Shown: piece after piece, positions 1 to 32,031 of the stretch | Numbering within the stretch: the stretch's first letter is position 1 | How the letters are laid out: every line of letters starts with the position of its first letter | DNA from: a virus | Taxonomy: Duplodnaviria > Caudoviricetes | Direction: 5' to 3' (one strand) | IMG/VR virus record: IMGVR_UViG_3300025534_000027 | Location: 1 to 32,031 of that record | Length of the DNA stretch: 32,031 bases | Notes under the pieces: model-generated | The model's input: only the letters and a program-made list of their open reading frames with translations | Database searches by the model: none | What the model was told of the DNA's origin: nothing | Made by a program: the position numbers and the translations under genes

Positions 1-252
1 ACACTCACACGCGACCGAGTAGCGAGAAAAAGACAGATCAGAATGACATGGCGAGCGCTTAGATGGGAGGCGCTCGCCTCTATTTTGCAATCCGTGCAAG
101 ATGAGTTTATCCAGTTCACTTATCCTGATCCTATGACAGGCACACAGCGCACCGGGACATTTTACGCGGGGGATCGGACAGGGGCGTATGCTTTCGAACG
201 AAATGGCGTTTACTGGTGGGACGGTTTAACGATGACATTGACGGAGAGGTGA
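1..252 (+). CDS. Phage tail-module protein, 5'-truncated (DUF6711-like / distal-tail-associated)
   Basis: Frame open from base 1 (TLTRDRVARKRQIRMTW...YPDPMTG...FYAGDR...LTER); directly upstream of the large tail gene. Confidence 0.6.
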   Translation, partial: TLTRDRVARKRQIRMTWRALRWEALASILQSVQDEFIQFTYPDPMTGTQRTGTFYAGDRTGAYAFERNGVYWWDGLTMTLTER

Positions 253-256
253 GAAC

Positions 257-2527
257 ATGCAGTCGATATCCAATGTATTCAAGGAATATTTGCGGCAACG
301 TAACCGGGAATGGCTTGTAAAAGTCGATATTGCTGGTGAAGAATATGGCAGCGAAACGATCGTTGATTTTACCGTTGAAACCAGCGTATCGACAGGCGAA
401 GAACTCGAAATCGGTACCGCGAATATTTCAAAACTCACCCTCCGCCTCAAGAAAACCATAACCGTCCCGCCGAACGCTCGTGTCGTGCCCTATGTTGCAC
501 TCAGCTTGCCGGAAGAATATGAAGGCAATGCTGGTGTTGCATGGCAGGACAACGAGGATACCTGGGAAACGGCTGATTACCTGTGGAATGGTGCTGTAAC
601 CGAGTGGCTGCCGATGGGTGAGTTTTTTGTGGACACCCGCCAAATTGTACAAGGCCATATCCTCGAACTGACATGCGTGGATCGGATGCGGTTCGCAGAT
701 ATCGCTTATGTTTCGTCGCTGACTTATCCCACGACCATGCAGGCGGTATGGGATGAGGTATGCGACCGTGCCGGTTTTGCGTATGGCGACAGCGTACAGA
801 TCAATCCGAGTTATCAGATCGAGGTCGGCCCAGCGGGATATACATGCCGTCAGGTACTCGGTTATATCGCCGCTGCACACGGAGCTTGTGTGTATGTGGA
901 TCGCTGGGGAATAATCCAGTGGCGGAAATTCTCGGCCTCAGATACGCCGGTTGAGACCTTCACAAAAGCGGATTATGGCCGCGTGAAGGAGACTGGTCCG
1001 GTGAAAACTTATACGCGCATCGTGGTGGTCTACAATCCCGACGATGGGCTGGTATTTGAGGCTGGATCAGGAGACGAAGCGCATACCCTTTACATCGAAA
1101 ATCCGTTCGCTACACCGCAGATGGTTCAGAATCTGTACGCGCAGTTGAATGGCTTTTCATATGCGCCCGTTGATATGGATGTCAGGGGCTATCCGCAGTT
1201 TGACGCTGGAGATCGAATCCGTTATGGTACTCCGGCTGAAGAGCTGACGTGGAATGCCGCAGACATTGCGTGGCAAGACGCAGACACCACATGGGATGGC
1301 TTCGAAGGTTCCCAGCCGCAAGGCATTACATTGCTGATGAATGTGCGATACACCTTCAAAGGCGGCCTGCGAATGGAATTCGAAGCCCCCGCGCGGTCGG
1401 AGCAGCAAAGCGAATTCCGAGTTGAAGGATTGCTTACGCAACAAATCAACCGCCTGCGAGCGACAACGGTGCGAGAAGGGCGGAGTTATTACGGCCTGAC
1501 CATCACACGCCAGCGTGGGCTTGAGATCGAGCGCGAAGACCACAAGTCTAAACTCACGCTCAACAGTGATGAGATGGACTGGAAGGTCAACGGTCAATCC
1601 AGTCTGTATTTTGATGCTCAAGCCGAAAAACTCAAGTTCCGCGGCGATATCGAGATGTTGGGCGGTACGATCAACTGGAACAACGTTAACAGTGATCCCC
1701 AGACCACCGATGCTCAGAACAAAATCCAGCAGATTGTCAATGGTACGTACACGGGCGGCACGTTTATCTCAGGCAACCAGATTTACTCGCCCAATATTTA
1801 TGGCGGTTCGATCAGCATCGGCAGCGGAAATAACATATTCCGCGCCGATTCTGCCGGGATTTGGGCGGGTCATGCTAACTTTGCGAATGCGCCTTTCAGC
1901 GTCAATATGAGCGGCCATATGAAAGCGGTTGGCGGAGAATTTAGCGGAACAATTAGCGCGTCCACGATCAACGGAGGAAACATCTCAGGGGCTACAATAT
2001 CCGGCGGGATCATCACGGGTGCGATGATTCAAGGTGCGACAATTCAGACATCGGTAACTTACCCGAGAATCGAGTTATCGGGTAATGATCTCTTCGCGTA
2101 TAGAGACGCCAGCAATTACATCATGATTGATCCTGACGGCCCGGCCATCTCCGCAATGTCCGGATCGACAGTGCGTTTTTACCTGGGGCACATGACCTAT
2201 GGAGGGCTCCTGCAATCGCACGGATATATCATCATTTCGGCAGACAATGGGATTTCATTGCAGACATCAAATGTGATTGAGGTCCCGAGTTGGAGCCAAT
2301 TGCGTTCGGCAAACTCGTACCAAGATTTACAAAGTGCAATAAATCAGATTTGGAGCAGCATCGCCGATTTGTGGAACGCTTTAGATGGTAAAGCGGATAA
2401 AGGTTCATTAACTGGAACAGCAGGCCCATATAACGGCGGCATTCCAATTGGGACAAATCTGATGACCTCCGGAGGTGGCGTTGTAACCTGGAGTGGTATC
2501 CCGGCACACAGCCACGTCCAATCATAG
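257..2527 (+). CDS. Tail-associated / baseplate hub-tail spike protein (Tal-like)
   Basis: 756 aa; GGAGAGG RBS; N-terminal hub-like region (LPMGEFFVD, CRQVLGYIAAAHG); C-terminal Gly/Ile/Thr-rich beta-helix-like repeats (GTISASTINGGNISGATISGG); position before lysis genes. Confidence 0.75.
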   Translation: MQSISNVFKEYLRQRNREWLVKVDIAGEEYGSETIVDFTVETSVSTGEELEIGTANISKLTLRLKKTITVPPNARVVPYVALSLPEEYEGNAGVAWQDNEDTWETADYLWNGAVTEWLPMGEFFVDTRQIVQGHILELTCVDRMRFADIAYVSSLTYPTTMQAVWDEVCDRAGFAYGDSVQINPSYQIEVGPAGYTCRQVLGYIAAAHGACVYVDRWGIIQWRKFSASDTPVETFTKADYGRVKETGPVKTYTRIVVVYNPDDGLVFEAGSGDEAHTLYIENPFATPQMVQNLYAQLNGFSYAPVDMDVRGYPQFDAGDRIRYGTPAEELTWNAADIAWQDADTTWDGFEGSQPQGITLLMNVRYTFKGGLRMEFEAPARSEQQSEFRVEGLLTQQINRLRATTVREGRSYYGLTITRQRGLEIEREDHKSKLTLNSDEMDWKVNGQSSLYFDAQAEKLKFRGDIEMLGGTINWNNVNSDPQTTDAQNKIQQIVNGTYTGGTFISGNQIYSPNIYGGSISIGSGNNIFRADSAGIWAGHANFANAPFSVNMSGHMKAVGGEFSGTISASTINGGNISGATISGGIITGAMIQGATIQTSVTYPRIELSGNDLFAYRDASNYIMIDPDGPAISAMSGSTVRFYLGHMTYGGLLQSHGYIIISADNGISLQTSNVIEVPSWSQLRSANSYQDLQSAINQIWSSIADLWNALDGKADKGSLTGTAGPYNGGIPIGTNLMTSGGGVVTWSGIPAHSHVQS

Positions 2528-2558
2528 CGCAACCAATAATGATATCCCGCGTATAATT

Positions 2559-2567
2559 TGGTATAAT
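2559..2567 (+). promoter_or_regulatory. Extended -10 sigma-A promoter element (TGgTATAAT) for moron gene
   Basis: TGGTATAAT about 30 nt upstream of ATG 2600; only a weak -35 (ATGATA) at 17 bp. Confidence 0.55.
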
Positions 2568-2599
2568 GTGCTTACCAAATTATGAACGGGGGAAGGGAA

Positions 2600-3226
2600 A
2601 TGAGAAAGGTAATTGTATCCTTTGTCGCTGGTATATTGGTTGCGATTGGAACAAGCGCCGCGTATGCGGAAGTAACGTCAATGATCGGGAAACGGGTAGA
2701 CGGACAGTTTCCTCTTAAAATTGGCGGGGAATTGTCTGAAATACCTGCGATTACGATTGAGGGCGTGTCGTATATTCCGCTTCGCGCGGCAGGAGATCTT
2801 TTGGGTGCTAAGGTATCATGGCTGGACGGTGAAATCATTATGGTGAAGACAAACGAAATGTATGGAGAGACTCCTCCTACTGCTGAAGAAATGGCGGAGA
2901 TTGCGCGGATTGAACAGGAGAGATTGTTACAAGAAACCGAAAAAAAGAATGAGGTTCTTATCCAGATCAGTCACCTCCGCGGCAAGATTCAAACACTTCA
3001 ATTTAAAATCAACGCATTAAAACGAGAAGTCGAAAGCCGCGAAGAAAACTTGAAAAAGATGCCCGAATATGTCATCTCAAATGGGGAACGTGTCCTCTAT
3101 GAAGGCTCCGATTTACAGAAGAAACATCAGGAAGATTTGGCAAATCTGAAGGCCGAACTCGCCGAACTCGAAGCCGAACTCGCCGAACTCGAAAAACAAA
3201 AAGCAGAACTTGAAGAAGCGTCCTAA
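2600..3226 (+). CDS. Exported moron protein: signal peptide, copper-amine-oxidase N-terminal (stalk)-like domain, coiled coil
   Basis: MRKVIVSFVAGILVAIGTSAAYA signal peptide; GVSYIPLRAAGDLLGAKVSW motif; heptad tail (AELAELEAELAELE); own promoter and terminator. Confidence 0.7.
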   Translation: MRKVIVSFVAGILVAIGTSAAYAEVTSMIGKRVDGQFPLKIGGELSEIPAITIEGVSYIPLRAAGDLLGAKVSWLDGEIIMVKTNEMYGETPPTAEEMAEIARIEQERLLQETEKKNEVLIQISHLRGKIQTLQFKINALKREVESREENLKKMPEYVISNGERVLYEGSDLQKKHQEDLANLKAELAELEAELAELEKQKAELEEAS

Positions 3227-3243
3227 TCAGGGCGTTTTCTTTC

Positions 3244-3266
3244 ACCCTCCCATCGCGGAGGGTTTT
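3244..3266 (+). terminator. Probable intrinsic terminator after moron
   Basis: ACCCTCC-catcgc-GGAGGGT hairpin followed by TTTATTATT. Confidence 0.55.
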
Positions 3267-3282
3267 ATTATTACCTGAAAGG

Positions 3283-3504
3283 GTGGTTAAAGTGGAGCAA
3301 AACATCACAATGCAAGGTGGAAAAATCTATCATGGCGTTGTAGTCCAATCAAATGTGGCTCCGGGAGAATCGATCGAGGAGCGCATTCGCCAGATTGTAC
3401 GGGAGGAAATTGCCGCCCACGAGGAGCGGCGACATCAGGAAGTTATCGATTTTCTCGCTGCGACTGCAGAGCTTGTTCGTGGTACTTCTGAATCGCGATT
3501 GTAG
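3283..3504 (+). CDS. Hypothetical small protein
   Basis: 73-aa ORF (start may be GTG 3292); EERIRQIVREEIA helix typical of small Bacillales phage proteins. Confidence 0.5.
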   Translation: MVKVEQNITMQGGKIYHGVVVQSNVAPGESIEERIRQIVREEIAAHEERRHQEVIDFLAATAELVRGTSESRL

Positions 3505-3622
3505 CGGCTCTTGCGGCAATTTTGACTACATCCATTGGGTAAACCGTCTTTCCAAAACGCTTGTTTTCGCCTTGAAACTCTTCAACAATGCGTCTTTCTA
3601 ACTGCTTGAAATCGATGTCCAA
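3443..3622 (-). CDS. Small antisense-strand protein, 59 aa (MDIDFKQLERRIVEEFQGENKRFGK...QRENR), absent from ORF track
   Basis: GGGAGG RBS, TTG start at 3622, TAA at 3443-3445; sigma-H-like promoter upstream. Confidence 0.65.
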   Translation of the reverse strand: MDIDFKQLERRIVEEFQGENKRFGKTVYPMDVVKIAARAATIAIQKYHEQALQSQRENR

Positions 3623-3667
3623 TGAACAAACCTCCCTTCTCTCGAAAATAGGCCGGGCAGCCTATCC

Positions 3668-3693
3668 ATTCGACAGCACGGGAGGTTTTTCCT
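3668..3693 (-). promoter_or_regulatory. Sigma-H-like promoter
   Basis: Minus strand AGGA-aaaacctcccgtgctgtc-GAAT, matching the Bacillus sigma-H pattern. Confidence 0.5.
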
Positions 3694-3719
3694 TGCAAAC
3701 AAACGTTCGGAGGTGCGAC

Positions 3720-3944
3720 ATGCCCGAAATCACTCATATCATCCGGGCTGACATAAACCTATCCCAACAGCCCGTGCAGGAGCTTTGTACCGTGATCGCG
3801 GCGGTGCTACCAGCGTATCCGGGGCGGGAGCAGGATATCCTGCTCAAGCTGCGCGAGGCGATCGACGGTCACCTGAAAACGCTGGGAAAGGAGGCAGAAC
3901 AACGTGGCGCAAATCGAATTGCTGCAGCCGACCGAAAAGATTAA
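3720..3944 (+). CDS. Hypothetical protein (74 aa, MPEITHII...)
   Basis: GGAGGT RBS before ATG 3720; overlaps next gene. Confidence 0.6.
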   Translation: MPEITHIIRADINLSQQPVQELCTVIAAVLPAYPGREQDILLKLREAIDGHLKTLGKEAEQRGANRIAAADRKD

Positions 3945-4446
3945 AGATTCCTACGGCAAGATCAACAACAGCCTGACGAACCTTAACAACGAATCTACAA
4001 GCCACATAGCAAAAAAAGTCACCGACTCCGGTGGTGCACATGGGCTTGTGATCGAGTCCGGGACGTTTACGCCATTTATTTTCGGCAGCACTACACCCGG
4101 AAGCAATACGTATGATATCCGCAATGCCTATTATCTAAAAATCGGTAATCGTGTATTTTTTGATATTTACATGCATGTGACAAAAGACCCCAATATGGCC
4201 GGGAATGTCAATATCGGTGGCCTTCCTTTCACGCCGAAGAATGATCAAAACCGTCGAGTTAGTGTGTCGATTGGACGGTTGGACCACCTTTCATATGGAC
4301 AAGCAAAACAAATTACCGCGCTTATTTTTCCAAACCAACCATCGATTAATCTATATAAGGTCATGGATGGTGGGGCAATTCAAAGTGTAGTTGCTTCGGA
4401 CTTTACCCTTCTTTTTATCGGGATTTCTGGAAACTACGAAGTATAG
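3904..4446 (+). CDS. Tail fibre / receptor-binding-like protein
   Basis: N-terminal KINNSLTNL motif; C-terminal head-like domain (ESGTFTP...YLKIGNRVF...IGGLPFTP...ISGNYEV); AT-richer 3' part. Confidence 0.65.
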   Translation: MAQIELLQPTEKIKDSYGKINNSLTNLNNESTSHIAKKVTDSGGAHGLVIESGTFTPFIFGSTTPGSNTYDIRNAYYLKIGNRVFFDIYMHVTKDPNMAGNVNIGGLPFTPKNDQNRRVSVSIGRLDHLSYGQAKQITALIFPNQPSINLYKVMDGGAIQSVVASDFTLLFIGISGNYEV

Positions 4447-4456
4447 GAGTGATAAT

Positions 4457-4726
4457 ATGACTGAAAAAGTATTTCTTGACATGCTCACTCAAGACGGTGT
4501 AAGCATTCGAAAAGAAAAATTCGTGGCAATCGAAGGCGTAGAACAGCGAGTCGGAGAACCTTGGCGCAGGGCGTATGCAAACAGCGTTTTTGGTCGTCAA
4601 CAAGTGCAGGAAGAAGTGCCGGAACCATACCGCTCGGCCATCTTTGCGGTGTGGGGCGAGTCTCCGACGGTCGCCGATCCGGTTGGGGAATCGCCGGCCG
4701 AAGAAGATGCAGGCTCTGCTGAATAA
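4457..4726 (+). CDS. Conserved phage protein following fibre gene (possible fibre chaperone)
   Basis: AGGAG RBS, ATG 4457; position after fibre gene. Confidence 0.55.
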   Translation: MTEKVFLDMLTQDGVSIRKEKFVAIEGVEQRVGEPWRRAYANSVFGRQQVQEEVPEPYRSAIFAVWGESPTVADPVGESPAEEDAGSAE

Positions 4727-4758
4727 GCGGGGCCTCATTTGTTGTGGGAGGTGGTCCG

Positions 4759-5049
4759 ATGGACAATGTCTCGTCGATCGTGGCGGCTATCTCGGCCGCC
4801 GCCGCAATCACTACCATCCTCGTCGGTTGGCTCGGCCGGGCGCGGACTGTCCGAAAAGACGGCGCTCAGGACGGCGAGCTGCGCGCCAGCGTTGAGTATA
4901 TCGCGCGCGGTGTGGATGATCTGCGGGTGGAGATACGCAGTCAGGGTCAGCGCTACGATATGCTGGCGGAGAGGGTGACGCGTGTCGAAGAGAGCGCGAA
5001 GCAGGCACATCGGCGGATTGACCGCCTCGAAAACGAAGGGAGAGGTTGA
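4759..5049 (+). CDS. XhlA-like / holin-accessory membrane protein
   Basis: One N-terminal TM helix plus coiled coil ending RVTRVEESAKQAHRRIDRLE; precedes holin. Confidence 0.65.
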   Translation: MDNVSSIVAAISAAAAITTILVGWLGRARTVRKDGAQDGELRASVEYIARGVDDLRVEIRSQGQRYDMLAERVTRVEESAKQAHRRIDRLENEGRG

Positions 5050-5261
5050 AAATGACGAAAAAATGGATTAAAGCTGCAACGATTCGCGCCGTTCGGACTG
5101 CTGCACAAGCGGCACTTGCTGCAATCGGCTCTGCAACAATGTTCGGTGAGGTGGACTGGCGAGTTGTAGGAAGCACGGCCCTGCTGGCGGCTATCGTTAG
5201 CGTCCTTATGAGCATCAAGGGGCTGCCGGAAGTCGAGAATGGCGAGGGTGACGGCGAATGA
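5046..5261 (+). CDS. Holin (r1t-type family) with Met-Lys-Met dual start
   Basis: WIKAATIRAVRTAAQAALA...VDW...SVLMSIKGLPEV signature; two TM segments; TTG-AAA-ATG start. Confidence 0.85.
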   Translation: MKMTKKWIKAATIRAVRTAAQAALAAIGSATMFGEVDWRVVGSTALLAAIVSVLMSIKGLPEVENGEGDGE

Positions 5262-5896
5262 CTCGTAACGAGTTTTTCGCCACTCTCGCCCCGCATGCGA
5301 TCCGCGCGCGTCAAGAAGGATCGCCGCTGTTTGTATCCGTCCGGCTGGCACAGAATTTGCTTGAAACCGGGGGCAAAATCCATTCGTGGAACAACCTCGG
5401 CGGTATTAAGGTCGGGTCAGGTAAGCCTAACGAGTGGTGGGATGGCAGCTATGTCAAAAAAGGCACATGGGAAGTAGTAAACGGCCAGAAAGTCGATACA
5501 ACGGCTGCATTTCGCGCGTACAAGTCGATCTATCACTTTTACCGAGATCAAGACCTGCTGTTCCAAAACAAACGCTATGAGCGCGTGAGAAACGCCAAAA
5601 CACCGGAGGAACAAGCGGAAGCGCTGCGGCTGTGCGGATACGCCACAGACCCGGAGTATGGACTGAAAATCTGCAACATCATCAGCATGTACAACCTCAA
5701 AAAATATGATCAGGAGGCGGACAACAAAATGCAGTTGAGTAATTATCAATGGCAGCGGATCGAGACCGGGGTTAAGTCCTTGCTCGACCGGAAGATTATC
5801 TCTGATCAAGGGTGGCTTGAGAAGGCCCAAAAGCGGACGCTCACGCGGGACGAGTTGGCATGGCTCACCTTTGAGCTTGTAGCAAACCCGCGTTAA
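5258..5896 (+). CDS. Endolysin, glycoside hydrolase family 73 (glucosaminidase)
   Basis: AQNLLETG catalytic Glu, NNLGGIK, FRAYKS, GYATDPEY motifs; short C-terminal putative binding domain; overlaps holin stop. Confidence 0.9.
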   Translation: MTRNEFFATLAPHAIRARQEGSPLFVSVRLAQNLLETGGKIHSWNNLGGIKVGSGKPNEWWDGSYVKKGTWEVVNGQKVDTTAAFRAYKSIYHFYRDQDLLFQNKRYERVRNAKTPEEQAEALRLCGYATDPEYGLKICNIISMYNLKKYDQEADNKMQLSNYQWQRIETGVKSLLDRKIISDQGWLEKAQKRTLTRDELAWLTFELVANPR

Positions 5897-5904
5897 TGAT
5901 GGAA

Positions 5905-5938
5905 CCCCGCTCGGCTATACGCTGGGTGGGGATTTTTT
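5905..5938 (+). terminator. Intrinsic terminator of late/lysis operon
   Basis: CCCCGCTCGGC-tatac-GCTGGGTGGGG then ATTTTTT; sits between convergent genes. Confidence 0.75.
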
Positions 5939-6136
5939 GCTTTGGGCATACACTTCCGCCCGATCCCGTCTCCACAGCGGCCGCCCCTCGAACACCGCGT
6001 CCGGCCGGGGAAAGCGCCCCCGATAGGTGGGTTTCAGCGCCCGTTGGCCAGCCAGACTGACGTTCTGCTGGGTGGTGCCGAGGAGCCGCGCAAATTCGGC
6101 AGCGCCGATGAGTTCAAGTGGTTGGTTTTCAGTCAT
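5915..6136 (-). CDS. Small helix-turn-helix protein (AlpA/excisionase-like)
   Basis: LIGAAEFARLLGTTQQNVS HTH plus FPRPD...GRPLWRR wing; ATG 6136 overlapping upstream stop. Confidence 0.7.
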   Translation of the reverse strand: MTENQPLELIGAAEFARLLGTTQQNVSLAGQRALKPTYRGRFPRPDAVFEGRPLWRRDRAEVYAQSKKSPPSV

Positions 6137-6812
6137 TGGTGTCACCCTTTCGTTCTGCTTTTTCCAGGTACGGTTTGTGGTATTGTTCCTCGAGCGCTTT
6201 TCGGTCCGCGATCGCTTCCGCAAGCGTGCGCCGTATGGGCCCCCAAATACGTTTACCCTTGACCGAGATGTGCGCCTCGAAATACACCGTACCTTTTCGT
6301 ACGCGACGATACACGCCCTTGATGCCTGTACCGCTGTCCGACCTGACCTTTTTGGTCAGTAGCGGCACCTGTACGCCGTCAACGGTGTATTTGGTGTCGA
6401 GTGCTTGTCTTGCAGCGCGAATGTGATCGTGCTTAGAACACCCGCATGTAGCTGCTCCGCCAATGCGCAAAATGGTCGCCGTAAACGGTTGGAGGTTTCC
6501 GCATCTGTGACATTTACAGAGCCATAACGCTTGCCCACGCTCGTTCGTCCCGGCACGCTCAATCACTTCGAGGTCGCCGAAGCGCTGACCGGTTAGGTCA
6601 AGGGCATTCGGTGGCGTCCGTTTTCGCAGGCAGCCGCACGACTTTTTTCTGCCGGTCTGAAGTTGGCTCTTGGTGGCGACAGTGGTTTCGCCACAGGAGC
6701 ATCGGCAGATATATGCCTTCTCTTTTCGAACTTTTTCCGGCGACTCCTCGATGACCTCGAGCTCTCCGTACTTTTGACCGGGCATGATTTGTTGTCCTCT
6801 CAATAGCACCAC
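6129..6812 (-). CDS. AP2-domain DNA-binding protein with two Cys-rich repeats (HNH-AP2 related, no evident HNH)
   Basis: Two GQ(K/R)(Y/F)G.L.VIE...C.C..CG...(S/T)CGC repeats; C-terminal SGTGIKGVY...FEAHISVKGKRIWG...EAIADRKALEEQY AP2 motif; exact start uncertain. Confidence 0.75.
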   Translation of the reverse strand: MVLLRGQQIMPGQKYGELEVIEESPEKVRKEKAYICRCSCGETTVATKSQLQTGRKKSCGCLRKRTPPNALDLTGQRFGDLEVIERAGTNERGQALWLCKCHRCGNLQPFTATILRIGGAATCGCSKHDHIRAARQALDTKYTVDGVQVPLLTKKVRSDSGTGIKGVYRRVRKGTVYFEAHISVKGKRIWGPIRRTLAEAIADRKALEEQYHKPYLEKAERKGDTND

Positions 6813-6820
6813 CTCTACAT

Positions 6821-6884
6821 GCAGGTTGAGCGGAAGCCGCCGAAGCGGCTGCGCCGGGATTCTCGGCGCTCTCCCTAGCCCTGC
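6821..6884 (-). ncRNA. Twister-sister-like ribozyme, copy 2 (variant or degenerate)
   Basis: GCAGG GCUAG GGA GA GCGCCG-AGAAUCC-CGGCGC AGCCGC-UUCG-GCGGCU UCC GCUCAA CCUGC; identical P1 and internal loop to copy 1, covarying P2, altered hairpin loop. Confidence 0.7.
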
Positions 6885-7354
6885 GTTTTTCTTCTTCCCA
6901 ACGGATCGAGAACCGATATATCAGGTTCCGATTTCGGTTCCGGTTCCGTCGCATGGTCAACATAAAATTCAATTCCTGCTGTCTGGCTGCCCACCCATCT
7001 AATCTCATAAACCCCGAAACCTTGATCGAATCCACCATATTCTCCATAATGTTCTCTTCCTATACGGTCGAACAGCCTCTGGCTATCAAGATTATCGGGA
7101 GCTGCGAAGACTCGGTCGTATTGGCCAGAAATCCACGCGATAAATGTGCTCCCGAATCCTTTGTTGCGGTATCCGTCGTAGATGTCAATCCTGTCGATGT
7201 ATGCATCCATTCCATCACTTTCATTGTCTTCTTTGCCTTTCAAAAACTCAGTAACATATGCGTAACCAACTTTTTCTCCGTTGACATACATTACATAAGT
7301 GACGGTCTCATTTCCATCGAGATAGTACCGTCGATATTCGCGGATTTTGATCAT
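6875..7354 (-). CDS. GNAT-family N-acetyltransferase
   Basis: GGAGG RBS, ATG 7354; acetyl-CoA motif A (YIDRIDIYDGYRNKGFGSTFI) and NLDSQRLFDRIG; stop TAG lies inside ribozyme copy 2. Confidence 0.8.
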   Translation of the reverse strand: MIKIREYRRYYLDGNETVTYVMYVNGEKVGYAYVTEFLKGKEDNESDGMDAYIDRIDIYDGYRNKGFGSTFIAWISGQYDRVFAAPDNLDSQRLFDRIGREHYGEYGGFDQGFGVYEIRWVGSQTAGIEFYVDHATEPEPKSEPDISVLDPLGRRKTQG

Positions 7355-7388
7355 TTTCAACGCCTCCACTTCGTGATTTCCTGCCATC

Positions 7389-7453
7389 GCAGGTTGAGCG
7401 CCGCGCCCCTTTCGGGGCGGTCCCGGCTTGCACGGGACTGGGCCTAGCCCTGC
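7389..7453 (-). ncRNA. Twister-sister self-cleaving ribozyme (three-way junction type), copy 1
   Basis: GCAGG GCUAG GCC CA GUCCCG-UGCAAGC-CGGGAC C GCCCC-GAAA-GGGGC GC GGC GCUCAA CCUGC; all stems pair; UGCAAG loop and GCUCA cleavage strand match the twister-sister consensus as recalled. Confidence 0.9.
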
Positions 7454-7502
7454 TCGTCAGTCTCGCGGCTCCCATCCCTTCGACTCGGCGAAACGTGCAT
7501 CC

Positions 7503-7519
7503 GGCCATCGTCAGGCGGG
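7503..7519 (-). repeat. 17-bp direct repeat, copy A (CCCGCCTGACGATGGCC on minus strand)
   Basis: Identical to 7829-7845; contains the TGA stop of 7511-7726. Confidence 0.85.
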
Positions 7520-7726
7520 GATGTGGATCGTGTTCCCCATGCCGTCTTCCCAGCCATTCACGTCTTCGCCGGCGTCCAGCGCTTCGACGATCCGCTGCAT
7601 GTCGTCCAGGTCGGCCGGCGTAATCGTGGCGATCACTTCGCCGTCCTTTACTACGTCAAACTCGTGCAGGTCGTGGTCGAACGGCTTTTCCTCCACCCGG
7701 TATCCTTCGCGTTCCCAAACTCTCAT
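7511..7726 (-). CDS. Small acidic hypothetical protein
   Basis: 71 aa; GGAGG RBS; first gene after promoter 7760-7788. Confidence 0.75.
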   Translation of the reverse strand: MRVWEREGYRVEEKPFDHDLHEFDVVKDGEVIATITPADLDDMQRIVEALDAGEDVNGWEDGMGNTIHIPA

Positions 7727-7759
7727 CGTTCATTCCTCCATTTCGTTCTTTCTGGTTTC

Positions 7760-7788
7760 ATTATACCATAAAAGATTGTGCTACACAA
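7760..7788 (-). promoter_or_regulatory. Sigma-A promoter TTGTGT-N17-TATAAT with extended -10
   Basis: Minus strand TTGTGT agcacaatcttttatgg TATAAT; inverted repeat TTGTG-cta-CACAA overlaps -35. Confidence 0.75.
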
Positions 7789-7789
7789 G

Positions 7790-7803
7790 CGAACAGGAGT
7801 TCT
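7790..7803. promoter_or_regulatory. LexA (SOS/Cheo) box
   Basis: CGAAC-AGGA-GTTCT matches GAAC-N4-GTTC; adjacent to the -35 element. Confidence 0.7.
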
Positions 7804-7828
7804 ATTTTTAAATTTTTTTGTTGCGCCG

Positions 7829-7845
7829 GGCCATCGTCAGGCGGG
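7829..7845 (-). repeat. 17-bp direct repeat, copy B
   Basis: Identical to 7503-7519; immediately after stop of 7847-8182. Confidence 0.85.
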
Positions 7846-7846
7846 A

Positions 7847-8182
7847 TCATATACGTTTGACAAAGGCGTTTTCGATTCGTGCCAGCCGTTCCGTCAAGTT
7901 GATCGGCGCTGGCGGCTGGTAGTTTTTCAGCTCGATACATCTTTTCTCGAAGTCTTCGCGGCTCTTGATCTCGAACGATACGCCGTTGATGTTTGCGTAC
8001 AACCGACCTCCGAGCGGCCGAATCGAGGCTGTGACACCGTGCTTTTTGGCGATCAGTCGAAGTCTGTCGATGTACCATTGCATATGATTGGTCATGTTCA
8101 ATCCCTCCAATAAGAGGCTGCCGATTTTTCTCTGCCCCGGCCCGTTGATGTGCGAGATCGACGGGGTTTCAATTTGCTTCAT
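7847..8182 (-). CDS. Hypothetical protein
   Basis: 111-aa ORF overlapping upstream gene; alternative start MTNHMQ with GGAGGG RBS. Confidence 0.6.
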   Translation of the reverse strand: MKQIETPSISHINGPGQRKIGSLLLEGLNMTNHMQWYIDRLRLIAKKHGVTASIRPLGGRLYANINGVSFEIKSREDFEKRCIELKNYQPPAPINLTERLARIENAFVKRI

Positions 8183-8372
8183 AAATCAATTCCACGACTA
8201 CCTTCTTTACAACCGCCTTGGCCATTTCGCCGATGATTTCCGGGGTGTCCTTTGCGAGCTCTGGAAACATGTTGGCGATCTCGATTGCCACCCGGTCCGT
8301 GACTTCTTGGGCAACATCGGCGAGTTTACCGCCGTTTTGGATGTACGTTTTTAGAACTTCGACATTCGACAT
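8169..8372 (-). CDS. Hypothetical protein
   Basis: 67 aa; GGAGGGTG RBS; first gene after promoter 8407-8435. Confidence 0.7.
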   Translation of the reverse strand: MSNVEVLKTYIQNGGKLADVAQEVTDRVAIEIANMFPELAKDTPEIIGEMAKAVVKKVVVELIYEAN

Positions 8373-8406
8373 CTTGCATCACCCTCCGTTTGTTCCTTCT
8401 GATTTG

Positions 8407-8481
8407 ATTATACAGCATTTTAAATGCTTTGTAAATAGTTTTTTTGGGGCAGTTGCAGAAAAATTTTAAATGCCGTAAAAT
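8407..8481. promoter_or_regulatory. Divergent sigma-A promoters with shared AAATGC operator repeats
   Basis: Leftward TTTACA-N17-TATAAT (8435 to 8407) with palindrome AGCATTT-T-AAATGCT in spacer; rightward TTGCAG-N17-TAAAAT (8453-8481) with two more AAATGC. Confidence 0.7.
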
Positions 8482-8503
8482 GCTTAATAAAGGGGTGATC
8501 GTA

Positions 8504-8671
8504 ATGGCAGGCAGACCGCCGAAACCGGCATCCGAGAAAAAGATCCGCGAGGCTGTTTATTTCGAGCCGCATCTGCTGGAATGGCTGCGCGATCTGGCGG
8601 AGAGGGAAAAGGTGACAGTCAGCGTCGTCGTAAATCGACTGGTCGAAAAAGCAAAGGAGGCGCGGGCGTGA
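8504..8671 (+). CDS. Ribbon-helix-helix (CopG/Arc-like) regulator
   Basis: MAGRPPK...EAVYFEPHLLEWLRDLAEREKVTVSVVVNRLVEK; GGGGTGA RBS. Confidence 0.8.
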   Translation: MAGRPPKPASEKKIREAVYFEPHLLEWLRDLAEREKVTVSVVVNRLVEKAKEARA

Positions 8672-8675
8672 CCTC

Positions 8676-8798
8676 ATGCGTGCCAGGTGGACCCGCGACC
8701 GCTGGCCGCAGGCGTATGTCTGCACGCGGTGCGGGCTGCCGGTGCCGAAGTATGAGGGGCTTTGGCTCAGGCGGCAGCGGGCGATCGAAAAAGGTTAG
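8676..8798 (+). CDS. Possible 40-aa peptide with CxxC (MRARWTRDRWPQAYVCTRCGLPVPKYEGLWLRRQRAIEKG)
   Basis: Short ORF between RHH gene and attP candidate; RBS spacing poor. Confidence 0.35.
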   Translation: MRARWTRDRWPQAYVCTRCGLPVPKYEGLWLRRQRAIEKG

Positions 8799-8805
8799 TG
8801 GTTGA

Positions 8806-8851
8806 TATGTCTTGGTGCATAATAGGCGATCCTTTTATTCACCAAGACATA
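8806..8851. other. Candidate attP site of the serine integrase
   Basis: 46-bp imperfect palindrome TATGTCTTGGTG-cATAAtAGGc-GA-tCCTtTTATt-CACCAAGACATA abutting the integrase stop; centre GA at 8828-8829. Confidence 0.7.
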
Positions 8852-8852
8852 A

Positions 8853-10289
8853 TTATGCTTTCCATGTAATCTCCACTAATTTACCATCACGAACTTGTAT
8901 TTCCTCAATTAATCCCCGAATAGCGTTTTTTGCTGCAAGGCGATCAATTCCGTTTAACGTTGGCAAAAACTCCAATGCTTTTTTCTGAATGACTGATGAA
9001 TCTTTGCTTTGTGATTCGAGCTCCCGCATTTTCCGCTCGATTTCTCGGCGTTCTGTTTCGATTCGTTCCCGCGCTGCTTTAAGATCGTCCGCCCCAATAA
9101 GGTCCATTTCATAAGCTTCGATCTGTTTCTGCATACGTTTGTTTATTCTCTCAAGGCTCTTTTGCAAATCCTTTATTTCATCATCAACAGATGGTGTGAC
9201 CGTTTTGATTCGAAGCTCTTTCGTTGACATTTGGGCCACATGCTCGATTTCTTTAATAATCGTCGATTCCAGATCATCACGGTGGATGGCGTGATGCTTG
9301 CACCCATAACCGAGTACATATGACGAGCAAATATAACGGTAATAAGCATAATTCTTTGTGCCTCTATGATATCGTGCTGTGCTGCCCTTCATACTTCGTC
9401 CGCAATGACCGCATTTTATGATTCCGGTTAACAGGTATGTTTCATTGTCAGCGTGTCTAAAAGCTTTTGCGCGAGAACGCATAATCTCTTGTACGGCATC
9501 AAAGCGCTCTGGCGTTATAATTGCTGGGTGATTATCTTCTTTAATGATCCATTCGCGCCTATCTCGAATGACTGTTTTTCCGCTTCTGTTTTGACGCTTA
9601 TTATAAACTAGTCTTCCGGCTACCGTATCATTTTGGATTATGCGTTTAACACTCACTTGATCCCAGGGTTTTCCTTGCTTTGTTTTTGATCCGCGTTCGT
9701 TCAATATTTGAGCAATCTTCCGATATCCGTTACCCTGTTCGGCAAGATCGAACATCATGCGTACAAATTGCGCTTCATCCTCATTTATCACATATTCGGC
9801 GTCAACTACGTCATAACCATAGCACGGCTTTGTCAATGCCTTATTTGTGTTTCGTGCGAGGGAGAGCATATTTTCCTTGACGCGCTCACTAATTCTTTCC
9901 CGCTCAAATTCGGCAAACGTACCGAGTAATTGAAGTGTCATTCGACCGACCGCGGTCGATGTATCAAAATTCTCGGAAGCTGAAACATAGTTACAATCAT
10001 GATCTTGTAAGAATCGAATCGTCTGCAATAAATCAAGTAAGTTACGGCTAAATCTATCCAATTTGGTTGTTAAAATGATCCGTACTTTATTTTGCTTTAC
10101 TTCGTTAAATAATTGTTGGATTGCTGGCCGATTCATGTCTTTTGCTGAATAACCATCATCCACGAAAAATGTAGGTTGCTCCCAACCCATAGCGCGACAA
10201 TAGGATGTAAGCCGCTCTCTCTGTTCTGCTAAAGAATTACCTTTATCCGCTTGATCGTCCGTAGAAACCCTGATATATGCGGCAATCAT
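8853..10289 (-). CDS. int: Large serine recombinase (integrase)
   Basis: AAYIRVSTDDQ catalytic Ser, DDGYSAKDMNRP, KLDRFSRN, recombinase domain, zinc ribbon (CGHCG...YICS...GC) and coiled coil; start overlaps cI stop (TAATG). Confidence 0.97.
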   Translation of the reverse strand: MIAAYIRVSTDDQADKGNSLAEQRERLTSYCRAMGWEQPTFFVDDGYSAKDMNRPAIQQLFNEVKQNKVRIILTTKLDRFSRNLLDLLQTIRFLQDHDCNYVSASENFDTSTAVGRMTLQLLGTFAEFERERISERVKENMLSLARNTNKALTKPCYGYDVVDAEYVINEDEAQFVRMMFDLAEQGNGYRKIAQILNERGSKTKQGKPWDQVSVKRIIQNDTVAGRLVYNKRQNRSGKTVIRDRREWIIKEDNHPAIITPERFDAVQEIMRSRAKAFRHADNETYLLTGIIKCGHCGRSMKGSTARYHRGTKNYAYYRYICSSYVLGYGCKHHAIHRDDLESTIIKEIEHVAQMSTKELRIKTVTPSVDDEIKDLQKSLERINKRMQKQIEAYEMDLIGADDLKAARERIETERREIERKMRELESQSKDSSVIQKKALEFLPTLNGIDRLAAKNAIRGLIEEIQVRDGKLVEITWKA

Positions 10290-10906
10290 TAAAATTCGCT
10301 CCTATCTGCCTTAAAATGGCCCATATAGACGCCGCAGATCATGACTTCGGTCGGCAAAACTTCTTTAACTTCATATTTGTCGTTTGCTGGTTCGAGACGA
10401 ATGAATGGTGAACTTTCTGACCAACGAATTCGTTTCAAAGCGCCATTCTCGTTTTCATGAATAAGGGCCGCTACAATTTGCCCGTTGTAGTCGGCCCAGG
10501 ATGCTTTTTTGAAATATACTATGTCGCCATCTTCTATCCCAGCACCGACCATTGAATCACCTTTAACGCGGAGTGCAAAATCAGGTACCCTCTTATGAGG
10601 GAAAGGGTAATAAATATATTCTTCGATGTTTTCTTGCGCTAAGAGGCCGTCCCCGGCGCATATTGTCCCAATAAGCGGCACTCTAGGCAATGTGCTGCTA
10701 GATTTAAAGTCATCGCCCTCAAAAAAAGTTTGGATCGGAACACCGAAAATATCTGCTATTGTGGTGAGCTTATCCATCAGTGGGCGGTTGTCGTTCCGCT
10801 CCCATGCCGAAACAGCAGTAGGTGCTACTCCCAATCTTTTAGCAAGCTCTGCTTGCGTCATTTTTCGTTCTTTACGAAGCTTCTTAATAATATCTCCTAC
10901 CATCAT
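10289..10906 (-). CDS. cI: CI-like repressor (XRE HTH plus S24 autopeptidase)
   Basis: MTQAELAKRLGVAPTAVSAWE HTH; CAG cleavage site; VKGDSM catalytic Ser; ALKR catalytic Lys; GGAGG RBS before 10906. Confidence 0.93.
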   Translation of the reverse strand: MMVGDIIKKLRKERKMTQAELAKRLGVAPTAVSAWERNDNRPLMDKLTTIADIFGVPIQTFFEGDDFKSSSTLPRVPLIGTICAGDGLLAQENIEEYIYYPFPHKRVPDFALRVKGDSMVGAGIEDGDIVYFKKASWADYNGQIVAALIHENENGALKRIRWSESSPFIRLEPANDKYEVKEVLPTEVMICGVYMGHFKADRSEF

Positions 10907-10954
10907 AATACTTTCCTCCTCCCGAACGGATTTTAACACAAAGCTGTAATTTTG

Positions 10955-10969
10955 TACAGATAAAATGTA
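10955..10969. promoter_or_regulatory. Degenerate repressor operator
   Basis: TACAGA-TAA-AATGTA, two mismatches to TACAGA-N3-TCTGTA. Confidence 0.6.
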
Positions 10970-11020
10970 TCGAAATACTTGGTTTGATGAAAAAAATTCT
11001 GCGAAGATGAATATTTTACC

Positions 11021-11049
11021 TTGAAACTACAGATATTCTGTAGTATATT
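11021..11049 (+). promoter_or_regulatory. Early lytic promoter with perfect operator in spacer
   Basis: TTGAAA-N17-TATATT; palindrome ACTACAGA-TAT-TCTGTAGT at 11026-11044. Confidence 0.8.
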
Positions 11050-11070
11050 TGGGCTAGGAGGTGAATTAGA

Positions 11071-11286
11071 TTGCGGTTCACGATCGAACAGGCTAGACAC
11101 ATTGCCGGGATGACTCAGGTTCAGGTCGCTGCAAAGCTCGGTATGTCCGAAAAAACGTACATCCAATACGAAAAGTACCGAAAAATTTTTCGTATGGACA
11201 CCGCAGCGCGATTCGCCGAAGTCGTCAATCTCAGTATTGACCAAATTATTTTTTTTAAACCCGAGGTACAGAAAATCTGTAGTTAA
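11071..11286 (+). CDS. cro: Cro-like XRE HTH regulator
   Basis: MTQVQVAAKLGMSEKTYIQYE; divergent from cI; AGGAGGTGA RBS. Confidence 0.88.
   Translation: MRFTIEQARHIAGMTQVQVAAKLGMSEKTYIQYEKYRKIFRMDTAARFAEVVNLSIDQIIFFKPEVQKICS
11267..11281. promoter_or_regulatory. Distal repressor operator in 3' end of cro
   Basis: TACAGA-AAA-TCTGTA perfect match. Confidence 0.7.
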
Positions 11287-11345
11287 TTTATCGGGTTGTC
11301 CATCTGAACTAAACGCATAGGTTCAAATGGAAAGGAGGGCGAGAC

Positions 11346-11513
11346 GTGCCGAAGCAAAAACGTCCCGAGATTGTGATCGTCGGTCATTATGTGGTGATCG
11401 GAGGGGAGAAACGACCTTTCGACCCGCACCATTCTAACCTTCCGGATCGCTGTAAACAAGCAATTGCAGAAATGGTGTCCGGTAAGAAATACGAACTGGT
11501 TGAGGCTAGTTAG
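11346..11513 (+). CDS. Hypothetical protein (55 aa, MPKQKRPEIVIVGHY...), absent from ORF track
   Basis: AAGGAGG RBS, GTG start, TAG stop. Confidence 0.7.
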   Translation: MPKQKRPEIVIVGHYVVIGGEKRPFDPHHSNLPDRCKQAIAEMVSGKKYELVEAS

Positions 11514-11567
11514 CCTCTCCACGATGGACAAGCCCCAGAAAGGAGCGATCAAGGGGGTGACGACGAG

Positions 11568-11789
11568 ATGAAAACCAAAACGGTCGAGGAGTACATGGAT
11601 TCTCTGCGCCCGCGCATGACGGGCGATAGCGTAGATTGGGCGTACGTACTCGGAGTGGTCGGATTTTACGCCAATGAGAGCGGGGACCCCGAAATCAGAC
11701 TGCAAAACATCCAAAACGCGATCAAGGCATTCGACCGGCTACGCGAAGAGCGCAAACCTGGGGATCGGCGGGAGGAGACGAAATGCTAG
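11568..11789 (+). CDS. Hypothetical protein
   Basis: GGGGGTGA RBS; 73 aa. Confidence 0.7.
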   Translation: MKTKTVEEYMDSLRPRMTGDSVDWAYVLGVVGFYANESGDPEIRLQNIQNAIKAFDRLREERKPGDRREETKC

Positions 11790-11899
11790 CTGAATCCTGC
11801 GAGAAGCTATTGAAGTTGATCAATATCGCTCACACAGAGCGAGCAAGACGGATGTACTGGCGGCAGTATTACAACATGACGCGGAGGCTGCCAGAATAA
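11783..11899 (+). CDS. Hypothetical 38-aa protein (MLAESCEKLLKLINIA...)
   Basis: GGAGGAG RBS; overlaps upstream stop. Confidence 0.55.
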   Translation: MLAESCEKLLKLINIAHTERARRMYWRQYYNMTRRLPE

Positions 11900-11974
11900 A
11901 AAAAGCCGCCAAAACAGGCGGCAAACACCAACTTATCAATCCCATCATACCACAGGTGGGGCGGGGAGGAAAGT

Positions 11975-12484
11975 ATGAAAAAGTACGTACTCACGGAAGA
12001 GACGAAAGAGTGGAATGGTGCCACCCTCTACCGAATCAGGGCCGTCCGTGACATCCCGGAAATCGGTGTGAAAGCCGGTGACCTCGGCGGCTGGATCGCC
12101 AGCGAGAAAAACCTTGACCAGGACGGCAACGCATGGGTGTCCGGCGACGCATGGGTGTACGGCAATGCATGGGTGTACGGCGACGCTCGGGTGTCCGGCG
12201 ACGCATGGGTGTACGGCAACGCTCGGGTGTACGGCGACGCCGTCATCGACTCGTCCGAAAAGATTTTTTGGGCATCATCGGTCGGATCGGAACGCGACAC
12301 ACTGACCGCATACCTGACTCAAGATGGCGACATCGAAGTCACACGCGGATGCTTCCGCGGGACTTTGGACGAGTTTGAAAAAGCCGTGCGAAGCCGACAC
12401 AGTGGGACACGATACGAAGAAGAATATTTAGGGCTGATCGAGTTTATCCGCCTGCGGTTTCGTGATGTGGTGAAGCCGAAATGA
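11975..12484 (+). CDS. Hexapeptide-repeat (left-handed beta-helix-like) phage protein
   Basis: LYRIRA...GDLGGWI..E.NL motif; G(N/D)A(W/R)V(S/Y) repeats; RGCFRGTLDEF C-terminus. Confidence 0.8.
   Translation: MKKYVLTEETKEWNGATLYRIRAVRDIPEIGVKAGDLGGWIASEKNLDQDGNAWVSGDAWVYGNAWVYGDARVSGDAWVYGNARVYGDAVIDSSEKIFWASSVGSERDTLTAYLTQDGDIEVTRGCFRGTLDEFEKAVRSRHSGTRYEEEYLGLIEFIRLRFRDVVKPK
12125..12241 (+). repeat. 18-bp tandem repeat array (about 6.5 units) encoding hexapeptides
   Basis: GGC-(A/G)A(C/T)-GC(A/T)-(T/C)GG-GTG-T(A/C)C units. Confidence 0.9.
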
Positions 12485-12678
12485 CCGAAATCACCATCGA
12501 AGCTTTTAAAAGTAAGAAATTCGACGTTTCAATTGACCAACCATCATCCCATTACCCATATTACCTCGACATTGTAATGGACCGCACAACGCTCAGCATT
12601 TGCGCTACAGATGATTATTTCCTTGAAGTTTACGAAGCATTGAAGAACCACCTGCAAAGCCGGGGGCGGCTGGAATGA
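12481..12678 (+). CDS. Hypothetical protein
   Basis: ATGA overlap with neighbours. Confidence 0.65.
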   Translation: MTEITIEAFKSKKFDVSIDQPSSHYPYYLDIVMDRTTLSICATDDYFLEVYEALKNHLQSRGRLE

Positions 12679-12875
12679 ATCTCGACCGATTCGCCTATGG
12701 TCGCCCCGATCCGCAGGATGTGCCAGAGAAAAAGGTCGGTTACTGCAACACTTGTCAGTCGGCCATCATGCAAGGCGACGAAGTGATTGAACTGGACGGA
12801 GATATGTACTGCGACAGCGTTTGCCTGATGCGAAAACTCGGCGCTCGGTATGTGGGCGCTGGAATGGAGGGTTGA
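12675..12875 (+). CDS. Small Cys4 zinc-binding protein
   Basis: YCNTC...YCDSVC; ATGA overlap. Confidence 0.7.
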   Translation: MNLDRFAYGRPDPQDVPEKKVGYCNTCQSAIMQGDEVIELDGDMYCDSVCLMRKLGARYVGAGMEG

Positions 12876-12876
12876 C

Positions 12877-13776
12877 ATGTTTGATCAAGAGCCTGTGAAC
12901 TACAACGACTATCTTCCATCGGTTCAAGTTCAATCGACACCATCGACAATTGAGGGGTTGAAGACCCGGCAAGCAGAGGAAGTCAAAGCTGCCATCTTTA
13001 TGGCGAAGCAATTCCCCCGTGACCAGCAAGCTTCCTTCAACCGAATCATGCAAGCCTGTCAGCGGAAGAAGCTCGCGGAAGAAGCGGAATATGAGTTTCC
13101 GCGTGGAGGCTCGAAAGTCAGCGGCCCGTCGATCCGTCTGGCCGAAGTCCTCGCCCAAAATTGGGGCAATATCGACTACGGCTTAATCGAGTTAGAACAA
13201 CGAAATGGCGAATCCCAGGTTATGGCTTATGCGTGGGACATGGAGACCAACACACGGCGGCAGATGACCTTTACGGTTCGCCACGAACGGAAGGCGAAGG
13301 GTTCAATCAACCGACTGGAAGACCCGCGAGACATCTATGAGATGGTTGCCAATCAGGGTGCACGGAGAATGCGAGCATGTATCCTCGGCGTTATCCCCGG
13401 CGATATCGTGGACGCGGCTCTCGAAAGATGCAGACAAACGTTGAAAGAAGGTTACAGCGAACCGCTTGCAGACCGTGTACGGAAAGCACTTCAACAGTTC
13501 CACGAAAAGTACGGCGTCACAACGGAAATGATCGAGAAGTACATCGGTTGCAAGGCAGAATCCTTCACGGAAAATGATTATCTGCGCCTCGGTAACATCT
13601 GGCGGGCGCTGCGTGACGGGATGGCAAAACGTGAAGACTATTTCGACTTCAAGACTGGTTCGGACTTCGAGAGCGAGACCGAGAAGCAGTTTAAGGCCGC
13701 TCAGGAAAAGGACAAGCCCAAGAAAGCGAGTGGTGTAACAGATGAAGCTGGACAAAGCGAATTACCACTCCCTTGA
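12877..13776 (+). CDS. Putative single-strand annealing recombinase
   Basis: MAKQFPRD...YEFPRGG..VSGPSIRLAE.LA..WGN family; adjacent to exonuclease; function inferred from synteny. Confidence 0.6.
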   Translation: MFDQEPVNYNDYLPSVQVQSTPSTIEGLKTRQAEEVKAAIFMAKQFPRDQQASFNRIMQACQRKKLAEEAEYEFPRGGSKVSGPSIRLAEVLAQNWGNIDYGLIELEQRNGESQVMAYAWDMETNTRRQMTFTVRHERKAKGSINRLEDPRDIYEMVANQGARRMRACILGVIPGDIVDAALERCRQTLKEGYSEPLADRVRKALQQFHEKYGVTTEMIEKYIGCKAESFTENDYLRLGNIWRALRDGMAKREDYFDFKTGSDFESETEKQFKAAQEKDKPKKASGVTDEAGQSELPLP

Positions 13777-14542
13777 AGCGAACCGATACTACATGAGCCA
13801 TAGCCAATATCAGGACTTCATGTCCTGTGAGGCTATGGCTATGGCAAAACTTCGCGGATGGTCTGAACCACCCTCGGATGCTCTTCTACTCGGTTCATAC
13901 GTTCACGCCTATTTTGAAGGACCGGAAGCGTTCGAGCGTTTCAAAGCGGACCATCCTGAACTGTTTTCCTCCCGGGGCCCGACGAAAGGAGAACTCAAGG
14001 CTCAATTCCAGGTCGCGAACGCCATGATCGCTGCGCTTGAGAGCGATCCGCTATGCATCTTCGTCATGCGCGGCGAGAAGGAAGTCATCATGACGGCGGA
14101 ACTGTTCGGGGCCAAATGGAAAATCAAAATCGACAATTACAATCCCGAGCAGAACCGGTTTTCCGACATCAAGACGGTTATGAACATCCGCAAAGAAATT
14201 TGGGACCCGCAGCGCGGATATGTCTCCTTCGTCGAGGCGAACCGGTACACAACCCAAATGGCTCTTTATGCTGAGATCGAACGGCGATATGTCGGGCGTG
14301 ATGGTTGGATTGAGCCGATTCTTGTAGCGGTGTCAAAGGAAGACCCGCCCGACAAAGAAGTGATCGGGTTTAAGGCTTACGACATCGAACGCGAACTTTC
14401 GGAGATCGAAATGAACATGCCTCGGATTCTAGCGGTGAAATCAGGCCGAGAAGAACCGCAGCGGTGTGAGCGGTGCCGATACTGCCGGGAAACAAAACGA
14501 CTGAATCGGATCACCTACTACGCTGATCTGATCGTCAGGTGA
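13742..14542 (+). CDS. PD-(D/E)XK exonuclease (DUF3799 / RecE-like)
   Basis: ALLLGSYVH, WKIKID...SDIKT, Y..QMALY, C-terminal CERCRYC. Confidence 0.85.
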   Translation: MKLDKANYHSLEANRYYMSHSQYQDFMSCEAMAMAKLRGWSEPPSDALLLGSYVHAYFEGPEAFERFKADHPELFSSRGPTKGELKAQFQVANAMIAALESDPLCIFVMRGEKEVIMTAELFGAKWKIKIDNYNPEQNRFSDIKTVMNIRKEIWDPQRGYVSFVEANRYTTQMALYAEIERRYVGRDGWIEPILVAVSKEDPPDKEVIGFKAYDIERELSEIEMNMPRILAVKSGREEPQRCERCRYCRETKRLNRITYYADLIVR

Positions 14543-14546
14543 TCAG

Positions 14547-14870
14547 ATGCCGGTTGGAGAGTTTAGACCTGTACCAAAACCGTCGTCACACCGCCGTATT
14601 CGCCCCACACAGCGTCAAATGGGGGAGATAAGCCAATCAGTCGACCGAGAGTTGAAAGAGCGTTCTAGGGGAATCTGCGAGCTCTGTGGACGCGCCAAGG
14701 CAACCGAGAGTGCGCACTTGACCGGGCGAAGGCATATTGACCACAAAACCACAGCGCTTGACCTGGTGCATGTATGCACGCCTTGCCATAGATGGCTGGA
14801 CGGGACACCCGAGGGAATACGCTGCCGGCGAATGATCGCCATGCTCATTGATTACGCAACGAGAGGGTGA
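14547..14870 (+). CDS. Small HNH-fold zinc-finger protein
   Basis: CELCG...AHLTGR...LVHVCTPCHRWLD. Confidence 0.7.
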   Translation: MPVGEFRPVPKPSSHRRIRPTQRQMGEISQSVDRELKERSRGICELCGRAKATESAHLTGRRHIDHKTTALDLVHVCTPCHRWLDGTPEGIRCRRMIAMLIDYATRG

Positions 14871-23181: not shown

Positions 23182-23561
23182 CTATGGACAAGGAACAGAA
23201 GATCGCGAAGATTCGGGCGAAAGTAACGCCAGTAAAACATATTCCGCGCGGGACCGTGGAGACGATGGAACTGCTATTTAACATCCAGTTCTTGCTGGAC
23301 GAGTTGGATCGGTTGCGGGCAGAGCGAGATTCGCACGGACCGGAGGGACGTAACTATACGAATGTTCAATACGTTGACTTACTGGCGGAACGAAACAAGC
23401 TGATCGAGGTGTTGCGGTGGTATGCGGACAAAACCAATTACGTCCAAGAAGTACACCACTTGCGGCATGGAACGTTGATCGGGCCGGCAGAGGCGATTTA
23501 CTATGACGAGGGCCAACGCGCCCGCGAAATTCTGAAAGAGATCGGGGTGACGGTGGAATGA
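23178..23561 (+). CDS. Hypothetical coiled-coil phage protein
   Basis: GGAGG RBS; LRWYAD...DEGQRAREIL motif; start 23178 or 23184. Confidence 0.65.
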   Translation: MTMDKEQKIAKIRAKVTPVKHIPRGTVETMELLFNIQFLLDELDRLRAERDSHGPEGRNYTNVQYVDLLAERNKLIEVLRWYADKTNYVQEVHHLRHGTLIGPAEAIYYDEGQRAREILKEIGVTVE

Positions 23562-23749
23562 ACTGGATCAGCGTCAAAGAGCGGCTACCTGAAATCGGCG
23601 ATACTGTGTTGGTGTACTATCGGCGCGGCGACTATAGGGGAGCGGATATCATGCGATACATTGGCCGCTGGCTGACTGTTGATCCATTGGTGGAGGTCAC
23701 CCACTGGATGCCGCTGCCGGAGTCGCCGAAGGAGGGAGAAAACGGATGA
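23558..23749 (+). CDS. DUF551 family protein
   Basis: WISVKERLPE...VTHWMPLPESP. Confidence 0.88.
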   Translation: MNWISVKERLPEIGDTVLVYYRRGDYRGADIMRYIGRWLTVDPLVEVTHWMPLPESPKEGENG

Positions 23750-24015
23750 GCTTGCCGAAATATCGCATCCTCGTGAATGGTCTTTATCTTCGCGGATGGG
23801 ACGACTCCGAGACGGCCGGGCATTCCGGCCATATGGGGTGGCAGCCGAGAGCAGTGGAAATGTCGAAGATGTTGATGACGAGACTGAAAGATCAAGCCAA
23901 AATCGTCGAGGGCAACATCGAGCTGAGGAGCCAGTTCAACCGGATCTATGACCGGGTGAGATACGCGGGCTTTGATTTGAAAAGGCTGGAGATCGAGAGG
24001 GTGACGGTGGAATGA
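23746..24015 (+). CDS. Hypothetical protein
   Basis: AAGGAGG RBS; ATGA overlap. Confidence 0.65.
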   Translation: MSLPKYRILVNGLYLRGWDDSETAGHSGHMGWQPRAVEMSKMLMTRLKDQAKIVEGNIELRSQFNRIYDRVRYAGFDLKRLEIERVTVE

Positions 24016-24188
24016 AAAAATACGACCGACCGAAGGGCCACCGTTACCGGCCTGTCGTGACGATTCTGAAAACGAAAAAAGAAGTGCCGACCGTCATTCG
24101 GGTGAGTGGGCATGAGTATGTGCTGCGGACGCCGGATCAGTTCAACATGCAGCCAAAGCCGCGCCGAGGTGAGCGGAATGTTCAGTGA
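24012..24188 (+). CDS. Hypothetical 58-aa basic protein (MKKYDRPKGHRYRPVVTILKTKKEVPTVIRVSG...)
   Basis: ATGA overlap; absent from ORF track. Confidence 0.6.
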   Translation: MKKYDRPKGHRYRPVVTILKTKKEVPTVIRVSGHEYVLRTPDQFNMQPKPRRGERNVQ

Positions 24189-24369
24189 GCGGACATTGAC
24201 CTTCTGGCAAAGACGGATCGAGATCCTGACGGTCGCGGCCGCCCGGCACAGGGCTCATGGGGAGCATTTTCTGGCAGAGCTCTGCGAAATCTCGCTCCGA
24301 GTGTATCACGAGCGGATCGAGCACGAGCGGCGGAAACGGGAGATAGACGAGAGGGCCAAAGCGATATAA
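24178..24369 (+). CDS. Hypothetical protein
   Basis: GAGGTGA RBS before ATG 24178. Confidence 0.6.
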   Translation: MFSERTLTFWQRRIEILTVAAARHRAHGEHFLAELCEISLRVYHERIEHERRKREIDERAKAI

Positions 24370-24405
24370 AAAATCCCCTGCATATGGGGCATGCAGGGGA
24401 AAAAG
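24368..24405. terminator. Hairpin terminator (U-tract on minus strand)
   Basis: AAAAAA-TCCCCTGCAT-atggggc-ATGCAGGGGA. Confidence 0.65.
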
Positions 24406-24454
24406 CAAACAGACGTTCCCACACCTATTTTACCATACAGCGAGGTGTAGGGGT

Positions 24455-24910
24455 ATGGGTATCGAGCAAATGGTTTTTCCGTGGGAGATAGACAGAGAAG
24501 CAACCAAGCAGCGCGTCGAAGAGCATCTGGAGACGGCGCGGATTTACCGCCAGATCGGTTTCGTACGCCGTGAAATGAAGGTGACGGCATCGCCCGAACC
24601 GAGATACCACGGCCCGACGAACGCTGTCGGGAAACCGGCTGAAGAAACCGCGACCTGGAACGTGGACACCGAAGAGAGGATGAAAGAAATCACCGAGAAG
24701 GTGCAGAAGGCGGTCGCTCGGCTGGGAAGGTTGGAACGCCAGATCATCGAAAAACGATATCTGGATGACGAGGAAATATACGACTACAACGTCTACACCG
24801 AACTGCACATGAGCGAGCGAAAATACTATCGCTTGAAGTCGAAAGCCATATACAAACTCGCGTTTATGCTCAGATTAGAAGTGTTCATCGAATCAGAACA
24901 AACCGCTTGA
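24455..24910 (+). CDS. ArpU/RinA family late-gene transcriptional activator
   Basis: EIDREATKQRVE...ERQIIEKRYL...VYTELHMSERKYYRLKSKAIYKLAFML; last early regulator before packaging genes. Confidence 0.9.
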   Translation: MGIEQMVFPWEIDREATKQRVEEHLETARIYRQIGFVRREMKVTASPEPRYHGPTNAVGKPAEETATWNVDTEERMKEITEKVQKAVARLGRLERQIIEKRYLDDEEIYDYNVYTELHMSERKYYRLKSKAIYKLAFMLRLEVFIESEQTA

Positions 24911-24913
24911 GGA

Positions 24914-25147
24914 GTGATAGAGATGCAAAATGAAAAAGAGGAACTTACGTATGAAGATATCTATGATCTTTTTTGTGAACAAAACCCTGACTTAGAGCAG
25001 ATCGTTAATGATTGGAGGCCAGAAGGGTTTGACACTATCCGAATTTGGGTAGGAGAGTCGGGGCACACAGCTTCGTTTACGGTTACGTATGTGCGGTATC
25101 TTGATAGTTTTGTCTTAAAGTCGGAAACAAAAGGAGATAACATTTAA
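24914..25147 (+). CDS. Hypothetical protein
   Basis: GAGGAG RBS; start possibly 24923. Confidence 0.6.
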   Translation: MIEMQNEKEELTYEDIYDLFCEQNPDLEQIVNDWRPEGFDTIRIWVGESGHTASFTVTYVRYLDSFVLKSETKGDNI

Positions 25148-25150
25148 AAC

Positions 25151-25217
25151 GTGGCAGAAAAGTGGCAGACTTTTGGCAGAAAAAAGGCAGAAGATTGGCG
25201 AAAAAGTATGATAATAT
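25151..25217 (+). promoter_or_regulatory. Late promoter with activator-binding direct repeats
   Basis: GGCAGA at 25153, 25164, 25175, 25186 and GGCG at 25197 (exact 11-bp period); extended -10 TGaTAATAT at 25209-25217; no -35. Confidence 0.75.
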
Positions 25218-25223
25218 GATATC

Positions 25224-25553
25224 AGAGCAATATATGCCCGCCGCGCTGCTGAATTGTCCATCCTGTGGTGGCCGGTGAAGCAGTCTCCCGGGGCGGCGGG
25301 CGAACCACTCACACAGGGCCTAACAGATTTGGGACTGACCCCGCGCAAGACGCGGCAGTAGGTCCCCACCGGCCCGATACATTTGGCTTTGGTTCGGTGA
25401 TCCGCTCGCCACGCCGTCACGCTGCGCAATCGCGGCGGCCCCCTGACCTCTTCGGTCGGGTGGGTAAAGCGGTCAACCTCTGCGCATTCGCGGAGGAAGT
25501 GGCGGGCATCACATACAGAACATGCCACAGTCCGCATATCGCGGGCTTTTTTA
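25224..25553 (+). ncRNA. Candidate structured RNA / late leader ending in an intrinsic terminator
   Basis: Three nested stem domains (see findings); terminator AGTCCGC-atatc-GCGGGCT-TTTTT at 25529-25553. Confidence 0.55.
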
Positions 25554-25570
25554 TTTTGAGGTGGTGGCGT

Positions 25571-26743
25571 TTGGGAGTTAAGCAATTGCTTGAGATTGGT
25601 CTAAAGAAGCGTAAAGGCGAGATCAAAGAAAGCTGGAATGATCTTGCGAAGGGCACTCCCTTTCGTGACGGAGAAGCATTTCGCCTGTGGGTTAAAAACC
25701 AGGTCAACCCCAAAAGACGGGCAGAACAACCGCAACGCAAAGAAACGGTTGAAATCCACAGCGACGGCTCCCAGAGCAGTCACCGCCTGATCTACATGAC
25801 GTTTGAAGAATCCAAAGACCCGGAATACTTGCTCAAGGCGCACGGATATAATGTTGAGGCGTGGGAACTGATATCAGCTCGGTCAAACATCTGGAACGCC
25901 TATAGCAAGCAAGACGGCATTCAAACGCTATACAGCAGCCGGATCACAGTCCGGCCGAGGAATACATTCACGTTCGAACGACTTCTTGAGAAGATACGAT
26001 CCATTCAGCCGGTCGAAATTTCAAAGCCGACCGCTGAATATGAAGACAGTATGCTGGAAATACCGCTATTCGATCAGCATTTCGGTGTCTCGGACTATGA
26101 ATACTATCGAGAAACGCAAATCCGCATTCTGACGAAGCTCATTAGTCGGAAATGGAAAGAAATCCTGCTCATCATCGGGCAGGATCTTTTTCACAATGAC
26201 GACTTCCGGGGGCGTACAGCAAACGGGACACAGATTCAACAAGTGGACATGCCCCAAGCATGGGCGGATGCGCTGCGGTTCTATGGCCCGATTATTGAAA
26301 CGAGCATAGAGGTGGCCGAGAGGGTCAAGGTCATATACAGCAAAGGCAATCACGACGAATCATTTAGCTGGACGTTTGTGCAACTGCTAAAGGCGAAATA
26401 TCCGCAAGCAGAGTTTGACGATGCTCTCGTTGAGCGCAAATGTCATGTATTCGGCGACAACTTCATTGGGATCACGCACGGGGACAAAGCGCGGAAAAAT
26501 CTGCACAACATCTTTCCTGTGGAATTTCCGTTGGAATGGAGCCGGGCGAAGAACAGGGAAATCCATACCGGGCATTATCATGTCGAGGATGGGAAAGACG
26601 TATTCGGCATGATGGTACGAACGCTCGCAACGCGAAACAAGACGGACAAATGGCACAGAGACAACGGATTCGTCGGAGCGCACAAACGTTTCATGCTTTT
26701 TGAATACAGCACAGAAGCGCTTGAGAGCATTCATTATGTGTGA
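25571..26743 (+). CDS. Calcineurin-like metallophosphoesterase with N-terminal extension
   Basis: FDQHFG, GQDLFH, GNHD, THGD, GHYH motifs; GAGGTGG RBS before TTG 25571. Confidence 0.8.
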   Translation: MGVKQLLEIGLKKRKGEIKESWNDLAKGTPFRDGEAFRLWVKNQVNPKRRAEQPQRKETVEIHSDGSQSSHRLIYMTFEESKDPEYLLKAHGYNVEAWELISARSNIWNAYSKQDGIQTLYSSRITVRPRNTFTFERLLEKIRSIQPVEISKPTAEYEDSMLEIPLFDQHFGVSDYEYYRETQIRILTKLISRKWKEILLIIGQDLFHNDDFRGRTANGTQIQQVDMPQAWADALRFYGPIIETSIEVAERVKVIYSKGNHDESFSWTFVQLLKAKYPQAEFDDALVERKCHVFGDNFIGITHGDKARKNLHNIFPVEFPLEWSRAKNREIHTGHYHVEDGKDVFGMMVRTLATRNKTDKWHRDNGFVGAHKRFMLFEYSTEALESIHYV

Positions 26744-26746
26744 AAG

Positions 26747-27268
26747 GTGGCGAGAAAAATGGAGCAGCAGCCAAATGGATATTGGACAATAAGCACGCAA
26801 GGAGTAACCGTGCGCGACACCATCCCAGGAATGGGAAAAGACGCACCAAAGGTTGTAAACGAACAAGGCGGCTCACAATCGCATTTGCCATATCGTTTTG
26901 ACTTGATCGACCCACAAGCGATTTTTGCGCTTGCAGAGGTGCTTTATCAAGGATCGGAAAGACACGGAGAAGACAACTGGCGCAAGATACCGATCAATGA
27001 CCATTTAAACCACGCACTCGCGCATATCTACGCATACATGGCCGGGGACACACAGGACGATCACCTGAGCCATGCGCTTTGTAGGATGATGTTTGCGGTG
27101 GCGCTGGAAAAGCGCGATGTAGGAAATAAGGAATGTGAACCTAAGGATGAGATGAGACAAGGTGAATGGGTCAACATCACAACCAAGTCTGATTTGGAAG
27201 AAGGATTCTTCGTACAAAAGAATGATGTTACAGGTGAGATTCGAAAACTGATAATTCATAAGCCGTGA
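26747..27268 (+). CDS. dATP/dGTP diphosphohydrolase-domain (DUF5664-like) protein
   Basis: RFDLID...LAEVLYQGSERHGEDNWRK...HALAHI...DHLSHALCRMMF. Confidence 0.75.
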   Translation: MARKMEQQPNGYWTISTQGVTVRDTIPGMGKDAPKVVNEQGGSQSHLPYRFDLIDPQAIFALAEVLYQGSERHGEDNWRKIPINDHLNHALAHIYAYMAGDTQDDHLSHALCRMMFAVALEKRDVGNKECEPKDEMRQGEWVNITTKSDLEEGFFVQKNDVTGEIRKLIIHKP

Positions 27269-27363
27269 GGGTACGAGGTTGGAGCGCGGCATAAAGCCGA
27301 CGGGAAACGTCCCATTAGATGCAGAGGCGGGGGCAGGGGCGATATAGGCAAGGAGGGAAATCC

Positions 27364-27588
27364 ATGTTAAAGGCGCATCTTGCGATTGTCATATTTGGCG
27401 CTGCGATTGCATTCGGTATTTGGTATGGCATCGGTTGGAGTATGGGTTGGCTGCTTAATGTAGGGATCAACGCCGAGGTAAACCGTGACGCATTTGAGAC
27501 GGCGGGCATGGTGTTGGGTGGTATTCATGGCGGGTTCGTATTGCTGACGGGAGTTATCCAAAACTTGGCCTTGCGAAAAGTGAGATGA
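27364..27588 (+). CDS. Small two-TM membrane protein
   Basis: AAGGAGG RBS; two hydrophobic helices. Confidence 0.7.
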   Translation: MLKAHLAIVIFGAAIAFGIWYGIGWSMGWLLNVGINAEVNRDAFETAGMVLGGIHGGFVLLTGVIQNLALRKVR

Positions 27589-27621
27589 AAACTTAACCGA
27601 AGGAAAGGCAGGTGATGAGGG

Positions 27622-28131
27622 ATGAGCCTTTCGCTGAAACAACAGAAGTTCGCTGATGAATATTTGATCGATTTAAACGCGACTCAAGCGGCGATTAGGG
27701 CGGGATATAGCCCGAAGTCAGCGGAGCAACAAGGAAGCAGACTGTTGAGCAATGCAAAGGTTCGCGCATATATCGATCAACGCATGGCCGAACATTCAAG
27801 ACGCACAGGGATCAACCAAGAACGCATTATCCGGGAGTTGGCGCGGCTCGCCCTCGTGAACCCGGCCAATGTGGTTGATATGCTCACAGGCGAGATCAAG
27901 CCAACAGCGACGGAGGATGATCTTAACGCCGTACAGTCGGTTAAAGTCAAAACCATTGGATACACGGACGACGGCGAACCTCTAGTTGAGCGCGAAGTGC
28001 GATTCCATGATAAAAACCGGGCGCTCGAATTGCTCGGCAAACGCTTTGGGATGTGGCTTGACCGTCAACAAGTCGATGTCCAAGGCGCGGTACAGATCGT
28101 CGATGACGTGCCGCAAAAGTCGGAGAAATAA
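27622..28131 (+). CDS. terS: Terminase small subunit
   Basis: KQQKFADEYLIDLNATQAAIRAGYS; DKNRALELLGK. Confidence 0.95.
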   Translation: MSLSLKQQKFADEYLIDLNATQAAIRAGYSPKSAEQQGSRLLSNAKVRAYIDQRMAEHSRRTGINQERIIRELARLALVNPANVVDMLTGEIKPTATEDDLNAVQSVKVKTIGYTDDGEPLVEREVRFHDKNRALELLGKRFGMWLDRQQVDVQGAVQIVDDVPQKSEK

Positions 28132-28317
28132 CGAGAATTCGCGAGATCGTGTAATTTGCACTTTGTGTATGAAATAAATCGATGATGCGGCTGATAAGTA
28201 GCGAACAAAATCGCTCGTAATGGTCAAATTCGCCTGATTTCGGCGTTTGAACGTTCGGACATATGTACAAAATCCGGAGTTATGTACATATGTCTGTGAA
28301 GAGGTGGCGGGAGTGAG

Positions 28318-29580
28318 ATGCAAGTTCGATTGACTGACCTGATTGCACCGTCCTTTTATGATGCGCATCACGCCATCAAAGAAGGGTGTGCGACACACTT
28401 CCTGCTCGGCGGTGGCCGTGGTAGTACAAAATCATCATTTGTTGCAGTTGAAATCATTCTCGGTATGATGCGCGATTCAAGCGCGAATGCGGTTGCGTTG
28501 CGTAAGGTCAAAGATACGATCCGCGAAAGTGTCTATGAACAATTGCTTTGGGCGATAGAAAAGTTAGGTGTAATACATCTTTGGGATGCCAATGTATCTC
28601 CGATGAGGATCGTCTATCGACCCACGGGACAAACAATCATTTTTCGGGGCGCGGACAATCCGAGAAAGGTTAAGTCCGGGAAGCTTCGGCATGGATATAT
28701 AAAATATATCTACTACGAAGAAGCCGACGAATTCGCTATCGAGGATATACGGACAATCAACCAAACGTTTATGCGCGGGGGCAATGACTTCCGCGTTTTT
28801 TATGCTTACAACCCGCCTCGAAGCAGGAAATCGTGGGTTCACGAATACAGGAACAATCCTCCTGTTGGCTGGTATGTCCATCACAGCACCTATTTGGGTG
28901 TGCCGCGCGATTGGCTCGGCGAACAGTTCTTCATCGAGGCCGAGACGCTGCGGCAGCGGAATGAACTGGCGTACAGGCACGAATACCTGGGCGAAGACGT
29001 AGGCACGGGTGGTGAGGTATTCCGCAACCTCACGCTGCGCCGGATCAGCGATGACGAGATCGCGACGTTTGACCGGATCAAGCGTGGCCTTGACTTTGGT
29101 TTTGCATCACACCCGACGCATTACGCTGTCATGCACTATGACGCCACGCGTCGAAGGTTGTTCATCTTCCACGAGGTCCACAAGGTCAGCATGAGCAATA
29201 GGGCGTTGGCGGACGCCATCAAGGCCGAGAACAAGAGCAATGCCCGAGTGACTGCCGACAGCGCTGAGCCGCGGACGATCGCGGAGCTTCGAAATCTCGG
29301 TCTCAACATCGCCGGCGCGAAGAAAGGCCCTGACAGCGTGGAGCATGGCATGAAATTCCTCGAAGACCTAGACGAAATCGTGATCGACCCGATTCGTTGC
29401 CCGAACACAGCGCGAGAATTCGAGGGATACGAGTTGGAGCCGGATGGCAACGGCGGATGGAAAGATGGCTACCCGGACCGGGACAACCACAGCATAGACG
29501 CCGCGAGATACGCGCTTGAGGATGAAATGAGATACGCGAAATTGCGCGTCGGCAACAAGGCGAAGATGGGGGTGAGATAG
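28318..29580 (+). CDS. terL: Terminase large subunit (PBSX/SPP1 family, pac-type)
   Basis: GGRGSTKS Walker A, YYEEADE Walker B, YNPP, GLDFG, DSAEP, NHSIDAARY. Confidence 0.96.
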   Translation: MQVRLTDLIAPSFYDAHHAIKEGCATHFLLGGGRGSTKSSFVAVEIILGMMRDSSANAVALRKVKDTIRESVYEQLLWAIEKLGVIHLWDANVSPMRIVYRPTGQTIIFRGADNPRKVKSGKLRHGYIKYIYYEEADEFAIEDIRTINQTFMRGGNDFRVFYAYNPPRSRKSWVHEYRNNPPVGWYVHHSTYLGVPRDWLGEQFFIEAETLRQRNELAYRHEYLGEDVGTGGEVFRNLTLRRISDDEIATFDRIKRGLDFGFASHPTHYAVMHYDATRRRLFIFHEVHKVSMSNRALADAIKAENKSNARVTADSAEPRTIAELRNLGLNIAGAKKGPDSVEHGMKFLEDLDEIVIDPIRCPNTAREFEGYELEPDGNGGWKDGYPDRDNHSIDAARYALEDEMRYAKLRVGNKAKMGVR

Positions 29581-29585
29581 CGACC

Positions 29586-29816
29586 ATGAATGCCTTTATA
29601 ACGGTCGAAATGAAAACTGCATGGTGGTTTATGCCAGCGCTGCGTGTTTTGCGAATGCTGGTTTTGCTTCGACTTGTTCGTAGATCAACTGCGAGACGAT
29701 TGGCGGTAATTGTCGGCCAGCATTCCATGAGGTGTCGTGTCGGCGCTGGAAGATGGAGCAAACTCACCTTGCCGCGGGATGAACTGGAGGCGGCCGTGGT
29801 GGGAGGTGAATCGTAA
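29586..29816 (+). CDS. Hypothetical protein between terL and portal
   Basis: 76 aa; TAATG coupling to portal. Confidence 0.5.
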   Translation: MNAFITVEMKTAWWFMPALRVLRMLVLLRLVRRSTARRLAVIVGQHSMRCRVGAGRWSKLTLPRDELEAAVVGGES

Positions 29817-31201
29817 TGCCCATTATCCGTGACCGAACGCTCCTTCCAGACTGGAACGACATCCCGCCGGAAATGATCCGAAACTGCATACAAGAGCATT
29901 TGAAAAGCGTGCCGCGTCTGGACAAGTTAGAATCCTATTATCTCGGCAAACACCCAATATTGGCGCGCAACATGGACGCGAAAGGGCTACCGAATAACCG
30001 ACTTGTCGCGAACCACGCAAAATACATTACGGATATCGCGGTTGGATATGTGATGGGTGATCCGGTCAAGTATGAGGGCGAAGGGATAGACGATATTCTC
30101 GAGGTATTCAAACGCGGAGATGTCGTTTCGCACGACGCAGAGCTTGCAAAAGACCTGAGCATCTTCGGCGTGGGACGGGAATTGTATTACATGACCAGCG
30201 ACGATAACCCGTACCCTCGACCGGCATTGATTGATCCGCGACAGATTTTCCTTGTTGTGGATGATACGATAGAACATCTTCCGCTGTTCGGGTGTCACTT
30301 TTACGAAAAGCGAGACATCAGTAATTCCGTCGTGGGCTACTACGTGAATGTGTACACTGAGCGCGAGGTCATTCATTATTTGGTCAAAGACCTCGGCAGC
30401 CAGACATATGAGGAATTGGGCCGAGAGCCGCACTATTTCGGCGGCGTGCCTATCGTGGAATTCTGGAACAACGAGGAACAGCAGGGCGACTTTGAACAGC
30501 AAATCAGCCTGATCGACGCATATAACGTGCTGATGAGCGATCGTGTCAACGATAAAGAGCAATTGGTCGATGCGATCCTGAAACTCAAAGGTGTGTCGCT
30601 CGGAGACGACGAGGAAGAAGCTGGACGAACAATCCGCCTCCTGAAGGAATACAAGGTGCTGGAACTGCCCGGAGATAAAGACGCGGACGCTGCATGGCTC
30701 GTAAAGAATCTGTCTGAATCCGATGTTGAAGTCCTACGGAATGCGATCCGAGACGACATCCATCAGTTTGCGATGGTGCCGAACCTGACGGACGAGAACT
30801 TCGCGGCAAACGCCAGCGGTGTTGCGATGAAGTACAAACTGCTCGGTCTGGAACAACTGGCGATCATCAAGGAGCGCTATTTCAAGAAAGGCTTGCGCAA
30901 ACGCCTTGAACTGTTTGCAAACATCCTCCGCGTCAAGGGCAAGGCGGTTGATGTGTCCGATGTAACAATCACCATGACGCGCAACCTCCCGGCTAACGAC
31001 ATGGAGGCCGCTCAAATGATCGCAACACTGAGGGATATGGTCAGCAACCAAACGCTAATTGGACAACTTTCTTTTGTGGACGATCCGGCCACGGAAAATC
31101 AGATCGTCGAAGAAGAAAAGGAGCGTAGCGCGGCACGAATGGCTCGCGAATTTGGCATGCCAATGGGGGATGAGGGCGATGTAAATGCGCAGGAGCAATG
31201 A
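29816..31201 (+). CDS. Portal protein (SPP1 gp6-like)
   Basis: YYLGKHPIL, NHAKYITD..VGY..G.PV.Y, PHYFGGVPIVEF.NN, LIDAYN, NASGVAMKYKL. Confidence 0.95.
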   Translation: MPIIRDRTLLPDWNDIPPEMIRNCIQEHLKSVPRLDKLESYYLGKHPILARNMDAKGLPNNRLVANHAKYITDIAVGYVMGDPVKYEGEGIDDILEVFKRGDVVSHDAELAKDLSIFGVGRELYYMTSDDNPYPRPALIDPRQIFLVVDDTIEHLPLFGCHFYEKRDISNSVVGYYVNVYTEREVIHYLVKDLGSQTYEELGREPHYFGGVPIVEFWNNEEQQGDFEQQISLIDAYNVLMSDRVNDKEQLVDAILKLKGVSLGDDEEEAGRTIRLLKEYKVLELPGDKDADAAWLVKNLSESDVEVLRNAIRDDIHQFAMVPNLTDENFAANASGVAMKYKLLGLEQLAIIKERYFKKGLRKRLELFANILRVKGKAVDVSDVTITMTRNLPANDMEAAQMIATLRDMVSNQTLIGQLSFVDDPATENQIVEEEKERSAARMAREFGMPMGDEGDVNAQEQ

Positions 31202-32031
31202 GTACTGGGAGCGCCGGGCACAACAGCGCATGGCCGACTATCACCGCCAAAATGACGAGGTTGTGCGCCATGTCGTAACAGCCTACGATCGCGGTCAACA
31301 AAACATCCTGGAATCCATCGAACGCATTTTCGGCACATACCTAAAGAACAGTGGCATGACGCCGGAGGATGCACAACGCCTGCTGTCTGAACCCATCAGC
31401 CGCAGGGAATGGGAAAGAATCCGTGACCAGCACCGAAAGGCTAGGGATCCCGATATCCGTCGGCGGTTGCTGGCTATCTTAAACTCGCGGGCATATGCAG
31501 CGCGAATAACCCGGCGAATGGCAATGCAGGCGGACATGCTCGTACAATCAAAGCTAATTGCTGATGCGGAGATACGATTATCGACACAAGGATATATTGA
31601 CACGATCAACGAGGCATATTACCGCACGCTTTTTGACATCCAGCAAGGCGTCGGATATGCCTTTGATTTTGCCACCATTCCTCGCCGGACGGTCGAAGCA
31701 ATTGTCAGAAGACCGTGGAGTGGTGAACACTTCAGCAGCCGTATTTGGGACAATACGGACGTTCTGGCTCGCACTCTGACACAAGTCATCACCGGCGGCA
31801 TCATGAGCGGTGCCAGCATCGAAAAGATGCGCAAGCAGCTTGAGGAACGTTTTAACGTCGCTAAACACGCAGCCAACCGCCTTATCCGCACCGAGACAAC
31901 ATACTTTGCGAACATGGCTGAAATGGAGGCCTACGAGGAAGCGGAAATCGAGCGGTACCGGTTTGTGGCGACGTTGGACTTGCGCACGTCTCAAATGTGC
32001 CGCCAACATGACAACAAGGTATATCTGGTCA
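31185..32031 (+). CDS. Minor capsid / head morphogenesis protein (SPP1 gp7 / Mu F-like), 3'-truncated
   Basis: MRRSNEYWERRAQQ...WSGEHFSSRIW...ANRLIRTE...YRFVATLDLRTSQMCRQHD; open to window end, so absent from ORF track. Confidence 0.9.
   Translation, partial: MRRSNEYWERRAQQRMADYHRQNDEVVRHVVTAYDRGQQNILESIERIFGTYLKNSGMTPEDAQRLLSEPISRREWERIRDQHRKARDPDIRRRLLAILNSRAYAARITRRMAMQADMLVQSKLIADAEIRLSTQGYIDTINEAYYRTLFDIQQGVGYAFDFATIPRRTVEAIVRRPWSGEHFSSRIWDNTDVLARTLTQVITGGIMSGASIEKMRKQLEERFNVAKHAANRLIRTETTYFANMAEMEAYEEAEIERYRFVATLDLRTSQMCRQHDNKVYLV

Follow-up and report, generated by a model that had tools for sequence, protein, structure and literature searches.

Twister-sister ribozyme elements at the points of gene exchange in an accessory array of a temperate phage

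The window, i.e., the whole stretch of DNA that was analysed, is a 32,031-nt contig of a temperate phage and represents a partial genome. A scan of 27 of its proteins revealed a lysin (5258-5896), a serine integrase (8853-10289), a CI-like repressor, a terminase and an SPP1-type portal. The host is probably a member of the Bacillota, since the terminase matches those of Clostridium phages at 45% and elements of the type named B below occur in assemblies of Tissierellia, Butyrivibrio and Halanaerobiales. Between the lysin and the integrase lies a leftward run of short accessory genes with a near-consensus promoter at its head (Table 1). Two ribozyme elements, A and B, the gene of a GNAT acetyltransferase and the rest of the array are all located on the minus strand; in the RNA, the GNAT gene is preceded by A and followed by B. 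This confirms the preliminary description of the locus, in which the gene was placed between two elements of the same orientation.

Table 1. Features of the accessory gene array, listed from its promoter to its end
Feature	Position	Strand	Basis or remark
Putative sigma-70-type promoter, array head	8407..8435	-	11/12 consensus matches
67-aa ORF, first array gene	8169..8372	-	weak PHROG match only
82-aa ORF	7847..8095	-	homologue in sister array L032
Relic 1: type I hammerhead truncated to its 5' half	7829..7845	-	identical 17 nt open complete hammerheads in L003, L022
Extended -10 promoter-like element preceding the 71-aa gene	7760..7768	-	sequence reading
71-aa ORF	7511..7726	-	TGA stop = CUGA of hammerhead core; orthologues in L050, L093
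Relic 2: type I hammerhead truncated to its 5' half	7503..7519	-	L050 has a complete hammerhead here
3' stub (11 codons + stop) of deleted 109/110-aa cassette gene	7457..7492	-	intact in L050, L045, L094
Element A, three-way twister-sister ribozyme	7389..7453	-	Rfam RF02681
Predicted post-cleavage 5' hairpin of GNAT RNA	7380..7393	-	pair probability about 0.99
GNAT acetyltransferase, 159 aa	6875..7354	-	PF00583; last two codons + stop from 5' arm of B
Element B, twister-sister variant	6821..6884	-	arms, fold, covariation
568-nt insertion unit between identical 12-nt 3' arms	6821..7388	-	joint in run X4; L050 homology from 6832
218-aa protein, HNH-endonuclease PHROG, next array gene	6129..6785	-	phrog_374, E 7e-36; L050 orthologue
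73-aa DNA-binding protein, array end	5915..6136	-	phrog_597

Several further features were recorded in the window. A small ribbon-helix-helix/Arc-like gene (8504-8671) diverges from the promoter of the array and possibly encodes an array repressor; the end of the integrase gene contains an inverted repeat of 21 bp (8806-8851). Seven 18-nt tandem repeats (12105-12266) are contained in the gene of a 169-aa protein with YdcK beta-solenoid matches. Four 25-nt repeats (15195-15297), likely an iteron origin, were found in a 310-aa replication gene that precedes an IstB/DnaC-like gene. A C5 cytosine methylase is encoded at 18799-19977 and a protein with an N-terminal dATP/dGTP diphosphohydrolase domain at 26747-27268. 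The phage also has a DUF3799 nuclease region.

The 218-aa protein of the HNH-endonuclease PHROG gave no Pfam match, and among the other cassette genes of such arrays Pfam matches were obtained for three of the 24 proteins scanned, namely ArdA, RadC and a STIV B116-like protein. The promoter-like element before the 71-aa gene belongs to a region 94% identical in the sister phage L050 and is absent from the promoter scan output. A 17-nt repeat of the array, considered as an att site or a new RNA, turned out to be the 5' half of a hammerhead ribozyme. One copy (relic 2) provides the stop codon of the 71-aa gene, and its fusion to the remnant of the 109-aa gene, i.e., the final 11 codons, marks a deletion scar; loose ends at 7492 in the sequencing runs X15 and X4 run on into the 109/110-aa gene. 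The short upstream frame (MHVSPS...QG) that had been noted before does exist, but it is an out-of-frame reading of the stub of this deleted gene and not a gene of its own.

The GNAT protein matched PF00583 at 23.6 bits (cut-off 20.7) and its glycine motif for acetyl-CoA binding includes G66 and G68, both invariant in 72 sequences. Its start is probably at 7354, giving 159 aa, because a Shine-Dalgarno sequence is present at 7367-7363 and the homologues begin there; the start at 7387 was rejected, as it lies within the hairpin, has no ribosome site and does not agree with the homologues. The structure model (pLDDT 88.5) gave GNATs as the top-ranked fold matches, with TM of about 0.4-0.5, and this fold search did not narrow the substrate. 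The search for relatives yielded 152 sequences at E<=0.001; fusions with LPD23, LPD3, MuF, MuF_C, PBECR3 or ART-PolyVal were found among the homologues, six of the 16 scanned carrying such domains. These are traits of the GNATs of polyvalent proteins, for which Iyer et al. (2017, PMC5512222) distinguish two families, describe solo forms in Firmicutes and predict protein substrates. The GNAT of the window is of a family represented among polyvalent proteins and differs from the fused homologues in being a solo protein of 159 aa with a 40-residue C-terminal extension. Its most likely target is a host protein, which would be acetylated during lysogeny or at an early stage of infection. A homologue of a 92-aa gene that occupies the GNAT slot in L050 directly follows GNAT relatives in three loci devoid of these ribozymes (L071:1794-2033, L074:1805-1990, L076:1728-1925; tblastn E 1e-20 to 5e-9), and it is possible that the two genes form a functional, not obligate, pair.

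Element A was recognised by RF02681 at 61.7 bits, compared with a gathering score of 34, and was the sole Rfam match in the window; weak hits to mir-1003, malK-III and sR4 were far under their thresholds and are due to chance. Element B gave no Rfam match even at E<=10 and thus falls below the RF02681 threshold. A sister element of the same subtype in L010 passes it at 37.8 bits, which is the reason why B was filed as a variant working like the twister-sister family. The two elements possess an identical 11-nt 5' arm and an identical 12-nt 3' arm and both fold as P1-L1-P2-P4-P5 (z -2.25 and -2.30). A model built without any G13-C35 member gave B 53.4 bits, to which the shared arms contribute part. 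A strict descriptor, derived from these very elements, found two matches in the window and none in 200 simulated windows. Intrinsic termination was considered as another role of A and B and rejected, neither being among the six terminator-like sites predicted.

The elements differ in P2, in the terminal loop and in the orientation of one tertiary pair: A has P2 GCC/GGC, loop UGCAAGC and pair C13-G35, and B has P2 GGA/UCC, loop AGAAUCC and pair G13-C35. The residues G5, C6, A8, G9, G59, C60, U61, C62 and A63 are retained in B, including all the L1 residues (G5, C6, A8, G59, U61, A63) to which PMC5660989 assigns a need for cleavage; U7 is tolerated in the mutants of that study. The loop of B departs from the SL4 consensus by C35 and A30.U34, while G29, G31, A33 and C37 are kept. 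Since the stems and the flipped tertiary pair are compensated, and since B scores 53.4 bits in a model from which its own type was left out, it is a compensated variant and not a decayed copy. It is predicted, from its sequence and fold, to be an active twister-sister subtype with a flipped tertiary pair.

A pattern made from P2 and the loop of B found 14 matches in 12 viral loci, and for 11 of the 14 the closed fold was the minimum-energy structure with flanks included. The same pattern gave eight loci in genome contigs, four of which (L064, L065, L067, L068) passed neither the descriptor nor the model and were discarded as chance matches. Wider patterns led to 52 distinct cores, and a later search that gave 118 loci, with 49 cores passing the structure filter, added 20 more. 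In the alignment of 40 three-way elements 95.3% of the cells are paired, and changes on both sides were seen for 13 of 15 pairs; none of 500 shuffles reached this value, and slid controls gave 31-46%. The aligned sequences are related, and P5 was omitted from the alignment owing to its different register between the types. The catalytic-loop bases are invariant in 40/40 elements, an invariance partly imposed by the search patterns.

In the three-way crystal structure a Watson-Crick G27-C14 pair connects the terminal loop to the junction (Zheng et al., PMC5660989). The equivalent T2 pair (13-35) is of Watson-Crick type in 36 of 43 three-way cores (C-G in 17, G-C in 18 and A-U in one) and in 17 of the 20 further cores, the exceptions being eight cores with GUU in P2, one G.U and one C.C. 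When only the cores chosen without a loop pattern were taken, the pair was kept in 18 of 25, and the other seven were of the GUU type. Many elements were found by arm or loop patterns and are related, thus these counts do not represent independent events. The GUU cores constitute a third twister-sister subtype with P2 GUU/AAC and loops UGAAAUU or GGAAGUU (L004/L058, L034, L047, L110), whose arrays hold up to five elements. As the 13-35 pair is not formed in them, their U35 may use another contact. Within one contig, core types that differ have the same P1 arms in L010, L061 and L180, and L066 is a counter-example; this suggests that arms are homogenised within an array. A group I intron match was observed near arrays (L001:453-796, L007:3323-3666), and a single CRISPR-DR2-like repeat (L004:4423-4452) within a ribozyme array.

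The cleavage sites are predicted at 7396|7395 in A, by homology to the site described in PMC5660989, and at 6828|6827 in B. Cleavage at both would give a product of 568 nt, close to the fragment of about 570 nt anticipated in the preliminary description, and would take place 41 and 42 nt ahead of the next start codons, i.e., just before the next ribosome site, as had also been proposed. The GNAT stop TAG (6877-6875) is the UAG in the GCUAG loop strand of B, so that the gene ends, as reported earlier, in the 5' strand of the element. This junction layout recurs. In a set of 61 elements, which includes some duplicates, 15 have the UAG of GCUAG as the stop of the gene upstream; in 27 this stop is located within 12 nt of P1, in four it is further off, and no gene was called upstream of the remaining 15. 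The distance from the cut to the next start codon ranges from 23 to 72 nt with a mode of 41 in the 50 elements followed by a called gene.

The P1 strand that would be freed by cleavage can form a new hairpin with its downstream flank, beginning about two unpaired bases after the cut. A hairpin of at least 4 bp is present in 38 of 52 cores, compared with a mean of 12.2 and a maximum of 22 for shuffled sequences. It covaries with P1: for the other P1 types, pairing with the flank of the same element is possible in 11 of 16 cases and pairing with a foreign flank in 87 of 576. The complete hammerheads are arranged likewise. In the 568-nt product the 5' strand is predicted to be in the local hairpin with P of about 0.99, compared with P 0.005 for end-to-end closure. 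Secondary-structure prediction for the uncut RNA with flanks gave the active P1 a probability of only 0.02 in A and 0.18 in B, as this hairpin is already a competitor of P1 prior to cleavage. This speaks against simple constitutive cleavage; the reaction would have to be co-transcriptional or stabilised by tertiary contacts, and may be partial. Two metatranscriptome runs yielded five contigs and one contig, respectively, over parts of the GNAT and 71-aa genes; at their depth of 2-7, and from libraries that may contain DNA, they showed no back-joint and no listed piece across a cut site.

Gene exchange at the ribozymes is documented by alleles. Genes 97-99% identical to the GNAT gene were found in L092, L093, L094 and L095 in other surroundings; in all, the near-identical genes are preceded by four different neighbours and followed by two types of ribozyme. 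The gene in front is the intact 109-aa gene, a 76-aa gene, or one of 146 aa accompanied by a broken element; behind there is core B, or another core and then other DNA. In L092 the GNAT gene follows an element without P4, which scored 28.4 bits. Identity to the window stops at 7454 (L093), 7411 or 6871 (L094), positions that lie within a ribozyme or at its boundary. Both the 71-aa gene (94%) and the HNH-family gene (88%) are present in the sister phage L050, where a complete hammerhead, the 109-aa gene and the unrelated 92-aa gene stand between them; homology resumes at 6832, in the 3' arm of B. In L041 a 218-aa gene fills the GNAT slot. The comparison of related phages proposed earlier has thus revealed different cargo between ribozymes, and the idea that the shared arms act as points of gene swapping is borne out by these alleles.

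Four sequencing runs were examined, out of 24 listed. In the DNA run X4 an empty allele was found, whose joint from 6820 to 7389 leaves out precisely 568 nt, 12 letters at the joint being ambiguous; the joint was seen in one contig with a 30-nt side. Depth over A was about 10-fold or more that over GNAT in both DNA runs, and X2 contained several distinct loose ends at 7453-7455; the other joints of X2, with sides of 22-42 nt, were left unused. Among 39 elements with shared arms 13 of 741 pairs were informative, seven switching at the 5' arm and six at the 3' arm; these pairs span few gene families and are not independent. Gain or loss of units is seen also in the four-way lineage, where genes adjacent in L021 are separated in L015 by two additional gene-ribozyme units. 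None of the annotated phages matches the GNAT cassette. Within 1.5 kb of distant viral GNAT relatives neither the hammerhead descriptor nor model R1 found a ribozyme (0/21 loci each), and Rfam found none in 20, a weak result because Rfam also missed a complete hammerhead in L003; six distant metagenome loci were likewise negative. The absence of such an element from the 21 loci indicates that the gene does not need ribozymes.

The explanation that we judge rather probable is that the ribozymes are junctions with two jobs, transcript cutting and DNA recombination, in an accessory array slot. At the RNA level, each ribozyme would cut the polycistronic transcript at C|A, leaving a downstream piece with a 5'-OH whose freed P1 strand refolds into the 5' hairpin. 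Hairpins near the 5' end are known to stabilise mRNA. Since RNase J1 attacks 5'-OH ends, and rapidly degrades the 5'-OH RNA that results from glmS cleavage (PMC3997798), the hairpin may be read as serving both product release and protection of the end from 5' exonuclease. The Shine-Dalgarno sequence would be presented about 40 nt further on, so that GNAT would be made from a linear 568-nt mRNA, and the ribozyme 5' arm would often provide the stop codon of the gene upstream. At the DNA level, the identical 11-12-nt arms and the similar cores would be sites at which genes are joined, swapped or deleted; the pattern of such events is seen in the alleles, and recombination is its putative mechanism. 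Upstream gene, ribozyme core and downstream gene could thus reassort independently. The persistence of broken ribozymes, in L092 without P4 and as the two hammerhead relics of the window, counts against this explanation.

The same broken copies would be expected if the ribozymes were mainly selfish or neutral repeats that collect breakpoints as the sole shared sequence, their cleavage being tolerated and damped by the hairpin. The GNAT relatives that manage without ribozymes and the hairpin that outcompetes P1 in uncut RNA are also in line with this view, which nevertheless appears unlikely to us in the light of the covarying stems and tertiary pair, the tight spacing to the next start codon and the catalytic-loop bases, invariant in all 40 elements, if partly by the choice of search patterns. 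Alternatively, cleavage could be a turn-off as in glmS, in which the 5'-OH and the loss of upstream protection hasten decay and potentially harmful cargo is expressed in a short burst only. The rapid attack of RNase J1 on the glmS product fits this, as do the conflict-type array genes ArdA and RadC (two of the 24 proteins scanned, the third with a match being STIV B116-like) and the polyvalent-type GNAT. The covarying 5' hairpin about 2 nt from the cut is, on the contrary, what would be expected of protection, and a turn-off seems quite improbable to us.

The preliminary description had suggested circularisation by RtcB. In retrozymes and viroid-like circular RNAs the ends of the monomer are able to close again. 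A doubly cut RNA closed by the ribozyme or by RtcB, with cassettes moving via an RNA intermediate, would account for a 568-nt DNA unit of the size of the cut RNA that ends in the arm holding the cut site, and the identical P1 of A and B means that the ends could pair. Their pairing is however disfavoured by the local hairpin (P 0.005 against about 0.99), no reverse transcriptase was found among the 27 window proteins scanned, and circles, when looked for in tandem hammerheads, were undetected (PMC3088659). The 5'-arm switches (seven pairs; L094 at 6871, L093 at 7454) are not explained by an RNA unit. Switches at both arms point to DNA recombination and not to movement of cut RNA alone, and strict mobility as an RNA unit was rejected in view of those at the 5' arm. 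We regard closure of the RNA as very improbable, and likewise the idea that the cassettes travel as RNA circles.

Returning to the two-job junction, it is tempting to speculate further that the array is an integrase-free counterpart of the integron. The ribozymes would then be standard connectors under selection, with arms kept identical throughout an array despite diverged cores to allow gene exchange. Each connector would supply a newly acquired gene with its stop codon, the cut, protection of the 5' end and a ribosome site, and diversification of the cores, i.e., the flipped tertiary pair and the three P2 types, might limit wholesale deletion between copies while activity is kept. Outside the arm-selected set this extension agrees with the shared P1 arms in L010, L061 and L180, not with L066, and it must be considered tentative and on balance doubtful.

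The locus constitutes a natural allelic series, in which the same gene occurs with different ribozymes, with dead ribozymes and as an empty site, and together with the covarying 5' hairpin it offers a way to test what such ribozymes are for. Subtype B and the GUU-P2 subtype widen a small ribozyme class; as both are mostly missed by Rfam, twister-sisters are undercounted. The flipped pair gives natural covariation support to a tertiary contact hitherto known from a single crystal structure. In a search of mostly open-access literature no published account was found of subtype B, of recombination at ribozyme arms or of a post-cut hairpin, and B-type sequences may already be within the alignments of Weinberg et al. 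2015.

Compared with the known twister-sister ribozymes (RF02681; PDB 5T5A, three-way, and 5Y87, four-way; PMC5660989, PMC11620745), the elements have the same L1 catalytic loop and P1/P2/P4/P5 stems, the G29-C37 closing pair, G31, A33 and the cut site at C|A. A is an ordinary member of the family, whereas B is distinguished by P2 GGA/UCC, by A30.U34 in place of U30.A34 and by C35, compensated by G13, in place of the G35 described as 'highly conserved'.

In integron arrays unrelated short genes are separated by folded repeats and are gained or lost as units behind one promoter. The phage array shares each of these traits. It differs in that the repeat is a transcribed ribozyme, that the switches occur at both arms and inside P5 and not at one fixed crossover, and that the recombinase next to the array is a serine integrase and not, as in integrons, a tyrosine integrase, which was absent from the 27 proteins scanned of this partial genome.

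A close precedent is that of the tandem hammerheads of Perreault et al. (2011, PMC3088659), owing to which the layout of ribozymes flanking single genes is already known and the earlier designation of the locus as an undescribed system was too strong. There, hammerheads flank single prophage genes or short blocks of variable identity, single-gene mRNAs were proposed, ardA is nearby, and cleavage of arrays laid out in this way was demonstrated both in vitro and in E. coli. In a later review (2019, PMC6765202) the idea that polycistronic RNA is processed is given as a suggestion, and why ribozymes cluster among small genes is treated as an open question. The phage locus likewise has at least two same-strand ribozymes flanking single prophage genes of non-constant identity, and its sister arrays have hammerheads in the same slots. 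Neither recombination at the ribozymes nor a post-cut hairpin is proposed in the discussion of Perreault et al.; in contrast to their arrays, the junctions described herein are twister-sisters of several subtypes, and comparison of the alleles places the gene swaps at the ribozyme arms.

Follow-up and report, generated by a model that had tools for sequence, protein, structure and literature searches.

The window analysed here, the whole stretch of 32,031 nucleotides, carries two twister-sister-like RNAs on its minus strand. Rfam reports only one of them (copy 1) as a twister-sister, and the question raised by the other (copy 2) is whether it is a working self-cleaving ribozyme. The first-pass annotation had left open whether copy 2 was inactivated by a deletion or represented a new variant. 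Our results indicate that copy 2 is most probably an intact three-way twister-sister in which both predicted tertiary pairs are swapped, and which likely cleaves itself at 6828/6827, splitting a leftward multi-gene message between a GNAT-like and an HNH-like gene. Judged by sequence, activity of copy 2 is very likely, and we do not take it for the remnant of a deletion.

Domain searches identified the window as a temperate phage with genes for a serine recombinase, an S24/HTH repressor, a terminase, an SPP1-type portal, a holin and an endolysin. Its host is likely a member of the Bacillota; the named genomes with relatives of the RNA were mostly Bacillota contigs among the matches listed. Both ribozyme copies lie in a leftward run of small genes between lysin and integrase. 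Two promoter-like sequences in the minus strand could drive this operon: TTTACA-17-TATAAT at 8435-8407 (three such sites were found, against a chance expectation of 2.6) and TTGTGT-17-TATAAT at 7788-7760, which was spotted by eye and carries an extended TG. A 21-bp inverted repeat (8806-8851, 90% complementary, 4-nt gap) just past the serine recombinase gene is a possible att site or terminator; an 18-nt tandem repeat is found inside a YdcK beta-solenoid gene (12105-12266), and four 25-nt direct repeats within a replication-initiator-like gene (15195-15297) mark a probable origin.

Table 1 Genes of the leftward operon, the two ribozyme copies and the parts of copy 2
Feature	Position	Strand	Remarks
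Small gene upstream of copy 1	7511..7726	-	No Pfam or PHROG match
Copy 1, canonical three-way twister-sister	7389..7453	-	Rfam match 7385-7455, 61.7 bits
GNAT-like acetyltransferase gene	6875..7354	-	Pfam PF00583; phrog_21214; between the two ribozymes
Copy 2, three-way twister-sister-type RNA, double-swap form	6821..6884	-	64 nt, nt 1 = 6884; 568 nt downstream of copy 1
Copy 2 P1, 5' strand GCAGG	6880..6884	-	Pairs with 6825-6821; also codes last codons of GNAT-like gene; P1 pairs covary
Copy 2 L1, 5' strand G6 C7 U8 A9 G10	6875..6879	-	U8-A9-G10 = stop codon of GNAT-like gene
Copy 2 P2, 5' strand GGA	6872..6874	-	Pairs with UCC 6834-6832
Copy 2 junction G14	6871	-	Expected to form the Watson-Crick contact T2 with C27 of the loop (6858)
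Copy 2 P4, 6 bp and 7-nt loop AGAAUCC (6863-6857)	6851..6869	-	T-loop A22-G23-A24-A25-U26, then C27 C28
Copy 2 P5 hairpin, 6 bp, UUCG loop	6835..6850	-	Variable arm
Copy 2 L1, 3' strand GCUCAA	6826..6831	-	Cleavage predicted at the C-A step 6828/6827, which corresponds to C62-A63 / C54-A55
HNH-endonuclease-like gene	6129..6803	-	phrog_374, E 1.9e-36; directly downstream of copy 2
Small DNA-binding-like gene closing the operon	5915-6136	-	phrog_597

The GNAT-like gene has its likely start at 7354, after a GGAGG site, in an ORF open from 7387. Its product terminates as TQG-stop inside copy 2, the stop being U8-A9-G10 of the L1 loop (6877-6875). The one distant homologue found (P0003) ends six residues past the same DPLG motif and in the same register, which argues that TQG-stop is the natural end of the gene and not a read-through. 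A search with the GNAT-like protein for syntenic loci returned a single locus, whose protein was 100% identical to that of the window. The HNH-like gene would start at TTG 6803 or ATG 6785, about 18-36 nt past P1 of copy 2. Judged by eye, a gene resembling that at 7511..7726 is also located upstream of a ribozyme in a Paenibacillus locus (L274), and a small gene resembling the phrog_597-like gene comes after an AGAAUGC ribozyme in locus L430.

The 65-nt core of copy 1 is letter for letter the printed sequence of Rfam member URS0000D6A998 (supplement of PMC11620745), and the construct crystallised as 5T5A is closely similar to it. Copy 2 reads, in the minus strand, GCAGG GCUAG GGA GA GCGCCG AGAAUCC CGGCGC AGCCGC UUCG GCGGCU UCC GCUCAA CCUGC. 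Alignment of both copies confirmed what the first-pass annotation had described: no letter differs in P1 or in either L1 strand; P2 covaries, GCC/GGC of copy 1 being GGA/UCC in copy 2, with one pair retained and both partners replaced in the other two; P4 and P5 have other sequences that still pair, with GAAA replaced by UUCG; and the P4 loop changes from UGCAAGC to AGAAUCC. All the catalytic-loop bases are unchanged and the 12-nt 3' ends are identical. Absent from that description was the change behind the altered loop, namely that junction C14 is G14 (6871) in copy 2. Minimum free energy (MFE) folds gave the same three-way junction and 7-nt P4 loop in both copies (-33.3 and -34.7 kcal/mol); the fold energy relative to shuffles (z -2.25, 7 of 200 shuffles as good) is weak evidence when taken alone. 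P1 and L1 were lost from the MFE folds of both copies when flanks were included, and from that of copy 1 with 10-nt flanks too. In copy 1 the 3' strand of P1 can pair instead with a downstream GCAGG (CCUGC-GAUG-GCAGG, 7380-7393, minus strand); this hairpin wins in the flanked MFE folds and would cap the 5' end of the 3' product.

Six pattern scans of sequence samples yielded at least 453 loci, from which a descriptor extracted 177 distinct cores. Of these, 153 fold well; a parser requiring no loop letters sorted them into 122 three-way cores with a 7-nt loop, 22 four-way cores and 9 cores without a 7-nt loop. The 121 three-way rows used below exclude a tandem-repeat row (L250), and the 105 rows exclude in addition 16 rows with P2 GUU/AAC. 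One scan selected for AGAAUCC, and base 14 was fixed by none. The P1-anchored scans, in which no inner letters were set, listed 153 distinct matches: 81 parsed, 65 chance-like coding and 7 ribozyme-like but imperfect, as judged by eye. Note that the near-neighbour, L1-UAG and Rfam-detection counts come from an earlier parse, in which the four-way L208 stood among the three-way cores and some three-way rows, including L013 and L014, among the four-way ones.

We trained a covariance model on 52 relatives, none of which has a loop beginning with A; the copy 1 core was among them, that of copy 2 was not. The model gave copy 2 63.3 bits (E 2.6e-15, E-values being rough), and its best chance match in the window reached 8.7 bits. 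This score and the common fold bear out the naming of copy 2 as a twister-sister copy with natural covariation. The features of the class are present, i.e., P1-L1-P2, a three-way junction to P4/P5 and a site between phage-like genes, and so is, at the sequence level, a 7-nt P4 T-loop; the literal loop consensus UGCAAGY is absent. A setting among phage genes near other self-cleaving ribozymes has been described for twister-sister (PMC8782182, PMC6765202). It had also been anticipated that a standard model could miss this copy, and this proved right: copy 2 falls below the RF02681 gathering threshold (34 bits) and was reported neither in the whole window at E<=5 nor in a 151-nt stretch at E<=10. 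As the gathering score is the operational cut-off of Rfam, copy 2 is treated here as a twister-sister variant rather than an RF02681 match. At that score, across 40 loci (earlier parse), Rfam detected 11 of 13 canonical U22/C14-G27 cores and 2 of 18 parsed A22 copies. Of the parsed AGAAUCC cores it detected one of 10 (L020, 37.8 bits), or one of 12 when L013 and L014, both missed as well, are counted in, and of the AGAAUGC cores none of 6; the joint swap of both tertiary pairs would explain why the standard model misses copy 2.

In the three-way structure 5T5A, loop base G27 is Watson-Crick paired with junction C14 (T2), and the T-loop has a trans U·A closing pair and receives a stacked base of L1 (PMC5660989); this T-loop comprises residues 22-26 (FARFAR2 preprint, bioRxiv 10.1101/2020.11.26.399451). 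Relative to 5T5A, copy 2 has G14-C27 for C14-G27 and A22·U26 for U22·A26, with G23 and A25 kept. As read from its letters, the copy 2 loop is thus a T-loop of canonical length with the closing pair reversed, and a precedent for an A-U closing pair in a T-loop exists in J1/3 of the cobalamin riboswitch (PMC6158498). The L1 bases of importance are G5, A8 and A63 in 5Y87 numbering, A7U being tolerated in that ribozyme (PMC5660989), and C7 (5T5A numbering) also matters. The copy 2 counterparts of 5Y87 G5, C6, A8, G59, U61 and A63 are unchanged, and the conserved L1 set (G5, C6, A8, G9, G59, C60, U61, A63) is present together with the C-A step.

Both contacts covary in the relatives. Among the matches listed, pair 14-27 was Watson-Crick in 101 of 105 three-way rows (C-G 55, G-C 44, U-A 1, A-U 1) and broken in four (C·C, G·U, C·U, G·G); in the P1-anchored scans it was Watson-Crick in 63 of 65 matches listed. 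The closing pair 22·26 was U·A in 48 of the 121 listed rows, A·U in 42, G·G in 21, C·A in 4, U·G in 3 and A·G in 3. G23 was kept in 121/121 and A25 in 119/121 of these rows, neither being required by the parser. When disjoint near-neighbour pairs were compared (earlier parse, among the matches listed), 15 of 16 pairs differing at base 14 also differed at base 27 (controls, 1/33), and 18 of 21 co-differed at 22/26 (controls, 4/32). A tree-aware test of the swaps was underpowered: three independent pairs stood on supported branches, in the expected direction (sign-test p 0.25), too few to establish formal independence. An alignment of 91 rows had 97.8% of its cells paired, versus 74.9% in shuffles (a comparison that ignores kinship) and 35-45% when slid, and 13 of the 16 helix pairs changed on both sides. 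The A9-U, G10-C and G11-C pairs were invariant in 91/91 rows, GCWAG and GCUCA having been fixed by the search patterns. We also considered whether the AGAAUCC loop strictly requires P2 GGA/UCC, as in a swapped base triple. This was rejected, since every loop type is found together with GGA/UCC, and L410 combines G14-C27 with GCC/GGC.

The swapped form is widespread and takes up the same slot as the canonical one. AGAAUCC was the commonest loop among the matches listed, with 27 of 121 distinct three-way sequences, whose stems are unrelated, and 15 of 81 in the P1-anchored parsed set; single-swap loops also occur naturally (AGAAUGC 13 and UGAAACC 11 of the 121 listed). A near-identical 92-aa gene has an AGAAUCC copy directly after it in L003 and L007 and a canonical copy in L012, so the two forms fill the same slot. 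Gene-ribozyme-gene arrays with mixed ribozyme forms and shuffled genes were found in L006, L007, L012, L022 and L424; L325 and L424 are dense arrays, with three to five ribozymes of mixed loop types between small genes. No conserved partner gene was found among 35 proteins picked from 55 candidates and an ORF list of the relatives' loci, one of which had a Pfam match. A gene that follows a twister-sister in Paenibacillus medicaginis (L274:1600-2157) matches PF09652, a putative CRISPR-associated protein family, and L074 has a type II hammerhead (217-282) about 700 nt from its twister-sister copy. A subclass of 16 distinct cores among the matches listed (L006:1818-1872, L015:2369-2425, L422, L424 and others) has P2 GUU/AAC, a longer junction (CUAG, CAUAG, CGUAG), loops UGAAAUU or GGAAGUU and mostly C14 with U27; as C14 cannot pair with U27, T2 must there use another junction base.

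The proposal that copy 2 is a decayed copy, having lost 4 nt from a longer T-loop hairpin, started from the first-pass statement that four inserted letters (GGUG) give such a hairpin on paper. We find it hardly credible. With its 7 nt the native loop is of canonical length as it stands, AGAAUCC is carried on different stems by 27 distinct sequences among the matches listed, and only the native register accounts for G14. The lengthened form had no match in viral contigs, and a looser pattern for it gave one unstructured chance match (L011) in at least 453 loci and none among the 153 P1-anchored matches listed. As for a 4-nt indel, four of 24 sequencing runs were compared, all as contigs: one X3 contig spans 6655-6880 and agrees with the window throughout, gaps included, and none of the four runs lists an insertion at copy 2.

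Two further readings were considered. The native fold might have been kept while the double-swap form is slow or inactive, serving as structural punctuation, i.e., as protective 3' hairpins or as a handle for cassette recombination. A22·U26 indeed cannot keep the U·A geometry of the crystal, the genes between copies differ across loci, and one X2 contig passes directly from 6820 to 7389 at the shared 12-nt 3' ends and so lacks the GNAT-like gene and copy 2; with 30 letters on its short side this is a weak case of possible cassette loss by recombination. We nevertheless regard mere punctuation as unlikely, given the invariant A9-U, G10-C and G11-C pairs and the retention of G23 and A25 (see above), and a T2 that stays paired through repeated swaps fits selection on a docked, active fold. 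Still less probable is that copy 2 belongs to a different ribozyme class that has the L1 loop in common and docks P4 by another mechanism. The poor detection of A22 copies by Rfam would agree with this, and unrelated cores resembling twister-sister do have the same L1 loop (PMC11620745). The canonical and swapped forms, however, are connected by continuous single-step intermediates and occur side by side in the same arrays, and copy 2 scores highly with a model trained without A22 loops. An active twister-sister with both contacts swapped thus remains our preferred reading.

By analogy with the 5T5A and 5Y87 structures, U8 of such a ribozyme would dock into the T-loop, G14-C27 would lock P4 onto the junction, and hydrated Mg2+ together with G6 and C7 would support cleavage. 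The whole reading frame of the GNAT-like gene would stay on the upstream piece, together with the hairpins of P4 and P5. The downstream piece would carry a 5'-OH at its first nucleotide, about 24 nt ahead of the following start codon, and separate stabilities would thus be possible for the two genes. Cleavage would in this way split the operon message into single-gene pieces; processing of polycistronic messages by bacterial self-cleaving ribozymes has been suggested but left undefined (PMC6765202). Folds of the 3' products gave nothing clear as to release of a ribosome-binding site on cleavage. RNA runs X15 and X16 provided 5 and 2 short contigs (depth 2-7), none over 6827/6828, and contigs cannot show ends.

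The position of the stop codon within L1 extends beyond this locus. Of the 92 three-way cores among the matches listed (earlier parse) that have 250 nt or more of upstream sequence, 33 use the L1 UAG to end an ORF of at least 45 codons, and these 33 cases, that of the window included, have 33 distinct upstream peptides; other same-strand UAGs ended such ORFs in 168 of 1871 cases (9%; Fisher p 9e-12). Long frames entering L1 were in the UAG frame in 33 cases and in the other two frames in 15 and 11 (p 3e-4). In GCAAG copies the UAG-register frame was open in 0/13, and in other copies a stop codon lay 7 or 8 nt before L1 (17 and 10 cases). An RBS-like motif and a start codon followed within 70 nt downstream in 80 of 106, a count made without a chance control; all these figures refer to the matches listed. 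The sequence fits two views of this overlap, as the result of mere compaction or as a true gate on translation. If there were a gate, a terminating ribosome would unfold the active site, and the operon would be cut only without upstream translation or before ribosomes arrive. We put forward tentatively, as a possibility well short of an even chance, that three-way twister-sisters are translation-gated cutters, in which the one freely changeable base of L1 becomes U and makes the upstream stop, carried in exchangeable gene-ribozyme cassettes with canonical and swapped forms mixed per array.

The swapped form is probably new. We found no account of these swaps or of the L1 stop codon in the full-text literature searched; Weinberg et al. 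2015 and Liu et al. 2017 lie outside that search, and a member named env-33 in the 2015 alignment (cited via PMC11620745) suggests that this alignment is larger than the set shown by Rfam and may already include such variants. The relatives give natural covariation support for both tertiary contacts of the three-way crystal structure, and they reveal tolerated T-loop closing pairs (U·A, A·U, G·G and C·A), i.e., ready natural mutants for work on the mechanism of a poorly understood ribozyme. Since the commonest loop in our sample is largely invisible to Rfam, twister-sister is presumably under-counted in phages and prophages. The L1 stop codon could offer a direct handle on the role of bacterial self-cleaving ribozymes in operons.

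Among known systems, copy 2 most resembles the three-way twister-sister (RF02681, 5T5A; PMC5660989, PMC7373991), with which it shares P1-L1-P2, the three-way junction to P4/P5, L1 GCWAG/GCUCA, a 7-nt P4 loop with G23 and A25, the G21-C29 closing pair, the C-A step and the location between phage genes; it differs in G14-C27, A22·U26 and P2 GGA/UCC. The three Rfam members printed in the supplement of PMC11620745, unlike copy 2, all have C14 and UGCAAGC. The four-way twister-sister (5Y85/5Y87, PMC5660989) has the L1 core, the T-loop intercalation (T1) and the cleavage step in common with copy 2, but possesses an extra helix, P3, and its T2 is a base triple of G35 and not a Watson-Crick pair; the four-way relatives among the matches listed kept GCAAG and UGCAAGY or UGAAAGC, in a scan that fixed P2 as GCC/GGC. 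The class II cobalamin riboswitch J1/3 (PMC6158498) has, like copy 2, a five-nt loop with A1-U5 closure that receives an intercalating base, although it belongs to another RNA class and its A-U pair is trans Watson-Crick with a syn U.

Follow-up and report, generated by a model that had tools for sequence, protein, structure and literature searches.

Twister-sister (TS) self-cleaving ribozymes were found as a class through ribozymes lying near phage genes and near one another, as described in sections of PMC6765202 and PMC10085705. Their biological role is largely unknown: an earlier sequence-only reading of the DNA considered here said as much, and the pertinent section of PMC6765202, a review, concurs. 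In a different ribozyme class, the hammerheads, elements that cleave in vitro flank single variable prophage genes, and the processing of transcripts into gene-length mRNAs has already been proposed for clustered hammerheads (Perreault 2011, PMC3088659); the portions of that paper available to us mention neither a hairpin capping the product nor exchange at ribozyme seams. Paired ribozymes around a prophage gene are a known idea from hammerheads, and for the TS loop variants and the covarying hairpin reported below, we found no published description (no paper on the "anti-P1" hairpin or on compensatory variants of loop L4 was found, with Weinberg 2015 and Liu 2017 lying outside the scope of the search).

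Two structural forms and a minimal form of TS serve as references. The three-way structure (5T5A) has a pair between G27 of L4 and C14 of the junction; in the four-way structure (PDB 5Y87), the L4 guanine (G35), which pairs with a junction base in the three-way form, instead forms a triple with P2 (both from excerpts of PMC5660989). The minimal ribozymes LINE-1 and OR4K15 lack P4 and P5, which sets them apart from the two elements described here, TS1 and TS2, both of which keep the junction and L4; the LINE-1 minimal core cleaves at ~0.05/min without any L4, and both minimal ribozymes are ~100-fold slower than the full TS ribozyme (~5/min) (PMC11620745, available sections).

TS1, TS2, and their operon

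The window (the entire stretch of DNA analyzed, 32,031 nt, which is the whole virus record) encodes a serine integrase, a repressor, a terminase, a portal protein, and an endolysin, and the relatives of its portal protein are phages of Bacillota hosts. On the minus strand between the endolysin and the integrase, a promoter candidate heads a series of small genes: three ORFs of no assigned function, a GNAT gene, one HNH-like gene, and one small gene for a DNA-binding protein (Table 1); the region was found in none of 50,697 cultured-phage records. Elsewhere, positions 18799-20692 and 25265-27268 encode C5 and N6-adenine methyltransferases, a DNA-repair-exonuclease-like protein, and a protein with a dATP/dGTP diphosphohydrolase domain.

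Table 1. Features of the accessory operon, listed by descending position
Feature	Position	Strand	Basis
Sigma-70-type promoter candidate, TTTACA-17-TATAAT (11/12)	8407..8435	-	Promoter scan
Second truncated hammerhead-like 5' half, just past the stop of ORF 8182-7847	7822..7845	-	88% repeat of 7496-7519
Second promoter candidate, TG-extended -10 TATAAT (7765-7760), upstream of ORF 7726	7760..7788	-	By eye; scanner did not report it
Truncated hammerhead-like 5' half, CUGACGA core over the stop of ORF 7726-7511	7496..7519	-	Relatives, by eye
3' remnant left by a gene deletion, ending RFAESKGWEPRD*, with its stop 3 nt ahead of TS1	7457..7494	-	Relatives
TS1, canonical three-way-junction TS ribozyme (cut C7396/A7395 predicted)	7389..7453	-	Rfam match, identity to catalogued member
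Anti-P1 hairpin, CCUGC-GAUG-GCAGG	7380..7393	-	Folding; covaries with P1 across relatives
GNAT Shine-Dalgarno (SD) GGAGG, 8 nt before ATG 7354	7363..7367	-	Sequence
GNAT-family acetyltransferase gene, 159 aa, ATG 7354	6875..7354	-	Pfam PF00583 (E 6.5e-5), phrog_21214
TS2, divergent three-way-junction TS variant (cut predicted)	6821..6884	-	Fold, covariation, positional equivalence in L067
HNH-endonuclease-like gene, 218 aa, downstream of TS2	6129..6785	-	phrog_374 (E 4e-36)

The sequence-only reading had proposed an intact three-way TS ribozyme ahead of the GNAT gene, and when the sequence was re-read, every element it had named was found on the minus strand where it had been placed. An Rfam covariance search of the window bears out both class and type: RF02681 matches at 7385-7455 with 61.7 bits (gathering score, 34; E = 7.3e-12), the P3 arm being absent, and this is the sole gathering-level Rfam match across the 32 kb. 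P1 is formed by GCAGG (7453-7449) and CCUGC (7393-7389), L1 by GCUAG/GCUCAA, and P2 by GCC/GGC; P4 carries the loop UGCAAGC and P5 the loop GAAA, and folding the 65-mer on its own gives the three-way junction (-34.7 kcal/mol, z -2.3). Set against the three-way RF02681 TS (member URS0000D6A998; 5T5A), TS1 has the same L1 core, the same L4, and the same pair between junction C and L4 G, with no difference in the core. In crystal numbering (excerpts of PMC5660989), its L1 loop carries G5, C6, A8, G9, G59, C60, U61, and C62^A63, such that all core residues of the crystal structure are found, along with the SL4 pattern G-UGCAAGY-C and the three-way T2 pair (junction C with L4 G). Shared with four-way 5Y87 are G5, C6, A8, G9, G59-A63, and the L4 closing pair G29-C37; unlike 5Y87, the window elements lack P3 and have U at position 7 and A at position 64. 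According to the same excerpts, A7U is tolerated in TS, and, in the available sections of PMC11620745, A at position 64 occurs in the LINE-1 minimal core, whose 5+6 nt internal loop is the same as that of both window elements.

Compared by eye, all 65 nt of TS1 are those of URS0000D6A998, whose sequence is given in supplementary file 13 of PMC11620745 and was returned by the motif search in that paper (as far as the available parts go). Because of its sequence, the Rfam match, and this identity, TS1 is, at the level of sequence, a real TS ribozyme that is already catalogued and not new. Its novelty had been overstated, the 65 nt already being listed and ribozymes near or flanking phage genes already published (in the sections cited above), as had its rarity, with at least 127 stretches of canonical TS pattern in viral contigs. 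The cut predicted by homology to C62-A63 (PMC5660989, in part) falls between C7396 and A7395, in agreement with the site first proposed, and the GNAT start codon lies 41 nt on, where about 40 nt had been estimated. Isolated TS1 very probably self-cleaves at this C^A.

A second element, TS2, was not mentioned in that reading. A loose TS pattern has two matches in the window versus 0.11 expected (2/100 shuffles gave two). TS2 has the L1 loop GCUAG/GCUCAA and P1 strands identical to those of TS1, together with P2 GGA/UCC, two hairpins, and L4 AGAAUCC, a C of which pairs with a junction G; in context, it folds into a three-way junction with P4 and P5, at a P1 probability of 0.95-1.0. The predicted cut (C6828/A6827) lies 42 nt ahead of the next ATG (6785), and the UAG (6877-6875) within the catalytic strand GCUAG serves as the stop of the GNAT gene. 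The single distinct GNAT homologue found (P0005) likewise ends six residues after DPLG, in the same register, and the stop within the loop is retained for the window GNAT only; as family evidence, a stop inside GCUAG (23/59) was dropped, at least one case (L067) being a wrong-frame ORF.

TS2 differs from RF02681 TS in P2 (GGA/UCC), in L4 (AGAAUCC), and in the tertiary pair, which is inverted to G-C. In place of the conserved L4 letters U30, A34, and G35, it has A, U, and C, with G31 and A33 kept, and the changes are paired: U-A becomes A-U at L4 positions 1/5, and C-G becomes G-C between the junction and position 6. No Rfam TS match was obtained for TS2 at E ≤ 10, even when it was queried as 131 nt, which leaves it below the gathering threshold, and assignment to another Rfam family (RAGATH and others) was rejected, with no convincing match at E ≤ 10. 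The HNH-like gene and its leader are preceded by AGAAUCC in the window and in L184, by AGAAUGC in L058, and by canonical UGAAAGC in L067, and this L067 element, at the place of TS2, is an Rfam-positive TS. TS2 fails the Rfam score yet, as sequence and modeled folds suggest, most likely works like a TS ribozyme, and it probably self-cleaves at C^A. It would mean that L4 letters regarded as highly conserved can vary in compensating pairs.

Compensatory variation in L4 and the junction

Pattern scans and a structural descriptor, applied to 436 sources, yielded 154 distinct elements, of which 71 are three-way and 83 are four-way; the set is biased by our own search patterns, rich in related CAGG/CCUG elements, and inclusive of one contig 100% identical to the window DNA. 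In a metagenome scan with a loose pattern, 7/119 loci among the matches listed passed the descriptor. The four-way elements always have L4 UGCAAG(C/U) (83/83); the three-way elements have 19 L4 spellings, non-canonical in 53/71.

Across three-way elements with P2 GGA, GCC, or GUA, the junction-L4 pair is Watson-Crick in 56/58 (C-G in 31, G-C in 24, and A-U in 1), the other two being G-U and C-C; 13 elements with P2 GUU or GGU were left out of this count, since no such pair forms in that register. At L4 positions 1/5 (U30-A34 in the crystal), the 71 three-way elements have U-A in 29, A-U in 27, G-G in 8, C-A in 3, and other combinations in 4, and all four combinations of the swaps at this pair and at the junction pair are found. 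In an alignment of 56 sequences, the junction-L4 pair is CG in 30, GC in 23, AU in 1, GU in 1, and other in 1; 96.5% of cells are paired, a value matched by 0/500 shuffles, and slid controls reach 31-48%. Mapped on the tree, there are 7 changes of the junction base and 9 of the pair state, with only 2 supported independent pairs, a number that cannot reach significance. A model built from the alignment returned 14 non-GUU matches (two of them already among the 58) that by eye keep the junction-L4 pair, 11 as C-G and 3 as G-C, out of 21 model matches listed, the others being 2 GUU-type and 5 weak ones. In the window, no further TS element was found: only TS1 and TS2 score, both of them in the model's training set. 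This natural variation supports the junction pair of 5T5A, and the variant family, if its members are what they appear to be, is a natural source of compensatory mutants for TS tertiary structure.

At Rfam gathering in 18 loci, canonical elements are recovered in 7/7 cases and variant-loop elements in 4/24; in 8 more loci, variants are recovered in 1/6. Relatives with AGAAUCC reach gathering in 1/12 cases (37.8 bits). Since only 5/30 variant-loop elements tested reach gathering, Rfam appears to undercount the class. The 13 elements set aside above make up a third subtype: their P2 is GUU/AAC (in one case GGU/ACC), the junction is longer, and L4 reads UGAAAUU, GGAAGUU, or UGAAAUC (loci L031, L039, L047, L052, L065, L108, L110, L118, L130, and L180); none of those tested reaches Rfam gathering. 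TS copies with a broken or mismatched P1 also occur (L050 3524-3591, L063 3515-3584, two in L269, and L071 4887-4934), and in L269, the P1 halves of two neighboring elements look crossed, as recombination inside a ribozyme would give.

The anti-P1 hairpin

Downstream of TS1, the sequence of the P1 5' strand recurs, and the P1 3' strand can pair with this copy instead to form the anti-P1 hairpin, which was absent from the sequence-only reading and lies outside the Rfam model. When 10-30 nt of native sequence follow TS1 on the 3' side, its P1 pair probability is 0.02-0.04 (secondary-structure ensemble), and without the 3' flank it is 0.88 (nearest-neighbor folding, tertiary energy excluded); at equilibrium, again excluding tertiary energy, the hairpin state lies 3.7 kcal/mol below the ribozyme state. 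The description of the ribozyme as intact thus holds for its sequence, but in the native transcript the competing hairpin is predicted to displace P1.

An exact complement of the P1 3' 4-mer occurs downstream in 44/70 three-way elements, against a mean of 6.2 (maximum, 14) in shuffles and of 2.3 (maximum, 7) in a swapped-tail control. Three-way elements with another P1 have their own complement in 9/22 cases and CAGG in 0/22. The four-way elements have no excess of the downstream P1 complement (21/83 versus 24.6 expected), and 26/70 three-way elements, among them TS2, which has no anti-P1 hairpin, are without a 4-nt complement; the hairpin is therefore not a requirement of the class.

An alternative 3' module, in which the P1 3' strand is followed by GGCAAAUA(U)GCC and then CAGG, yields a capped hairpin of greater length whose inner loop is conserved (L034, L039, L047, L048, L065, L069, L108, L118, and L130). 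By exact motif, the GGCAAAUA module is found in 8 three-way elements; it is possibly a protein-binding or structured motif.

Candidate roles in expression and cargo exchange

We prefer, at about even odds of being right, the reading that TS1 and TS2 split the operon into monocistronic, end-protected mRNAs, here a GNAT unit of 568 nt if the predicted cleavages occur. It starts from what is observed: the sequence, the family membership of TS1, the folds, the covariation, the spacing, and the homology breakpoints. Both elements would be Mg2+-dependent self-cleavers serving as punctuation in the accessory operon on the minus strand of a temperate Bacillota phage; each would cut at GCUC^A some 41-42 nt ahead of the next start codon, with the GC-rich P4/P5 hairpins staying near the 3' end of the upstream piece. 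Once TS1 has cut, the liberated 3' strand of P1 would refold with its downstream copy, such that the product is released and re-ligation is blocked; the refolded product would begin with 5'-OH-AA and then a 5-bp hairpin, 2 nt from the new end, which may shield it from 5'-exonuclease decay of the RNase J type. In vivo, the GNAT gene would thereby be expressed from a monocistronic mRNA of 568 nt whose ends are defined, although it has no promoter or terminator of its own. The precedent is Bacillus subtilis, where RNase J1 degrades a 5'-OH ribozyme product and 5' hairpins stabilize mRNA (excerpts of PMC3997798); by analogy, the TS1 hairpin would free and protect the downstream message.

Spacing and orientation among relatives are regular. 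An SD-led start lies 25-60 nt past the cut in 52/66 three-way elements (median, 42) and in 55/81 four-way elements, compared with 9% of random positions and 0/68 on the opposite strand of the three-way elements. In the three-way set, TS is always oriented sense to the next gene; upstream stop codons abut the elements. In one pattern scan, 9/28 contigs hold two to five exact matches each. Among the pieces listed, no RNA-library contig spans either predicted cut, a kind of gap that proves nothing, the RNA data being assembled low-depth contigs of related strains from 4/10 listed runs; contigs of a probable DNA run overlap TS1.

We extend the preferred reading more tentatively, at somewhat less than even odds, to the whole three-way subfamily with rewired pairs, which may constitute a ready-made mRNA-end module in Bacillota phages and also a recombination seam. 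The module would consist, in order, of a ribozyme at the upstream stop, the cut, a covarying hairpin capping the 5'-OH product, and an SD ~40 nt on. If so, the TS class would gain a concrete biological role, and swappable accessory genes would become independently stable mRNAs, with the P1-covarying hairpin as a specific and mutable account of the possible survival of a 5'-OH product in a host from the Bacillota. TS1 by itself, being catalogued, adds nothing; the interest comes from its partner TS2, the compensatory family, and the covarying product hairpin, and two ribozymes around one gene (a 700-nt construct) make the role of bacterial self-cleaving ribozymes directly testable.

Because the hairpin outcompetes the P1 of TS1 in silico, it could inhibit cleavage instead of following it. 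In this alternative, an attenuator that we consider unlikely, the hairpin would compete with P1 before cleavage and TS1 would cut a mere fraction of transcripts, or would depend for its cut on favorable folding kinetics or on a ribosome positioned at the upstream stop; the ribozymes would then tune gene dosage and not separate the genes completely. Beyond the 3.7 kcal/mol by which the hairpin state is favored in TS1, native-context folding gives a P1 probability below 0.5 in 35/70 three-way elements, and the position of stop codons next to the elements (for GNAT, within the catalytic strand of TS2) would suit a ribosome-dependent switch. The low P1 probabilities, however, are in part an effect of the folding model, because 42/83 four-way elements, which are not enriched for the hairpin, score likewise; P1 may also form before its competitor is transcribed, and hairpin presence shows no association with a stop codon within the catalytic loop (Fisher p 0.27).

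Less likely again is destabilization in the manner of glmS, whereby RNase J1 would degrade the 5'-OH product and lower expression of potentially harmful cargo (GNAT and the HNH nuclease) in the lysogen. The glmS precedent (PMC3997798, in part) and the lack of a protective hairpin at TS2, ahead of the nuclease gene, agree with this, but most elements keep both a hairpin at the new 5' end and a strong SD at a fixed distance, which fits expression better.

TS1 and TS2 are common to L007, L058, L067, and L184, with other genes between them, and homology breaks within the ribozymes; from sequence comparison, and within the preferred reading too, the shared ribozyme strands appear to be seams for the exchange of cargo genes between phages. 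A mainly DNA-level role, with short repeats seeding recombination and cargo exchange and RNA cleavage incidental or tolerated, would account for these breakpoints, for the deletion scars and broken hammerhead-like halves in the array, and for cargo proteins of which 53/56 lack a Pfam family. It is nevertheless improbable, slightly more so than destabilization: the pairing, tertiary pair included, is kept despite sequence divergence and the elements always run in the sense direction of the next gene, which together argue for selection on RNA structure and not on DNA identity. Circularization of the excised 568-nt GNAT RNA, through a permuted ribozyme (5' CCUGC with TS2 GCAGG) or a host ligase, is very improbable, since for all that TS1 and TS2 have the same P1 strands and 5'-OH and cyclic-phosphate ends are the right chemistry (PMC5660989, in part), the anti-P1 hairpin would sequester CCUGC, a search for circles from clustered hammerheads found none (according to excerpts of PMC3088659), and the RNA contigs examined contain no back-joint, a weak test with low-depth assembled contigs.

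The preferred reading, punctuation into single-gene messages, may extend to other ribozyme classes, as a type II hammerhead (L031 1926-1991) and a type-P5 twister (L269 1504-1558) lie within the same arrays as TS variants and could share this role. As to what the arrays carry, cargo behind TS elements includes one ArdC-like anti-restriction protein and two weak Cas_VVA1548 matches (L073 218-757, L109 3104-3658, and L255 342-1172), a hint of counter-defense functions.

Upstream of TS1, the array appears to have been eroded by deletion, given its two hammerhead-like halves and the tail of a deleted gene. The C terminus encoded by the remnant also ends an SD-led 110-codon ORF in L007, and the same DNA precedes TS in L037 and L067. 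An intact hammerhead upstream of TS1 was ruled out: the element is a half fused to the gene remnant, and the halves in the window have no Rfam hammerhead match; of a type I hammerhead (CUGANGA core, stem II, GAAA, stem III, and NUH), only the 5' half is there. Full-length hammerhead-like versions with GAAA and three stems were seen by eye in L033, L050, L283, and L292, and full-length elements with one extra base after CUGANGA occur in L033, L049, L050, L283, L292, and L434; the five full-length loci tested gave no hammerhead match at Rfam gathering. Finally, one contig (run X3, record 16) joins window positions 7078-7106 and 7494-7526 via ~27-29 letters that look like a CRISPR repeat, perhaps of type I-E, which suggests that neighboring host spacers are directed against GNAT and against the stretch upstream of TS1.
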